The notes under the pieces were generated by a model. That model was given only the letters and a program-made list of their open reading frames with translations. It made no database searches and was not told the DNA's origin. Of a stretch of 64,000 nucleotides of DNA, positions 1 to 64,000 are shown piece after piece. The position numbers were made by a program, and so were the translations under genes. Within the stretch, counting starts at the first letter, position 1. The number at the start of each line of letters is the position of its first letter. The stretch is taken from NCBI GenBank assembly GCA_964016885.1, contig CAXHJY010001213.1:11312-75311 (forward strand). The letters run 5' to 3'. This DNA comes from Eledone cirrhosa. Its lineage: Eukaryota.

Positions 1-146
1 ATATATATGTATGTATGTAAGTTGTGTGTGTATGTATGTATATGTCTATGTGTGTGTATATATATATGTATGTATATCGATGTACGTGTATGTATGTACA
101 AGTATGTCTATGTATGTGTGTATGTATGTGTATGTATATTTATGTG

Positions 147-193
<47 letters not shown>

Positions 194-494
194 ATATATA
201 TATGTATATATCTTTATTATTTATTTTTTATATATATGTGTATGTGTGTATATGTTGTGCGTGTGTGTGTGTGTGTGTATATATATCTTTATATATGTGT
301 ATGTGTATGTTCGTGTAGGTGTATGTGTGTATATGACTTTATATGTATGTGTGTATGTGTGTATGCGTAAATATTTCTATGTGTGTGTACATGTATGTAT
401 GTGTGTATATGTGTATGTGTGTGTATGTGTATAAGTATGTGTATATGTATATATATATATATATATATGTTATATATATATATGTATATGTATA

Positions 495-525
<31 letters not shown>

Positions 526-841
526 CTATATGTTTTTCTATTTGTATATGTATGTGTGTATAGGTATATACCTTTCTCTTTGTATTTCTAAGTTGTGTGA
601 TAGTGTAGTGGTGTTTGTATGTATATACCGATATATAGATGCGTAAGTATTTGTCTGTATGTATATATGTAAGTCTGTATATATTTGTGTGTATATATAG
701 CTATGTATGTGTATATCTGTATGTATATTAGTATGTAAGTCTTGTATATGTGCATGTATGTGTGTGGTTATATATATCTGTGTCTATATAGTATGTGTGA
801 TTATATGTATATGTGTGTGTATATGTACGTGTATATACATA

Positions 842-900
<59 letters not shown>

Positions 901-1979
901 GTGTATTTGTATGTATATGTGTATATGTATGTGTGTATATGTATATGTTTATATATATGTGTGTATGTATGTTCTTAGTGTGGATGTGTGTATATGTATG
1001 TATGTGTTTGTATATGTGTGTATATTTATGTATGTGTGTGTGTGTGTCTATGTGTATATATATGTATATTATATATATATATGTGTGTGTATATATATAT
1101 ATATATATATGTATGTGTATATATGTATATATATATATTTATTTTCTTGATATATTTCTTTTTTCTTTTTTCTTTTTTCTGTTTTCTTTCTATTCTTTCC
1201 TCTTTAATGTTTATTTATTATTTTTTATTTTCTTAGTTTATAGATACATCTATATTAGGCAGTCTGCTCAGACCGTTGAATACTGACCTCTCCCCCCCCC
1301 TCCCACCTAATTTCTGTATCTTGATCTAAAAATGTGTGTGCCAGTGTTTTATGTGAGTGAATTAATATCCATGTGCTTATGATTTTATATCCACATATAT
1401 AAATGTGAGTGGGGGTGTGTGTGTGTTTGTATGTTCGTGGTTATGTGTATATTTATGCATATACGCGCGTGTATGTGTGATTGTACGGATATGTGTGAGT
1501 ATGAAAAAATATATTTATATACTTAATTTCATAAGTGTCAATACGCATCTTATCTGTGCATTATAAACTTACAGAGACATTAACCTTGAAATTTTGTATT
1601 TGCATCCATCCTTTTAGTATGCGTATACAAATTATACATACATTTTTGTAAAATATGTGTAAGGGTTTTACATGTATATACACACACCGAACTGCATTTA
1701 ACCCTTTGTGTTTTCATTGGTCAATTTTGTTCCCAAACGGACCTGAAATTTTGAATTGTTGTTATTATCAATAAATATACTTCATTATTTCTGAAGACGG
1801 CGTATATATGTGTTGGTATGTATATTTAATCTTGATAATTTGTATAATTTTGTATAATTTTGTACATAGATCTGTTGAATATGCATACCAATTCTAACAC
1901 ATATATATCCTAGAAACGATCGTTAAATAATGAACTTTTTTTGTTTAATATAAAGAATTGTTTATTCATTATTTGTTTA

Positions 1980-1986
<7 letters not shown>
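1..1986 (+). mobile_element. 3' UTR/3' end of a Penelope-like element, microsatellite-rich, ending in a hammerhead and (TA)n
   Basis: 1230-1986 is a diverged inverted homologue of about 9340-10200, which lies downstream of the GIY-YIG ORF at 12028-12760 (-). It contains the HHR at 1781-1934. The left boundary is uncertain. Confidence 0.6.
1781..1934 (+). ncRNA. Type I hammerhead ribozyme with very long stem II
   Basis: Stem I TTCATTATTT/AAATAATGAA (10 bp), core CTGAAGA (1791-1797), a stem II hairpin of about 115 nt, GAAA (1913-1916), palindromic stem III CGATCG, cleavage triplet GTT. Confidence 0.85.
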
Positions 1987-2017
<31 letters not shown>

Positions 2018-2020
2018 TAT

Positions 2021-2107
2021 ATGATGGCTGCCCCCTCGTTATTGAGTATGGCCATTGCACAATTAAAAAAAAAAAAAAAAAAAATAAAATAAATAAATAA
2101 ATAAAAA

Positions 2108-2143
<36 letters not shown>

Positions 2144-2165
2144 AAAAAAAAAAAAAAGGGAAAAG

Positions 2166-2196
<31 letters not shown>

Positions 2197-2318
2197 TATA
2201 CATACATATATATATACACATATATATACACACACACATACATACACATACATACATATATACACACACACATACATACACATACACTCACACATATATA
2301 CACACATACATTAATAAC

Positions 2319-2355
<37 letters not shown>

Positions 2356-2443
2356 GCAATAATAATAATAACGACAACAACAATAATAATATACATATTC
2401 ATATATATATACACACACACGCACGCACATAAGCATATCTACC

Positions 2444-2474
<31 letters not shown>

Positions 2475-5400
2475 GATAGCAACTAACAGTGCTGCGATCG
2501 AATGTGGCTTTTTAGCCCAGCCAATGATCTAAAATGTCTTGCACAGAGTCGGCAACCAAAACATTTACTGGGAATAGTCGGCTGTGGTTGGAGTTCGTGT
2601 ACTTTTGCATGTCGCTTGAGTCCTCCTGCTGATTTACATTCTCTACCACATGTTTGGCAAGCATGATGAGTAGCATCTCCAACAGCAGCCTGGTAGTCAA
2701 CCACTGGTCTTACTTTATGACTGCGAAGATGACTTTCGAGTCCAGCTTTGCTTAGGCAGAGTCTCGCACAGACGCTGCATGTCAGAAACATAGGAGGACC
2801 CTCGCCGTCTGGAAGTGCAACAGCAATACCCTTCCTCACGTCCCGCTTTACTTTCTCGTGTGCGATTCGAGATGCCTCAAAGGCAACTTTTCCCTCATAT
2901 ACAGTCTTTCTCCATTTATTACGATCAGCAGCAATATTTTCCCATGTATCAGCAGAGATGTTAGCGTCTTTCAGAGAGGCCTTCAAGGAATCCTTATACC
3001 TCTTTTTTGGTTTATGTGGCGGTCGTTTTCCTTTAACCAACTCTCCATAGAAGAGTTGTTTTGGTATTCTAGAATCCTTCATCCTGGCAAGGTGACCACT
3101 CCAACGGAGTCGCTGCTTAAGCACAAGAGCTTCTATACTGTCACACATAGAGCTTTCCAAAATCTCGACATCACTGATGTGGTCCCTCCAGCGAACGCCA
3201 TGTATCCGTCTGAGACACATCTGATGGAAACGCTCCAATTGCTTAAGGTGGCGTCGATATGTGACCCAGGTCTCGCAGGCATAAAGAAGACAAGAGAGTA
3301 CACATGCCCTGTACACCTTTACCTTTGTCCTCCTGCATATGTCTCGCCGACCCCAGAGTCGCCTTTCTAGCTTTCCGAAAGCATCACTTGCTTTCCTAAT
3401 CCTAAGTGAGATCTCACTGTCAAGGTTGCCGTATCGATTGACAGTGCTTCCCAGGTAGACAAACTGATCAACCACTCCAAGTCGTTTGCCATACACATAG
3501 ATGTTTGGTTCAGTGTACTGCCTACCAGGTGCAGGTTGGTACATGACGACGGTTTTCTTGAGACTGACAGTCAAACCCAGGGCAGTGCAAGCGTCAGAAA
3601 ATACATTCAAAATGTGCTGCATATCACTCTCTGTGTGCGCTACAAGATCGCAATCATCTGCATACAAGAGGTCTCTTATGACTGATGTAAATACTTTTGT
3701 CTTCGCAGCAAAGCGCCTGATGTTAAATATGCTGCCTGAGGTTCGATATCGGATGTAAACACCATGCTCGCAATTCCTGAATGCAATACAGAAAACCATT
3801 GCAAAGTATATGGCAAACAGGGTCGGTGCTGGAATATCCCCCTGTTTCACTCCATTTTTTACTGAGATAGGCTCCGACATGCTACCTCCGACATTAACCC
3901 AAGCCTTCATGTCGTCATGGAAAGACCTAACTAAAGCAAGGAACTTATCAGGGCAACCAAGTTTCTGGAGAACCTTCCATAATGCATCTCTGTTGACAGT
4001 ATCGAAAGCCTTTGTCAGATCGACAAAAACCTGATACAGATCCAAGCCCTGTTCAATGCACTTCTCCTGGAGCTGTCTAGCTGAGAAGATCATATCAGTA
4101 GTGCCGCGTCCAACACGAAAACCAGATTGACTTTCAGGAAGGACACAATCTGCAATGTGTGTCAGCAGACGGTCCAGAAGCACCCTACATAAAACTTTCC
4201 CCACGACAGAAAGCAATGATATACCTCTGTAGTTCCCACAATCATTCCTGTTACCCTTTCCCTTGTACAAGACCACCATTACTGCATCTCTCCAGTCCTC
4301 AGGCACGGATTCATTAGCCCATATCCTTCCAAACAGAGAGTGAAGATGTTGCAGGAGTCTCTCACCACCATATTGTAGGAGCTCAGCATGTATGCCATCC
4401 ATACCTGGAGATCTTCCACTGTTCAGCTTCGAAATAGCCACTGCAACCTCCACAAGTGTCGGAGGTTCTGCGAGAGCTACTTTCACAGGACTTTCCGGAA
4501 TGAGATTGAGGAAATCTTCACTGACGACAGACGGCTGATTCAAAAGATCATCAAAGTGCTCTCGCCACCTTCGTAGAATTCCCTGTGAGTCACGAAGAAG
4601 TTCTTTGCCATCCTTGCTGCGAATCGGTGTCACCAGAGAAGAAGACGGTCCATAAACCTCACGCAAGAGACTGTACAACAGCTTTGTGTTATTGCAATCA
4701 GACGCAGTTTGTATCTCACCAGCCTTCTCACTCCACCACTGATCCTTCATCTGAGAAAGACTCCGCCTAACACGTGATTTTACATCCCTGAGCTCCTCAT
4801 GCAACGTATTCCTCTCCTGTGGTCTTGCCGTCAAGTAGCGTGACAGAGCGCGCCTCTTATCAGCCAACAAGTCATCTATATGCACATCCTTCTCATCAAA
4901 CCAGTCCTGATGTTTTCTCTGCACCAATCCCAGAACACGTCTGCCTACATCATAAACCGACTTTTTAAGAGTCGGCCAATCCTCACCAAGATCTGCAGCC
5001 TGCATCTCTTCTTCCAATGTCCTCTTCACATTTTTATCCTTAAGACGAGCAGCATTCAATCTTTTGGGCAGGGCAACACCAGGAGCCCGGATTTTACGTT
5101 TGGTGATTAGATTCACTTTTGCGCGTACCAGGCGGTGGTCCGTCCAGCACTCAGCTCCACGAAGAACACGAACACACTGCACATCCTGTCTGTCACGCAT
5201 CCTGACTAGGACGTAGTCCAAAAGATGCCATTCCTTAGATGCAGGATGCATCCATGTGGTCTTGAATTTGTTCTTTTGTTGGAACATGGTGCTGGTAACA
5301 CACAGATCCAGCTCCTCACACATCTGCAGCAAGAGCATACCATTGCTGTTACACTTTCCCACCCCATGCCTTCCGATTACATTCCATGTGTTAAAATCCC

Positions 5401-6067
5401 TACCCACTCTAGCATTAAAGTCACCAAGCACGATGACTTTGTCTGCCTGAGGGATATTTCTTAAAACACCTTTCAAGGCATGGTAAAAGGACAGTTTTTC
5501 TTCATCGACAGAATTCATAGTTGGAGCATACACACTCACCAGGGTAGCATATCTTCCCTTGTCCAGCGGAACTCTCATGGACATAAGACGCTCACTAATC
5601 CCCACTGGGAATTCTTCCAATTTATTCACCAGTACAGTCTTAACAGCAAATCCCACCCCAGCCTCTCTTCTGGTTCCTTCATCTCTTCCTTTCCAGAAGA
5701 ATGTATATTCTCCACAAAATTCCGTAAGATGACCATCTCCAGCTAACCTCGTCTCAGACAAAGCCACGATGTCAAGATCGTAACGTCGAAGCTCCTTCGC
5801 AACAAGAGCGGTCCTTCGTTCAGGACGCTCCAAAGAATCCCTGTCAAGCAGCGTCCGTACGTTCCAGCAGCCAAGACTAAATGCCCTGTTTGGCTCTATT
5901 ACAATGGCACGATGACGGGCGGGCCCAGGTTGTGATAACTTGGGGCCCCTGCCCTTATTGCCAATGATCTCTTTTGTTCCAGAACCCAAATTGGCAATTA
6001 TCTCGTTTACATTGTTCTGGAACATCATTGAATTGGAAAAAAAAAAAAAAAAAAAAAAGTAATAATA

Positions 6068-6102
<35 letters not shown>

Positions 6103-6405
6103 ACACTATTAATAATTATTAATGCACTCGTGCAATGCCTGTGCGTGACGAATATTTTTAAAGTGAGGAAAGACTGTGCACTGAACCAATCCCACTCTCT
6201 GAGCGACAGTAGCTATAACCCGAAAAGAAGAAAAGATCAACATCATCGGTAACTACGGAGCCGCAGGTTTTATATCGGAGTTAACCCAGTTTCCTGAGAT
6301 GCCTTCTCCTAGAAGAATACCCTGACATGGGCTAGGGGTTCTTCACTCCCAGTGGTTTAACTGCGCGATCGGGCATCCAGCCCGATTATTTCTATGTCCC
6401 CGCGC
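2021..6405 (-). mobile_element. Full-length RTE-clade non-LTR retrotransposon
   Basis: Single long ORF; GC-rich structured 5' UTR at 6120-6405; RTE-like 3' terminal motif GGCCATACTCAATAACGAGGGGGCAGCCATCAT (minus strand, about 2021-2053) separated from the ORF by microsatellites. Ends are approximate and no TSD was resolved. Confidence 0.8.
2483..6028 (-). CDS. RTE LINE polyprotein: APE endonuclease, reverse transcriptase, three C-terminal C2H2 zinc fingers
   Basis: 1181-aa intact ORF. APE motifs WNVRTL, LSETR, VLGDFNARVG, LDYVL, TDHRL. RT motifs NYRGISLLS, FVDLTKAFDTV, GVKQG, LLYADD. Fingers CSVC..HLRSH, CQTC..HAKVH, CRLC..HIRSQH. Confidence 0.97.
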   Translation of the reverse strand: MMFQNNVNEIIANLGSGTKEIIGNKGRGPKLSQPGPARHRAIVIEPNRAFSLGCWNVRTLLDRDSLERPERRTALVAKELRRYDLDIVALSETRLAGDGHLTEFCGEYTFFWKGRDEGTRREAGVGFAVKTVLVNKLEEFPVGISERLMSMRVPLDKGRYATLVSVYAPTMNSVDEEKLSFYHALKGVLRNIPQADKVIVLGDFNARVGRDFNTWNVIGRHGVGKCNSNGMLLLQMCEELDLCVTSTMFQQKNKFKTTWMHPASKEWHLLDYVLVRMRDRQDVQCVRVLRGAECWTDHRLVRAKVNLITKRKIRAPGVALPKRLNAARLKDKNVKRTLEEEMQAADLGEDWPTLKKSVYDVGRRVLGLVQRKHQDWFDEKDVHIDDLLADKRRALSRYLTARPQERNTLHEELRDVKSRVRRSLSQMKDQWWSEKAGEIQTASDCNNTKLLYSLLREVYGPSSSLVTPIRSKDGKELLRDSQGILRRWREHFDDLLNQPSVVSEDFLNLIPESPVKVALAEPPTLVEVAVAISKLNSGRSPGMDGIHAELLQYGGERLLQHLHSLFGRIWANESVPEDWRDAVMVVLYKGKGNRNDCGNYRGISLLSVVGKVLCRVLLDRLLTHIADCVLPESQSGFRVGRGTTDMIFSARQLQEKCIEQGLDLYQVFVDLTKAFDTVNRDALWKVLQKLGCPDKFLALVRSFHDDMKAWVNVGGSMSEPISVKNGVKQGDIPAPTLFAIYFAMVFCIAFRNCEHGVYIRYRTSGSIFNIRRFAAKTKVFTSVIRDLLYADDCDLVAHTESDMQHILNVFSDACTALGLTVSLKKTVVMYQPAPGRQYTEPNIYVYGKRLGVVDQFVYLGSTVNRYGNLDSEISLRIRKASDAFGKLERRLWGRRDICRRTKVKVYRACVLSCLLYACETWVTYRRHLKQLERFHQMCLRRIHGVRWRDHISDVEILESSMCDSIEALVLKQRLRWSGHLARMKDSRIPKQLFYGELVKGKRPPHKPKKRYKDSLKASLKDANISADTWENIAADRNKWRKTVYEGKVAFEASRIAHEKVKRDVRKGIAVALPDGEGPPMFLTCSVCARLCLSKAGLESHLRSHKVRPVVDYQAAVGDATHHACQTCGRECKSAGGLKRHAKVHELQPQPTIPSKCFGCRLCARHFRSLAGLKSHIRSQHC

Positions 6406-6868
6406 AAAAAAAAAAAAAAAAAAAAAAAAAATTACTTATTGACACTTATACGTACGACATACACACACACGCATACATATGCGTGCACACAGCAACACTC
6501 GCACACACAACAAACACACACACACGCTACTCTACTCACTTACACGCACACACACACATATATATATATATATTACCGTCATTACTGATACAAGATTACC
6601 AGATTATGTCAACTGTTGACTTTCAAGAGTTTGTATAGTTGAAGCCGATCGTATTACAGTCCAGTATTACTATAATTGCTTTACAGCATAGAGTTATGGC
6701 TCTCCACGGAGTCAACAAAAGAGAGTACCAGTGATGCGCTGGCCAGTCGCTGGATCCGTGCCAAAAGCAGAAAAATTATTATTAAAGTTGTTCTTAAGGT
6801 CGCTGGTGATGGTGATGGCGACGGCGGTGGCGGTGGTGGTGGTGGCGGCAGTTGATGTTGTTGTTCTG

Positions 6869-6911
<43 letters not shown>

Positions 6912-6959
6912 GTTATTTTGAGTTTTTTTTTTTTTTTTTTTTTTTCCTTTCTTTTTTTC

Positions 6960-6991
<32 letters not shown>

Positions 6992-7639
6992 CCCTTTTCC
7001 TTTTTCTTTTCCCTTCCTTTTTTTATGTTTTGATGCCGCTGTTGTTGTTGTTGTTGTAATTGTTGTAATTGTTGTAATTGTTGTAATTGTTGTATAGGGA
7101 GCTTATAGATAGGACAACACACGCTGTCTCTTCGTGGGGTAAGTTTTTAATTAATTTTTGTATTCTGAAACATCAAAATACAACAATTTGTTGGTTACTG
7201 GACTCGGGAATGTCACGACAGAAGTTTGTGGAAGTTACACAAATATTTTAGTATATTTTAGCAGAGCAATCCTTATTTATATTTTACATTTACTTACATC
7301 TCAATATAACATGGCTAGAATTCAAATTTTGCTAAGAGAAGAAAACGGTCAAATGAACTAGATACATCTCACTGTCCACACCACCACAATAACGTCTACA
7401 CTCTCTCCCCACCATCACATGTCATTACCATACCATACCCTATCGAGACTAAAGTCATCGACCTGTTGTCAAACTCTCTACTCTCTGATGAATGTATATA
7501 TATATATGTGTGTGTATGTATATGTGTGTACATACATCACTCAGTCAAACAACCAGATTTCAACCCCAACATCTACAACAACAACAACACCGGCACTAAT
7601 GTTTACAGCAACAACAGCTTCAGAATGAACTGAAATGAA

Positions 7640-8528
<889 letters not shown>

Positions 8529-8533
<5 letters not shown>

Positions 8534-8639
8534 AACAAGTAAGACCCCGACGGCTGAGCTCAAGCCGTTTCGACGGATAATTCTGACAGAGTTAGCCGTC
8601 GAAACGGCTTGAGCTCAGCCGTCGGTGTCTTGTTCCTAT
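8529..8639. repeat. Fold-back palindrome built from the 3' half of a hammerhead
   Basis: Arms GACGGCTGAGCTCAAGCCGTTTCGACGG / CCGTCGAAACGGCTTGAGCTCAGCCGTC. Each strand reads GAAA-CGGCT..AGCCG-TC (stem III plus GUC) but has no CTGANGA. Confidence 0.75.
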
Positions 8640-8838
8640 TACCCACTCTACTACCCTATATATATATAGATATAGATAGGTAAATATACACGGGTGTGTA
8701 TGATTGTGTATAGAAGATTATATTAAGAAGAGGAATTCCAACTTTGTCTGATTTACTCGTTTTATTTACAATCCTTTCAAATATATAATGGTATTATAAT
8801 GAAATAGTATGATAGAATATTAAATTCTAAGTGTTAAT

Positions 8839-8877
8839 TGAACAAGTACTTTCATGCTTTCGCAATCTTCAGGTTCA
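8839..8877 (-). ncRNA. Minimal type I hammerhead (left arm of palindrome)
   Basis: Reverse complement of the motif at 8966-9004. Confidence 0.8.
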
Positions 8878-8965
8878 TAAGATGTGGTGACAGTCGAGTT
8901 TGCAATTTTCAACTGTTGAAATTTTTACAGTTGAAAATTGCAAACTCGACTGTCACCACATATCA

Positions 8966-9004
8966 TGAACCTGAAGATTGCGAAAGCATGAAAGTACTTG
9001 TTCA
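8966..9004 (+). ncRNA. Minimal type I hammerhead (right arm of palindrome)
   Basis: TGAAC CTGAAGA T-TGC-GAAA-GCA-T GAAA GTAC TT GTTCA: stem I 5 bp, stem II with GAAA tetraloop, palindromic stem III GTAC. Confidence 0.8.
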
Positions 9005-9400
9005 ATTAACATTTAGAATTTAATATTCTATCATACTATTTCATTATAATACCATTATATATTTTAAAGGATTGTAAATAAAACGAGTAAATCAGACAAA
9101 GTTGGAATTCCTCTTATTAATATATATATATATATATACATACATATATATATATATATATATACATACATATATATATATATATATATACATATATATA
9201 CATGTAGATAAATCTACCAAAAGTTTACGGTAGTGTCCAATCCGTATGAAGAACTCAATGTAATCCGGATATCATGGAAAGAAGAGATGCATTCAAAAAT
9301 CACTTTCGGTGAAAGATAAACGGAATACAGAATCAAGATAAAATATTAAAAAAATAATGAATAAAACAATGAAACAGTTCCTTATATTAAAAAAAAAAAG

Positions 9401-9553
9401 TTCATTATTTAACGATCGTTTCTAGGACATATATGTGTTAGAATTGGCATGCATATTCAACAGATCTATGTACAAAATTATACAAAATTATGCAAACTAT
9501 CAAATAGAATATACATACCAACACATACATATGCCGTCTTCAGAAATAATGAA
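9401..9553 (-). ncRNA. Type I hammerhead with long stem II (paralogue of 1781-1934)
   Basis: Minus strand reads TTCATTATTT CTGAAGA ...long hairpin... GAAA CGATCG TT AAATAATGAA. The core and stems I and III are identical to the 1781 copy while the flanks diverge. Confidence 0.85.
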
Positions 9554-9947
9554 ATATATTTATTGATAATAACAACAATTCAAAATTACAGGTCTGTTTG
9601 GGAACAGAGTTCAAATAGACCAATGAAATACACAAAAATATATCAAGAAAATACAGTTAGGTGTGTGTATATATGTAAGTAACTTCGTCCAAAGATATGC
9701 ATAAAAATGTATGTTCACATGCATACGCATGTCGAAAAAATGTATGTAAATACAAAAATTCAGGGCTAATGTCTCTGTATGTTTATAATCTACAGACAAA
9801 ATACACATACGTATACATACATATATACACTCATATATACACACATATACATACATATATACACTCATATATACACACATATACATACATTCATACACAC
9901 ACACACGCATATACACATAAACATACACATACCCACGAACATACACA

Positions 9948-10020
<73 letters not shown>

Positions 10021-10250
10021 GTATATATTATTATTATAACTATATGGATATTGAGGCGCACACATAAATACTGCAACATATACTTACATCTAGATGCAGA
10101 ACTAAAAATAGGTAAAGGGAGTCAGTAATTACAGAGGGTGTCAGACAACAGCCTATTTATAAAAATGTATCTATAAATTTAGAAATAAAAAGAAATATAT
10201 TAAAAGAAATAAACAAGTAAAATATATACTCATACATAAAATACACACCG

Positions 10251-10325
<75 letters not shown>

Positions 10326-10728
10326 TATAGAGAGACATATACATATACATATATAAACATACACATACACACATACATATATATATACATGTACTCACAA
10401 CACACATATATATACACATATATGTACACACACATACACACATACATACACATACATATATATATATACACACATATATATACACATATATATATACACA
10501 CATATATATATACATACACGCACATATATATACACACACACACATACATATACGTATATATACATACACATACACATATACATGTATATATATACACATA
10601 CAACCCCACGCTCACACACAACTCAGACGTACATAAATATAGAGATATACATACACACATATATATATATATATAGATATATACATACATATAAATATAT
10701 ATACACACACATACATACACACACACAT

Positions 10729-10778
<50 letters not shown>

Positions 10779-11189
10779 ATAAATAAATACACACAGTCAG
10801 ACAATTATGCGCATATATACACATACATACACACATCTCTACAAATATATATACACATACACATACATACACACACATATATATACATATATATATATAC
10901 AATCATACACACTTATTTACATGCGCACATATGTATTTTTATACTCACATACAAACACCCAAACATACATACATACTTACATACACATACATACATCCAC
11001 GCTTACAAATACGAATAATTATAGGGGGGGGGGGAAGGGGATTAAAATTATTAGTGGGAAATAGTAAATATAGGTTTCAAGGAACATAGAATATTAATCT
11101 GCATTTAGATCATAATATGTGTTTACATAGTAGTTTCAGTATTAGGAAATGTAAGAAAGAAGGCAAAATTATGCATTTTAATATAAGTA

Positions 11190-12085
11190 GACTATTAATT
11201 ATAGGTTAACTAAATTAAAAATAGTTAATATATTGATTTCTAAGGTGTATACTACTTAGGTTTATAATATTTAAAGCGGAATTTTGAAGTTAAACAGTAG
11301 TAGAGTATTAATTATAGCATAACTAAATTAAAAATATTAACATTATGGTATCAATTTTAGGAAATGAATTTAGTAATAGGGAAAACCAAATCAAGTATTT
11401 CATCGGTAGTAGCATATAAATTATAGGTTAACTAAACTAAAAATTATATATTAATTTCTATAGTATATGTTAATTAGGTTTATAATAATTAAAGCAGATT
11501 TTGTATTTTATCTATAGTAGAATATAATTATAGGTTAACAAAAATTAAAATTAATCTATATATTTATTTGTAAAGAATATATTAATTAGGTATATATTTA
11601 AAAGTTTTTCTCAGTTTATGATTACATGATATTCTGCAATCCATCTGTATTAGAATTTTAATTTTAAGCTAACTAAATTAAAATTATAGGTTAATTAAAT
11701 TAAAATTAATTTATAAATTAATTTCTAAATTGTACATTAATTAGGTTTATAATATTAAAAAGTATTTCTCTGTTATTGATTACACGATATTTTGTTATAT
11801 TTCATCTGTAAAGGAATTTTAATAAAAGGTTAAATAAACTAAAATTAATCTATAAATTAATTTCCAAAGTATATATTAATTATGTTAATAATATTTAAAA
11901 GTTTTTCACAATTTATGATTACACAATATTTTTTTAATCTCATCTGTAGTAGAATTTTAATTAAATTAAAGTTATAGGTTAACTACATTTAAATTAAATT
12001 ATATATTAATTTCTAAAATATATATTATTAATTAGGTTTATAATATTTAAATGTTTTTCTCAGTTTATGATTACACGATATAATT
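11190..12085 (-). repeat. Degenerate tandem repeats (about 110-150 bp) of the PLE ORF 3' end
   Basis: Recurring blocks TAATTAGGTTTATAATATTTAAA..TTTTCTCAGTTTATGATTACA and TTATAGGTTAACTAAATTAAAA match the last codons ([15 protein letters not shown]) of the adjacent ORF. Confidence 0.75.
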
Positions 12086-12760
12086 AATTCCTGTCGCTTA
12101 TTTAATAGGATATCCTTAGATTTCATTATTTCAAATAGTTCTTGGGAACACAATCTACATTCATTTCTATTATTTTGATAAGGGGTGGCTCTTTTGAGCA
12201 CACTCCAGGTCATATCATATTCTATATTCTTATTTCTATAACTATTAATTTTTTCTGCTAGAGATGTTGTATTAGCCAGTGCGGCATTTTTAAAAAAACT
12301 ATGTTTGTGGGTATTAAACCTTACCTTAAAATTGTTAGAAGTAGCTCCGATATATGAGCAAATAGAATCTTTAGTTTTAACTTTACATTTATAAACTATG
12401 TTGTTAACAAGACAATTTCCTTTTAATGGGCAGTTTGCTTTGTTTCTACAGTTACAACCTTTCGTTAATTCTGTATTTGAGGAGATATTATGGTTAGTTT
12501 GATGTATTGGTGGTATACTTATGGTTTTTTTACATTTATATGCATTATAGGCACTTATATTTTGTTTTATGTTTTTGGTTGTTGAGTATGAGAATTTAAC
12601 TGTTGATCTATTTAAGATTTGATGGTATTTGTGGTTTGGCGGGAAGTTTTTCTCTAGGATATAAACAAATTTTTTAGCAATATTATCCTTAATTTGTAAA
12701 TTAAATGGAGCATTATACCAAGTAACTCGTCTATTACGGTTTCTATGTTGTTTATTATTT
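12028..12760 (-). CDS. Penelope-like (Naiad-type) linker plus GIY-YIG endonuclease, 5'-truncated
   Basis: [41 protein letters not shown]...[31 protein letters not shown]. Homologous to 61274-62323. The N-terminus in the ORF track is a microsatellite artefact. Confidence 0.9.
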
Positions 12761-12823
12761 TTATAGGTTATACATACATATATATATATACATATATATA
12801 TACATATATATATATATACATAC

Positions 12824-12861
<38 letters not shown>

Positions 12862-12957
12862 CTATATATACATATATATATATACATACATATATATACA
12901 TATATATATATATACATATATATACATATATATATACATACATATATATATATATAT

Positions 12958-12988
<31 letters not shown>

Positions 12989-13055
12989 CATATATATACA
13001 TATATATATACATACATATATATATATATATACATACATATATATACATATATAT

Positions 13056-13096
<41 letters not shown>

Positions 13097-13113
13097 CATA
13101 TATATATATATAT

Positions 13114-13168
<55 letters not shown>

Positions 13169-13170
13169 CA

Positions 13171-15035
13171 TATAGACATAGAATATTCGAAAATATTCTG
13201 TATGTTTATAATAAACATTTTGAAGACCTAATCGCTATAGAATAGAATACGTCACGTATTACAATTAGATTCTCGATAAAAGCAAGGGAAGTAATCTACG
13301 CGTTTCATTCTCGTTAGAAATCATCAGGACTACATATCCAGTGCTTTTATCGAGAATGACACAGCTAGAGACTTATAGAATACTTAGCTGTGTACAGGAA
13401 CTGGTTTGAAAGAGCGGTTGCCGGTCCGGCAGAAATTAGAAATTGGAATAAATGCTCTGAAATAGCGATATATATGTGAATATAGACATAGAATATTCGA
13501 AAATATTCTGTATGTTTATAATAAACATTTTGAAGACCTAATCGCTATAGAATAGAATACGTCACGTATTACAATTAGATTCTCGATAAAAGCAAGGGAA
13601 GTAATCTACGCGTTTCATTCTCGTTAGAAATCATCAGGACTACATATCCAGTGCTTTTATCGAGAATGACACAGCTAGAGACTTATAGAATACTTAGCTG
13701 TGTACAGGAACTGGTTTGAAAGAGCGGTTGCCGGTCCGGCAGAAATTAGAAATTGGAATAAATGCTCTGAAATAGCGATATATATGTGAATATAGACATA
13801 GAATATTCGAAAATATTCTGTATGTTTATAATAAACATTTTGAAGACCTAATCGCTATAGAATAGAATACGTCACGTATTACAATTAGATTCTCGATAAA
13901 AGCAAGGGAAGTAATCTACGCGTTTCATTCTCGTTAGAAATCATCAGGACTACATATCCAGTGCTTTTATCGAGAATGACACAGCTAGAGACTTATAGAA
14001 TACTTAGCTGTGTACAGGAACTGGTTTGAAAGAGCGGTTGCCGGTCCGGCAGAAATTAGAAATTGGAATAAATGCTCTGAAATAGCGATATATATGTGAA
14101 TATAGACATAGAATATTCGAAAATATTCTGTATGTTTATAATAAACATTTTGAAGACCTAATCGCTATAGAATAGAATACGTCACGTATTACAATTAGAT
14201 TCTCGATAAAAGCAAGGGAAGTAATCTACGCGTTTCATTCTCGTTAGAAATCATCAGGACTACATATCCAGTGCTTTTATCGAGAATGACACAGCTAGAG
14301 ACTTATAGAATACTTAGCTGTGTACAGGAACTGGTTTGAAAGAGCGGTTGCCGGTCCGGCAGAAATTAGAAATTGGAATAAATGCTCTGAAATAGCGATA
14401 TATATGTGAATATAGACATAGAATATTCGAAAATATTCTGTATGTTTATAATAAACATTTTGAAGACCTAATCGCTATAGAATAGAATACGTCACGTATT
14501 ACAATTAGATTCTCGATAAAAGCAAGGGAAGTAATCTACGCGTTTCATTCTCGTTAGAAATCATCAGGACTACATATCCAGTGCTTTTATCGAGAATGAC
14601 ACAGCTAGAGACTTATAGAATACTTAGCTGTGTACAGGAACTGGTTTGAAAGAGCGGTTGCCGGTCCGGCAGAAATTAGAAATTGGAATAAATGCTCTGA
14701 AATAGCGATATATATGTGAATATAGACATAGAATATTCGAAAATATTCTGTATGTTTATAATAAACATTTTGAAGACCTAATCGCTATAGAATAGAATAC
14801 GTCACGTATTACAATTAGATTCTCGATAAAAGCAAGGGAAGTAATCTACGCGTTTCATTCTCGTTAGAAATCATCAGGACTACATATCCAGTGCTTTTAT
14901 CGAGAATGACACAGCTAGAGACTTATAGAATACTTAGCTGTGTACAGGAACTGGTTTGAAAGAGCGGTTGCCGGTCCGGCAGAAATTAGAAATTGGAATA
15001 AATGCTCTGAAATAGCGATATATATGTGAATATAG
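13171..15035 (-). repeat. Tandem array of 6 x 310-bp units, each with a minus-strand hammerhead
   Basis: TATAGACATAGAATATTCG recurs at 13171, 13481, 13791, 14101, 14411 and 14721. The first HHR is at 13269-13357 (-). Confidence 0.97.
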
Positions 15036-17931
15036 ATTAGGTCTTCAAAATGTTTATTATAAACATACAGAATATTTTCGAATATTCTATGTCTATATTC
15101 ACATATATATCGCTATTTCAGAGCATTTATTCCAATTTCTAATTTCTGCCGGACCGGCAACCGCTCTTTCAAACCAGTTCCTGTACACAGCTAAGTATTC
15201 TATAAGTCTCTAGCTGTGTCATTCTCGATAAAAGCACTGGATATGTAGTCCTGATGATTTCTAACGAGAATGAAACGCGTAGATTACTTCCCTTGCTTTT
15301 ATCGAGAATCTAATTGTAATACGTGACGTATTCTATTCTATAGCGATTAGGTCTTCAAAATGTTTATTATAAACATACAGAATATTTTCGAATATTCTAT
15401 GTCTATATTCACATATATATCGCTATTTCAGAGCATTTATTCCAATTTCTAATTTCTGCCGGACCGGCAACCGCTCTTTCAAACCAGTTCCTGTACACAG
15501 CTAAGTATTCTATAAGTCTCTAGCTGTGTCATTCTCGATAAAAGCACTGGATATGTAGTCCTGATGATTTCTAACGAGAATGAAACGCGTAGATTACTTC
15601 CCTTGCTTTTATCGAGAATCTAATTGTAATACGTGACGTATTCTATTCTATAGCGATTAGGTCTTCAAAATGTTTATTATAAACATACAGAATATTTTCG
15701 AATATTCTATGTCTATATTCACATATATATCGCTATTTCAGAGCATTTATTCCAATTTCTAATTTCTGCCGGACCGGCAACCGCTCTTTCAAACCAGTTC
15801 CTGTACACAGCTAAGTATTCTATAAGTCTCTAGCTGTGTCATTCTCGATAAAAGCACTGGATATGTAGTCCTGATGATTTCTAACGAGAATGAAACGCGT
15901 AGATTACTTCCCTTGCTTTTATCGAGAATCTAATTGTAATACGTGACGTATTCTATTCTATAGCGATTAGGTCTTCAAAATGTTTATTATAAACATACAG
16001 AATATTTTCGAATATTCTATGTCTATATTCACATATATATCGCTATTTCAGAGCATTTATTCCAATTTCTAATTTCTGCCGGACCGGCAACCGCTCTTTC
16101 AAACCAGTTCCTGTACACAGCTAAGTATTCTATAAGTCTCTAGCTGTGTCATTCTCGATAAAAGCACTGGATATGTAGTCCTGATGATTTCTAACGAGAA
16201 TGAAACGCGTAGATTACTTCCCTTGCTTTTATCGAGAATCTAATTGTAATACGTGACGTATTCTATTCTATAGCGATTAGGTCTTCAAAATGTTTATTAT
16301 AAACATACAGAATATTTTCGAATATTCTATGTCTATATTCACATATATATCGCTATTTCAGAGCATTTATTCCAATTTCTAATTTCTGCCGGACCGGCAA
16401 CCGCTCTTTCAAACCAGTTCCTGTACACAGCTAAGTATTCTATAAGTCTCTAGCTGTGTCATTCTCGATAAAAGCACTGGATATGTAGTCCTGATGATTT
16501 CTAACGAGAATGAAACGCGTAGATTACTTCCCTTGCTTTTATCGAGAATCTAATTGTAATACGTGACGTATTCTATTCTATAGCGATTAGGTCTTCAAAA
16601 TGTTTATTATAAACATACAGAATATTTTCGAATATTCTATGTCTATATTCACATATATATCGCTATTTCAGAGCATTTATTCCAATTTCTAATTTCTGCC
16701 GGACCGGCAACCGCTCTTTCAAACCAGTTCCTGTACACAGCTAAGTATTCTATAAGTCTCTAGCTGTGTCATTCTCGATAAAAGCACTGGATATGTAGTC
16801 CTGATGATTTCTAACGAGAATGAAACGCGTAGATTACTTCCCTTGCTTTTATCGAGAATCTAATTGTAATACGTGACGTATTCTATTCTATAGCGATTAG
16901 GTCTTCAAAATGTTTATTATAAACATACAGAATATTTTCGAATATTCTATGTCTATATTCACATATATATCGCTATTTCAGAGCATTTATTCCAATTTCT
17001 AATTTCTGCCGGACCGGCAACCGCTCTTTCAAACCAGTTCCTGTACACAGCTAAGTATTCTATAAGTCTCTAGCTGTGTCATTCTCGATAAAAGCACTGG
17101 ATATGTAGTCCTGATGATTTCTAACGAGAATGAAACGCGTAGATTACTTCCCTTGCTTTTATCGAGAATCTAATTGTAATACGTGACGTATTCTATTCTA
17201 TAGCGATTAGGTCTTCAAAATGTTTATTATAAACATACAGAATATTTTCGAATATTCTATGTCTATATTCACATATATATCGCTATTTCAGAGCATTTAT
17301 TCCAATTTCTAATTTCTGCCGGACCGGCAACCGCTCTTTCAAACCAGTTCCTGTACACAGCTAAGTATTCTATAAGTCTCTAGCTGTGTCATTCTCGATA
17401 AAAGCACTGGATATGTAGTCCTGATGATTTCTAACGAGAATGAAACGCGTAGATTACTTCCCTTGCTTTTATCGAGAATCTAATTGTAATACGTGACGTA
17501 TTCTATTCTATAGCGATTAGGTCTTCAAAATGTTTATTATAAACATACAGAATATTTTCGAATATTCTATGTCTATATTCACATATATATCGCTATTTCA
17601 GAGCATTTATTCCAATTTCTAATTTCTGCCGGACCGGCAACCGCTCTTTCAAACCAGTTCCTGTACACAGCTAAGTATTCTATAAGTCTCTAGCTGTGTC
17701 ATTCTCGATAAAAGCACTGGATATGTAGTCCTGATGATTTCTAACGAGAATGAAACGCGTAGATTACTTCCCTTGCTTTTATCGAGAATCTAATTGTAAT
17801 ACGTGACGTATTCTATTCTATAGCGATTAGGTCTTCAAAATGTTTATTATAAACATACAGAATATTTTCGAATATTCTATGTCTATATTCACATATATAT
17901 CGCTATTTCAGAGCATTTATTCCAATTTCTA
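15035..17931 (+). repeat. Tandem array of 9.3 x the same 310-bp unit, inverted, each with a plus-strand hammerhead
   Basis: GATTAGGTCTTC recurs at 15035, 15345 and every 310 bp to 17825. It is the reverse complement of the left array and ends in (TA)n. Confidence 0.97.
15221..15309 (+). ncRNA. Type I hammerhead of the 310-bp unit (representative of 15 copies)
   Basis: Distal stem I ATTCTCGATAAAAGCA/TGCTTTTATCGAGAAT (16 bp), internal loop, proximal stem I GTAGTC/GATTAC, CTGATGA (15251-15257), stem II TTCT-AACG-AGAA, GAAA (15272-15275), palindromic CGCG, cleavage after GTA (15281). Confidence 0.92.
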
Positions 17932-18035
17932 TATACATATATATATACATACATATATATATACATACATATATATATACATACATATATATATACATAC
18001 ATATATATATACATACATATATATATACATACATA

Positions 18036-18074
<39 letters not shown>

Positions 18075-18120
18075 GCATACATACATATATATATATACAT
18101 ATATATATATGCATACATAC

Positions 18121-18168
<48 letters not shown>

Positions 18169-18178
18169 GCATACATAC

Positions 18179-18244
<66 letters not shown>

Positions 18245-18245
<1 letters not shown>

Positions 18246-18460
18246 GGGATAGCGACCAAAAGTTTACCCTAAAATGGGAAAAATTAGCTAAAACCCAAAG
18301 CTTTTCCAGGAGCCAAAATTTCTGCAAATTGTGTAATCTTGAGATTTATTACATAATCACACACAAGAAGAAACTGCTGAATAACAGAATTGAACGAACA
18401 TTATTCTGCCGTCACAGAACTAAAACCCTTTTTTCCCACTACAAGCCGAATATTACATAA
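18245..18460 (+). pseudogene. C-terminal fragment of a PLE GIY-YIG endonuclease
   Basis: FTLKWEKL...[12 protein letters not shown]...LLNNRIE..FCRH....YKPN aligns by eye with the C-termini of the 12028 and 61274 ORFs. Confidence 0.85.
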
Positions 18461-18781
18461 AAGAGGGACATCCCCCAACTATATAAACCTTAATCTAGTT
18501 AGAAAAATATAAAAACAATCTCTTCTCAACATATATTAATAACCTTAAATTACCATACTAATAATGAAAAGATATGCTGATGAGAATAGATACAAATATG
18601 CGAGAATGAATGTGTCTAAAAACGTCCATAAGTATGTATATATATGTGAAAATGTATATAAATAAGTAAATATATATATATGTTTGATGTGTATAGTTAG
18701 ATGTAAGTGTATTCATGTATTAAAGTGCTTATATATATATATGTATGTATATATGTGTATATGTATGTGTATGTATATATG

Positions 18782-18856
<75 letters not shown>

Positions 18857-19422
18857 ATGTATGTATATATGTGTATATGGATGTGTAAGTATGTGTATGT
18901 GTGTACACATGGACTAGAGTATGTATGTATATATGAGTGTGTCTATACGTGTGTATATAAAGATAAGTTGAGTATGAAAATGTATACACATGAGCGCGTA
19001 TGTATGTATATGAATACATGTGTGTATATAAAAGTGTATGCATGTGTATATATATGTAAGTATGAATATGTGAATTGTGAGTATATGTATTTTGTAGAGG
19101 TGTGCAAATATATTTGTGTGTGAATGCGTGGGTGAAAGGATACGTACACTTGAAAGAAAAATTTAAGTCTGAATGTTAATTAAGTGCAAACACAAAACCA
19201 ACCACGCATATCTTTACTATCTCTAATCCTTCTATAGATTTAGAAAAATAACCAATAATATATTCTATAAAAAATGTCAAAACAACAGATGGGAATCTAA
19301 TTACTCACTGCCACCAAGAATTCTCACTGCTATCGAAAAACCACTCCTTCAACTATTCTTCTAACAACTTCACCCCTCCCTCCTAATATTCTCTATAAAA
19401 ACTAAATAGGTCCTCAGTAATA

Positions 19423-19539
19423 TTATTCTGATGAAATGACAGTAAATAATAACATTGAAATATTGAATGTCTGCATAACTAAAAGTTTGTAGATAGCTGT
19501 TTTAGGTTATGTAACTGTTATAGAAACACGTGTCAATAA
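19423..19539 (+). ncRNA. Type I hammerhead with long stem II
   Basis: TTATT CTGATGA, stem II base ATGACAGT/ACTGTTAT, GAAA CACGTG TC AATAA: palindromic stem III and a GUC site. Confidence 0.85.
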
Positions 19540-19573
19540 ATTCCTTTCAACTAAACTGTATCCATTCAAATCT

Positions 19574-19642
<69 letters not shown>

Positions 19643-19707
19643 TACATACATATACATATATATATATATATACATACATATATATATATATATATACATA
19701 CATACAT

Positions 19708-19764
<57 letters not shown>

Positions 19765-20730
19765 CAGGTTTAGCAAATAATGAAAAAGTTTCAAAATAAA
19801 TTTTAAAAAATTGACCTATTGGCATATATATATATATAAAGAGAGAGAGAGCGAGAGAGGAATTGTAAGGAAATAACTCCCATACATATTTTTTTCTATA
19901 ATTCTGAAGAATAGAAAAAAAAAAAAAAATTGGGTAAATGCTGTGGCTGATAATGCCTTTGAATTAATTTCTGTAAAAGATATTAATATAAAAAACAAAC
20001 AAACAAATCTTATAGATTCTATTTTTTTGAAAATTATAGTTGTTTGGGGTTGTTTCAGACCACAACCCATACAATAAAGTCCTTGCTAGGTCTGACCCAG
20101 ATGCGTTATGGTTAATAGTTTGTTCCAGGCTTGGCCAACAAACATGGAGTGGCTAATTTGATTCGTATCTCTTCAGTTCTTTTAGCAATACAGTTTGTTA
20201 AACGTATTATTTGTTTCCCATACGAATCTTCAGCAACCCTCCACCTGATCTTTTGTAATAGTCTTTTACATAGATTGAGCCTTTTACATTGAAGCTACTA
20301 TAGACTAACTTGGGATCCCATAGTGGCCGATGGCATCTTCTTTTTCCGTCTATTAAGGGTCTTCCCCCTATTTTATAAGCTACTTCATCGCATCTCTACG
20401 GATGAGAACACCATCCTTTACATTATTAATTCAATAAAAATTATATATTGGTTTTGGTTTAAATTAAAACGCAGAAAAATAATCATATATTATATTTGGC
20501 TTCAATGAAATAGAAACAGAAAAAGTCCAAGCAATGATACATAAATCCTTACTGTTATACATTAGTTAATTGAAAGTACATTTAAATGTATCATTTATGA
20601 CTTGAGTAAAAAAAAAAAATGAACTTGATAACTTGTTAAGTCCTGGCGAAGATTCGTAACCGTCATTTGCTGGCCTTGTGCCTAACGTAGAAACAATTAT
20701 TGATTTAATTATATTATTTTTTTTATTTAA

Positions 20731-20950
20731 AGGCGGTGGATTGGCAGTATTGGTAGAGCGTCGCACAACAATCTTAGCGACATAGAGTTACAGCCCTTTA
20801 TGTTCTGAGTTCAAATCCCGCCGAGGTTAGCTTTGCCTTTAATCATTTACAGAGTCGATAAAATAAAGCACCAGTAATGTAGTGGTGTTGATTTAATCGA
20901 CTTTCCCTCCCTTAAAATTGTTGGCCTTGTGTCTAAATAGAAACAATTAT
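20731..20950 (+). mobile_element. tRNA-derived SINE, family 1 (octopus-type)
   Basis: A-box-like TGGCAGTATTGG, B-box GAGTTCAAATCC, core CTTTGCCTTT..GTCGATAAAATAAAG, tail GGCCTTGTG..TAGAAAC. More than 15 further copies are in the window. Confidence 0.85.
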
Positions 20951-20985
20951 TTTTTATTTAAGTGCAATAAATAAAATAATATACA

Positions 20986-21160
20986 TAATTGTTTCTACTT
21001 TTGGCACAAGGCCAGCAATTATTCCAGTGCATTACCGTACTTTATTTTATCGATCCCGTAAGGATGAAAGGCAAAGTTAACCTCGAAGGGGACTTGAACT
21101 CAGATCGTAATTCTATGCTGCAAAGCATGGCGTCCGACCCTCTAACGATACTGCCAATAA
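20986..21160 (-). mobile_element. SINE family 1 copy
   Basis: GTTTCTACTTTTGGCACAAGGCCAGCAA..AGGATGAAAGGCAAAGTTAACCTCG..TTGAACTCAG. Confidence 0.85.
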
Positions 21161-21884
21161 TAATAATTTGTTCTATTTCACAGAAAAAAATAATATATTT
21201 AAATGAATTTATAGATGAGATTTCAATACCTGTCGGGACCGAGGAAAGAATGAAATAATTAGTTTTAAAATTTCAGCTGAGTAAAACTTTATATACAATT
21301 ATTTTATTTAGATGAGGTGTCTCAAACATGTTGCCGGCAAACTACTTTTCTATGGCCCACAGCAGAACAATTTTCGCGACAATTTAAGGAAAATGTTCAA
21401 CAGAAATTTTGTCCTCCTATATATTATATTAATTCATGTATCTGTAAGATATATTTTTGATCGCCAAGTGAACTTGAATAAACACGCAGTTCACATAATT
21501 TTAACAGACCATTTGCACATGCCTTGCCCAAACAGTTTGGAGGTCTCGGTTTGAGTAAATAACATCTCTGTCTCTACCTGCTTTCTTTCCTCCATCCACG
21601 TTTGCTCCCTTTTAGTGAACATCCTCTCCTTTCCAACATGGACTAGTTCCACCAGGGAGATGGAGGAAGTTTTAATTCAGTGGATAGAGCTGGGTTTGTC
21701 AGTTCCTGATACTGACAACGATAGACGGAAGCAGAGAGTATGGGCAATCTTCGTTCGAGCGAAACATTTAACTTTAAACTATCATAAGGTTTAGTTGGTA
21801 TTTATCTTTCAACATGCCTTTAGGCTCTTTATTTTAGATGAAAAAGAATGAGATGCTATGATTTATTTTTTAGGATCTCAATAA

Positions 21885-22430
21885 ATAATTGTTTCTACTT
21901 TATTTAGCACAACGCCAGCAATCTGAAGAGGAGGGGAAAGTCGATTAAATCGACTCCAGTACTTACTGGTGCTTTACCCCGTAAGGATGAAAGGCAAAGT
22001 TAACCTCGACGGGATTTGACTCAATAAATAATTGTTTCTACTTTTGGCACAAGGCCTGCAAATTTTACAGTGCATTACTGGTACTTTATTTTATCGACCG
22101 CGTAAGGATGAAAGGCAAAGTTAACCTCGACGGGATATGAAAAATCAACGCAAGTAAAGTTTCATCGACCCCATCCTTACGGGGTCGATAAAATAAAACA
22201 CCAGTAATACACTGGGATAATTGCTGGCCTTGTGCCAAAAGTAAAAACAATTATTTATTTGACTCAATAAATAATTGTTTCTACTTTTGGCACAAGGCCA
22301 GCAATTACCCAGTACATTACTGGTACTTTATTTTATCGACCCGTAAGGATGAAAGGCAAAGTTAACCTCGGCGGGATTTGAACTCAGATCGTAACTACGC
22401 TGGAAGACGTAACTTGCGTTGATTTTTCAT
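21885..22430. mobile_element. Cluster of four partial SINE family 1 copies, partly arranged as a fold-back
   Basis: Two minus copies, then a plus and a minus copy flanked by inverted GAAAAATCAACGCAAGT / ACTTGCGTTGATTTTTC. Confidence 0.8.
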
Positions 22431-23097
22431 TTTGTTTCATTCACTGTTCCTGTTTAAGCCCACCAAAACCGGCTCTGGTTCTATGAAACAAAACCACCCT
22501 TTTTAAAGAGGTCCTATTTAATCCCTTTAATACCTACCCACACAAAATTAGCTCTGCTTATAAGAAAGAAAAGTACCAATTTTAAAGGGTGCCTATTTAA
22601 CCCTTTTATACCAATCTACCTAAAACTATCCCTGGTTCTACGAAACTAAACCACCGATTTTATATAAGAACCATATGTTAAGTGACTATCTTAGTTACGA
22701 AATAATGAATAATTTTAGAAATTCGCTCAAATGTCTTCATTACTTAATTTAAGCGGAATGTATTTCATTAGAAATATGGTCATGGCCACGAAAGTGTTAA
22801 ACTTGTGAGTGTGCTTTTTCGTTGTTGACAATCTATGTTCTGTAACTGACGAATTCAGAATCACCGTGGTTGGCGGCTAAGACGAAGAAAAAGGCACGCC
22901 TTTTGATAATTTCTGTTAGATTCGAAGCTTCTATGTTGCGGATTAAAAAACAGAGGATATTTAGTTAAAGTTTAAGCCACTTATGTTTCTTAAAAGATTT
23001 GTTCTCAAATAGCTGACGCACTCTATTATATTTGTGGTGACTTACGAAAGCCAATTACTTGTGACACATCTCTTAAGTGTAGGAAGAGATAAATATA

Positions 23098-23446
23098 CAG
23101 GGTAGTCCGAAAGTGTTATCACCCCTTGTCACATATTGTTTTAACTTTCATTATTCTATGTTTTAATAATATAATATATAATATCATTAATTATAATTAA
23201 TTATAATATATAACAATAATAATATAATTTTCTATTTTAGAGCTCTTACAGTTTGGGAGAGAGGCTGCTTGCAAGTGTATTGACATGATCGTGTGCATTC
23301 TGGCAAGAGCATGGAGGATGTGCGACATGACTTCACTGCAAGGATCGGCAAACCAGCTCCTCCGAAGAGGACGACACTGCGATGGGAACATAAATTGTTT
23401 CTCATTACTTTTTGGTAGGGGGTGACAAGACTTTCGGACTACCCTA
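23098..23446 (+). mobile_element. Internally deleted Tc1/mariner element (MITE-like)
   Basis: TIRs CAGGGTAGTCCGAAAGT / ACTTTCGGACTACCCTA flanked by TA. The interior encodes DVRHDFTARIGKPAPPKRTTLRWEHKLF, resembling a mariner N-terminal HTH. Confidence 0.8.
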
Positions 23447-24169
23447 TACAATACTAAGAAGGGCCGCTTGTGGAATGTCTGGGAACAGTGTGAAGTATTT
23501 TGTGGTCGTGAAGAGCAAGCCAATAATTATGACGTGGTATTTTTATATACATTCTCAACATAAGTTAGGAAGGGCTTTATGAACGAAAAAAGTCAAGGTA
23601 GAGACATGTCCTTATGTACACAACAAATAAAACTTTACATAAACATAATATCCAAAATGAATTTCAAAATACCGATGTAATTATGTCACCGTTATAATGA
23701 TTTCATATTACCTGTTTATCTTATTTCCCGGTAACTTGAAATTGAAAAAATAAATTAAACTCTACAAACCTCGTCTTCTAAGAAACAAATTGTATCTTCT
23801 CTAGAATCGAAAAGAGGGGAAGATAACTCAAATATAAAAAAAAGAAGTTAATGATGGGAGAGAACTCAGAAGTGAGAATTTCCGAGAAGAATACTTTAGC
23901 GCGGTCCGTGACAGTCCAACATAAAGCCACCCGACAATTAGTCCCCACAGCAGTATCAGCGAACTCCTGGAAAGTCAATAGAGACGTAGAAGTCGGAATC
24001 ACTACCAGCCCCATACTATTCTGCAATACTACTGTGTAAATTAGTCATGTATATATTGTTCCGTATCTCCTAGTGTAGTCGTAGGGGCACTGTAATGACA
24101 TTGACCGTTTCTTGGACATTTTAAAGCCTGGTGGAGTCCCTCTCCAAGCTATTAGTCACACATATATAG

Positions 24170-24270
24170 TGAAGGCGTGTGGTTGATTGGTTAAAGAACA
24201 GGATTCTCAATCGTGAGGTTATCAGTTTGATTCTTGGACCGGGTGATGTGTTATGTCCTTGAGCAACATT
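24170..24270 (+). mobile_element. tRNA-derived SINE family 2 head
   Basis: GTGAAGGCGTGTGG..TGGTTA..GTTTGATTC..TGTGTTATGTCCTTGAGCAA. Related copies at about 28880-29030 (-), 31780-32040 (-), 34440-34700 (+) and 54210-54520 (-). Confidence 0.7.
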
Positions 24271-24749
24271 GTTTCCTCGGTCTGATTTGACGAAAGTCGG
24301 TTGACAATTTTTTTTTTATTGTTAAAATCTTAATGCGTTGAAAAAAATAAACATTGTGTGTGTGCGGGGTGGGGGTTCGGTAATTATAAAGTGTATGTTC
24401 GTAAATATGGGATTTCTTGTAATGTTCCTTTTTTTTTTTTTTTTTTTTTATTACATAGTGTTTTATAATCAAAATAAAATTATTATAAGATTCTCCAGCT
24501 GCTGTATCAATAGGAATCACTTATAAAATTTCGCCGGAGATAGATTAGTAAAATTTAATAAGCGAAGGGGCTTAGAAAAAAATTTGAAAAATCAATAAAC
24601 GGATGTGGGGGGATTAATCAAGACCTGAGAGTATACAACTTTTATTTCAATATCGTATTACATGTTTTATATTTCTCTATGCATTATTTGTTTCATATCC
24701 TCAAGCTTTAGGCTATTAAATAGGTTTATTTACAATAGATTATAACTTT

Positions 24750-25625
24750 GTCTATTAATTTGTAAGGTGAGCAAATGGGGTCCCACGTGCTGGCATCCCC
24801 ACATCCCCTGCGGACAAGATGAAGAAGGTATTTCTCCGGCGGTTGGTAAGGGAGATGCGCTGGAAGAGCCATTCCAACTCGCGAGGCTCACACCTGCGGC
24901 TGGCCATCTCAGCACCTATGGTGGTGAATAGGGAGGTAGCCCTAGGGCCAAGGACACCAGAAGTCTCCACTGCCAAGGGCACGACCGCGAACCTATCGGA
25001 GAGTGACCGGTACTTGGAGAGTTTGGCCTCCTCAGCCCGACGTGCAGCAGTACCTGGGTTAGTCGCAGACTGCACCAGCTTGCGGCTCGAGAAAGTGTCG
25101 CTGCAACTGGCATCCCAGACGAGCGATTTGCCACCGCGGAACGGGAAGATGGTCATACCGTCTGGCCTTTTGCCATCCCTCGGTCGAGCCCCACCGACTC
25201 GAGCTGGGAGGGGAAGTCTGCAGCGTCCAAGCCATGCTTATTGACCCCGTTGAGTGCAGCATGACGTAGAAAGCGGCCGGCACTGTGGTGACAGGAAAGC
25301 GAGTGGAAGCCGAAAGAGTCCACGGTGGATCCACAGCGACATTTATGTGGCTTGCAGATCCGGAGTCCAAACCTCAAGAAAACGCCGATGCGCAAGGCAT
25401 GGAGCAAGGCATGGAGCCAGGCACCACTGTGGGGTTTGGAGGCAGCGCGAAAACAGGCAAGGCGGTGCTGGTCGAGCTGGCGCGTGAGCCTGTCTGAGGC
25501 CAGGCTGCACTGGATGGCATCCCATACGCGTTGGGGGAGAAGGAGGAGGGACGTCTACTGGGGTAAGTCCCAGCCTGTCCCACGTCTCATAGGCGACCTC
25601 ACGCTCCCTGAACACAGAGGGTTCT
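24750..25625 (-). pseudogene. CRE-like non-LTR retrotransposon 3' fragment (zinc knuckle plus restriction-like endonuclease)
   Basis: CRCGSTVDSFGFHSLSC..RH, WDASCSDT, AEEAKLSKY, VPLAVETSG. Frameshifted paralogue of 48284-49324. Confidence 0.9.
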
Positions 25626-25678
25626 ATTATTTGCTCAAATAATTATAAATAATAAAATACTCAAAATTACATATGTAA

Positions 25679-25795
25679 ATAATTGTTTCTACTTTTGGCA
25701 CAAGGCCAACAATTATATCAGTGCATTACTGGTACTTTATTTTATCGACCCCGTAAGGATGAAAGGCAAAGTTAACCTCGATGGGATTTGAACTC
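25679..25795 (-). mobile_element. SINE family 1 partial copy
   Basis: Same core and tail motifs as other copies. Confidence 0.8.
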
Positions 25796-26451
25796 TGACG
25801 ATCTAAAAGCTGTACTAACTAGGCAATTTGATTTTCTGTTGGATTTTATAAAGTAATTCGATACAAAAAAATATCTGTAGTCTGTATCAGACTCACCGTT
25901 GACATAAGGAGAATAACTATGCTACAACTGTACCACGGCGCCAATCGCCAGTATAGATCTTATTCTGAATACTTACCATTGCGTACAGAGAAACCGTCGA
26001 TTTTTGTTAGGTTTCTTCATGAGTGACACTCGGAAGTCTCCTCCTATTGCGGAGTTTTCTTTTGCTTAAATTCTTTGTTTGTTATTTTTGAGATATTTTT
26101 TTTTACACGAAAACACCTACAATATTTCATCCTGTACCAGTGGTCACGTAGGAGAAGGCACACAGAGAACGAACGCTAGGGTCCCTGGAAAGCGAGAAGG
26201 ACCCTCCGTAGCTCAACGATGTTGATCGACGAGGTTTGAGGAAGCATTAAACAGGATCCCTGTCTCGTCTGGGTGACAGTGAATGGCTGAAGCTGCACAG
26301 GCGAGGGGAAGAGGCAGCTGCTACAGCGTCACATTAATAAAGCATTTGAAGTTTGTTGTGTAAGATAGACACAAGAGAAGTGGTGAAACATACCGCACCC
26401 TGAACATTTCCAGGCTTCCTATCTTTTTTAAGTAATACATACATACATACA

Positions 26452-26528
<77 letters not shown>

Positions 26529-26646
26529 TGTGTGTATATGTATATATGTATATATATATATACATATTTGCTCTACGGTTCTTATATATTTGATATTTAT
26601 CTCTATCGAGCCCTCTTTGGGTTTTAGTCTTCAAATTTATTATTAC

Positions 26647-26693
<47 letters not shown>

Positions 26694-27469
26694 AATAACA
26701 TAAATACATACATATATATATATATATAATATATATATACATGTATATATATATATACACACACTTAAGAAGTGGTGAAACATACCGCACCCTGAACATT
26801 TTAAGGCTTCCTATCTTTGTAAAGTAATATATACATACATATATATATATATATATATACCTTTATATATATATATATATACACATATATATATATTTCA
26901 GAGTAAAAAATAATTTATAGACGGCATTTCCATACCTGTCGGGACTCAGGAAATAGTAAAATATTTTTTAAAAATTTCAGTTAAGTGAAACAAATATTTT
27001 CTAGCTGGTTGTTTTCTTAATACTCAGCGAAATAGTTTACTTTACTTTTCTAACGAAACAAATTTCAGTTTTCGAAAGTTAAACAACGCCAACGTTTTGT
27101 TACTATGTTAGTTGCATTCCTACCAGTCTAACGCTTTGTGTTGTTGTTGCTATTGTCTAGAAGACATTTTATTTCTTATATCACTTTTTACTTCTGGAAT
27201 TAGTCTTGCTATTCGAGTGGCGAATTACTTCAACTTCTGTTCAACATCTCAGCTTCTATTCTTCGGTTTCTTTGGACTGTTTTTCAATCAAACCTACCCC
27301 AAGTCCCACACACACATTATATATAATAATATATATATATATTAATATATATATATATTAATATATATATATATTAAAATAACAGTTTAAAGTTTTAGCA
27401 AAGAATCGCTGCTTTCACCCTTAACCGGATCTTTGCTTAAACTTTAATCTGTTATTTTAATAAATATTT

Positions 27470-28733
27470 TTTCAATGACAAATATAACAAACTAGTGAAT
27501 ATCATAAACATGCATTTATTCAATATACACAAACAATTTTCGTAACATTATTCATTCCATTAACAAACATTTTGCTGCTGCATTTGAATCATTCGCTCTT
27601 TATAGAATCTGAAAGAAATAAAAAATGAGTTGTATTTTTCATCTGGACATCGGCAGATATGAACTAGAAAAAATCTATTTCCAACACATATTCACCGATG
27701 TCTAGATTAATAATATGTGTGTATGTATGCATGTGTGTGCGTTTCTTATCGAAGGCCTTCACTCCCGAGGGGAGCCATTGTGTATTGGTGTTCAGTCTTC
27801 TCCAGTTTTCGATTTTTTTTGGTATCGAGAGTAAATCTCTTGTCTTCTCGGAAGCCCCAGGTTTCCTGCCCTGGAAGAGCCTGGTCAAGAGTTCATACAG
27901 CGCGTGCGGCTGTACCGTACACCTTGCAACTAGGTTACAGGGGGTGTTTAAGAACCCAAGACTGCCTGGTAAACGTCGAAAACAAGGTGAAGATGACTGC
28001 TACTTCACACTAGTCTTCAAGACGGACTCAACTACAAACCATATCGGGTTACCCGTGGCAGTAGACTGATTAATTATTTCAAATCACATCTATTTATAAC
28101 CTTCTATAGACGTTATAAGCATTATGACGTCATAATGACAATAGGGAAAATTTTAAATGTTAAGTTTTCAATTATTTTTTTCTTCTTTTTTTTGCAAAAA
28201 AACAATATTTATTTATGAATAACTAATCCCCCCCCCTCACCTCCCCATTCTTCTTTGACACTAGAGTCGTTGCCATTCCCCACCGCCTTTCCGTTTTCTC
28301 TCTCGTTTTTTCTTTATATTTTCCTATTTTAGATTGCATTAATAAAGGAAAGAGTAATAAATAGATAAATAAATAAATAAAAGGGAAAGCAAAATGTTGT
28401 GTGGTGAGGATGAAACCCTGTACATATGGCCGGGTGGCATATTTCAGCTGTGTCTAGCAGACAAGGTGGCAAAAATATTGTCACAATGAACAATTGACGA
28501 TACCCATCATTCCTTTCAACTGGAGGACTCATTTCTCAGTTTTTGATGCTTTCGTCCCGATTTGACAGACGAAAACGACAGTCCGGGTATTGAACAGACC
28601 AAATGTTTGAATGTCGACTGACACAAAAAGGGGTCAGTCAATTTATGTCTTGTTCATTTTCCACTCCCTTACATTGTAAGAGTTAGATTTGACAAGTTTT
28701 CAGATTTAAATCAGGGGTTTGGAATTCAAGGAC
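27470..28733 (+). repeat. About 1.25-kb inverted duplication (partner at about 34781-35960)
   Basis: ORFs 27698+ and 35354- give almost identical peptides. 26990-27260 is also inverted at about 36985-37295. Confidence 0.9.
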
Positions 28734-28763
28734 TCAAAAGGTCCATTACGCCCTGGGGAAGAG

Positions 28764-28795
<32 letters not shown>

Positions 28796-29073
28796 CAGCT
28801 CACACCTATGCAGGTTTAGCTGGCCTCCTCCAAGGTTGGAGGTGTCTTGGGTAATTTAATGATAGGGACCACAGTCCTATTATCTCATTTCTACAGTTGA
28901 GTAAATTGGAGCAACGTGAAAAAAAGTGTCTTGCTCAAGGAAACAACACATCACCCGGTCCGAGAATTGAACTCACAAACTTTTAATTGCAAGCCTAATG
29001 CTCTAACCACTAAGCCATGCGCCTTCACAAGAGGTACTGTTGACTAAAGGTGAGGCATGATTTCCACCATTTA

Positions 29074-29262
29074 TAATTGTTTCTACTTTTGGCACAAGGC
29101 CAGCAATTTACTCAGTACATTACTGGTATTTTATTTTATAGACCCCGTAAGGATAAAAGGCAAGGTTAATCTCGACAGGATTTGAACTCAGACCGTAAAG
29201 GGACGTAACTATGCTGGAAAGCATGGCGTCCGACCCTCTACCGATACAGCAAATTTCCACCA
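29074..29262 (-). mobile_element. SINE family 1 copy with probable target-site duplication
   Basis: Full head and tail. TTTCCACCATTTATAAT occurs at both flanks (about 29061 and 29254), partly overlapping the element ends. Confidence 0.8.
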
Positions 29263-29279
29263 TTTATAATGATAATCTG

Positions 29280-30265
29280 CAATACAGCTGAAAATCTCCC
29301 GGAACAGACTAGTGACTGGTTAGTTCGTTATCGTCGACGCCGAGATCGCCCCACCCTCGAGAACGTCGTCGTACTTGTCCACCACCAGTCCTCTATAGAA
29401 CTCTAATGTAGTATGCCCATTGACCGCAATGCCCAATTAGTAGACGGCTGTGTGCGCTTGACAAAATTCCTGATAGCAGGCACCCAATCTTGGTCTTTGC
29501 TTGATCTACGATTGCATCTCAGTCAAAGAGACAACTTACGGAAAGAGGTGCCTTACATACGACGACCACACCTGTTAACCGGTCAGACAATAGGTAGTAG
29601 GTGACAGATGCGATGTACGCATTCGCCATCTGTGGCCGACCCTTCAGAGATAGCTTTCTCACTGCCCAATTTTGGATGCGCTTGGTCACTCTGCTTGTTA
29701 CCTTCAAGTTTCTATTCATTTGGAGGTCTGGATCAAACGAAACCCCGAACAATTTAACCGGCCCACCAGTCCATCGCCTGACGACGCTGTTGGAATGTAT
29801 AGATTCGTTTCTCCAGGTACTGAGTCGTAGGCACAGATTTAGCCTAGTGAAATTTTATCCCTGTTAACGTTTCATATACCCTGAGAGCGTTGCCCATCAC
29901 TGTAGTTGACGTCGTAGGTATACGCTGACACGGATCTCCCACAACTTAGTTCCCACAAGCTGCCTCTCAACGTCTCCAGTTTGTACAGTAGTGGTTCGAG
30001 AGCCAGCACATACAACAGGGACGAAAGGCAACAACCTTGGCGGACTAAGCGCATGATGTTGAACTCTGACCTCAGAGTAAATGTTGCTGTGCATATACGA
30101 AATCTCTCGTTCAGCCTCTCTCTGGCTATCTTTCCCTCTCTCACTATATATAGTCATTACCACACCAGAGGTCCGACGAGCTTTTGATTCCAGAGTCGGG
30201 CCAAATCGATACAGATTGAACCTTGAGCTGATCAACAGCGAAACACGCGTCACCACTCAATAAAT
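29280..30265 (-). pseudogene. Tx1/L1-clade reverse transcriptase fragment
   Basis: VRQGCCLSSLLYVLALEPLL, VSAYTYDV (degenerate YADD), WAVRKLSLKGR; multiple frameshifts. Confidence 0.85.
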
Positions 30266-30293
30266 ATAATGAAGACATAACAAATCGCCCTTT

Positions 30294-30361
<68 letters not shown>

Positions 30362-31145
30362 TATAAGATGTAGATTGAGGGATTTTTCGCTGCTATTGAG
30401 TGCACAATATATATTTATTGAATTAATATAAATATGTATATAGTTTAATTATATACTGGTGGTGCTATTAAGTTAGAGATGGCCTGGGCCAATACTGGCC
30501 GAAATCTATCAAAGTTATTAAAGTTATTATATTTATTTATGCATAATTGTTTTTATTAGGAATTCTAATATAAATTCAATTTAGTTATAAAGGGAAAACA
30601 TATTCTGCTAATCTTTGCGTACACAGAAAAAAATATGAAGCAAAAGAAAAGAAAAAAGAAAACAAAGATTGTCTTGATATGTAACACATCTAATAGGATC
30701 TGGTAAATCGATGGAAAATTGGCTGCTATTTCTAGCAAATAGAGCCACTACCCAAAGAGATGGTCATGAGAGCGCAGAGACTATCTTATCTATTATGCAT
30801 ACAATCAATGACATCCATGTGTTTATATGGGTATCTGAGACTACATTGTTTAATGTGTGTCCTTCGTTGTTTGAAAACATAGCAGGAGGTAAATTTGGCT
30901 GCTATTTTTAGCAAAATCATAAAGAATCATGTCAGCAAAAAACAAAAAAAAAATTTCAAGGGAGGCAACTCTGATTAATATTTTCAGAAAAATTAGAAAA
31001 ATTTTTCGGAGAATGCTAATTAACTGACGTCGCTATTGTGTCAATTTTACCAACTAATTTTCTATTTTTTGCATTTTTTATTTAAAATCTTTGAAGTTTT
31101 AGTTTATCAATGTTGCTGGGGGTTGTTTAAGATTACACCGCTATA

Positions 31146-31187
<42 letters not shown>

Positions 31188-31620
31188 TTTTAAGTATAAA
31201 TGATGAAAATAGCTATTTACATATGAAGCAAGAACTGAAAAGACGCAGAGAGAATAAAAATTAAGGGGTAATCTGAAGAAATGATAGGGTATAAGACAAA
31301 ATTACATTCAATCTGCCCCAGAGGATAAGTTGAAATCGATTCATCCAAATTACAGTAATTTGAAGACGATTTCAAGTTATCGGGGTGTTTGGTGTGGTGG
31401 GAGTAACATGGGTGTTGTGATTAAAGCATGTTTCATCAGAAATCACTACCCTCATGTCATATTTAGATTGACACCGGTAATTCCCGAAATATTTATGGGA
31501 GGGGTAAATAGTTTTTTGTTGTCTATCTTAGCTTGTTGAATTCATAGAAGCTAACGTTAACATGTTTATTATATTCTTATGTCCACATTCACATGCAAAC
31601 ACATATAAATGTATGTGTGT

Positions 31621-31660
31621 GTGTGTTGATGAAGGACTAGCGTCCGAAACGTTAAGACAC
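31621..31660 (+). ncRNA. Degenerate minimal PLE-type hammerhead
   Basis: GTGTG TTGATGA A GGAC-TAGC-GTCC GAAA CGTT AAGACAC. The first core C is missing or changed and stem I is imperfect. Confidence 0.6.
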
Positions 31661-31779
31661 CTTCCTGCTATTTCAAGCGTTAACCTAATATATTCCTTTC
31701 ATATACTGTACCGATTGTGTTGTTATTTCTGTTTACCTATTACACACACACACATATATATATATATATACATATATCC

Positions 31780-32261
<482 letters not shown>

Positions 32262-32289
32262 ATCAAAAGATGGTTAAAAGAGTTCCATG

Positions 32290-32360
32290 TATTTTATTAT
32301 GCGCATTTCAAAAACAAATATCATCATGCAATAACATTTGTGTTTTCATCAGATAAAATA
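32290..32360 (-). ncRNA. Type I hammerhead (left arm)
   Basis: Reverse complement of 32418-32488. Confidence 0.85.
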
Positions 32361-32417
32361 GGAAGACATGATATGATGGTTAAAAAAGTGTTTTTTAACC
32401 TTCATAACATGTCTTCC

Positions 32418-32488
32418 TATTTTATCTGATGAAAACACAAATGTTATTGCATGATGATATTTGTTTTTGAAATGCGCATAATAAAATA
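32418..32488 (+). ncRNA. Type I hammerhead (right arm)
   Basis: TATTTTAT CTGATGA [stem II of about 36 nt] GAAA TGCGCA TA ATAAAATA: 8-bp stem I, palindromic stem III, AUA site. Confidence 0.85.
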
Positions 32489-32734
32489 CATGGAACTCTT
32501 TTAACCATCTTTTGATCTTATATATTATGTATACTCCAGTCCTACAAACTGTAGAGTGCTTCTTATCCGATATCTGCATTGCTTTATTGTACTACAATAA
32601 AACTCACCTCCTACATATATATATATATGAAAAATATGGGTGAGAAGAATACTGCTGGTTGCACATGGATAACATGTTATAAAATGAGTCCCTCATCAGT
32701 GATTTACCAAACGATCATGGGTATTTCATCGCAT

Positions 32735-32752
32735 TTATATATATATATATAT

Positions 32753-32797
<45 letters not shown>

Positions 32798-34360
32798 GGA
32801 AATAATTCCCATACATATGTTTTTCTATAATTCTGAAGAATATTTTAGAAAAAAAAAAAAAAAATAAATTGGGTAAATGCTGTGGCTGATAATGCCTTTG
32901 AATTAATTTCTGTAAAAGATATTAATATAAAAAACAAACAAACAAATCTTATAGATTCTATTTTTTTGAAAATTATAGTTGTTTGGGGTTGTTTCAGACC
33001 ACAACCCATACAATAAAGTCCTTGCTAGGTCTGACCCAGATGCGTTATGGTTAATAGTTTGTTCCAGGCTTGGCCAACAAACATGGAGTGGCTAATTTGA
33101 TTCGTATCTCTTCAGTTCTTTTAGCAATACAGTTTGTTAAACGTATTATTTGTTTCCCATACGAATCTTCAGCAACCCTCCACCTGATCTTTTGTAATAG
33201 TCTTTTACATAGATTGAGCCTTTTACATTGAAGCTCCTATAGACTAACTTGGGATCCCATAGTGGCCGATGGCATCTTCTTTTTCCGTCTATTAAGGGTC
33301 TTCCCCCTATTTTATAAGCTACTTCATCGCATCTCTACGGATGAGAACACCATCCTTTACAATATTAATTCAATAAAAATTATATATTGGTTTTGGTTTA
33401 AATTAAAACGCAGAAAAATAATCATATATTATATTTGGCTTCAATGAAATAGAAACAGAAAAAGTCCAAGCAATGATACATAAATCCTTACTGTTATACA
33501 TTAGTTAATTGAAAGTACATTTAATTGTGAATAAAAAAATAAAAAAATTAACTTGATAACTTGGTAAGTCCTGGCGAAGATTCGTAACCGTCATTATTGA
33601 TTTAATTATATTATTTTTTATTTAAAATAAAGTACCAGTAATGTACTGGGTAATTGCTGGTCTTGTGCCAATAGTAGAAGCAATTATTTTTTATTTAAAG
33701 GCGGTGGATTGGCAGTATTGGTAGAGCGTCGCACAACAAGCTTAGCGACATAGAGTTACGACCCTTTATGTTCTGAGTTCAAATCCCGCCGAGGTTAGTA
33801 GTGGGGTTGATTTAATCGACTTTCCCTCCCTTAAAATTGTTGGCCTTGTGTCTAAATAGAAACAATTATTTTTTATTTAAGTGCAATAAATAAAATAATA
33901 TACATAATTGTTTCTACTTTTGGCACAAGGCCAGCAATTATCTCCGTGCATTACCGTACTTTATTTTATCGATCCCGTAAGGATGAAAGGCAAAGTTAAC
34001 CTCGAAGGGGACTTGAACTCAGATTGTAATTCTATGCTGCAAAGCATGGCGTCCGACCCTCTAACGATACTGCCAATAATAATAATTTGTTTTATTTCAC
34101 AGAAAAAAATAATATATTTAAATGAATTTATAGATGAGATTTCAATACCTGTCGGGACCGAGGAAAGAATGAAATAATTAGTTTTAAAATTTCAGCTGAG
34201 TAAAACTTTATATACAATTATTTTATTTAGATGAGGTGTCTCAAACATGTTGCCGGCAAACTACTTTTCTATGGCCCACAGCAGAACAATTTTCGCGACA
34301 ATTTAAGGAAAATGTTCAACGGAAAAATGTTCCCCCTATATATTATATTAATTCAAGTAT
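32735..34360 (+). repeat. Segmental duplication copy 2 of 19827-21440
   Basis: Near-identical, with indels inside the SINE portion. Confidence 0.92.
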
Positions 34361-34780
34361 CTCACTTACTGACATGCATATTCATTTTGATGAAAAATAA
34401 ATGAAAGAATATATAAATAAATAACAGTCTATCAGCTGTGTGAAGGCACGTGGTCTTGTGGTAATCGTGATATCGTAGGTTCGATTCTTGAGCTGGGTTG
34501 TGTGTTGTGTTCTTCGCGTTGCTCCAGTGTACTCAGATGAAAACGAGTACCAGCAATAGCTGGGAGTTTAACTTTGCGATGGACTGGTGTCCTGCCCATG
34601 GTTGGGGCGGGGGGACTTGGACTCTCAGTCGCTTCACACTAGCAACGGCTCAACGTGCTGCTTGCAGCGTACGAGGGCAAGCATGCTATCAGCTGTATTG
34701 TAGATTAACATTATAAAAGATGGAAATCACGCCCTACCCACCACCTAATTTCACTTTTCGTCAACAGTACCTCTTCCCCA

Positions 34781-35960
34781 GTCCTTAAATTCCAAACCCC
34801 TGATTTAAATCTGAAAACTTGTCAAATCTAACTCTTACAATGTAAGGGAGTGGAAAATGAACAAGACATAAATTGACTGATTTCTTTTTGTGTCAGTCGA
34901 CATTCAAACATTTGGTCTGTTCAATACCCGGAATGTCCTTTTCGTCTGTCAAATCGGGACGAAACCATCAAAAGCTGAGAAAGGAATCCTCCAGTCAAAA
35001 GGACTGATGGGTATCGTCAATTGTTCATTGTGGCAATATTCTCGCCATCTTGTCTGCTAGACACAGCTGAAATATGCCACCCGGCCATACGTACATGGTT
35101 TCACCCCCCAACTCCACAGCCTTTTTTCCTCCCATTTATTTATTTATTTATCTATTTATTTATTTATTTAATTTTTTTTTTAGTTATTCATAAATAACGA
35201 TTTTGTATTTTTGCGAAAAACAAACAAAGAAAAAAAAAACAAAAAAAATAATTGAAAACTTAACATTTAAAATTTTCCATATTGTCATTATGACGTCATA
35301 ATGCTTATAACGTCTATAGAAGGTTATAAATAGATGTGATTTGAAATAATTAATCAGTCTACTGCCACGGGTAACCCGATATGGTTTGTAGTTGAGTCCG
35401 TCTTGAAGACTAGTGTGAAGTAGCAGTCATCTTCACCTTGTTTTCGACGTTTACCAGGCAGTCTTGGGTTCTTAAACACCCCCTGTAACCTAGTTGCAAG
35501 GTGTACGGTACAGCCGCACGCGCTGTATGAACTCTTGACCAGGCTCTTCCAGGGCAGGAAACCTGGGGCTTCCGAGAAGACAAGAGATTTACTCTCGATA
35601 CCAAAAAAATTCGAAAACTGGAGAAGACTGGTGAACACCAATACACAATGGCTCCCCTCGGGAGTGAAGGCCTTCGATAAGAAACGCACACACATGCATA
35701 CATACACACACATTATTAATCTAGACATCGGTGAATATGTGTTGGAAATAGATTTTTTTCTAGCTCATATCTGCCGATGTCCAGATGAAAAATACAACTC
35801 ATTTTTTATTTCTTTCAGATTCTATAAAGAGCGAATGATTCAAATGCAGCAGCAAAATGTTTGTTAATGGAATGAATAATGTTACGAAAAATTGTTTGTG
35901 TATATTGAATAAATGCATGTTTATGATATTCACTAGTTTGTTATATTTGTCATTGAAAAA
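34781..35960 (-). repeat. Inverted duplicate of 27470-28733
   Basis: Reverse-complement similarity throughout. Confidence 0.9.
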
Positions 35961-36114
35961 ATAGTAGAGAACTTTCGTTACAGCACTATATATATATATA
36001 TATATATTAATATAGCGGCGATGAATTAGTTTATTAATTCTGGCAATATTACGCAAATATGACCCTCCCCAAGTATAACAATATATTAATATATATATTA
36101 TATATATATATATA

Positions 36115-36290
36115 TTGGCAGTATCGGTAGAGGGTCGGACGCCATGCTTTCCAGCATAGTTACGTCCCTTTACGATCTGAGTTCAAATCCCGCCGGGGTT
36201 GACTTTGCCTTTCATCCTTACGGGGGCGATAAAATAAAGTATCAGTAATGCACTGGGTAATTGCTTGCCTTGTGCCTAAAGTAGAAACAT
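36115..36290 (+). mobile_element. SINE family 1 copy
   Basis: TTGGCAGTATCGGTAGAG..GAGTTCAAATCCCG..GCCTTGTGCCTAAAGTAGAAAC. Confidence 0.85.
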
Positions 36291-36404
36291 ATATATATAT
36301 TTATATATATTTATATATATATTTATTTATATATATATATTTATATATATATATATATTTATTTATATATATATATTATTTATATATATATATTTATATT
36401 TATA

Positions 36405-36548
36405 TATATTTATTAAAATAACAGATTAAAGTTTAAGCAAAGAATCGCTGCTTTTAACGGGATCTTCTGAAACTTTCAGAAGATCCCGTTAAGGGTGAAA
36501 GCAGCGATTCTTTGCTTAAACTTTAATCTGTTATTTTAATAAATATTT
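36405..36548. repeat. Palindrome with a degenerate hammerhead-like core; shorter relative at 27370-27468
   Basis: Arms TTAAAATAACAGATTAAAGTTTAAGCAAAGAATCGCTGC and its complement. The right arm has CAGAAGA TCCC-GTTAA-GGGT GAAA GCAGC. Confidence 0.7.
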
Positions 36549-36734
36549 GCTCTACGGTTCTTATATATTTGATATATATTTTCCTTATCGAGCCCTCTTT
36601 GGATTTTTCAATTTTATTATTATTACTATATATTTATATATATATATATAACACTTCTATTCATCTGAATTATCAATATTATACAACATTGCTTTATTGG
36701 TATTGATAATATATATATATATATATATATATGC

Positions 36735-36811
<77 letters not shown>

Positions 36812-36884
36812 CATATATACATACATACATACATATATACATATACATATACATATGTACATATACATATACACATATACATAT

Positions 36885-36935
<51 letters not shown>

Positions 36936-37399
36936 CAATACCAATAAAGCAATGTTGTATAATATTGATAATTCAGAAGAATAGAAGCTGAGATGTTGAA
37001 CAGAAGTTGAAGTAATTCGCCACTCGAATAGCAAGACTAATTCCAGAAGTAAAAAGTGATATAAGAAATCAAATGTCTTCTATATATTTTAAACCGTTTA
37101 TTTTAACTAAGAAAGATCGTTAACAACAGCAACAACAATACAAAGCGTTAGACTGGTTGGAATGCAACTAACATAGTAACAAAACGTTGGCTGGTTGTAA
37201 TGGCGTTGTTTAACTTTCGAAAACTGAAATTTGTTTCGTTAGAAAAGTAATGTAAAATATTTCGTTGAGTATTTAAGAAAACAACCAGCTAGAAAACAAA
37301 ATCTTTTCTAAACCTTGGACTTTATTTCAAAATCTACACTATATACGTCTTAGGGAAGAGGAACATCGGGCCAAAAGTGAGATTTCTACCAGATATAAG

Positions 37400-37960
37400 G
37401 CTGATACAGCTGAAAGGCTGCTATTTATTTATTTATTCCCCATCAAAATAAGACGTGGGATATTTGAATTAGTACAAGATGTACACCGTAATAACTAGAA
37501 TCCTAATTTGTTCCGCACAAAAATACCGAAAGTTAGCCTTGTTTAAGATCGAAGATCCAAGGACCATCATTTTTATGTCCATGGTTCCTGCTGTTTTGTG
37601 CATCTTCATCCCTATCTTCAGAGAGAGGAACATTGTCCCCATTTAACAATTCTCCCTAGAATTGTATTTCAGTCCACCAGCAAATCTTGCCTCGTCTGTG
37701 CCAACTATCTTACTCCGTTGAAGATGAGAAACGATGGTTTCACACACCCCTCGGCACATATACCATACAGTTATCGTACTGGAAGACTTTCCTATTAGAG
37801 TCACTGCGGTATCCATAGGTATTTCCATTACAAAAAAGAACACCAGTTTTAAAATTTCGCACAAACTCAGATTGCAGTAATCTGTTGTTCATGTCTGTAT
37901 AATCGGAAAATGAGTTTCTTTCCTTTTAAGGATAACGAAGTACAGGCCTGTATTCTCCAC
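37400..37960 (-). pseudogene. Merlin / ISXO2-like (IS1595 family) transposase remnant
   Basis: STITVWYMCRGVC..TDEARFAGGLKYN, then after a frameshift LLNGD..RNHGHKNDGPWIF, resembling the WYNxCREVC..IDE..KYNRGR..GPWVFG pattern. Confidence 0.7.
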
Positions 37961-38014
37961 CCCTGTCGGGCCTTTGTTTTTCTTGCATGACACTCCTGTA
38001 TCCAGGAGATTGTT

Positions 38015-38450
38015 GTCGTTCTTCTTGTTCGCCCACTTATTCTTGAGAGGGTGGTGGGGGCAGAGTCCACAAACACTCCTTCCAGCGAGTCCTGCCGCAA
38101 GCAGCCGTCTCCAACTGATCCGTCTGAATCCCCAAGCGAGACCAGCTGAGCTCTGAATGTTATCCAACCATCTTGTTCAGGGTCTACCCCTGGGTCTCCT
38201 GCCGGTTGGTTATGGTTATGCCTGTAAAATCTGTCCAGCGATTTTTTTCTAACCACATGCCCATATTATCGGAACTGTGATCTCTCAAACTCTATCGAGT
38301 AACGTTACCGGAAAGACCCTTCGAAGGAAGCCCATTTCAGTCGCTTGTGTTTGCGATCGTATTCTTTCGAAATCATCATGACCATAGGTAAAGGTTTGCA
38401 CGAATACCGAATTGAAGATAGCGAGTTTGGCTTTTTCACCCACTTACTTC
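38015..38450 (-). pseudogene. RTE-clade LINE 3' fragment (different family from 2483-6028)
   Basis: Degenerate RPRGRP.TRWLDNI...W C-terminus followed by an (AAG/AAC)-like tail. Confidence 0.7.
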
Positions 38451-39171
38451 TTCTTTTATTGAATGCTGAAGCTGGTGCATTAATTTTTTTAATTTTTTGT
38501 TAAAGCCAGTGTTGATTTATTGTTCCCAAACACATGTTTGAGTATTTTTCTATTGTTATTAAATATTGCAATGCAAAAGTACTCAGACATGACAGCCGTA
38601 ATAGGTAGCACCAACAATTACCACTACCATTACCAAGAGGAAGGCAACGACAGCAACAGTGACAATAACAACGACCCCGCATCTTGGGTGAAAGAAGGCA
38701 TTCGAACCCCAGCAACCAGCCTGGCAGCCAAAATAGGTATCGGTATCCACTACCATTAACAAGAGGAAGGATACATCAGCAGCAGTGACAATAACGACAA
38801 CAACATATATGTCTATACACCAACATCTTACCAGCAACCACTACCACCACCATTAACAAGAGGAAGCCAACTCCAGCATCAGTGACAATAACAACCTTTG
38901 GGTCATTCCACTGGGAACTACCCCCTGTTTTCTTTTTGTACATTCATCCATTCATTCATTTATTTATTTGCTAACTTTCTACTTTTGTGTGTGTCTTCCT
39001 CCATGCAACGCCCTTCTCTTTTATTTTGTCTTCTGTCGCCTCCATATCTGATGTAGGTGAGCTATGAAACCTCACTCATACCAACACTTTCCTTTCCACC
39101 CACATGCAATTGTGCCTAGCACCTAGGCTGTGACAACCAACCACTCACTCCTGACGCCACAACCCCTGCTC

Positions 39172-39234
39172 CACCGGGGCTGTGGGGAGGCCAGTACGTG
39201 GGACCCCATTTGCTCACCATACGGATTAATAGGC
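39172..39234 (+). mobile_element. Extreme 3' end of the CRE-like element
   Basis: CCGGGGCTGTGGGGAGGCCAGTACGTGGGACCCCATTTGCTCACC matches the reverse complement of about 24765-24812. Confidence 0.75.
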
Positions 39235-40105
39235 AAAGTTATAAACTATTGTAAATAAATAATTATTGTGGCTTGCTTTAAAAACAAAAAAAATACTACA
39301 AATAAAACCTTTATTTATATTAAAAAAATAATTAGGCACAAGGCCAGCAAATTTGGGGGGAAGGGCAAAGTAGATTAATTCAACCCCAGCACTTGACTGG
39401 TCCTTTATGTTATCAACCCCGGAAGGATGAAAGGTAAAGTTAAGTTTAGCGGGATTTGAACTCAGAATGTAAAGAGTCAGTAAAAAATCCTGAAATGGCC
39501 AAGACACGAGTTCTAAGTTTTAAACCGATGTTAAAGTGTCAGTAAAATTACTTATTAATGGTTCTCTATGTTCTGAGTTCAAATCCCACCAAGGTCAACT
39601 TTGATTTTCATCCTTCCGGCGTTGATAAAATAAAATACCAGTCATGTAGTGTGGGATCGATATCATTTCTGGCGTTTTGTTTATGTTAGAAATGATTAAC
39701 TTAACTTAACAATATTTCATGTTATATCGTATTTCTCAAGTATTAATCGCTTCTTTCTGGGCAATCATGCTTCCTTAATTTCTCGTAACTGCTCAACCAA
39801 ACAATCTTAAGGGTAGTTAGAAGATAACCGTTAAAGGCAGATCAGTGTATCTAATACCTGGTATTAAACTACGTTTAATGATTGTGTGCCACATAAAGTA
39901 TAGAAAATGATTACCTGAATAATATTGTTTGTTAAAAAGATTTATATATATTTTTAAATGTAAAGACCGTGACAATCGACAATGAATATTTATGGTGTTA
40001 TTTGGTTACAAATTAGGATATTATATATATATATATGAATGTATGTATATACGTATGTTTGTATGTATGTATGTATGTATGTATGTATGTATGTATGTAT
40101 GTATG

Positions 40106-40162
<57 letters not shown>

Positions 40163-40241
40163 GCGCATATGTATATATTTATCTTTCATTCAAAATGATG
40201 ATGATGAATGAATGATATATATACATTCATATGTATACATA

Positions 40242-40320
<79 letters not shown>

Positions 40321-40649
40321 TACGTGACATAGACACACACTCTGCACTCACATTGTGTATATATGTATGTGTATATATGTATATGTGTAAATGTGTGAGC
40401 TTGTGCAGGTCTAGGTTCGGTGATTTATGTGATGTTCTGATTTAGAGAATTGTATGTCATAGCTTTTCAGCTAATGATCCGGTGAGCTCACGTTCTAGTC
40501 CGGCACTATTACATACTAGAATCTTTTTCAATACGTTCACAGGTATGTATATATGTGTATGCATGTGTGTATGTGCATATGTATATATTTATATGCATGA
40601 GTATATAAATATAAACGCGTAAACACAGACACACTTACAAAAATACACT

Positions 40650-41165
40650 CCCAGACATACATTCACACAAACACACATACATTCACACAAACACACACAT
40701 ACATTTACACAAACACACACATACACATAACACTCACACACAGCGTAGATTTTTTTCGCCATCTCCTTTTTACACACGCATACATTCACACAAACACACA
40801 GACACAAACACATACATTTACACTAACACACACATACACATAACACTCACACAGCGTAGATTTTTTTCCCCATCTCCTTCTTTTTACACACGCATACATT
40901 CACACAAACACACATACATTCACACAAACACACACACACACACATACACAAACACATACATTTACACAAACACACACATACACATAACACTCACACACAG
41001 CGTAGATTTTTTTCCCCATCTCCTTTTTACACACACATACATTCACACAAACACACACATACACACAGACACAAACACATACATTTACACAAACACACAT
41101 ACACATAACACTCACACAGCGTAAATATTTTTCCCCATCTCCTTCTTTTTACACACACACACATT
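40650..41165. repeat. CA-rich minisatellite, about 4 units
   Basis: CACAGCGTAGATTTTTTTCCCCATCTCC recurs at about 40739, 40850, 40996 and 41114. Confidence 0.85.
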
Positions 41166-42249
41166 CAGACAGGCAGCACACGTAAAGGGAGTAGTAGTAT
41201 GAGGTAGTCAAGCTACTCCTCTTTCTTTACGTATTGTGACAGAATGAGTACCAGCAGCAACTGGGATTGGCCTTGTGATGGACTGGAGTTTCGTCTTATG
41301 TTATACACTCGATTAATGTCACATAAAACCAGAATAAGCTCCGACCTGAAGATCTTCATGGCCCAGGGCAGATTTTATATTTAAATATTTTTTTCTCGCC
41401 AGAATCGATAAAATAAATTCTTAAGCTAAAGCCGAAGCCTTCACGTGTTTACCTGACCTGCTAGAAATAGCATCTGAATCTCTTATAATAAGTGGGAAGA
41501 ACACATTAGATATACGTATGTTTGACAGAAGATGCAGTGATCACTGGTGGAAAGCCTTTATGGAGTCGTAGGGCCACCGTCGTGACACACGGTGCATCTC
41601 GGATATTTTAGACCTGGCAGAATTCATCTCTCTCTAGTTCGGAAGACAGCCGAGGTTTTCCAGAGAAAGAAAGAAAGAAAGACAGAGAGAGAGGGAGAAA
41701 GAGAAAGTTTCTGTTATGAAAAATCGGGTAAACTCTTCTATTTCAATGGGAACTAACATAATTAATGTGGTGCGCCTCTTGACAAGAAAGGAAAGAAGGG
41801 CAAGGAAGACAATTCTGTCATTCTAATTTACCCCCACCTCCGCCGTATTGACATACGGCGTTTCTTGGGCATTTTAAGCCTGGCGGAGTCCATCCCTCTC
41901 CAAGCCTAAGTACAGTAGATTTCTTCCAGAAAGAAGAAGAACCGACCCCAGTACTAGACACGTACTTTTTTTATCGACCTCGAAAGGATGAAAGGCAAAG
42001 TTGACGTTGGCGGGATTTGATCTCAGAGAGCAGAGAACCGGAACGAATGCCATAACGCATTTTATCCGACGTTCTAACAACTCTGCCAAAACGCCGCCGT
42101 CATTCTAACTTACCAAAAATTTAAATGGTGATAGGTACTGGGGAATTAATGAGTCTTCTTGGTATGTTGAAATATCAACTAGCGACACTCTCAAGAGTCC
42201 GAAAGCGTATACAAGTTACCACTAGTATTCTGTGTAAAATTAATCAGCA

Positions 42250-42416
42250 TGGAGTTACGGCCCTTTACCGTCTTAGTTCAAATCCCGCTGAGGTTAACTT
42301 TGCCTTTCATCCTTACGGGGTCGATAAAATAAAGCACCAGTAACGTACTGTGGTGGTCGATTTAATCGACTTTCCCCTCCCCTCAAATTACTGGCCTTGT
42401 GCCTATACTAGAAATC
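42250..42416 (+). mobile_element. SINE family 1 copy (another at about 41945-42100, minus)
   Basis: B-box GTTCAAATCC, core and tail motifs. Confidence 0.8.
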
Positions 42417-42956
42417 ATTCTATGTAAAATTTATTAAAAAAAAAAAGAAATGTCACACGAGACTTAGGTTTTCTATTCTGCTTAGTTAATCAAATAACTA
42501 AAACAATATAATTTTTACAAACAATAGTATTTAGTTACTAAGAACAACATCCAACAAATCACTTGCATAAATAAGAAGGTAGTAAACTAAGCCACACACA
42601 CACACACACATATATATATATACACATACACACGTGTATAAATGGTTTTGTTATGCATAAATCTCTTGTTTTATGTGTTTTATGATATATGTATATGTAT
42701 ATGTACATGTATATGTATATATGTAATGTGTATGTATGTACATATATATATATATATATGTATGTACATGTATATATATATATATATGTATATATATGTA
42801 TATATATATATGTATATATATGTATATATATATATACATATACATACATATATACACACACATATAAACGGATGAAAAACCCCAAAGCACGAACTTCATT
42901 CGTTCCCATGTCGATTCAATTTGGATTGCCTCGGAAACAACCTTATTATGTAACAA

Positions 42957-43030
42957 GCTGTCTGATGATGTCACGACACTCGCACACAGAACAGTGTGGC
43001 CAGTGTCGTCATTGAAATATATATCACAGC
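42957..43030 (+). ncRNA. Type I hammerhead ribozyme
   Basis: GCTGT CTGATGA, stem II ACGACACT..CACAC/GTGTG..AGTGTCGT, GAAA TATATA TC ACAGC (AUC site). It sits in a module of about 290 bp between microsatellites. Confidence 0.85.
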
Positions 43031-43155
43031 ATTATTATTAAAGGACTTGAACATCTGAAACTACTTCGCTTTTACTTATTCGATATTTACTCCGTCACTC
43101 CTATGTGGAAAAAGTGCGTTGAGTGCTTGAATTGAATTGCATCAATGTTTACCCT

Positions 43156-43210
<55 letters not shown>

Positions 43211-43219
<9 letters not shown>

Positions 43220-43864
43220 GAAAAGTATAGAAATTGTTGTAGCGAGAAGCTAACAGTATTCCATAACATATATGTGACTATAGCGTCAAAATGGGAAAAT
43301 AGTTAACATAAGATATGGGAAAAATAATTCAGACTCAATTCAAAAGGAATCAGGATATAGATTTATCCAACAGAATTTAGAGAAATCCAGGGAAAAATCA
43401 ATAAAGCCTTAACTCATGATAAAACAAAGTCTAAAGTACTCAACCTTCAATTTGGGACAACTTCAAATGCTCTGTATAGTCTTGAAAAGACTATTTCACG
43501 AAAACTTTCAGTGGAGATGGTCACGGTTGGATTTCGTTCCTCAGCAGAGCTCAACATGGTAACCAAGGTCTCACTGGTAATATGCCAAAAAGGGAATTTA
43601 AAAGCAGGCTAGTTTAACATCATGCGTGGTTATTAAAATAAACGCACATGTGTAAAAACAAGGCTGGAGACGTCAGAATGAGACAAATGTTTGTTTACAT
43701 GAAACAACAGTCAAAAACATTCCGAAAGAAAACTCTACAAAAGGAGTTCAGCAAAAAGCAATATCATCGCGGTTTTTTTCCCCAAAAAAATACCGCGATT
43801 AGTCACAAATAATTTAAGCACTCTAAGAAATAAATCCGAGTATATATATATATATAAATGAAAA

Positions 43865-43869
<5 letters not shown>
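43211..43869 (-). mobile_element. 640-bp non-coding HHR-bearing monomer with terminal direct repeat (retrozyme-like)
   Basis: TATATAAATGAAAAGTATA at 43211 and 43851; flanked by (TA)n; contains the HHR at 43469-43550. Confidence 0.75.
43469..43550 (-). ncRNA. Canonical type I hammerhead with full stem III
   Basis: Minus strand: GCTCTG CTGAGGA ACGAAA..TTTCGT GAAA TAGTC-TTTTCAA-GACTA TA CAGAGC. Confidence 0.9.
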
Positions 43870-43933
<64 letters not shown>

Positions 43934-43961
43934 ATCAAAAGATGGTTAAAAGAGTTCCATG

Positions 43962-44032
43962 TATTTTATTATGCGCATTTCAAAAACAAATATCATCATG
44001 CAATAATATTTGTGTTTTCATCAGATAAAATA
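43962..44032 (-). ncRNA. Type I hammerhead, same family as 32290/32418
   Basis: 43930-44062 is nearly identical to the left arm of the 32256 palindrome but is not folded back. Confidence 0.85.
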
Positions 44033-44150
44033 GGAAGACATGATATGAAGGTTAAAAAACACTTGTGAATAGTGCAGTTTTAAATCAACATATCAGTTTT
44101 AAATCAACATATTTGCATTGCTTTATTGTACTACAATAAAACTCACCTCC

Positions 44151-44186
<36 letters not shown>

Positions 44187-44534
44187 AGTTAATATAAATT
44201 AATATATGATAAACACATAAGTGTTTGTATTGCAAAAGACGAAGTTAGCTAGAATGAAATAAACTAATTAAAATAAATATAGTTTGTCCGTCTCGATATA
44301 AATCAATAAAAACAAGCTCATATTGGCAAAAGTCGTGATTCCTGGACAAATTTAAATTTCAAAATCCAAACCTGCTCCGTAGATGAATTTGAACTTCAAA
44401 ACCTAAATATGTTTCGTAACGGTGGTATAAAAAGTGAAATATTCAAATCTTCTGTGCTTATCAACAGGAATCCAGAAAAATTAGTACATTTCACCTCCAA
44501 AAATTTTGCAGGACTATATATATATATAAAACAA

Positions 44535-45176
44535 TCGCTAAAACAATCTCTATACCTCTCATTTATATTTATACTCGGATTCTTTTCCTGGAGTGCTTAA
44601 ACTATCTGTGACTAATCCCGGTTTTTTTCATAAAAACTGTGATAATTATTGCTATTTTTGCTGAACTCCTTTTGTGGAGTTTTTTTCAGAATGTATTTGA
44701 CTGCTATTTCTTGTAAATAAACATTCACTTACATCCAGACGTCACTAGCCCCGTTTTTTCCCCATGTGCTTTTTCATAACTACACATGATGGCGAACTAG
44801 CCAGTTTTAGAATTCCCTTTTTCGGATTATAATACTGTGAGAGCCCTGGTTTTCTGTTGAGCTCTGCTGATGAATGAAATCCAATCGTGACCATCTCCAC
44901 TTTAAGACTATACAGAGCATTTGTTGTTATTCCAAATTGAAGGATAAGTGTTTTAAACTTTATTTTATCATGAGTTAAAGGTCTATTGATTTTTCCCTGG
45001 ATTGCACTAAATTCTGTGGATGAATTTGTATCCTGATTCTCTTTTGAGATGAGTTTGAATTATTTTTCCTAAATCTTACGTTAACTACTTTTCCCATCTT
45101 GACGTTATAGTCGCATATATGTTATAGAATGCTGTTAGCTTCTCGCTAAAACAATCTCTATACCTCTCATTTATAT
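44535..45176 (+). mobile_element. 608-bp diverged inverted relative of 43211-43869, with terminal direct repeat and partly deleted HHR
   Basis: TCGCTAAAACAATCTCTATACCTCTCATTTATAT at 44535 and 45143. The HHR remnant at 44861-44918 keeps GCTCTG CTGATGA and TA CAGAGC but has lost the stem II 3' strand, the GAAA and the stem III 5' strand. Confidence 0.75.
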
Positions 45177-45539
45177 ATATATATATATATATATACATAT
45201 GTATATGTACACACACACACGCACATACACACACACATATATATATATATTAAAACAAAACACATTTCCTCGAGATCTGCACACAATCTCTTCATCTTGA
45301 GTGTCAAAAAGATGGAAAGAGTTGACAAAGAACGCCACAACAGATGACACAGTGAACAAGCAATAAGGAAGCAATTTTCTTGAAAGCAAAACTGGACTAT
45401 CATCAACAATGTTTGATCAAAGACGATAACGAAGTTAGATATATACACACAGCACGTACACATACACACACGAACACACAAACATAAAGACACGCATACA
45501 CACACAGATACACATACGCAAACAAATGTAGACACACAC

Positions 45540-45573
<34 letters not shown>

Positions 45574-45590
45574 ATATATATATACATATT

Positions 45591-45653
<63 letters not shown>

Positions 45654-45687
45654 ATACATATATATACATATATATATACATATACAC

Positions 45688-45719
<32 letters not shown>

Positions 45720-45751
45720 GTATATATGTATATATATATATAAATATATAC

Positions 45752-45783
<32 letters not shown>

Positions 45784-45797
45784 ATATATACATATAC

Positions 45798-45848
<51 letters not shown>

Positions 45849-46530
45849 TATATATATATGCATATACACACAAACATATATATATATATATACACACACA
45901 CATACATATACATATATATATATAAATAATGTGTGCGTGTATATATATATATATATGTGTATATATAAATATATCTGTATATATATATACACAGTGATAT
46001 ATAGTCTCTGTTTTATTTTCAATTTTCCTCCTGAATAACTTTTACTATTCATATTGATATCTGTTCCTTGTTCAATATATGTAAATGAGATATCTTTCGC
46101 AGATCAATCTCCCCCCCCCCCCCGCGTCTTGTTGGGACTAATACAATGAGATTCTAGGTCTACCAATCAGTCATTTCACCAAACCAATCACTTGTAGCTG
46201 TTGTTATTGTTGTTATTGTCTTCGCCATTGTCGACTTTGTATTTGAAGTCATGGTTGTTGTTGATGGTGTTGTCGCTGTTGTTCTCGTTGTCGTCATCGT
46301 TGTTGTTGTTCTAACGGTATTTGTCATTTTTTAATTGTTATTGTGGTTGATTTTATAGTACTATTTCTAGTGGGAAAATATTCGTAACAGATAAAGGCGA
46401 TAAGATCCAGATCTAGGAGCCGTACGTTCAATGGTTCTACTTTTGCTAATGAAGTTGCGATGGGTTCATGGCTAATATAAATTGTCAAACTAAAAGCGAT
46501 CTTCACCCCAACCTATCTCTCTCTCTCTCT

Positions 46531-46563
<33 letters not shown>

Positions 46564-46567
46564 ATAA

Positions 46568-46755
46568 TAATTGTTTCTACTTTAGGCACAAGGCCAGCAA
46601 TTACCCAGTGCATTACTGGTACTTTATTTTATCGACCCCGTAAGGATGAAAGGTAAAGTTAACCTCGACGGGATTTGAACTCAGAATGGCAAGGGCCGTA
46701 ACTCTATGCGTCGAAGCATGGCGTCCGACCCTCTACTTATACTGCCAATCCACCA
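46568..46755 (-). mobile_element. SINE family 1 full copy
   Basis: Head, core and tail present. Confidence 0.85.
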
Positions 46756-47309
46756 TATATATATATAATAATGATAATAACATTAATAAAGATGCTGATG
46801 TTACATAAATCGTTTATTCATTATAATTATTTGAACGGTTCTCCCATGCAATCAAGATGTAATTCATGCATTTGTTGCTGTTATGAGAACGGTATCCTCA
46901 GATAAAATTCGATTTTGTGATATGGTGCCCGCAGGAAAAAAAACACGTTCTTTTGCTGGTATGTCCAGCAGACATATTAGTTCCTGAAAGGGTCTCCCAG
47001 CCGTCGTGTTTACATATATACTTCGGAACACACACACACACATATATATATATAGTAGAACACTGGGATGTTATATCCGTAGTAGTAGAGCACTCTCTCC
47101 ATTGGACGAGTTCAGTAGAAAGTAGTTTCACAACAGTTAAACCATTTTCGAGACGCGCGTTTCACCTTGGTATGAATGTGGTCTGGTGTTACAATATTCT
47201 GTTTGGGGTGATATGAATTGAAGTGTAAGCTACAGTATATTAAATATGTATGTAATGAAATGTTGTGCGGATGGATATAAAAGTGTAACGTGATTGGTGT
47301 AGTGTGATG

Positions 47310-47520
47310 TCATGTAGTAGTAGTAATAGTAGTAGTTGTGGTGGTAGTGGTGGTAGTGGTGGTAATAGTGGTGGTGATAGTAGTAGTGATAATAGTAGTG
47401 ATAGTAGTGGTGATAGTAGTAGTGATAGTAGTAGTGATAGTAGTAGTGATAGTAGTGGTGATAGTAGTAGTGATAGTAGTAGTGATAGTAGTGGTGGTAG
47501 TGGTGGTAGTGGTGGTCGTA
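47310..47520. repeat. (TAG/TGG/TGA)n trinucleotide repeat
   Basis: Direct observation. Confidence 0.9.
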
Positions 47521-47604
47521 GATGACTACACCAGTTCCGAACACAGAGGAACCAAACGCCCACAGTCATCGCCTCCGTGTCTCCCGCCCTCCCCATTTCC
47601 CACT

Positions 47605-47780
47605 GGGCGGTGGATTGGCAGTATCGGTAGAGGGTCGGACGCTATGCTTTGACGCATAGAGTTACGGCCCTTGCCATTCTGAGTTCAAATCCCGTCGAGG
47701 TTAACTTTGCCTTTCATCCTTACGGGGTCGATAAAATAAAGTACCAGTAATGTACTGGTAATTTGCTGGCCTTGTGCCAA
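47605..47780 (+). mobile_element. SINE family 1 copy abutting the CRE-like element
   Basis: Head and core present; the tail stops at GGCCTTGTGCCAAA where RT sequence begins. Confidence 0.85.
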
Positions 47781-49324
47781 AGGCCCCTCTCAACGTTTGG
47801 TATCTGGATGATGCTACGTTGGGCGGGCCCGTACGGACGGTCTGCAAAGACCTTCAATCGGTGATTCCTACCCTGGCGGGAATCGGCCTCCAGGTCAACT
47901 CGGCCAAGTCGGAGGTGGTGAACGTCAGCCTCGATGCTGTGAGCTTTGCAGCCTCCGTCTTGGACGTGCGGTCCATTCTCCGCCAGGTTCAGGTGACTCC
48001 CCAAAGAGGATGTCCTCATCCTCGGGTCACCGATCCATCCGCCGGCCATCCGCTCCACCATCAGGTCGAGGCTTCAACAACTCCAGACTCTCACGAGCCG
48101 ACTGGGCTTGATTGACGGCCACCCAGCTCCCTTTCTGCTGAGGAACTGCTTCGCCATGCCGAAGCTCTTCTAAACACTCCGCAGCGCTCCATGCTACACC
48201 CAGACATCTCTCCTCGCTGACCTCGATACTTGTATCCGAACAGCAGCCGAGGGGATATGCAACGTCAAGTTTGACGACATAGGGTGGCAACAGGCCACTT
48301 TACCGGTCAGGTATGGCGGCCTAGGCCTCCGGTCCCCGATCTCCTAGCTTTGCCGGCGTATCTTTCGTCGGTAACCTCGTGCCGCGTCCTCGTCAGCAGG
48401 GTTCTTCAAAACACAACAGAACCCTCTGTGTTCAGAGAACGTGAGGCCGCCTGTGAGACGTGGGACCGGTTGGAACTTAGCCCAGTAGACGTCCCTTCTC
48501 CTTCTCCCCCTGTTGACGTCAAGTCCCCCCAACGCACTTGGGATGCCATCCAGAGCAGCCTGGCCTCAGACAGGCTCACGCGCCAGCTCGACCAGCACCG
48601 CCTTGCTTGTTTTCGTGCGGCCTCCAAACCCCACAGTGGTGCCTGGCTCCATGCTCTGCCCTCCTTCTCCACTGGCACGCAGCTAGACAACCATAGCCTG
48701 CGAATCGGCATTTCCCTGAGGCTCGGCCTCCGGATCTGCCAGCCACACCAATGTCGCTGCGGTTCCACCGTGGACTCTTTCGGCCTCCACCCGCTTTCCT
48801 GTCGCCACAGTGCCGGCCACATTCCACGCCATACTGCCCTCAACGAGGTCATTAAGCATGGCTTGGACGCTGCAGGCTTCCCTTCCCAGCTCGAGCCGGT
48901 GGGGCTGGATCGAGGGGACGGCAAAAGGCCAGATGGCATGACCATCTTCCCGTTCCGAGGTGGCAAACCCCTCGTCTGGGATGCCACTTGCACCGACACT
49001 TTCTGCAGCCGCAATCTGGTGCAGTCTGCGACTGACCCAGGTTCTGCTGCACGTCGGGCTGAGGGGGCCAAACTCCTCAAATACCGGTCGCCCGCCGACA
49101 GGTTTGCGGTCGTTCCCCTGGCAGTGGAAACTTCTGGTGTCCTCAGCCCCAGGGCTACCTCCTTACTCACTAACATAGGCGCGGAGCTGGCCAGCCGTAG
49201 GTGTGAGCCCCGCGAGTTGGAGTGGCTTTTCCAGCGCGTCTCCCTTGCCGTCCTCCGGGGAAACGCCTTCTCCATTCTGTCCGCCGGGGCTGTGGGTGGG
49301 CCCCATCGCGTACCATTACATTAG
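47781..49324 (+). pseudogene. 5'-truncated CRE-like non-LTR retrotransposon (RT C-terminus, zinc knuckle, RLE endonuclease)
   Basis: NVWYLDDATLGG, GLQVNSAKSE, HSGAWLHALP, CRCG..HPLSC, RH, KRPDG, WDATC, VPLAVETSG; frameshifts and a stop between 48000 and 48340. Confidence 0.92.
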
Positions 49325-50924
49325 TTAAATACCATTCTTTCACACTGCTACTGTATGTAGTTATCGATGATGTTGATCTTTTTAACAATTGGTTACGACA
49401 GGTAAAGTCGTTTATATTATTTAAGACGGTAGCGTGTGATTTGAGGGAGATCTAGATGCTATTTCTCGTAGAATCAACAACCATGTAGAAATCTTTTCGT
49501 TGGTTTGTCAGGTTTCTCAGAATGATTCTTAGCTCCAGGTGTTCAATCCCTATTAAGCCAACCCATACTCAAAGGTATTTCAGCCATGGTCATCCAGTAT
49601 GGAGGACTATATTACCTAATGTTTTCTCCTTATTTAAGACGGTATCGTGTAATTTAAGTGAGATTTGACTGCTATCTCTAGCAAGTCAAGTGACCTCTTG
49701 TGCAGTGTTGCTGTAGTGTGGTAGTGGCATGTATTGTCGTCATAGTTTAGTTTGAGGTCAGATCATCCCATATTTTTGTAAGTTCAGGTCTTTTCTTTTT
49801 TGAAAAATCATAACAGCATTGATAGGCAAAATAGTTAGAACGTTGAACAAAATGCCCTGTGTTACTTGATCCATCTCTTTGCATTATAAGTTCTAGACCA
49901 GCCGAGGTCAACTTTACTTTCCCCACTTCCAGGGTTGATAAACTAAAGTTTGAGTCTAGGACGGGAGATTGGCAGAATCGTTAGAGTGTTGAGCAAAATG
50001 TCTTACAGTATTTGTTCCAGTTCTTTACGGTCTAAGTTTGCCCGTGTCAACATTGGTACCAAGCTTTATGAACACTTGCCCTTTTCTTGGATAACATCGG
50101 TGGCACCGAGAGGGAGAGTTGCTGCATGAGTAACTGCTTATTTTCAATAAGAAAAATCTCGTCCAGGCCTGCGCCCCGGAAAGGAGCTTTCCAGGTGCAG
50201 ATCCATAGTAACAGTGGAAATACGGATGCTTGAGGGTATAATTTGAAGGAATCTTGGCTGTTATTTTTACATAAGTTTCTACAAGTGCAGTTGTTGGTTT
50301 TGTTGTTTTAATTTCAGGTTAACCCTGTTGGAGTAGCCTTATGATCAAAATTATTTCAGCTTTGACCATCCCATCTTTTCCTTAGCCCCACTGTTTCTAA
50401 GATCAAATTATGAAATCCCTTCTCTTTTATAACACTAAGTGGTGATTTGAGCGAGATTTGACTGCCGTTTCTAGCAAGCTAAAATGACTGTGCAGAGGCT
50501 CCCCTTTGACTAACGTCATGTGCAGTTATGAGGTGTGGTGTGATGGATGCCGTGTGGTGTTGTGTGGCGTGGTATAAATTACACTGTCATGTCATCTAGT
50601 GGAAAAATGGTGGTATGTGTTGCGGTGTGGTTGTGTAATGTTGTGTGGTGTAGAGTGTAGTGGTGTGGTGGAGGAGTGGGACAGAATGGGGCGGTGTCGT
50701 CGGTGTGTCATCATGTGATGTCGTGTGTGGTGCGGTGGAGAATGATGCTGTGTGGTATCATGTGATGTGATTTGATGTGGTGTGGTGGCCTAAGCAAAGG
50801 TGATGGCGACGACGAAGGCGACATCCACGAAAGCAAGCACAAATATTGGAAGATCCACAAAGTCGATGGTGGTGTAGGGGGTGAGGTTGGGAATATTGGA
50901 GACGACAATTACATCATCATCATC

Positions 50925-51450
50925 AGCAGCAGCAACAACAGCATCAATAACAACAACAGCAACAACATTGACGACGAAGACAATAACAACAACAACAACA
51001 ACAATAATAATAATAATAATGATAAGAAAAAGAAAAAGAAAAAGAAAAAGAAAAAGAAAAAGAAAAAGAAAAAGAAAAAGAAAAAGAAAAAGAAAAAGAA
51101 AAAGAAAAAGAAAAAGAAAAAGAAAAAGAAAAAGAAAAAGAAAAAGAAAAATAGAAGAAGAAGAAGAAGAAGAAGAAGAAGAAGAAGAAGAAGAAGAAGA
51201 AGAAGAAGAACTACAATAACAACAACTCTAGCAAGAGCTGCAACAACAACAACAACAACAACAAACAACAGCGGCTGCAACAATAACAACAACAACAGGC
51301 GCATCAATAAAAGAACAAGAACAACTTGTAATACTGGTACTACAAGAACATTTAAAACAAAGACATGTACAACAACAACAACAACAGCAACAACAACAAC
51401 GTTAACTAGAAACAATATAAACTGCAACAACAACAACAATTACAGTTAAT
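50925..51450. repeat. Compound microsatellite (AAC)n/(AAT)n/(AAAAAG)n/(AAG)n
   Basis: Direct observation. Confidence 0.95.
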
Positions 51451-52089
51451 AGTTGTTTAGTTTGTTTACTTGTTTGACAGTTTTATAGAAAAAAAAAGAC
51501 ATTTTGTTTGTTTATTTTCTGTTTTTAGTATCATTCGTTCATTCGATAATTCGGCCATTCTTTCATTCAGTTATTCCTTGGCTTTCCTTGTTCCTTTGCT
51601 TTGGTCGGCCGGCTTGTCATACGACGAAAAATCGTTGCCCTACTCCCCTGCTCCCCTCCTACCTTCCTACCTTCCTTCTTTTCTTATTTTTTCATTCCTT
51701 CTCTTCCCTTCCCCTCACCTTCTATCACTTCTTACACCCCCTCCCTACTTACTCTTCAAACAGATATCCTCATGCGAGGACTTCTCTATACTCCCTTCCT
51801 TGCTATTTCCAAACTTCATACTTCATGCATGCTTAACGTCACCGTCTTCTTCTTCTTCTTCTTCTTCTTCTTCTTCTTCTTCTTCTTCTTCTTCTTCTTC
51901 TTCTTCTTCTCTAATTAGCCATTTAATATGTATAGGAATAAGATGGAATCGTCAGATAAGAACGTGCTCTACTATAGCTGTTGACAAATTGTATGAAAAG
52001 ACCGAGATTAGGCATTTCGGACGATGGCATTTCGGGTGACATAATGATACATTTCGACCTTCCAATATTATCCTCTCATCTAAAACAAC

Positions 52090-52800
52090 AGCCAGCCAAC
52101 ACAACAGCCTTCCAGCCAGCCAAGCAGCCAACTAACCAACCAGCCAGCCAAGCAGCCAGCTAATCAACCAGCCAGTAAACAGCCAGCCAACTAACCAGCT
52201 AACCAGCTGGCAACCCAGCCAACTAACCAACTAACCAGCCAGCCAGCCAGCCAGCCAGCTAACCAGCTAACCAGCTGGCAACCCAGCCAACTAACCAACT
52301 AACCAACCAACCAGCCAGCCAGCCAGTCAGCCAGCTAACCAACCAACCAACCAGCCAGCAATTCAGCCATCAAGCCAGCCAACCAACCAGTCCGCCAGAC
52401 AACCAGTCTGCCAGCCAACCAGCCAACCAGCCAACCAGCCAACAAGCCAGCCAGCCAGCCAATCAACCAGTCTTCCAGTCAACCAGCTAACCAGCCAGCC
52501 AGCCAGCCAACCAGCCAACCAGCCAACCAGCCAACCTCCTGCCAGCCAACCAGTCTGCCAGCCAACCATCCAACCATCCAACCAGCCAACCAACCAGCCA
52601 ACCAGCCAACCAGTCAATCAGTCTGCCAGCCAACCAACCAGCCAGCCAACCAGCCAACCAGTCTGCCGGCCAACCATCCAGCCAGCCAAACAGCCATCCA
52701 GCCAACCAGCCAACCATCCCACCCGCCAACCAACCAACCAAAAACCAGCCAACCAACCAGTCAAGCAACCAGTCAACCAACCATCCAGCCAGCCAGCAAG
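52090..52800. repeat. (CCAG/CCAA)n tetranucleotide repeat
   Basis: Direct observation. Confidence 0.95.
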
Positions 52801-52856
52801 CATTTTTCTACACAACTTTTTCTTTGGTTTTTCTTTTCTTTCATGCACATGTATGC

Positions 52857-52889
<33 letters not shown>

Positions 52890-52955
52890 TGTATGTATGT
52901 ATGTATGTATGTATGTATGTATGTATGTATGTAGGTATGTATGTATGTATGTATG

Positions 52956-53002
<47 letters not shown>

Positions 53003-53060
53003 ATATATATAATTACACACACACACATATATATAAACATATACACATACAAACTATGTT

Positions 53061-53096
<36 letters not shown>

Positions 53097-53403
53097 CATG
53101 TGTCAATGTTTTTCTCTCAGACTACTCTTGGCTTTCTTTCTCCTTCTTCATCTATCTCTCTTCCTTTCTCCACCTCTATATCTCCATGTCTCTACCATCT
53201 CTTTCTCCATGTTTGTTCATTTTCCGACGCTTAACTAGCTTTCTTGCTCGCCACTCCCTCACTCCACCTCTACTCTGCTATCACATTTATTCATGTTTCC
53301 TTTCTCTCTTTGCTCTCCTTTTTTTGTCTTTCCAACATTTAAGTAAACACATTTAACATACAAACTCAATCTCTCTCCTTCTTTCTCTCTTTGTCCAACC
53401 CTT

Positions 53404-53488
<85 letters not shown>

Positions 53489-53716
53489 CTCTCTCTCTCA
53501 CGCGCTTTCACTCTTCTTTCTTTGTTTCTCACGGACAGACACTGATGCCCCACCACACGCAAATTCATACACATTTATTCACATTCATACGAACACATGC
53601 ATGCAGACGAATATACAGACACATACAAACCAATATATAGAGATATATCCCGCATTCCTCTTTCTCTCCACACACACAGACATACACACACATACACACA
53701 CACACGCACACACACG

Positions 53717-53752
<36 letters not shown>

Positions 53753-56602
53753 TATATATATCCAAACATACATACATGCATGGGTGTATGTACATATACG
53801 TATAGGAATGACTTTTGGATTTACCTATAAACATGGTAAGACGTGTCAGAGAAAAACTGGATAGTCTGTGAGGAAACTCGCCACACCTGGGCTATCTGCT
53901 GAAACCTTTTCCCTTTGATTTTTCTACCTCTTTTTGTTCATTCTTCCATTCTCAATTCATGAATCAGTCTAAACCGTCAAAAATAACCTGTTTTTTTCTT
54001 TCTGACCGTCATACTAACAACTTTTATTTTTTATCCTATCTGATTTTGCTTTTCGTTCGACATATATATACTTCCCCAAAATGGCTGACTAAATGCACAC
54101 GTAAAAGTTTCTCTTTCTTCTATCTCTTATTCTTTTTTCCGATGAAGGACTACGTTAAAACACTTTTCCTAATATATTCAGCGTTTAAAAAAGAACTCCT
54201 TCGGTCATGAATCACCATGGGTTTTGCCCTTACAAATTTCCCCTCTGAGGTATAAACCTGGGTAAGGTGATTTTTGTGGAAGACCAGCAGTCACCCGTTT
54301 ATACCACTCTTTTCTCTCCACGGCACCGATGATGTTCAAGAGAAAATCAAAGGCCGAAACAGCTTGGTACCAGTGACGTTGCAACTCATTTCTACAACTA
54401 ACCGAGCTAGAGCAACGTGAAAATAAAGCATCTTGTTCAATGACACAGCGTACCACCTGCTCTAGTAATCGAACTCACAACTCCACAATTGTGAATCCAA
54501 CTCACTAACAACGCATCGTTCTCTTGTGTTGTTTTTCCTCTTTGATTTTCACACAAGAATCATCAGAAATGCTAAATGAATAACTGTTTCTACTTTTGGC
54601 ACAAGGCCAACAATTATCTCAGTGGATTACTGGTACTTTTTTTATCGACCCCGTCAAAGTTAACCTTGGCGGGATTTGAACTCAGACCGTAAAGGGGCGT
54701 AACTCTGGAGAACACAACAACATTTAAGAAATATATTTGGAGATCAAGAGATAAAAGAATCATCAGAAATGCTAAATGAATAATACAAGATAATGTCACC
54801 AGCGCTTAGGGATCAGCAACTAGTACAGTTACAAAAAATCTTCATATTATTCTCCACCATACTTCAATAGTAAACAAAATAAATTAATTATTTTAACTTC
54901 AAAGCAAACCATCATGATACATTATGAATGGTAAATGACACCAACATCCATGTTATTACATGAAAGCAAAGTTGCAAACGTAAAACGAATCGTCCTTAAT
55001 ATTTTTATCAATCAGGTGATGTATGCATTCGATTGAACAGACGATTGAACGAAACCCTTTTTTAGATAATATACATTCTTGTTGTCCTTAAATACGAAAC
55101 AAGCACACACACACACACACACACATGGAGAACAGCTTTTAGTTTAGTCATGTATTAAACCCATTTTTTATCAATTGTCTTTTCCTATATTCGTAAGAAC
55201 TGTGCAGTTTCTTTGTAACAGTAAAGTTTTCAAATCAATCCTCAACATTTCCAGATCTTCGTAGTATCATCTTCAAGATGAAGTGATGTTGGGGTGTGTT
55301 GTCGCCTCTTTATAGTAAGTAGGGCCAATGTGATAGGTGATTTCATAATCCAATTCTTACTAATTTTCCGCCTCTAATTAATAGGGGAGGGCCTCCCACG
55401 TAGTTGATTTGAACTGCTAGAAATAGAAGTCAAATCTCTCAGAATCCCCCACTGTCCCACGTTGGATAAAATGTTCCATACCCATTAGAAAAATACGGGC
55501 GTGGTCGCGGCTGTAATGACTTTGATCTTAGATTTACTCTATCTGCTGAGCTGTAGTTAAACGGCAATAGCAACAACAATAAAGGCAGCAACCAAAGTAT
55601 TAACAGAAATAGAAACAACAGCAAAAAAAACAACAACCCACCAACAACAACAACATCGGCCTCGCCATCACCACCATCATCACCATCACCACCATCATCT
55701 TCAATAACACAGCCATCACCACCACCTACCATCATCACCATCATCTTCAATAACACTGCCACCACCACCATAACGACGATGATTCCCCCCCCCCCCCCCA
55801 TCATGTCGACAACGACGACAACGACGACAACGACGACAACGACGACAACAACGAAGACGACGACGACGACGACGACGACCACCACCACCACCACCGCCAC
55901 CACCAATACAACCACTACCACAATCAACATCACCCTCTCCCCACCACCACCACCACCACCACCATGACCATCACATCATTGACGACCCCCGCGCCACCAC
56001 CACCACGACCCCGATAACAACAACAATCATAACAACTTCTCCCCCTCCCCCACACCAGCTTTCATCATCCATCTTTCCACTTCATTTATTTTCATCATTA
56101 AACTTGTTCCATCGATTCTCCTCTTTTTATTCTCTCAACCTCTCCTTTCTTTCCTTCTTTCTTTCTTTCTTTCTTTTTTTTTTTCCTTATTTACCAATTT
56201 ATTCATTCCTCCTTTTCATTTCCCTTCATATTTTCAGTACCCCCTCTCTCTCGCTCTCTCTCTTCTTCTCTCCTCTCCGCCTCCCTCTCTTTCTCCTCCC
56301 TCTCCCCCTCTCTCCTCTTCTCTTCTCTCCTCACTCTCTTTCTCTCCCTTTCACAAGTACCCTTGTTTACCCCCACCCTCTACATCATCCTTTCTCTCTT
56401 CTTTCTTCATCGCTCTCTTTCTCAGTCAACTTTTTCTCACCTCACACACATACACATGTGCTCATACTGATACACACACGCACACGCACACACACACACG
56501 CACACACACACGCACGCAAACACGCACACACACGCACACACACACGCACACGCACACGCACACGCACACACACACACACACACGCACGCACACACACGCA
56601 CG

Positions 56603-56633
<31 letters not shown>

Positions 56634-56947
56634 ACACACGCACATACATGCATATGCACATGCACGCATACACGTACATGCACAGACACACGTACTCACA
56701 AATATACAAACACACATACACATATACTGACACAGACAACACGCACACATGTACGCACACAGACACACACAAACACACACATATATACATGTACTCACTC
56801 AGACAAAAATACACACAGACACTCATATTTATGTGCACTAACACAATTGCTCAGAATAACACAAATGCTGTTTACGGATGAAATGTATTTGATCACGTCT
56901 CTGCTCAATAAGAACTGGCCCAGGGCTAAACAACATTAAAAACAGCA

Positions 56948-57118
56948 ATCGGTAGAGCGACGGACACCATGCATTGCAGCATAGAGTTATGGCCCTTTAC
57001 GGTCTGAATTAAAATTCCGCCGAGATTAGCTTTGCCTTTCATCCTTACGAAGTCGATAAAATAAAGTACCAGTAATGCACTGGGGTAATTGCTGGCCTTG
57101 CGCCCGAAAGTAGAAACA
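56948..57118 (+). mobile_element. SINE family 1 copy (others at about 39332-39480, 39566-39690, 54584-54705)
   Basis: Core CTTTGCCTTTCATCCTTACG..GTCGATAAAATAAAGTACCAG and tail. Confidence 0.8.
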
Positions 57119-57530
57119 CTTATTAATCCTTTCGTCAGATGACTGCCATCCTACTCCTACTCTAATAAGTCATCCTCCTTCGAGGTCCCGGCTGACAGGA
57201 AGCTATTTGGCAACTGGTAATGACAAGTAGACGAATAAATAATAGGGAAGGAGCAGATGGTGGTGGTCAGGTGTATTACACGAACGATGTAAGCTAGAGT
57301 GTGTCAATACAATAGGTTTGGCAAACAGAATTTAAAAGAATTAAAAAAAATTGATGAATTCGATAATAGGATAGTATGAGGTGAAATGTGTGTGTGGGGT
57401 GTGTGTTTATAATTTTAGTACATATGTGCTAGTGTGCGTATGTGTGTTAGAGTATTGTATATTTTGTTTATGAGTGTGTGTATGTGTATGTCTAGTTTGG
57501 TCTATGTGTGTGTTTGTGTTAGGTCTATGT

Positions 57531-57770
57531 GCTTGTTTTTATTTTGTGTTTGTGTGTATACTGGAGTATATTTAGTTCTCGATGGTGTATATGTGTGTGT
57601 TTGTTGCTTGTTTTTATTTTGTGTTTGTGTGTATACTGGAGTATATTTAGTTCTCGATGGTGTATATGTGTGTGTTTGTTGCTTGTTTTTATTTTGTGTT
57701 TGTGTGTATACTGGAGTATATTTAGTTCTCGATGGTGTATATGTGTGTGTTTGTTGCTTGTTTTTATTTT
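57531..57770. repeat. 75-bp minisatellite x3
   Basis: CTGGAGTATATTTAGTTCTCGATGG at 57561, 57636 and 57711. Confidence 0.92.
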
Positions 57771-57825
57771 TTTGCTTGTGTGTATGTGCGGGTATCTGTG
57801 TACAACAGGAGTATATTTAGTTCCT

Positions 57826-57890
<65 letters not shown>

Positions 57891-58199
57891 TGTGGGTGTG
57901 TGTGTGTGTGTGTGTGTGGGTGTGTGTGTGTGTGTATGTGTATTATCAATGAATATTTCAAATGTGTATCACCAATGGAAGTGAGTGTGTGTGATTGAGT
58001 GTGTAGGAGTGTTAGCTTTCGTAGATGTATTTTCATGTGTGTATGTGTATGTTGTTTGTGTGTGCTTGTGTTTCAATGCGTGCGTCTGTATGTGTGCACG
58101 TTTCTGTGTTTGAGTGTGTTTGCGGGTGTTATCAGTCTATGTGTGTCTGAATTTGTGTGGGTTATTAGTATGTGTATTTATGTGTGTGTGTATGTGTGT

Positions 58200-58277
<78 letters not shown>

Positions 58278-58309
58278 ACCAAGAGAACCCAAATCTGTAT
58301 TCCATTCGT

Positions 58310-59460
58310 GTAGTTGGAACGGGAGGTGGTGAAGTCGAGGTAGAAGTGAAAGTCGATGGGCTTGAAGAAAGCAGAGGGGTCGAAGGAGCGACGGGGATGG
58401 TCAGACGAAACGGAGATGGCTAGGGAGTTGACTGAAATGGTGGAGGTAGAGGAGGGGAAGTCGGAGGCGAGCTGGAAGGAGTAGAAAACAGGAAAAAGTC
58501 GAGCAGTTACCGGGTGGGCGAGGTGGCGCCGATACAGTCGTCAATGTGGTTTGGGTGTGGGACCAGCCTATTAGGCAAATATTTAAGTTGGCATAGTCGG
58601 GGCTCATTCTTGTGCCCATCGCCACCTTGGTTACCTGTTGGTAGATCTTATGGTAGAAAGAAAAACAGCTGAAAACGAGGACCAGCTCGATAAGGCGGAT
58701 AAAAGTGGATGGTTGAGGGAAGGGGTGAATGTTGAGGAAACGTTGGAGTGCCTTGGGCTCTTGGCGTGAATGACGATGTAGAACGACTTGATGTCAAGTG
58801 TAAAAAAGGAGAGCGGTGGGCTAAGTGAGAAGACGATGGAGTGAAAGGAGCGGAAGGCGTGGTTGGTATCAGAGGTGTTGCCATGGGTGTGAAGACGAAG
58901 TTAAGGTAAGTGGAAATAAGTTCAAGGGAGAAATTAAAGGCGATGATGGAGAGGCCAGGGGTGTCAGATTTTGAGTATTTAGAGGAGGAAGTAGATAATG
59001 GAGATGCGGACGATAAGGTTGGTGGCGGTGGAGTATGTAGGAGTGAGGAAGAGAGGAGTTGACATATGCTGGAGGAAACTTGTTGCTGATAGCGAGGAGT
59101 GGTTTGTTGAGGTTGTGCCATACAACCATGGCACCCCCCTCTGTCGGACGGCGACGAATTCAGTTCGGGAAATATTGCTTCGTTGGGGGCGTTTATGGAA
59201 GTCGAACCGGTTCCCTGTGCGGTGGCAATCATCGACAAATTTGTCTAGGGTGCTGGAATGTATGGGGGCTGGCGTCCAGTGAGATGGTAACTGGCCCAGG
59301 TCAAAGAAGCAGTCAGGGTTGTTCACAGTCGGTGGATTGCCATTAAAATGTGTTTGCAGTTTTGTGCATCGCAGGAATCGTCATTGGTTATTTTGAAGGG
59401 GGATGAAACGTAGACCTATACTGAAGAGGGAACGTTCAGACATAGAGAGAAGAAGGTCGG
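58310..59460 (-). pseudogene. Degenerate Penelope-like RT fragment (Poseidon/Neptune-like, distinct from the adjacent element)
   Basis: VAMGTRMSPDYANL matches the PLE RT motif GxAMGTxMxPxYANL. Upstream are WTP..LDKFVDDC and a TPGL-type motif; many frameshifts. Confidence 0.75.
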
Positions 59461-59561
59461 GTGGTGGTGGTGGTGGTGGTGGTGGTGGAGATCAGACCTG
59501 AGAGTACGTGAATTATTTAAGGACGTAAGAATGAAAACTAAAGTTTAAATATTTATTTATT

Positions 59562-62323
59562 ATGGCTAAGCCTTGTTCCCTTGTGGTCCTACGTGCGTAC
59601 TCACGAGGCAAGACTGGTGATCCTGTGAGTGCGCAGGTGAAAGTTTACTTGCCTTTATCTCTGAAAAATATTCCCACCCCCTCTAAGAATACTTACCTAA
59701 AACTACTGATAGCTAGTGTTAACTCCTTTGTAAAATGGATTAGATGGCGTGCGTTTCACTACGATAGTAATAAGAATAGGAAGGACCCCAGGAATAGAAC
59801 ACATTTTAATAAATACGGCTTCAAAACTTATAAGAGCCCACCACACAACATACTATTAGATAGTTTCGAAGGTGACTTACTCTCTCTGGTCAAAAATGTT
59901 AGGTTTAGGCTAAATATTAGACATAGAAACAATAGTAATTTTGATAAATTCCAGTCCAGACTTAAAAATATTGTTAAGGGTTTCGGTGAGAATAAGTCCA
60001 TTCTGGTCCCGGCAGATAAGACTAAGAATCTATACTCCATGGACTATAGTACATACCGCGATTTTATTTATAAAGAGTTATTTAGAAACTATAAAAAACT
60101 ACGCTTGAGAATTTGAACCACATCAATAGTGAGGGCCTTAGAATAGTCTCTGACCTCGGACTCGATAAGTATACCCAGCCATATTACCCTCGATAACCGA
60201 GATTCACACTTAAGGACCATAAGGTTGATTTTATTAGTAACCCCTCAGTTAGACTTATCTGTCCTTCTAAGTCGGATATAACCATTATCAGTAAAAAAAT
60301 CCTTGACCTTATTATACCAGATGTTAGGGATAAGGTTAATTTTAACCTATGGGGGAACACTAGGGAAGTTATAGATTGGTTCTCTGGGATTAATAGACTT
60401 GAATCTAATAAGTTTATCCAATTCGATATTGATGCCTACTACACATCAATTTCACCCATCCTCCTCAATAAAGCCTTAATGTTGGCCATGAGAGTGTCCA
60501 GCCTTACACGATCGCAGGTAGATATTATACTAGCAGCCCGTAAAACTATTATTAAATTTGAGGACACTTTTTGGACCCGTAAAAACACGCCCAATAATTT
60601 CGACGTTACAATGGGTTCGAGTGATTCGGCCCAGGTTACTGATCTTGTTGGGTTGTTCCTCCTTAATGAACTATACGCTACCTTCCCGCACCTTATAGGC
60701 GGACTATATCGTGATGATGCATTGTTTGTAATTAACTCTAGTACCAACAATGTAGAACTTAATAAGAAGAAGCTTTATAAGTTTTTTAAAAGCTACAACC
60801 TTTCAATCACGATAGATAGAAATGATAGAGCGGTTAACTTTTTAGATGTGACTTTGGACTTGGCCACTAATAGTTTTAAACCCTTCCATAAGCCTAATGA
60901 AATCCTTTCTTATGTTAGCCCCAATTCTAACCACCCTAAGTCTATGATAAACTCTATAATTAAGGGCGTTTCTAATAGGATTTCCACACTATCTAAGGAC
61001 ATAGGAACTTTTAATGAACATGCGGAGTACTACAATAATGCCCTAGCAAATTCAGGTCACTCTAGTAAAATAAATTATAATAATAGTAACTTTAGAAAGT
61101 CTCCGCTTACTCTTAATAATAATAACATTATATCACATAACATCGCCATGAATGGGAGTAGCAAACATAGTAACCGTAGAACTTATATAGGAGTATCTGA
61201 ACCCACCCATAAGTTATCCCACCGGACTCGTAATAGCAAATATAATACCTCTAGGAGATAAGTCGAGCCCCCTGTGCGCTCACGCATTGGAGTTGGTTTG
61301 GCTGGATCTTATTCTAGTAATGTTGCTCCTACTGATCCTATCATTGGCCTTAATCCTCTTGTAGGGATTCCGGACAACAGCGGATCTACTGGAGGTAGAA
61401 ACTATAATAGGCATAACGAAATTATGGCTGATTCTATGAATGTGGCCTCAACTATTCCCGATAGTAACCCTAGTCTCGACGGTGGGACATTTGATAGAGG
61501 TAGGGTCGATAAGAATAAAAATAAAAATAGAAGGCGATTAAATACTTATTTCAACCCGCCATATAACCAGGATGTATCAACTAATATCCCTAGGTCTTTC
61601 TTCACTATCTTAGAGAAAAATTTCCCCCCTTCTCACAAATACCATGGTATTTTTAATAAAAATGTTATTAAACTCTCATTCTCTACCACCCCTAATATTA
61701 GTTCTCATTTAGCTAGCACTAATAATAGGAAAATTAGGGATGGATTCTCCTCTCTACATACTACTAGTCTGAATGCATCGGACAATGCTTTACCACCAGA
61801 ACAGTCCTTATCTAATAGAGGTCCTACGTGTAATACATCACCACTCGAGCCAACCAATAACACCCGGAAGTGCAATTGTAGAGTGAGTGCTAACTGCCCT
61901 CTAAACGGTAACTGCCTTTCTAAGAACATTGTCTACGCTTGCGAGGTTATAACTAATTCCTCTAAAAGAACGTATATAGGATCTACTTCAAACACTTTTA
62001 AGACTAGGTTTAACTCTCATATCTCTAACTTCAAACATGTTAGGTTTAAGAATTCTACCTCTCTAGCGCATTATATCTGGGATCTTAAGGGAGCTTATAT
62101 ACCATATAGCCTTAACTGGTGTTTAGTAGCACGATCTAACCACCTTTCTGCACATAGTAAGTTTTGTAATCTCTGTATACTTGAGACACACTCTATTATT
62201 TTCTCTAGCGTACCCTTACTGAATAGAAAGTCTGAGATATTCTCTTCTTGCCCCCATGCCATTTCTAATTCTTATTTTTATTATAAACCCAAATGTTCTA
62301 GTAGTACAAATTGTACCCATTAG
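59562..62323 (+). pseudogene. Near full-length Penelope-like element (Naiad-type) ORF: RT plus C-terminal GIY-YIG, with three lesions
   Basis: SLKNIPTP, VPADKTKNLY, TLKDHK, RLICPSKS, QFDIDAYYTSI, FDVTMGSSDSA, GLYRDDAL, NFLDVTLDL, SNHP, FNPPYN, CNCR..CPLNGNCL, IVY..YIG, CNLC..E, LNRKSE. Frameshift in an A6 run near 60098; in-frame TAA at 60194 and 61259. Confidence 0.92.
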
Positions 62324-64000
62324 CAGATATATTCCATTACTTAGTTTTTTGTTTGGGTTCTTTTGTTTGCCAACATTAATGTTATCATTGGTTTTTGATG
62401 ACTCTTCATTCTAGCTCTCATAATCATTTGGCCACTGTACCATATCTATGTCTTCACTATTACACCTTGTTAGTATACATAAGATTACACACTTTACGCT
62501 ACTTACGTTATTCTATTATTATCTTTATATTTTTATTATTATTAACTTTAATTTTAATTTTAATTTTATTTTTATTTTTAATTCTATTTTTATTTCTAAG
62601 TCTATTCTGATTTATCTATCGACACCCCCCCCCTTTCTCCCCCTTCCCCCCCATGCACACATAAACTTATTGTCAACCCCTCCAGATTGAATATGATTTT
62701 ATGCTCCGTTCTATTATTTATTATAGTATATCGAATATATTTTATGCCACTTCGCACCCTCCATATATTTTGTCAATTCTGTCCCCATTAGCCTACCTTA
62801 ACTCTACTTAAGTCAGTTTTTTAGATATCGTTGCGTATATGATAGTATAATTTTATTCCTTTTTGTAAACATTTGTAACGATACATTAAAGTTTATATAC
62901 TTTAATGACTTAAACTACAGCTAATATTATACTACCTTATTGGACGGGTTCGATATTTTTAATATTAATTTATCAAATAGGGTTTGGAGTCATTTAAAAT
63001 GATTGCTTTCCTTGGTGTTTACCTAATTTCTTAAATGCACGCGAAGCCTAAATGTGTATACATTTGCTTTTGTTTTGTAATTTCCGGTTGATTGTATTTA
63101 TTTGTTTTATTCTATATTCTATTTACTATTCACTGTCTGGCTTCGCTCACTCATCCACATATGTCTGTCTACTAACCTTGTAATTATAAGTATTTATATA
63201 TTTTATGCCAATTTTAAAATATATTATATTATATTGTATGTAATATAGATCCTTATTACTTACTGTTCATTATATGTAACATTATGATATTTAAACTTTA
63301 TATATCATGTAAGATGTCTGGGTTTTTTTAATATTGTAATATGTAACATTATGATATTTAGACTTTACATATCATGTTAGATGTCTGTATATTTTTTTCT
63401 GTAACATCATATTTTTTTCTGTAACATCATAATTTTTCCCTGTACCATTATAGTTTTTTTGAGTATTATATGATTTATATTTCCTCATTTATTCTGTAAC
63501 CCAGTATGAATCAATTTGTATATATTGTTTATGGTACATGTTAATATACTGTTAACATTTTATCATTGTATTTCATTGTGACATCTATATTGTTTCTGTA
63601 AATTAACCGGGGATTATCTATTCTATTTTATTATATTATATTGAATTATATAATTTTGTTGTTTATTATTTGTTATATGTGTTTCTTGTAATTATATCAT
63701 ATTATTGCCTCATGTATATTGGGTAGATGTATTAGTATTATTTTCACTATTACCATGCTTATTTTTAATATTCAAACTTCTAATAGGGCTTAATTTCTGT
63801 GTAGTCGAACATAGATATGTGTGTTGTTATATGTGCGTGTGTGTGTGTGTGTGCGCGCACATATATACATGTATATATTGTACCTTTTGATTTTTAGTTT
63901 GGAATTTTAATGTTGGTAAAAGTATATTGTTATTATAATGTATTATATTGTGTTATATATAATTCCTGCTCTATATAACCAAATTTGTTTAGATTTAGGT
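62324..64000 (+). mobile_element. Probable long AT-rich 3' UTR of the PLE, running off the window
   Basis: SINE-free AT-rich sequence with short tandem duplications, like the UTRs of the other PLE fragments. No terminal HHR seen within the window. Confidence 0.5.

Follow-up and report, generated by a model that had tools for sequence, protein, structure and literature searches.

Mobilisation by Penelope-like elements (PLEs), with circRNA as the template, has been proposed for metazoan retrozymes (PMC7229834; 10.64898/2026.07.22.740005), and in the parts of those two papers available to us the case for PLEs is built on co-occurrence, hammerheads in common or homology to pLTRs. Insertions of PLEs carry two hallmarks in the available sections of PMC8557442 and PMC3846280, a one-sided tail of 30–40 bp and an inverted arm. 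In vitro, a PLE reverse transcriptase (RT), which is predicted to be dimeric, starts at two adjacent sites on the RNA and extends both strands (PMC11167929). According to this literature, both the enzyme that mobilises animal retrozymes and the origin of the inverted arms and one-sided tails of PLEs are unsettled.

The window analysed here, the whole 64,000-nt stretch of contig CAXHJY010001213.1 of Eledone cirrhosa, has at its centre an array of identical 310-nt units in two arms that lie head to head. The left arm (13170..15036, minus strand) holds 6.02 units and the right arm (15035..17931, plus strand) 9.35, each with 0 mismatches. The arms meet at 15035..15036 in a 2-nt overlap (GA); this junction is an imperfect palindrome, with one arm starting at unit position 57 and the other at 310. 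The outer (RNA 3′) end of the left arm lies at a short site, unit position 63, and its inner end at 57; the outer end of the right arm lies at a long site, unit position 106. Both outer ends abut (TA)n/(TACA) target tracts (12769..13174 and 17930..18245), inside which target-site duplications are unreadable. Two small near-perfect palindromic elements also occur in the window.

On either side of the array lies a 5′-truncated, single-armed PLE fragment: HyA (9205..12770, minus strand), with its 3′ end at a (TA)n target tract (9120..9200), and HyB (18246..19577, plus strand), with its 3′ end at another (19577..19762). The order of hammerhead, untranslated region (UTR) and GIY-YIG on the left, (TA)n, array, (TA)n, and GIY-YIG, UTR and hammerhead on the right is as the original prediction gave it, as are the strands. 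HyA and HyB share 33% amino acid identity over 64 residues in the window, and 43% in other copies, over the full ORF; we assign them by sequence to different families, as had been claimed. The motifs listed in the available sections of PMC8557442 place both in the Hydra clade. Each has a C-terminal GIY-YIG with a CxCx5C linker (CNCRNKANC in HyA, CNCTYPDNC in HyB), CxxC (CRLC and CKLC) and CxH (CNH and CRH) motifs, a (TA)n target and a predicted hammerhead near the 3′ end. A Pfam scan at E ≤ 1 gave no GIY-YIG match for either window fragment. The RT motifs are RVRWK and ADKTS in HyB, and RVRWR (a K to R variant) and SDKTG in HyA (full-length copies L168 and L096).

In HyA, the C-terminal tail of the GIY-YIG ORF (12771–12031, minus strand) is followed by a 2.8-kb 3′ UTR with microsatellites, and the 3′ end falls at the long site of the family, with a tail of about 137 nt. 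The predicted type I hammerhead has a 9-bp stem I, a CUGAAGA core, a 114-nt hairpin in the position of a short stem II, and GAAAC-GAUC-GUU with a palindromic loop. It is present and on the minus strand, as expected, and lies at 9543–9411 rather than at the 9205 end, where it had been placed. HyB retains the last 70 amino acids of GIY-YIG and a 1.1-kb 3′ UTR, and ends at the short site of its family, with the long site 113 nt further. Its predicted type I hammerhead (core 19428..19534, plus strand) has GAAAC-ACGU-GUC, with a hairpin of 88 nt in the position of stem II. About 4 of 20 HyB loci contain near-perfect palindromes (L177, L183, L185 and L175).

The 310-nt unit represents a young non-LTR retrozyme family: it is a low-GC (about 0.33–0.35), non-coding tandem unit with a motif-based type I hammerhead in each unit, and its dispersed copies lack LTRs. 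The arms contain no ORF of 80 or more amino acids other than read-throughs from the TA tracts at their edges. The predicted ribozyme consists of stem I GUAGUC/GAUUAC (6 bp), CUGAUGA, stem II, GAAACGCGUA and a palindromic stem III, and by motif and stems its core (CUGAUGA/GAAAC..GUA) recurs in every unit. In the first plus unit it would span 15245..15287 (plus strand; unit 210–252) and cleave after window position 15281. The unit RNA has a predicted fold with z −3.3, and the 11 fixed substitutions in unit 186–274 all lie at N7, within loop 2 or at sites where they keep or create pairs, with 0 in the catalytic core. All hammerheads in this study were called from core motif and stems because an Rfam scan of the window returned 0 hammerheads at the gathering score; a scan of the window for short-stem hammerheads missed both the HyA motif and that of the unit.

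We counted copies across the genome by pattern search, and analysed in detail the arrays of contig C1 plus the window. There are 4,085 exact core matches and at least 1,219 TA-joined long ends; short ends are roughly as numerous (607 on the plus strand and 957 on the minus, the latter including double listings). Arrays end directly in TA, without LTR architecture. The head-to-head layout occurs in 9 of 10 unselected arrays, with a different junction in each, and because it is the normal structure of the family, the inner mirror of the window is far beyond chance. Of the two-armed insertions, 74 could be read at both ends, and in every one of them one end lies at unit 99–108 and the other at about 63–75; here the class of end and not its exact base is used, as the variant-tolerant end caller shifts short ends to position 75 because unit 66–75 resembles TA. 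Long and short ends were paired in the unselected (10/10), long-ascertained (51/51) and short-ascertained (13/13) sets alike, with no long/long or short/short pair among the 74. The offset between the two ends is about 35 nt (29–43 nt in the unselected set). These insertions thus have an inverted, 5′-truncated arm and a 30–40-nt tail at one end in 74 of 74 cases, and the same pairing is kept by HyB (13/13) and HyA (4/4). That a PLE mobilises the array, as the original prediction proposed, is strongly supported by this one-long/one-short signature.

Of 41 insertions, 38 have one haplotype common to the two arms (10,000 permutations gave a mean of 5.2 and a maximum of 13; 20 haplotypes, 15 of them singletons), and 3 of the 41 pairs differ at one site. 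Variants private to a locus are the same in every unit of both arms, across the inversion, and changes private to a unit are few. Arm lengths differ within an insertion by up to 10 units and are positively correlated (rho 0.41, p = 0.001); the longer arm is the long-end arm in 36 of 61 insertions and the short-end arm in 25. Differences in inner phase between arms are flat across 0–310 nt. Arms are joined by 2–5-nt overlaps or short fillers: an overlap of at least 2 nt occurs in 27 of 38 gap-free junctions, against 18% expected, and filler bases in 24 of 62 junctions. Single-armed, TA-joined insertions form a regular class (11 among the arrays).

We consider it probable that the centre of the locus is one insertion, made by a PLE RT that used both cut strands as primers on a single predicted RNA circle for multiple rounds of copying, with the flanking Hydra fragments independent of it. 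Arrays would be transcribed, self-cleaved and circularised, as the hammerhead motif and the available text of PMC7229834 suggest. A PLE protein, likely a dimer, would then nick both strands of (TA)n; TA targeting is observed here, and nicking is expected from PMC11167929. One strand may prime at about unit 99–108 and the other at about 63–75, the positions of the observed ends. Each RT would pass beyond one unit by rolling-circle copying and stop independently, consistent with the arm lengths and uniform inner phases, and the two cDNA ends would join head to head through the overlaps or fillers seen at junctions. Failure of one priming would leave a single TA-joined arm, as in the HyA and HyB fragments. 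Several observations weigh against this mechanism: the search for an autonomous partner found none, and the unit is not significantly similar to HyA, HyB or the other sampled Hydra 5′ regions; every array examined lies on C1 or in the window; fully independent runs would not require correlated arm lengths; the HyA and HyB tails measure 137 and 113 nt against 29–43 nt for the unit; the near-perfect HyB palindromes are such as fold-back would give; and some arm pairs differ at one site, while filler replaces overlap at 24 of 62 junctions. The shared haplotypes could also arise without a common molecule, if only one source locus is active at any given time. We give about even weight to a broader proposal, in which arrays record double rolling-circle copying by a dimeric PLE RT on one 310-nt circle, from two sites ~35 nt apart with one priming per strand. 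On this view a single step would yield arrays of as many as 20 units or more, and the inverted arm and tail of PLEs would in general originate from the one-long/one-short rule.

Common haplotypes, junction microhomology and one-long/one-short ends would equally follow if a target-primed rolling cDNA folded back and primed its own second arm, and a staggered cut by the PLE endonuclease then opened the hairpin. Self-priming has been proposed for PLE palindromes (in the available part of PMC3846280), and the correlated arm lengths, the palindromes at some HyB loci and the two small palindromic elements of the window fit it. We regard this explanation as unlikely, as the flat inner phase differences show no pile-up at small loops, arms differ by up to 10 units with either end class the longer, and direct extension of both strands from two RNA start sites occurs in vitro (PMC11167929). 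It is also rather improbable that a PLE made a two-armed insertion from a short or linear multimeric RNA and that most tandem units arose later by unequal exchange. Local amplification is proposed for vertebrate retrozymes in the accessible text of bioRxiv 10.64898/2026.07.22.740005, linear multimeric retrozyme RNAs exist in the axolotl according to the available text of PMC7229834, and some arrays here exceed 22 units. Yet the arms, both multimeric, have their private variants in common in every unit despite the inversion, with few changes private to a unit; no mismatch occurs in the 15.4 units of the two window arms; and the hammerhead in every unit would cut a linear multimer.

The original prediction had read the three pieces as a nested 10-kb mirror layout, laid down either by repeated insertion into one (TA)n hotspot or by consecutive template jumps of one RT. 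The former stands, as three separate insertions rather than one nested element: every piece ends 3′ in a TA join of its own, and 315–405 bp of TA tract separate neighbours. Because the TA target is palindromic, both flanking fragments would face outward by chance in 1 of 4 cases. Across 579 kb flanking the arrays, ORF fragments of Hydra elements point outward in 14 cases and inward in 11 (p = 0.69); their density is 4.3 per 100 kb, and that of 40 control regions 3.3 per 100 kb (p = 0.51). With neither orientation bias nor enrichment, consecutive jumps are unsupported, as is the special link once drawn between the array and these particular PLEs, with which the unit shares no detectable sequence. 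The flanking fragments are likely chance neighbours, inserted independently into the same TA hotspot. The left fragment does end long and the right one short, as in one two-armed event, and two other loci (L126 and L106) also carry outward Hydra fragments on both sides; at neither locus, however, is the left piece related to the right, and single-armed TA-joined insertions are a regular class. It is thus very doubtful that one RT jumped from HyA to array to HyB, or that the three moved or were laid down together. Identical units in mirror image are typical of chimeric fold-back artefacts of assembly. An artefact is scarcely credible here, since the layout recurs at dozens of loci, where the junctions are distinct, the arms unequal, the ends fixed and asymmetric, and the haplotypes specific to the locus. 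Loose ends joined to TA at unit 75 and 106 are moreover present in the short-read contigs of an independent public run. The six public runs listed are of unrecorded kind, with none entered as RNA, and the head-to-head junction of the window was bridged in 0 of 4; we attach no weight to either observation.

A search for an autonomous partner of the retrozyme by blastn and a conserved-module HMM over the fetched loci gave only other short repeat copies. One copy of the module lies upstream of a Hydra ORF (locus L246), from which TA tracts and other repeats separate it, and we rejected it as a partner. Comparison of the unit with HyA, HyB and ten other Hydra 5′ regions found no significant pLTR homology (best p = 0.06) in a sample of 30 of 1,223 N-termini, drawn from the Hydra clade alone among PLE clades. 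A resemblance of the long end of the unit to the short end of HyB was not significant against shuffles (p = 0.08–0.31), and we set it aside.

The flanking layout that prompted this finding is ordinary, and the informative part is the central array. A PLE footprint on a non-coding passenger, in a young family of more than 1,200 insertions, is mechanistic rather than correlative evidence for mobilisation by PLEs, and it speaks for an origin of the tandem arrays in insertion itself, not in subsequent local amplification. For the existing in vitro assay, this predicts that one strand starts near unit 101 and the other near 66, and that the cDNA spans multiple units; young Hydra families of the same genome with intact ORFs are candidate enzymes.

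Like the metazoan non-LTR retrozymes described in the available text of PMC7229834 and 10.64898/2026.07.22.740005, the family has a low-GC, non-coding tandem unit within the 150–450-bp range, a type I hammerhead per unit, dispersed multimers and co-existing PLEs. Unlike the pLTR homology invoked there, the link to PLEs here is insertion anatomy. Head-to-head arms, fixed paired ends and a tail do not appear in the passages of those two papers at hand, nor are head-to-head retrozyme arrays described in the titles and abstract openings of the open-access papers that literature searches listed. HyA and HyB resemble the Hydra clade of PMC8557442, as far as its available sections describe it, in the C-terminal GIY-YIG, the CxCx5C linker, the RW[KR], DKT, CxxC and CxH motifs, the hammerheads and (TA)n, and differ in tails of 137 and 113 nt instead of 30–40, in stem II hairpins of 88–114 nt and in the 2.8-kb 3′ UTR of HyA. 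The retrozyme shares with inverted insertions of EN+ PLEs (PMC8557442; PMC3846280, in the sections available) a 5′-truncated inverted arm, head-to-head joining, a tail at one end and an AT-rich or (TA)n target, and its two fixed ends recall the two internal RT start sites of Poseidon of Anolis (PMC11167929). The available descriptions of EN+ PLEs call the pairing ‘optional’ or ‘often’ present, whereas here it is strict (74/74), with both arms of one haplotype. Unlike EN+ PLE insertions, the passenger is a non-coding multimer that extends beyond unit length in both arms. In LINE-1 twin priming, both target strands prime on one RNA, giving a head-to-head inversion with a microhomology join; the internal site at which the second primer anneals varies, and each arm holds a different part of the RNA. 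In the retrozyme, the two start sites are fixed, and the same sequence is repeated in each arm.

The 10-kb locus has the order and strands that the original prediction gave it. A fragment of a Hydra-clade Penelope-like element (PLE), HyA (9205 to ~12770, minus), and a TA tract precede a left arm of 6.02 identical 310-nt hammerhead units (13170–15036, minus), followed by a right arm of 9.35 units (15035–17931, plus), a TA tract, a second PLE fragment, HyB (18246–19577, plus), and another TA tract. The arms overlap by 2 nt and start at unit 57 and unit 310 (unit position 1 is window 15036), making the palindrome imperfect.

Within the 3.0-Gb source assembly, in which the window is part of G000:C1240, a 35-nt core pattern of the unit has 4,085 matches; the first 100 yielded 10 arrays, all on one contig (C1), and 9 of the 10 run minus then plus. 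Both outer ends of these nine arrays and of the window array are RNA-sense 3' ends that run into TA, and in 10/10 one end lies at unit 99–106 (long end) and the other at 63–75 (short end). The long-end pattern has at least 1,219 matches genome-wide, and 60 new regions at listed long ends, with a duplicate region (L150) dropped, contain 62 insertions. Long and short ends were paired in all 51 two-armed insertions with both ends visible; the remainder comprised four two-armed insertions whose other end is masked or falls beyond the region, three open-ended and four single-armed. For four incompletely seen insertions, the short-end partner was found by coordinates, from a reading of the end lists. 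Of 20 short ends for which no long partner was listed, seven belonged to single-armed insertions and 13 to two-armed ones, each pairing short with long (one long arm is only 11 nt, and two pairs interrupted by a SNP were read by eye). Across all samples the pairing holds in 74/74 two-armed insertions, with a few counts non-independent owing to an apparent local duplicate (L117), and arms paired long/long or short/short, or lying tail-to-tail next to each other, are absent from the sampled insertions. Contigs of a public sequencing run (X3) also contain loose ends joined to TA at unit 75 and unit 106, which argues against an assembly artefact. The mirror is the unit family's own structure. By their end coordinates, two two-armed insertions reach ~9 kb (G000:C1 36481953–36490794) and ~15 kb (97461499–97476484), and the latter would hold ~48 units.

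Arm haplotypes are identical in 38 of the 41 insertions in which both arms hold at least a full unit (permutation mean 5.2, maximum 13 in 10,000; 20 haplotypes, 15 of them singletons), and the three unlike pairs differ at one site. Both arms derive from one template type. The long-end arm is the longer in 36/61 (medians 3.9 and 3.1 units for long-end and short-end arms), and the moderate correlation of arm lengths (rho 0.41, p=0.001) counts against full independence of the arms. Inner ends are distributed over the unit (p=0.21 versus uniform), with flat inner phase differences. Gap-free junctions make up 38/62, 27 of them overlapping by at least 2 nt (18% expected), and 24 carry filler bases, in one case a 272-bp foreign spacer (L111:2133–2406). 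Nine junctions and ten arm pairs in these statistics were added by hand from the first array set (C1 and the window). At L101:3882–4059, the same junction occurs twice with a short inversion in between.

Motif and stems identify a type I hammerhead in the unit: stem I (GUAGUC/GAUUAC), CUGAUGA, stem II, and GAAACGCGUA with a palindromic stem III. The unit folds with a z of −3.3 against 100 shuffles, and an Rfam search gave no match to it at gathering score. Within unit 186–274 of the sampled insertions, the 11 substitutions fixed in both arms are located at N7 or within loop 2, or they preserve or add a base pair; two 1-nt insertions fixed in both arms lie within stem I; and the hammerhead core has no fixed variants, a descriptive count over few sites. 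Related repeat families of 313–331 nt (L157:3245–4049, L134:7030–7543, L036:2591–3023, L148:1971–2391, L032:7717–8126, L212:3635–3715 and L246:2935–3049) have unit ~305–140 in common at 69–81% identity and differ in their hammerhead surroundings; those at L157 and L134 have the same head-to-head, TA-joined layout as the unit. The common stretch contains both end sites and is a candidate cis-acting signal for the mobilising reverse transcriptase (RT).

HyA and HyB, 43% identical, are assigned to the Hydra clade by motifs (CxCx5C, RW[KR], DKT, CxxC and CxH; list in PMC8557442) present in full-length copies elsewhere in the genome. Both families are young, given the identity of the best 150 genome matches (at least 97% for HyA, 100% for the HyB fragment) and uninterrupted ORFs of about 810 (HyA) and 773 (HyB) amino acids. 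Predicted hammerheads at 9411–9543 (HyA, minus) and 19428–19534 (HyB, plus) have an 88–114-nt hairpin as stem II (−24 and −38 kcal/mol), which short-stem descriptors would miss; similar ones occur upstream of Hydra-family elements at L234 and L248. Both families form head-to-head mirror insertions in which a long end is paired with a short one (HyB, 13/13 from 20 loci; HyA, 4/4 from 20 regions, two with common flanks), with tails of 113 nt (HyB) and 137 nt (HyA); about four HyB pairs are near-perfect palindromes. Each window copy is a single arm with its 5' side joined to TA. The HyA 3' UTR has, at window 9800–12081, its own microsatellites and degenerate 56–291-bp tandem repeats, conserved across copies.

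Two further insertions into TA in the window (8657–9188 and 8531–8645) are small, near-perfect palindromes. Both have a hammerhead-like core, and additional sequence (about 50 and 20 nt) is present at one end but not at the other; they are likely what remains of short two-armed copies of other PLE families. Other features are a third Hydra-type GIY-YIG fragment (61517–62290, plus; about 40% to HyA), an older HyA-like 3' UTR piece (340–1988), a 1.6-kb direct duplication (19840–21443 and 32769–34362; 95–98%) and a dispersed short palindromic repeat family (~20.7–22.4, 25.7, 29.1, 33.7, 36.1, 42.3, 46.6, 47.7, 54.6 and 57.0 kb).

The original prediction treated the outward-facing PLEs as part of one nested mirror tying the array to a candidate mobiliser. 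Array flanks totalling 579 kb, taken from 79 regions with arrays, were compared with 40 control regions spaced along the same part of C1. Hydra PLEs were not enriched in the flanks (4.3 versus 3.3 per 100 kb, p=0.51) and their ORF fragments had no orientation bias (14 outward, 11 inward, p=0.69; 6 and 5 within 1.5 kb), an element between two arrays being entered once each way. Because only ORF parts were detected, inward copies would be undercounted and the orientation null is conservative. The both-outward layout recurs at L126 and L106, where left and right pieces are unrelated, and no significant similarity emerged when the unit was compared with HyA, HyB and the 5' regions of ten more Hydra elements (30 of 1,223 N-termini sampled). 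The inner mirror is therefore forced by the unit family, and the outward PLE pair is a one-in-four coincidence of flanks in a TA hotspot; the layout as framed is ordinary.

Double priming of one RNA circle by PLE RTs is the most economical reading of what we observed: the ends, the pairing rule, the common haplotype, the junctions and the TA target. A single circle would be primed twice, at two sites, once per target strand; both RTs would continue past one unit, and the cDNA ends would be joined through microhomology or filler. The circle, a dimer, strand displacement, the use of the same molecule and the PLE's identity are what we infer. Fold-back with a staggered cut could also make the second arm and accounts for the pairing rule, but it predicts small loops, and the retrozyme junctions are without them. 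Later local amplification, favoured in a 2026 preprint (10.64898/2026.07.22.740005), may add units, but paired ends cannot arise that way.

Copying of primed circular RNA into tandem cDNA, with PLEs as candidates, was proposed in PMC7229834, and circular templates or PLE mobilisation were suggested in PMC4209133 and PMC7761336; the preprint adds co-occurrence and pLTR homology and calls the mechanism unresolved. Word searches of PMC7229834 and the preprint turned up no account of inverted arrays or tails, and among the titles and abstract openings listed in searches of an open-access library none described head-to-head retrozyme arrays, although supplements and subscription papers could bear on this. 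The inner array is strong genomic evidence on the open mechanism of retrozyme mobilisation. The unit, with a type I hammerhead whose core is spared by variants, fits the non-LTR retrozymes of PMC7229834. An inverted arm and a 30–40-bp tail at one end are PLE hallmarks (PMC8557442, PMC3846280), and a purified PLE protein, predicted to dimerize, cuts and extends both strands alike from two adjacent RNA sites bounding the tail (PMC11167929); the arrays bear this footprint, their paired ends being offset by 29–43 nt.

Follow-up and report, generated by a model that had tools for sequence, protein, structure and literature searches.

A dispersed non-coding hammerhead repeat of Eledone cirrhosa, probably a young retrozyme moved in trans by a PLE

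The array of 310-bp hammerhead units found in the 64,000-nt stretch of E. cirrhosa DNA analysed here (the window, contig CAXHJY010001213.1) is best explained as one insertion of a young non-coding non-LTR retrozyme that is moved in trans by a Penelope-like element (PLE), most likely of the Hydra clade. We assign this reading a probability of about 0.7. A retrozyme had been proposed in the initial annotation, and the proposal was strengthened by the dispersal of the unit, the fold of its dimer, selection on the ribozyme, and PLE-type ends of the insertions. The family belongs to an already published class, the animal non-LTR retrozymes, and is not a new class.

The array and its ribozyme

The features of the window locus are given below, with unit positions counted from the cleavage site.

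12769..13169, left (TA)n/TACA target tract
13170..15036, minus strand, minus arm of 1,867 bp with 6.02 identical copies of the 310-bp unit; sense 3' end at 13170 (left) and unit position 126, termed the "short" end; 5' end at unit position 120
15035..15036, 5'-to-5' inversion junction with 2-nt microhomology, both bases common to both arms
15035..17931, plus strand, plus arm of 2,897 bp with 9.35 identical copies of the 310-bp unit; 5' end at unit position 63; sense 3' end at 17931 and unit position 169, termed the "long" end
15220..15309, plus strand, type I hammerhead of the first plus copy, with 16-bp distal and 6-bp proximal stem I enclosing the core
15251..15281, plus strand, catalytic core with CUGAUGA, U.U-closed stem II, GAAA and palindromic stem III (A-CGCG-U); predicted cut after 15281
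15282..15591, plus strand, one monomer, bounded by successive cleavage sites (positions 0-309), a predicted 310-nt circle with 34.5% GC
15340..15451, plus strand, body segment (unit positions 58-169) with a long hairpin and both fixed end sites
17889..17931, plus strand, PLE-type "tail" of 43 nt at the long end, missing from the short end of the window insertion
17932..18245, right (TA)n/TACA target tract

The bidirectional structure was confirmed by the computed extents, with which TRF agreed, and the copies judged identical by eye indeed showed 0 mismatches to the 310-bp unit in either arm. Insertion into (TA)n and the non-coding nature of the units also held, with (TA)n-type tracts delimited by the repeat search at 12769-13174 and 17930-18245 and no 150-aa frame free of stops within the window arrays. 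Unit size and GC content lie within the bounds given for retrozymes (150-450 bp, GC <50%). An ORF with RT and GIY-YIG, the mark of an autonomous EN+ PLE, was neither present in the window array nor joined to the unit at any of the 52 loci studied in detail.

The core motif was found in 15/15 copies (9 plus, 6 minus). The first GUA cleavage triplet of the plus arm ends at 15281, and the triplet then recurs every 310 nt. All conserved core positions (C3-A9, G12-A15.1, U16.1, H17) are present and carried no array-fixed changes. The stem II closing pair is U.U in place of the usual conserved G10.1-C11.1, as in the axolotl HHR_Amex2 with its U.U at the base of helix II, and this position was altered to A-U in 7/52 loci. 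The closing pair of stem II is one correction to the initial description as a full type I hammerhead. A second is that the Rfam hammerhead models, suggested for scoring, gave no match to the array ribozyme at the gathering threshold or at E up to 10.

In the predicted monomer fold (-72.5 kcal/mol, z -3.91, 1/100 shuffles as good), stem I with its 6-bp proximal and 16-bp distal parts closes the 310-nt unit and contains an internal loop. For the natural dimer, the computed energy was -109.9 kcal/mol for a double hammerhead versus -90.2 for two singles, and the double hammerhead was essentially the minimum-energy fold. Computed pairing probabilities of stem III were 0.84-0.93 between copies and 0 within a copy. 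These models favour the dimer-type cleavage put forward in the initial annotation, and from them we infer that array transcripts would cleave themselves. Dimers of amphibian retrozyme ribozymes are known to cleave better; 8/9 predicted Xenopus retrozyme dimers showed no cleavage.

Within the ribozyme region, all 9 distinct array-fixed substitutions preserve the fold, whereas 15/16 private substitutions disrupt it (Fisher p=5e-6; tally including the minus arm of locus L105). Since the fixed changes preserve the fold and nearly all private ones disrupt it, the array very probably carries a functional ribozyme under selection. No sign of selection was seen on the predicted body pairs outside the ribozyme (fixed, 4 break and 2 keep; private, 20 break and 4 keep). 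A sister family retains the architecture, with both sides changed in 18/85 consensus pairs (three sequences). The body segment is also kept there, with compensatory changes, and can be regarded as a candidate cis-signal for the PLE protein.

Dispersal, insertion ends and variants

Copies of the unit were counted in the genome by sequence patterns. The 31-nt core had 4,226 exact matches versus 0 for the reversed control and is thus not a chance occurrence. On the forward strand of the whole genome, junctions with (TA)5 numbered 756 for the long end, 870 for the short end, and 1 for a control position. The 310-bp unit has about 1,500-1,700 dispersed insertions and not the single locus that the initial annotation had named as grounds against a retrozyme; about 18,500 units over these loci are consistent with a mean array of about 11 units. 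Dispersed copies and autonomous PLEs are thus found in one genome, as expected for retrozymes, and the arms, bounded by (TA)n, have neither coding capacity nor LTRs.

We studied 52 loci in detail, namely the window locus and others that all lie within the first 102 Mb of a single chromosome. Locus counts leave out L041 (no unit), L059 (enters an N gap), duplicates of one locus, two small internal pieces of L103 and a sister-family fragment in L105. An assembly artefact was rejected on the basis of dispersed loci with distinct flanks and of supporting contigs from run X3, which may be the source sample; 10 and 6 of its contigs had TA-run loose ends at the two end sites.

The two-arm form was present at 48/52 loci; two loci were single-arm and two extended beyond the stretch examined. 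That this form is the rule was a point absent from the initial annotation. All 48 two-arm loci had one short and one long outer end, and the rule was obeyed by the 10/10 loci not selected on their ends as well as by the 38/38 selected by the long end. The outer ends lay at unit positions 115-140 in one arm and 158-172 in the other, with an offset of 26-47 nt (median 35). (TA)4 was found within 30 nt at 94/96 outer flanks, and in such (TA)n surroundings a target-site duplication is unreadable.

The 96 inner ends were spread uniformly over the unit (chi-square p=0.44). The variable start phase expected for dispersed arrays thus applies to the inner 5' ends but not to the outer 3' ends, which are fixed at two sites. 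An excess of inner ends at positions 115-135 (13/96, nominal p=0.013) was lost on window-scan permutation (p=0.59). The two inner phases of one locus were independent (5/48 within 15 nt versus 4.8 expected), and we therefore rejected an origin of the inversion by fold-back or self-priming. The arms were mostly joined 5'-to-5' through 0-4 nt microhomology. The short end sits in a UA-rich tract; microhomology priming explains this end but not the long one.

Taken together, the outer ends carry the PLE insertion signature, with an inverted 5'-truncated copy, a one-sided tail and a (TA)n target. This bears out the suggested involvement of a PLE, and we regard PLE-type integration in trans as highly probable.

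Variant calls in 167 kb, made without the L105 minus arm, comprised 90 fixed in all covered copies, 13 partial and 80 private. Nine single-locus substitutions were each fixed in both arms of their own locus. Such homogeneity could also come from source arrays that were already homogeneous. L120 departs from the homogeneity expected from one circle, as position 275 differs between its arms everywhere but close to the junction; L124, L132, L110, L111 and L140 depart from it as well. L120 and L124 are mosaic, L110 contains a 7-unit duplication, and L132 has one variant at an identical copy index in both arms, which is what a multimer template predicts.

Coding PLEs and alternative explanations

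Three PLE families were compared with the unit, among tens of thousands of candidates in the genome. PLE-A is a coding Hydra-type PLE with an intact 712-aa ORF that has DKT, CxCX5C and GIY-YIG motifs. Its ribozyme core matches that of the array at 25/28 nt, and its inverted pairs had a short and a long end in 13/13 cases, with an offset of about 70 nt versus 35 nt for the 310-bp unit. PLE-B and PLE-C both occur in the window, and neither is attached to the array; their hammerheads differ from that of the array, being canonical in PLE-B and, as read by eye, of the long-helix-II type in PLE-C. Beyond the 28-nt core, the unit had no real similarity to PLE-A, PLE-B or the examined PLE-C flanks. 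The full-length copy of the 6-kb coding Hydra element begins upstream of its own cleavage site. Pfam matches of the PLE proteins to GIY-YIG were all sub-threshold, so that the Hydra-clade assignment is based on motifs and not on a tree. A Hydra-clade PLE is likely to be the partner of the retrozyme, while PLE-A, the family with the common ribozyme core, can be named as the specific partner only tentatively.

The initial annotation had itself pointed to the possibility that the unit is the pLTR of a coding PLE. The arrays would then be truncated ends of an unseen family, to which the ribozyme core common to unit and PLE-A and the limited number of families compared would fit. We consider this hardly credible, as the unit was joined to an ORF in 0/52 loci, the arms are pure repeats between (TA)n tracts, and the ratio of units to loci fits the mean array length. 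A DNA-level satellite, arising by excised circles, rolling-circle copying and reinsertion or by unequal crossover, with the hammerhead as a relic, is already largely refuted. Local expansion of PLE termini to tandem repeats has been proposed (bioRxiv 10.64898/2026.07.22.740005), and the duplication in L110 would fit such spread, but this origin does not account for the strict strand polarity, the two fixed ends, one per arm, in 48/48 loci, the same end rule in a coding PLE, or the selection on RNA structure, which includes G.U-tolerant changes.

The remaining alternatives concern the template, which was probably the monomer circle. According to one, a source array gave a long linear transcript that stayed uncut, and the same PLE machinery primed at internal sites of this RNA from both ends of the target, while the ribozyme acts elsewhere or rarely. 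This scenario was put forward from in vitro work on an anole PLE (PMC11167929); it agrees with the matching copy index in L132 and the mosaic L120 and L124, and with uncut multimers, too, 5' ends would not accumulate at the cut. It requires, however, that transcripts of as many as 25 units escape cutting even though the best fold of the dimer is the active double hammerhead, and by itself it leaves unexplained both the nine single-locus variants fixed in all copies of both arms and the transmission of only fold-preserving ribozyme changes. We therefore consider it unlikely. According to the other, cleaved linear monomers were copied and the RT jumped from end to end at every ribozyme cut. An active ribozyme would be required here too, and a one-base insertion two positions past the cut, fixed in L103 and L107, is compatible with this route. 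Yet just 2/96 inner ends lay within 10 nt of the cut (6.5 expected) despite 475 crossings of the site, and jumps between molecules would mix variants, which was rare (13 partial versus 90 fixed). Such jumping is very improbable.

Proposed mechanism and relation to known elements

In the preferred mechanism, read-through transcripts of an array would form double hammerheads, as in the computed fold, and 310-nt monomers would be cut out and ligated to circles. RtcB ligation was shown for other retrozymes (PMC7229834). Since stem III cannot form in the circle, the circle would be protected from cutting. Closed 340-nt contigs were present in runs X1 and X2; they fit an RNA circle or a DNA tandem array alike and carry no weight for the mechanism. 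The PLE endonuclease-RT would cut both strands of a (TA)n tract, and each target DNA end would prime RT at one of the two end sites observed in the genome, which lie about 35 nt apart within the unit. Both syntheses would circle the putative template for up to about 19-25 turns with random stops, and the two products would be joined 5'-to-5', mostly by the 0-4 nt microhomology seen at the junctions.

In animal non-LTR retrozymes, non-coding units of 150-450 bp with GC <50% are repeated in tandem, and every unit has a type I hammerhead (Cervera & de la Pena 2020, PMC7229834; Li et al. 2026, bioRxiv 10.64898/2026.07.22.740005); a target-site duplication, when present, is >4 bp. The window array is alike in unit size, GC content, hammerhead and self-paired monomer, and PLEs likewise occur in its genome. 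For the published elements, expression, cleavage and circles were demonstrated, while the window family is known from DNA sequence and computed folds. The main texts of these two papers do not mention inverted arms, fixed paired ends or microsatellite targeting in retrozymes, while two-arm insertion is the rule in the window family. Newt satellite 2 and Schistosoma Sm-alpha are likewise tandem type I hammerhead repeats, and the newt motif has been described to cleave as a dimer via an elongated helix III; going by their descriptions, both differ from the window unit in sequence.

EN+ PLEs of the Hydra clade have an inverted 5'-truncated copy at the 5' end, a one-sided 30-40 bp tail, a (TA)n target and a hammerhead (Craig et al. 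2021, PMC8557442). The window family has all four but no ORF; the entire element is the 310-nt unit, with up to 25 repeats per arm, and in its body no homology to the three compared PLE families was detected. The anole Poseidon PLE (PAc) cuts and extends both strands of an AT-rich target in vitro and starts RT at two neighbouring internal sites, which lie downstream of the hammerhead and delimit the tail (Frangieh et al. 2024, PMC11167929). PAc showed no difference in start site between strands in vitro, whereas the window family uses one site per arm in 48/48 loci. Ribozyme-dead RNA of PAc was inserted as well as wild type and the main substrate was uncut RNA (PMC11167929); the ribozyme is thus dispensable for PAc in vitro, but it is under selection in the window family.

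In twin priming of L1, both ends of the target break prime cDNA on the element RNA and the inversion is joined by microhomology. The two L1 products cover separate parts of one linear RNA, while both products of the window family run through the same unit again and again.

Proposals of a circular template for PLEs and retrozymes date from 2014 and 2020, and mobilisation of retrozymes by PLEs has hitherto been based on co-occurrence and phylogeny. For the anole PLE, the ribozyme proved dispensable in vitro, and the authors preferred a linear multimer as the template (PMC11167929). The E. cirrhosa family provides direct genomic footprints on both points. A non-coding ribozyme repeat has PLE-specific ends, its cleavage site is read through, and the ribozyme fold is under selection among transmitted copies. 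With a 310-nt substrate and an intact candidate enzyme in the same genome, the question of circle versus linear template is directly testable, and the family is a clean test case for how PLE-type elements move. The odds are about even that the roughly 1,500 young insertions record the PLE reaction in vivo, with offset priming, one site per target end, and rolling-circle copying of a ribozyme-made circle, and that the coding Hydra element moves likewise. If so, the function of the PLE hammerhead would be to make the circular template, tandem pLTRs, inverted 5' copies and one-sided tails would share one mechanism, and the 310-nt unit would hold a cis-signal usable by any cargo circle.

The 310-bp repeat and its distribution

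The repeat noticed in the initial annotation is real. In the window, it forms two arms, each arm being an array on one strand:

13170-15036, minus strand: minus arm, 6.02 exact copies of the 310-bp unit
15035-17931, plus strand: plus arm, 9.35 exact copies of the 310-bp unit

Neither arm showed a mismatch to the unit, two bases at the inner junction were common to both, and (TA)n-type tracts bordered the array on the left and right. Unit position 0 was set to window position 15282, the first base 3' of the predicted cut.

A 31-nt core had 4,226 exact matches in the 3.0-Gb genome (control sequence: 0), and a 15-mer from the body had 18,541, the sister family included. The 310-bp repeat is a young family, dispersed through the genome. 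We mapped 52 loci, comprising the window, 10 found via the core and 41 via the long end (unit position 158-172), the latter two groups all within the first 102 Mb of chromosome contig C1. Two arms joined 5'-to-5' were present in 48 loci; two were single-arm and two extended beyond the fetched stretch. Forward-strand junctions numbered 756 genome-wide for the long end and 870 for the short end (position 115-140), compared to 1 for a control position. Reverse-strand counts were redundant with these, and doubling the forward counts alone for both strands gave about 1,500-1,700 insertions.

The unit was also present in the public sequencing runs X1, X2, X3 and X6, filed under four organisms; in X1 and X2 it was a single contig identical to the window variant. 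Close relatives, mixed samples or transfer could account for this. The window held further coding sequences:

2483-6100, minus strand: apparently intact LINE, its open frame of 1,205 aa encoding AP-endonuclease, RT and C2H2 fingers
48275-49324, plus strand, and 24755-25237, minus strand: two related coding fragments

A Pfam search of the longer fragment gave no match; our impression is that both represent the end of another retroelement.

The hammerhead and the sister family

Each unit carries a hammerhead core with a GUA triplet, in which stem II is closed by U.U and stem III is palindromic, and in the fold of the 310-nt monomer a long stem I closes the unit (z -3.91). Since the Rfam search of the window's unit gave no hammerhead match, the ribozyme call rests on fold, variant and sister-family tests. 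Nine of the 20 distinct array-fixed substitutions fell into the ribozyme region, and all nine kept the fold (G.U/A-U exchanges, N7, loop 2, U.U to A-U). Private substitutions in this region broke it in 15 of 16 cases (fixed vs. private, Fisher p=5e-6), and 72% of the possible changes would do so. The ribozyme is under selection. U.U-closed stem II cores had 23,283 forward matches in the genome, with many loop variants.

In computed folds of the natural dimer, the double hammerhead lay ≤1 kcal/mol from the minimum-energy fold and was favored over two single ribozymes by 19.7 kcal/mol; stem III was absent in the circle. For such motifs, PMC4209133 describes cleaving multimers and protected circles.

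An older sister retrozyme family of 319 bp (312 core matches) was found as well:

L153:945-1275 and loci L208-L211: copies of the 319-bp sister retrozyme

It is 70-81% identical to the 310-bp unit over positions 59-235 and has the same end sites and two-arm form. Its hammerhead differs, with a U3-A8 core, 4-bp stems II and III and a GUC triplet; the U3-A8 covariation is also described for Schistosoma PLEs (Penelope-like elements; PMC4209133). Consensus pairs were altered on both sides in 18 of 85 cases, based on three sequences only. The conserved body with differing hammerheads suggests ribozyme exchange or rapid turnover.

Insertion ends and the nature of the template

All 48 two-arm loci had one arm ending at 115-140 and the partner at 158-172 (unselected loci 10/10, loci selected via the long end 38/38), with a median offset of 35 nt. 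The outer flanks were TA runs in 94 of 96 cases. In the literature, PLE insertion is marked by a 5'-truncated copy in inverted orientation together with a tail of 30-40 bp at one end (Craig 2021, PMC8557442). In Frangieh 2024 (PMC11167929), an anole PLE protein cuts AT-rich DNA and extends it on both strands in vitro, and reverse transcription begins at two internal sites that delimit the tail. At L031, L032 and L036 an interrupted TA motif was reiterated and often identical on either side of the insertion. This motif may represent a minisatellite that was already there, or it may have been produced in the process of insertion.

The 96 inner ends were evenly spread round the unit (p=0.44), only 2 lying ≤10 nt from the predicted cut (6.5 expected), and the arms traverse this site 475 times. 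Inner-junction overlap was 0-4 nt in 30 of 48 loci. Self-priming has been raised as an idea for palindromic PLE junctions (PMC3846280). A fold-back origin of the inversion was excluded here, because the two inner phases within a locus were mutually independent.

We infer that transcripts would be cleaved and ligated into a circle, which a PLE enzyme would copy, the two ends of the target each serving as a primer. The literature already contains proposals of circular templates and of PLE mobilisation. In the main alternative, the template is a linear multimer left uncut, the scenario of Frangieh 2024, where ribozyme mutants of the anole PLE still inserted in vitro; likewise, 8 of 9 Xenopus retrozyme dimers showed no cleavage according to the main text of Li 2026 (bioRxiv 10.64898/2026.07.22.740005). 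Variants were called 183 times over 167 kb: 90 of these calls were fixed in every covered copy, 13 were partial and 80 private. Nine single-locus substitutions were fixed in both arms of their locus. Such homogeneity is the outcome given by one monomer-length template. Arm homogeneity can also be inherited from an already homogeneous source array, and mosaic loci (L120, L124, L132, L110, L111, L140) count against a single monomer template; the pattern of L132 fits a multimer. At position 275 of L120 the arms differ, apart from the two copies nearest the junction, either by a template switch between two circles or by post-insertion conversion.

Coding PLEs and comparison with known retrozymes

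We compared three coding Hydra-type PLE families of the genome (G000):

L173:770-6790 (G000:C1, ~14.205-14.211 Mb): full-length PLE-A, intact ORF
window 12028-12775, minus strand (3' region reaching at least 10950): family C copy, truncated at the 5' end
window 59535-62323, plus strand: broken, stop-split family B copy

PLE-A, reached via a pattern from a related core (4,379 matches), is located in (TA)n and shares the U.U stem II and GUA triplet of the 310-bp unit (25 of 28 nt identical). Its inverted pairs had one short and one long end in 13 of 13 examined, but the offset was ~70 nt, and its body is unrelated to the unit. PLE-B and PLE-C are further young families, pieces of both lying within the window. 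The partner of the 310-bp family is likely a member of the Hydra-type PLE clade, with PLE-A as a candidate.

The L173 copy exceeds cut-to-cut length, since its 5' end precedes the ribozyme core by ~10 nt; its 3' region contains ~3 kb of microsatellite. In 8 of 13 PLE-A inverted pairs (L142-L165, L201) both 5' ends lay immediately upstream of the ribozyme core, separated by 5-18 nt; the inner ends of the 310-bp retrozyme, by contrast, were uniform. L182 (G000:C1, 83.68-83.69 Mb) comprises ~12 tandem PLE-A ribozyme-bearing units of ~1.07-1.1 kb without ORF, possibly a retrozyme in the making. The family C copy in the window adjoins the left TA tract, has relatives 97-100% identical and carries, in its 3' region, diverged repeats of the ORF end (11395-12081). 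Relatives of the family B copy have open frames of ~915 aa and a canonical hammerhead.

At the level of sequence, the 310-bp family has all readable features of animal non-LTR retrozymes, as described in the main texts of Cervera 2020 (PMC7229834) and Li 2026. Searching these main texts by term revealed neither inverted arms nor tails nor insertion into microsatellites for retrozymes, and a search of open-access titles and abstracts gave none describing such retrozyme anatomy. The 310-bp family is of value as a mechanistic record and as a test substrate.

Follow-up and report, generated by a model that had tools for sequence, protein, structure and literature searches.

What is the 310-bp unit that is exactly repeated, with one hammerhead core per unit, in this region of the Eledone cirrhosa genome? 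An earlier note on the window (the whole stretch analysed, 64,000 nucleotides of contig CAXHJY010001213.1) had described its monomer as structured all the way round, including across the repeat junction, and had proposed a branched, viroid-like circle instead of a neutral satellite. Our analysis identifies the unit as a non-LTR retrozyme, neither a neutral satellite nor a viroid. The hammerhead motif, the compensatorily kept stems and the head-to-head double arrays with two fixed ends together make a small self-cleaving RNA circle likely. The unit has a GC content of about 0.34, its longest stop-free frame is 59 codons and it forms plain tandem arrays (Table 1). Its length, non-coding content, GC below 50% and lack of LTR architecture are those of retrozymes.

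Table 1 Features of the window; monomer numbering 1-310 runs between successive predicted cuts
Feature	Position	Strand	Remarks
Left target	12769..13169		(TA)n-type microsatellite
Minus arm	13170..15036	-	6.02 units; plus-arm haplotype
Minus-arm outer (RNA 3') end			monomer position 127, site A; borders (TA)n
Head-to-head joint of arms	15035..15036		monomer positions 121 and 64; microhomology 2 nt
Plus arm	15035..17931	+	9.35 identical 310-nt units; same haplotype as minus arm
Plus-arm outer (RNA 3') end			monomer position 170, site B; borders (TA)n
Right target	17930..18245		(TA)n-type microsatellite
One monomer, predicted cut to cut	15282..15591	+	defines numbering 1-310
Hairpin 79-95	15050..15066	+	1/7 pairs covaries (U-A to C-G); 85.7% paired
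Hairpin 98-117 (UUCG hairpin)	15069..15088	+	2/8 pairs covary; 98.6% paired; loop free
Site A	15098..15110	+	monomer 127-139; first insertion-end class; putative reverse-transcription start
Stem 59-66/138-145, 3' strand	15109..15116	+	partner 15340-15347 in the earlier note's phase
Site B	15134..15143	+	monomer 163-172; second insertion-end class; putative reverse-transcription start
Hairpin 176-188	15147..15159	+	weakly kept; no two-sided change; 81.5% paired
Hairpin 214-248	15185..15219	+	family-1 pairing; 50.8% paired on alignment
Stem I extension	15221..15309	+	15221-15236/15294-15309, 16 bp plus 3-bp helix; pair probability 0.95
Type I hammerhead	15245..15287	+	called from core motif, stems, covariation
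Hammerhead stem I	15245-15250/15282-15287	+
Hammerhead core CUGAUGA	15251-15257	+
Predicted cut	after 15281 (GUA)	+
Hairpin 37-51	15318..15332	+	other families: same place, other sequence; 32.4% paired in family-1 register

Pattern searches of the genome found 4226 exact copies of the core. A 16-nt pattern gave 24,855 matches, counting all families, and its listing served as an unbiased sample of loci. The unit is also present in six sequencing runs of unrecorded kind (four studies, four organism labels). In two of them it forms one closed 340-nt contig, which is also expected from a DNA array and so says nothing on expression. No RNA run containing the unit was listed among the sequencing runs searched.

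The hammerhead is of type I, with CUGANGA, GAAA and UH placed on three stems and stem I open. Stem II has a U.U at its base and is followed by GAAA. Stem III is a single pair capped by a palindromic CGCG. At gathering score, Rfam matched no family in the window, hammerhead models included. The minus strand has no valid core, its single look-alike having U3 opposite G8, and the hammerhead is present in one polarity only. The family 1 hammerhead, that of the present unit, looks weak on paper; stem III of its relatives has 3-4 bp, and family 3 is predicted to be cut as a monomer.

Folded as a circle, the cleaved monomer reaches -67.8 kcal/mol versus -48.3 +/- 4.0 kcal/mol in shuffled sequences (z -4.84), with 60% of its bases paired. 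None of the 100 shuffles was as low. The predicted circle is self-paired and leaves the ribozyme free, as in retrozymes, and z values of -5.1, -7.2 and -6.9 were obtained with three relatives. The opposite strand folds equally well (z -5.2), so that the strand cannot be named from folding energy alone. The hammerhead and its 25-bp stem I account for most of the folding excess: with the stem I extension, the hammerhead has a z of -5.66 (0/200 shuffles), and the remaining 216 nt taken alone are not clearly beyond shuffles (z -1.48, 9/120). Separately, monomer positions 57-145, 147-246 and 31-56 have z values of -3.08 (1/200 shuffles), -1.2 (26/200) and -0.56 (57/200), respectively. All six stems named in the earlier note are present, but its idea of structure all round goes too far. 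The repeat junction it considered (15344/15345) is only the point at which it cut the repeat; the biological junction is the predicted cut. The stem ATAGCGAT/ATCGCTAT has a mean pair probability of 0.57, and an alternative fold lacking it has equal energy. In the model, the stem I extension joins both ends of the monomer and would hold them together after cleavage, as had been suggested.

Are these stems maintained? The same genome contains related families (67-95% identical). In an alignment of 18 sequences, which represent about seven related subfamilies and not independent events, 28 of the 74 pairs show two-sided changes versus 20.0 +/- 2.0 in shuffles (0/500), and 80.5% of pairs are formed versus 34-45% in slid controls. 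Compensatory changes are found in stems I and II of the hammerhead and in two body hairpins. The stem I extension alone has two-sided changes at 12 of its 19 pairs, with 93% of cells paired. In family 3, the core pair that we take to be C3-G8 in hammerhead numbering is replaced by U3-A8. Hairpin 79-95 was recovered unaided by RNAalifold. The stem 59-66/138-145 is near-invariant across families (0/8 pairs covary, 98.1% paired), and its 3' strand sits between sites A and B. Pair-for-pair conservation is lacking in three other stems and in the UUCG cap. The stem of the UUCG hairpin is kept, but the cap itself (loop GCCA, GCAA or ACAA in relatives) and the ACACAGCTA and AATACGT stems are specific to the family. 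In the region of hairpin 214-248, other families build a different hairpin around the same loop; in that of hairpin 37-51, RNAalifold gives a 4-bp helix. Variants agree with these results: those fixed in an array break a pair in 1 of 20 cases, versus 32 of 76 for variants of single units (Fisher p 0.0013). Of seven pair-keeping changes, five yield G.U on the + strand only. We conclude that the monomer stems are real, and the covariation and the deficit of pair-breaking array-fixed variants sustain the view that the unit is no neutral satellite.

Head-to-head double arrays within (TA)n, with an inverted 5'-truncated partner arm, account for 44 of 52 insertions, and arms comprise up to 22 or more units. 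An A end is paired with a B end, the two sites lying about 35 nt apart, in all 42 insertions where both ends were seen, including 30/30 for which selection knew one end at most. The 30-40 bp tail at one end, a Penelope signature, is likewise present in 42/42. The target was (TA)n at 11/11 loci picked regardless of their ends, the other 40 loci having been chosen by their TA end. Genome-wide, + strand ends comprise 686 of A type and 711 of B type. The rule is looser in families 2 and 3 (11/13 and 15/24 junction pairs), family 3 having 3 same-type pairs. Strand-switch joints are also seen in short-read contigs, as are TA tails at both sites. The invariant domain 57-170 contains both start sites and is likely a binding site for the putative copying enzyme. 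At the junctions, microhomology of at least 2 nt occurs in 15 of 26 cases versus 18% by chance. In five loci (L034, L045, L061, L068 and L076) the junction falls within stems of the element itself and shows long overlaps. Stalling of the reverse transcriptase at hairpin 98-117, suggested by the first 11 loci, was not retained: across 93 arms, the inner ends depart only slightly from an even spread (chi-square p 0.03).

Both arms carry the same haplotype at 37 of 38 loci, versus 15% across loci; L065 is discordant. The 37 loci comprise fifteen haplotypes, of which 10 occur a single time, and each is fixed through every unit; mixed cells number 5 of 1531. DNA-level growth or homogenisation has affected some arrays: L052, L053 and L050 contain repeated blocks, and in L052 one variant is common to single units of both arms.

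The dispersed copies coexist with Penelope-like elements in the genome, as retrozymes do. One autonomous Penelope-like family has two end sites, paired likewise in 5/5 two-armed copies. Of two Penelope-like families examined for similarity, the tail measures about 100 nt in the first, and the second showed a single end site. Profile and local alignments of four monomers gave no match of the body to these two families; the shared sequence is the hammerhead core at most, and alignment scores were matched by 3-97 of 200 shuffles (first family) and 38-181 of 200 (second family).

These observations can be assembled in a model to which we give a probability of roughly 0.7. The unit would be a non-LTR retrozyme whose type I hammerhead and covarying stems serve self-cleavage into circularised monomers, re-inserted by a Penelope-like reverse transcriptase-endonuclease. 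The array would be read through by transcription and cut after GUA, probably by double hammerheads of neighbouring units, because stem III has only one pair and a palindrome and the self-complementary ACGCGU can pair with itself. The ends, held by stem I, would be closed by a host RtcB-type ligase; this is the likelier closer since, in tested retrozymes, self-ligation reaches 1-3% and RtcB ligation 30 to >80% (PMC7229834). A Penelope-like enzyme would then nick both (TA)n strands, and the DNA ends would prime at A and B, one each, giving the observed ends. Both copies would circle the same template several times, in keeping with the single haplotype per locus. Finally, the two cDNAs, ending at variable positions, would be joined head to head, in many cases via 2-5 nt of microhomology or the element's stems, as recorded in the junctions.

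A bolder version remains tentative, and we would not bet on it. The insertion would be the footprint of a dimer of the Penelope-type enzyme on one RNA circle, its two subunits priming opposite strands at two different fixed sites and rolling round that one molecule. Family 1 would make long arrays because its dimer-only hammerhead could not reopen the monomer circle, and the A-to-G changes that recur in family 1 stems would be A-to-I editing written back. We found no account of retrozyme editing in the mainly open-access literature searched. If true, this version would account for the Penelope tail and the inverted copy in a single step.

Could the circle be dispensed with? Double priming by a Penelope-type enzyme on a long uncleaved transcript of a uniform array, with growth and homogenisation as DNA, would fit the weak family 1 hammerhead, the block duplications and the shared L052 variant (DNA-level change or a multimer template). 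It would also fit an anole enzyme for which ribozyme cleavage is dispensable and unprocessed RNA is the main template in vitro (PMC11167929). However, fifteen haplotypes, most of them encountered once and each fixed in all units, would need frequent one-unit bottlenecks; a multimer would present the two start sites in every unit, yet the arms start 35 nt apart; and selection acts on stem I, which joins the ends of a monomer. We regard this reading as unlikely. Still less probable is the mechanism put forward for the Penelope elements of rotifers (PMC3846280), in which the inverted arm comes from fold-back self-priming on a single cDNA or an antisense template. It would likewise yield one haplotype per locus and suits the five junctions in the element's stems, but the outer ends lie at two fixed, different sites, and the distance between the inner ends is 20 nt or less in just 8/43 junctions, where chance predicts about 6. 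A neutral satellite, or DNA hairpins and assembly fold-backs whose stems have no RNA function, could explain the equal folding of both strands, the body z of only -1.5 and the missing Rfam match. It is already contradicted by covariation that includes the catalytic C3-G8 pair, by G.U-keeping changes limited to one strand, by dispersed insertions with fixed ends and by joints found in short-read contigs too, and is very improbable.

Avsunviroidae hammerhead viroids share with the unit their size, branched fold, hammerhead and possible double-hammerhead cleavage. This resemblance would suit a viroid-like replicon that has become endogenous and is also copied from RNA to RNA, and such replication has been raised for mussel retrozymes (PMC7229834). 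We consider it the least probable reading: unlike these viroids, the unit is genome-encoded, its minus strand lacks a valid core and every case of spread observed is an insertion of DNA that has Penelope-type ends, consistent with reverse transcription. The viroid likeness of the earlier note is therefore one of shape only. The branched circular fold it proposed is itself likely, from the model, and typical of animal non-LTR retrozymes (PMC7229834); a structured circle is expected for this class.

The unit resembles the metazoan non-LTR retrozymes of coral, mussel and axolotl and newt satellite 2 in its tandem organisation (150-450 bp units), type I hammerhead, low GC, lack of LTR or ORF and self-paired predicted circle (PMC7229834). 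Axolotl HHR_Amex1 has the same kind of one-pair stem III with a palindromic tetraloop, and HHR_Amex2 shares the basal U.U of stem II (PMC7229834). Unlike in those retrozymes, both weak features are combined in a single motif, while the family's relatives have a stem III of 3-4 bp. We found no mention of head-to-head double arrays, paired A/B ends or (TA)n targeting for metazoan retrozymes in PMC7229834, nor any description of two-armed retrozyme arrays in the mainly open-access literature searched.

With endonuclease-bearing Penelope-like elements, the insertions share an inverted 5'-truncated copy, a tail of 30-40 bp that is often confined to one end, a (TA)n bias, two reverse-transcription start sites and a hammerhead, there in the terminal repeat (PMC8557442, PMC3846280, PMC11167929). 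For one Penelope-like enzyme, cutting and extension of both strands are reported, and its two start sites bound the 30-40 bp tail (PMC11167929). Unlike these elements, the retrozyme has no ORF, and the whole element is the 310-nt unit. The strict A/B pairing of family 1 also differs from the anole study, which reported no strand difference in start-site use (PMC11167929). The origin of inverted copies and one-sided tails has been called unresolved (PMC8557442), and the proposed copying of circular retrozymes by Penelope-like enzymes rests on co-occurrence and sequence likeness. Both questions can be addressed in a natural data set of about 1,400 young family 1 insertions, in which A/B pairing is strict and each locus has a single haplotype, and the 310-nt RNA with its mapped start sites is a small template for in vitro testing. 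The pLTR-derived retrozymes of vertebrates likewise co-occur with Penelope-like elements and are proposed to borrow their enzyme; 8/9 Xenopus dimers were uncleaved in vitro (bioRxiv 10.64898/2026.07.22.740005). In vertebrates, the two are connected by similar sequences, and tandem growth in place is discussed; in the present genome the connection is the insertion signature, no pLTR relative having been found in the two families compared.

The 310-nt unit forms one array on each strand of the window, and the two arrays meet head to head with a (TA)n tract on either side of the pair (see table). All full units are identical and each contains a type I hammerhead motif; a search of Rfam at the gathering score returned no match. 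Monomer positions are counted from window position 15282, the first base past the predicted cut.

Features of the window (upper rows) and stems of the monomer (lower rows, monomer numbering where positions are given)
Feature	Position	Strand	Observation
310-nt array	13170-15036	-	6.0 copies
310-nt array	15035-17931	+	9.35 copies
Penelope-like copy, first family	59535-62323	+	broken; RT motifs then GIY-YIG
Penelope-like copy, second family	9242-12777	-	5'-truncated; endonuclease part 12028-12777 adjoins left TA tract
AT-rich tandem	11395-12081		in 3' region of second Penelope-like family
Non-LTR retrotransposon, intact-looking	2483-6100	-	open 1205-codon frame; AP endonuclease, RT, C2H2 fingers
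Repeat, SINE-like in appearance	20650-22420	both	several copies; also in flank of locus L039
Open frame	48275-49324	+	349 codons; no match in Pfam search; probably 3' part of another mobile element
Related open frame	24755-25244		about 160 codons; probably as preceding
Stem I			6/6 pairs covary
Stem I extension			12/19 pairs covary
Stem II			4/5 pairs covary
Hairpin	98-117		2/8 pairs covary; loop free
Hairpin	79-95		1/7 pairs covaries
Stem	59-66/138-145		0 pairs covary; nearly invariant
Hairpin	176-188		0 pairs covary; 81.5% paired
Hairpin	214-248		51% paired in family-1 register
Hairpin	37-51		32% paired in family-1 register

Fifty-two insertions were examined in the window and in 50 stretches of contig C1, with loci chosen by core (11) or by end patterns (40) and 5 listed ends left out. 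Forty-four are two-armed and head to head; eight are one-armed, one of them adjoining an N gap. Every insertion whose two outer ends are visible (42, of which 12 were selected with both ends already known and 30 not) pairs an arm ending at site A (127-139) with an arm ending at site B (163-172). Genome-wide, 686 A-type and 711 B-type plus-strand ends indicate about 1,400 insertions. Arm haplotypes are identical in 37 of 38 informative loci, compared with 15% across loci; 15 haplotypes occur among the 37, and the number of mixed arm-by-position cells is 5 in 1531. The exact junction was resolved in 26 of 44 cases, with microhomology of at least 2 nt in 15 (18% by chance) and inserted bases in 6. 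Short-read contigs, one sample of which may be the assembly's source, contain strand-switch joints as well as TA tails at both sites. Insertions of the related families 2 and 3 end at these two sites as well, with looser pairing (A/B pairs in 11/13 and 15/24), and family 3 has three same-type pairs. Two observations count against the simple picture: blocks of rare variants are repeated within arrays at L052, L053 and L050, which shows later array growth as DNA, and at L065 a variant carried by every unit of one arm is present in 2/6 units of the other.

The earlier note had described the monomer as structured all round, with a viroid-like circular fold. The six stems that it named are all found, and the folding energy of the circular monomer, -67.8 kcal/mol, is clearly below that of 100 shuffles (-48.3 +/- 4.0; z -4.84). 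The opposite strand folds equally well (z -5.2). Folded separately, the hammerhead with the stem I extension (z -5.66) is the main source of the signal and domain 57-145 (z -3.08) the second. The structure claim is partly confirmed; the 216 nt outside the ribozyme do not fold clearly better than shuffles (z -1.48). Such a structured fold is ordinary for a retrozyme.

The 31-nt core occurs 4226 times as an exact match in the assembly (3.0 Gb, 1796 contigs), and a 16-mer common to all subfamilies 24,855 times. Family 2 was reached via a fragment adjoining one locus; families 1b, 3 and others came from an unbiased listing. Their identities to family 1 are 95% (1b), 68% (2) and 67% (3), with circular-fold z values of -5.1 for one real copy of family 1b, and of -7.2 and -6.9 for majority sequences of 30 copies each of families 2 and 3. 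Across 18 real copies, two-sided changes affect 28 of the 74 pairs of family 1, compared with 20.0 +/- 2.0 in shuffles (0/500 as high), in an alignment of about seven related subfamilies whose counts are not independent events. Pairing is kept in 80.5% of cells, as against 34-45% for slid partners. At 214-248 and 37-51, other families fold hairpins of their own. In family 3 and its kin, core C3-G8 is replaced by U3-A8, the exchange expected in a working hammerhead. Rescue at C3/G8 is reported in PMC11167929.

Within family 1, leaving aside the 1b-like locus L055, a pair is broken by 1/20 array-fixed variants (present throughout a multi-unit array) versus 32/76 single-unit variants, some of which may be sequencing errors (Fisher p 0.0013). 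Hairpin 79-95 entered the pair set only after relatives had been seen. Five of eight array-fixed stem changes are A-to-G (positions 2, 20, 92, 259 and 276; L065). At least two haplotype backgrounds carry A20G, and three carry A276G, which lies in a UAG context. A-to-I editing, which has a context preference, may have acted on the RNA before it was reverse-transcribed; alternatively, these changes would reflect selection for G.U in stems.

With its motif, covarying stems, dispersed two-armed insertions, paired ends and one haplotype per locus, the repeat is a Penelope-mobilised retrozyme with a probability of about 0.9. That it was copied from a circular template is likely, if less firmly so. 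The array would be transcribed, the transcript cleaved in dimer-type mode and the monomer closed by a host ligase; the circular RNA would then be copied by a Penelope-type enzyme priming doubly. The main rival holds that the template was a linear multimer, not a circle. Family-1 arms exceed 2.3 units in 68/95 cases (median 3.9, longest at least 22.5; window 13170-17931 and L031-L080); maxima are 2.26 and 1.96 units in families 2 and 3 (L082-L110, L161-L190), where stem III has 3-4 bp. A dimer-only ribozyme may keep the family-1 circle shut and so account for the long arms, although three loci of family 1b, which has the same weak core, carry short arms and so speak against this explanation.

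As for the enzyme that a Penelope-mobilised retrozyme would use, two window copies are candidates, which we take to be Penelope-like from domain order and motifs plus terminal repeats. The GIY-YIG of the first is below the Pfam cut-off (E 0.0012). Young relatives of each are numerous, and their open frames have 915 (first) and 828 codons (second). In the first family (L131-L140) the terminal repeat contains a hammerhead motif, insertion is in (TA)n, and two end sites separated by about 100 nt lie at opposite ends of the two-armed copies (5/5); the tail of about 100 nt is unusually long. The second (L201-L212) has a single end site in 11 ends, and no hammerhead was found in its terminal repeat. 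Neither family matches the retrozyme body, so that neither is assignable as its partner. A short hammerhead-bearing element, in some cases forming a small palindrome, occurs next to TA runs (L134, L135, L137, L203, L205, L206, L039 flank). Its stem II is nearly identical to that of family 1, whose ribozyme may derive from an element of this kind. Ordinary flanks contain further hammerhead-like motifs, belonging to other families (L037, L040, L044, L091, L144, L145).

PMC7229834 defines the retrozyme class and reports circles from coral, mussel and axolotl, as well as ligation by RtcB and dependence on dimers where stem III has one pair. PMC11167929 describes cutting of both strands, two start sites and a tail. 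An inverted copy, an often one-ended tail, (TA)n bias, a self-priming proposal and the Penelope-retrozyme hypothesis appear in PMC8557442, PMC3846280, PMC7761336 and PMC11722881. Vertebrate retrozymes are tied to pLTRs in bioRxiv 10.64898/2026.07.22.740005, where a term search gave no occurrence of the word "tail". Two-armed arrays may already be present in supplementary figures of the cited papers. The insertion record described here links the retrozyme class to the Penelope mechanism and renders double priming on one circle testable.

Follow-up and report, generated by a model that had tools for sequence, protein, structure and literature searches.

Results

The two hammerhead-bearing copies at positions 43211-45176 of the window (the whole 64,000-nt stretch of Eledone cirrhosa DNA analyzed here) very probably represent an abundant, non-coding hammerhead repeat family with a unit of about 630 nt and a Penelope-type mode of insertion. 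Both are independent insertions, and we lean toward a Penelope-type reverse transcriptase (RT) working on a predicted circular RNA as their source. The locus itself is an ordinary one for the host genome, and the class of element is already known.

Two insertions in the window

The features to which we refer are the following.

43160-43216: (TA)n target tract into which copy 1 runs at its fixed 3′ end
43217-43840, minus strand: unit core of copy 1, 624 nt, subfamily A, non-coding
43217-43273, minus strand: 3′-terminal 57 nt of copy 1; its ATATAT edge is where the most frequent insertion product of the family ends
43469-43550, minus strand: complete type I hammerhead of copy 1, with predicted cleavage between 43475 and 43474
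43841-43856, minus strand: unit junction tract of copy 1, (TA)8
43857-43869, minus strand: redundant end of the preceding unit in copy 1, with 9 informative nt plus TATA microhomology
43870-43931: (TA)n tract flanking copy 1 on its 5′ side
43932-44515: spacer of unrelated repeats (a small hammerhead element of another family, a TA tract and another repeat)
44535-44563, plus strand: redundant end of the preceding unit in copy 2
44564-44573, plus strand: template-encoded subfamily B junction TATATTTATA in copy 2
44574-45171, plus strand: unit core of copy 2, 598 nt, subfamily B
44861-44918, plus strand: hammerhead remnant of copy 2, with a 24-nt deletion and predicted to be inactive
45172-45206: (TA)n target tract into which copy 2 runs at its fixed 3′ end
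59535-62320, plus strand, and 12031-12861, minus strand: copies of two Penelope families with Hydra-clade motifs

The terminal repeats that the first-pass annotation had reported are present as described, with 43211-43229 recurring at 43851-43869 in copy 1 and 44535-44568 at 45143-45176 in copy 2. In copy 1 the repeat is part of a 29-nt exact match with a period of 640, whose non-TA part is only the 9 nt CTTTTCATT on the minus strand; in copy 2 it is a 34-nt exact match with a period of 608. At a short AAACAA stretch duplicated at the 5′ joint of copy 2 (44528-44534), a slip may have occurred during joining. The copies were also said to have diverged and to point outward, and indeed they are 79% identical, with copy 1 on the minus and copy 2 on the plus strand.

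The spacer is made up of TA tracts, another repeat and a small hammerhead element from a different family that is present in very high copy number. A single two-armed event for the pair was considered and rejected, as the copies belong to different subfamilies and unrelated repeats separate them. The outward orientation is instead explained by two independent insertions of subfamilies that are 15.5% apart, and successive insertions into TA tracts are the best reading of the pair. A second outward pair elsewhere (L238, G000:C1:105595835-105599453) consists of two subfamily B copies 1.6 kb apart with other repeats between them; its arms are 95% alike, no closer than typical subfamily B copies.

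Several neighboring elements were observed alongside. The small hammerhead element occurs at 43932-44153 and 32258-32628, with a palindromic stem III and a ribozyme at 43962-44032 (minus strand); it has back-to-back arms with two different outer ends, its read depth greatly exceeds that of the 630-nt unit, and at one locus (L027) it abuts a 630-nt copy via a short microhomology without a TA tract. A two-armed array of near-identical copies of a 310-nt hammerhead unit occupies 13158-17931. The last 70 nt of the 630-nt unit and the ends of the 310-nt arms have short motifs in common (15/16 nt, E=0.013), which hints weakly that the two use one enzyme and that the 630-nt family has a second site which captures rather than primes. 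At 2486-6100 (minus strand), a 1,205-aa frame with an APE endonuclease, an RT and C2H2 fingers marks a LINE.

An abundant non-coding repeat family

Exact patterns of the family matched the 3.0-Gb host genome at least 1,569 times for the 3′ end, at least 540 times for the unit start and at least 353 times for the ribozyme, counts that are lower bounds, and the reversed control patterns of all three gave 0 matches. DNA searches scored 40 of 3,960 and 39 of 2,973 first-look candidates, and the 630-nt unit was a high-copy repeat in three contig sets of one sample. The terminal repeats are thus element sequence and not target-site duplications (TSDs), since the same family end closes every one of the exact 3′-end matches; true TSDs are unreadable inside TA tracts. 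The match at copy 1 consists of TA repeat at 20 of its 29 bases, which would suit TSDs or chance matches in TA-rich DNA, but the recurrence of this end against a control of 0, and its continuation into the family junction, leave such a reading with negligible probability.

The 84 full units fell into four subfamilies (43, 33, 6 and 2 units), with copy 1 in A and copy 2 in B and a mean divergence of 4.5% within A and 3.2% within B. The unit has a GC content of 0.33 and is non-coding, its longest stop-free frame being 91 aa; comparison of its frames with two Penelope proteins gave neither similarity nor a coding remnant. Low GC, the non-coding state and the absence of an LTR are features of retrozymes, as are tandem head-to-tail units of a few hundred bases, which here form arrays of 5-15 units. 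One old 15-unit array (L091-L093, G000:C1:82128433-82138412) contains recent dimer duplications and a short inverted end. The unit had been thought larger than known animal retrozymes; this does not hold, as 630 nt lies inside the published range of 51-972 bp (mean 650) given for ray-finned fish (preprint 10.64898/2026.07.22.740005). We conclude that the family is likely a new member of the metazoan non-LTR retrozymes, probably mobilized by Hydra-type Penelope elements. In the open-licence literature we found no hammerhead retrozyme reported from octopus or cephalopods and no insertion analysis of the kind made here; repeat libraries, the consensus files of Craig et al. and preprint tables may already contain the family.

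The hammerhead ribozyme

The copy 1 hammerhead consists of a 6-bp stem I, CUGAGGA, a 6-bp stem II, GAAA, an AUA triplet and a stem III of A-U plus 5 bp. It gave the expected structure when folded in isolation (z -2.3) and was the top of 5 motif matches in a scan of the window; the Rfam hammerhead models gave 0 matches at the gathering threshold or at E≤10. In copy 2, 24 nt are deleted after 44900, so that GAAA is lost along with the 3′ side of stem II and the 5′ side of stem III. This deletion is found in 1 of the 84 full units and accounts for the 608 period of copy 2, the family unit being about 630-636 nt. The description of the pair as two hammerhead monomers thus stands for copy 1, whose ribozyme is complete and lies mid-unit, but not for copy 2, whose ribozyme is broken.

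Across the family, the hammerhead core pattern is kept in 73 of the 84 full units, with 95.9% of cells paired, and one compensatory stem II pair, amounting to a single event, separates subfamilies. Between-subfamily differences affect 7 of 82 hammerhead columns versus 99 of 533 elsewhere in the unit (P=0.027), a more conserved ribozyme. When the whole unit was folded as a circle, the ribozyme was not the predicted structure, and stem I had probabilities of 0 and 0.28. Family units carry a predicted type I hammerhead, with self-cleavage predicted from motif and folding.

A fixed 3′ end and variable 5′ truncation

We compared insertions in two samples: all 75 distinct sites among the first 100 3′-end matches listed, and 66 insertions on contigs 1 and 2 among the first 100 ribozyme matches listed, with the 14 contig 3 matches excluded. 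The second, hammerhead-anchored sample was not selected for its end. Some sampled loci have near-identical flanks (L277/L278 and L167/L169) and may be duplications. Among the ribozyme matches listed, 65 of the 66 insertions close with the same end base followed by (TA)n, 34 cross a unit junction and 10 contain at least two units. The 5′ ends are truncated at lengths from 30 nt to about 15 units, and most family copies are shorter than one unit; among the 3′-end matches listed, 12 of 75 were at least one unit long by script, or 16 with four loci that continue past the matched end. Tail-only inserts are frequent, as an internal ATATAT 50-62 nt from the end is the stopping point of 31 of the 72 listed copies that reach the region. 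In 58 two-piece insertions (pieces below 30 nt uncounted) the redundancy ranged from 36 to 624 nt. The first-pass annotation had singled out copying "just past one round"; because the truncation lengths are continuous, this is one slice of a continuum and not a special class.

A partial tandem arrangement, a fixed 3′ end, 5′ truncation and a microsatellite target, all features of pLTRs, were thus found. As to a second 3′ end, upstream TA-like sites (two patterns) were used once each genome-wide versus at least 1,569 uses of the main end, and no inverted arm was present within 700 nt at the 75 loci among the matches listed. Unlike the two-armed 310-nt array in the window, the family is single-armed, with one 3′ end and no inverted arm nearby.

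Priming inside the unit junction

In subfamily A, the junction tract is (TA)6 in 12 of 17 junctions. In subfamily B, TATATTTATA was seen in every array junction displayed (overlapping loci), with one variant locus elsewhere, whereas the terminal ends of subfamily B become pure TA after 5 nt. This difference indicates that the junction is copied from the template, and therefore that copying begins inside the tract on a template that is continuous from unit end to unit start. The earlier proposal of priming inside the TA junction with read-through over the unit boundary is thus supported by the templated junctions and the fixed ends.

The template

Among the matches listed, 33 of the 75 position-ordered copies have the length needed to extend beyond the cleavage site, and none of the 33 stops within 5 nt of it; likewise, none of the 66 listed hammerhead-anchored insertions stops at the site. 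A cleaved linear monomer would have stopped all 33 and is therefore excluded as a simple template. The read-through proves no more than this, because uniform truncation predicts only 0.75 stops at the cleavage site.

The upstream and downstream repeats of one insertion belonged to the same subfamily in 55 of 56 cases. They had 67 of 283 rare alleles in common versus 3.2 expected from same-subfamily copies (56 of 252 with one old array removed), and the remaining 216 were not common to both repeats; 27 of 51 shared derived alleles occurred in no other sampled full unit. Only in 19 of 56 cases was the closest of all sampled copies the repeat's own partner. No recurrent difference was seen between last and penultimate units (at most 3/30 and 3/29), and A-to-G editing scars gave no consistent signal (46 versus 48 in A, 9 versus 27 in B). 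Periodicities of 2 and 3 units are present in the arrays; a circular monomer does not by itself produce them, and local duplication or multimeric templates would be their source.

The shared rare alleles, the equal last and penultimate units and the conserved ribozyme fit one RNA that is read repeatedly; the shared alleles would also follow from a homogeneous tandem parent, from template jumping on the same molecule or from local gene conversion. Counting against a circle are the small share of repeats whose own partner is the closest, the unshared rare alleles, the array periodicity, the missing editing signal and the ribozyme hidden in whole-unit folds. Taken together, the genomic data tilt toward a circular template, and once the family assignment is granted, a circle seems fairly likely in preference to an uncut tandem RNA.

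The terminal redundancy had been taken as the signature of a circle. It is not unique to one, because Penelope RT initiates internally and mainly on uncut RNA in vitro (PMC11167929), and an uncut tandem transcript gives the same shape. We therefore weighed a reading that keeps the family and the Penelope enzyme but takes as template a linear tandem RNA that is transcribed from a genomic multimer and left uncut, with internal priming at a junction and long arrays renewed by local tandem duplication. The purified Poseidon protein does start internally on its RNA, mostly uncut, and in the experiments described in that source the ribozyme is dispensable for the RT in vitro; multimers are common in the sampled insertions, the dimer and trimer periodicity matches local duplication, and the ribozyme is sequestered in whole-unit folds. 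A further point against the circle reading is that 8 of 9 predicted frog retrozymes gave no cleavage in vitro (preprint 10.64898/2026.07.22.740005). However, an aged tandem parent should have left fixed differences between last and penultimate units, private alleles are shared between the repeats of one insertion, and a conserved ribozyme would be expected to destroy such a template, so that we consider this reading rather unlikely. Improbable, in our view, is a cleaved linear monomer whose 5′ and 3′ ends the RT bridges by jumping from the former to the latter, which would mimic a circle. Template jumps have been invoked for Penelope elements (PMC3846280), and they too would yield shared private alleles, but the complete lack of stops at the cleavage site in both samples of listed matches and the absence of indel scars there in the aligned ribozymes would require exact jumps every time.

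Penelope elements as candidate partners

No unit adjoined a Penelope (RT plus GIY-YIG) ORF in samples of 75, 66 and 30 among the matches listed. Penelope protein fragments lay near 10 of the 75 and 11 of the 66 listed loci, none adjoining the unit; the four with same-strand upstream fragments (L320, L264, L250 and L233) proved on base-by-base reading to be separate insertions, and the other fragment loci were judged by distance and flank alone. All 30 unit starts (16 insertions) continued as the unit and not into an ORF. The first-pass annotation had named two findings that would count against it, locus-specific TSDs and constant attachment to a Penelope ORF as a pLTR; TSDs are rejected as above, and none of the sampled copies is such a pLTR. 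We accordingly regard it as very improbable that the unit derives as a solo pLTR from an autonomous Penelope family outside those sampled, even though our comparison covered only two of many Penelope families, frog retrozymes are described as homologous to pLTRs (preprint 10.64898/2026.07.22.740005) and Penelope fragments do lie near some loci: none of them touches the unit, and head-to-tail arrays without an ORF exist.

From ORFs in the window we found two abundant young Penelope families in the genome, with intact ORFs of 915 and 828 aa. Compared by motifs alone, both ORFs have the DKT, CxCx5C, CxxC and CxH motifs, with RWR instead of RWK; DKT, the CxCx5C linker, CxxC and CxH define the Hydra clade (PMC8557442). 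The candidate GIY-YIG is a weak match (E=0.0012, below the cut-off), and the elements are longer than the <3 kb typical of that clade. Besides TA ends, family 1 carries a ribozyme of its own, and its two outer ends lie about 100 nt apart. Neither family matched the unit DNA at E<0.05 in 44 and 34 loci, although family 2 loci may stop short of the 3′ end, and both were rejected as the parent of the unit. Because no DNA is shared, we infer a Penelope partner from target and layout only.

Discussion

The insertions would be accounted for by the following sequence of events. A genomic copy with two ribozymes would be transcribed and would self-cleave, and the monomer would be ligated. A Hydra-type Penelope protein would then nick a (TA)n tract and prime in the TA tract of the unit junction. 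The genome sequence itself shows the later steps: copying proceeds from one site, unbroken through the cleavage site and the unit boundary, and ends at varied places, often at TA-like microhomology; long arrays are afterward also duplicated locally. The idea that a Penelope RT turns ribozyme circles into more-than-unit DNA goes back to proposals of 2014 and 2020 (PMC4209133, PMC7229834). Our data lend genomic support to this circle-copying mechanism, whereas the in vitro study in PMC11167929, in what it describes, points to uncut linear RNA. The choice between circle and uncut RNA is directly testable, because the family provides a defined unit, priming site, junction and candidate enzymes.

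More tentatively, the family may be the record of a Hydra-type Penelope enzyme that reverse-transcribes a single ribozyme-made circle in rolling fashion and inserts in a single-armed way, the far (TA)n end being held at the TA-like site 57 nt upstream of the priming site, where it would capture cDNA, giving the tail-only inserts, and not prime a second arm. This is a possibility that we find doubtful as a whole; if true, the contrast with the two-armed families of the same genome would define what makes a Penelope insertion one-armed or two-armed.

Relation to known systems

Non-autonomous Chlamys elements such as MRC1, as described in PMC8557442, resemble the family in being non-coding dependants of Penelope with pLTR-like and head-to-tail microsatellite insertions. 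They are found in green algae, target (CA)n or (C)n and have 3′ similarity to a known autonomous family, for which we found no counterpart in the two Penelope families compared.

With the Hydra-clade and other EN+ Penelope-like elements, as presented by Craig et al. 2021 (PMC8557442), Cervera and de la Pena 2014 (PMC4209133) and Frangieh et al. 2024 (PMC11167929), the family has in common the partial tandem arrangement, a 3′ end that is fixed while the 5′ end varies, insertion at (TA)n, a hammerhead upstream of the RT start and internal initiation. In contrast to them, it lacks an ORF, its ribozyme lies 258 nt from the end (about 55 nt in theirs), it uses one 3′ end where they have two sites, and it has almost no inverted arms.

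Metazoan non-LTR retrozymes have been described by Cervera and de la Pena 2020 (PMC7229834) and by Li, Clavereau and Pollet 2026 (10.64898/2026.07.22.740005). Set against these accounts, our family, known from DNA alone and with no pLTR donor found, is distinguished in that its insertions have a visible polarity, target (TA)n and are primed at only one site, which lies in a templated TA junction; its ribozyme is set apart by a long 28-nt loop II, an A-U first pair in stem II, the AUA triplet and a non-palindromic 6-pair stem III. Like the retrozymes of those accounts, it is non-coding and low in GC, carries a type I hammerhead, ranges from monomers to multimers without LTRs at a size within theirs, and co-occurs with Penelope elements, with circle-templated copying as the proposed cycle.
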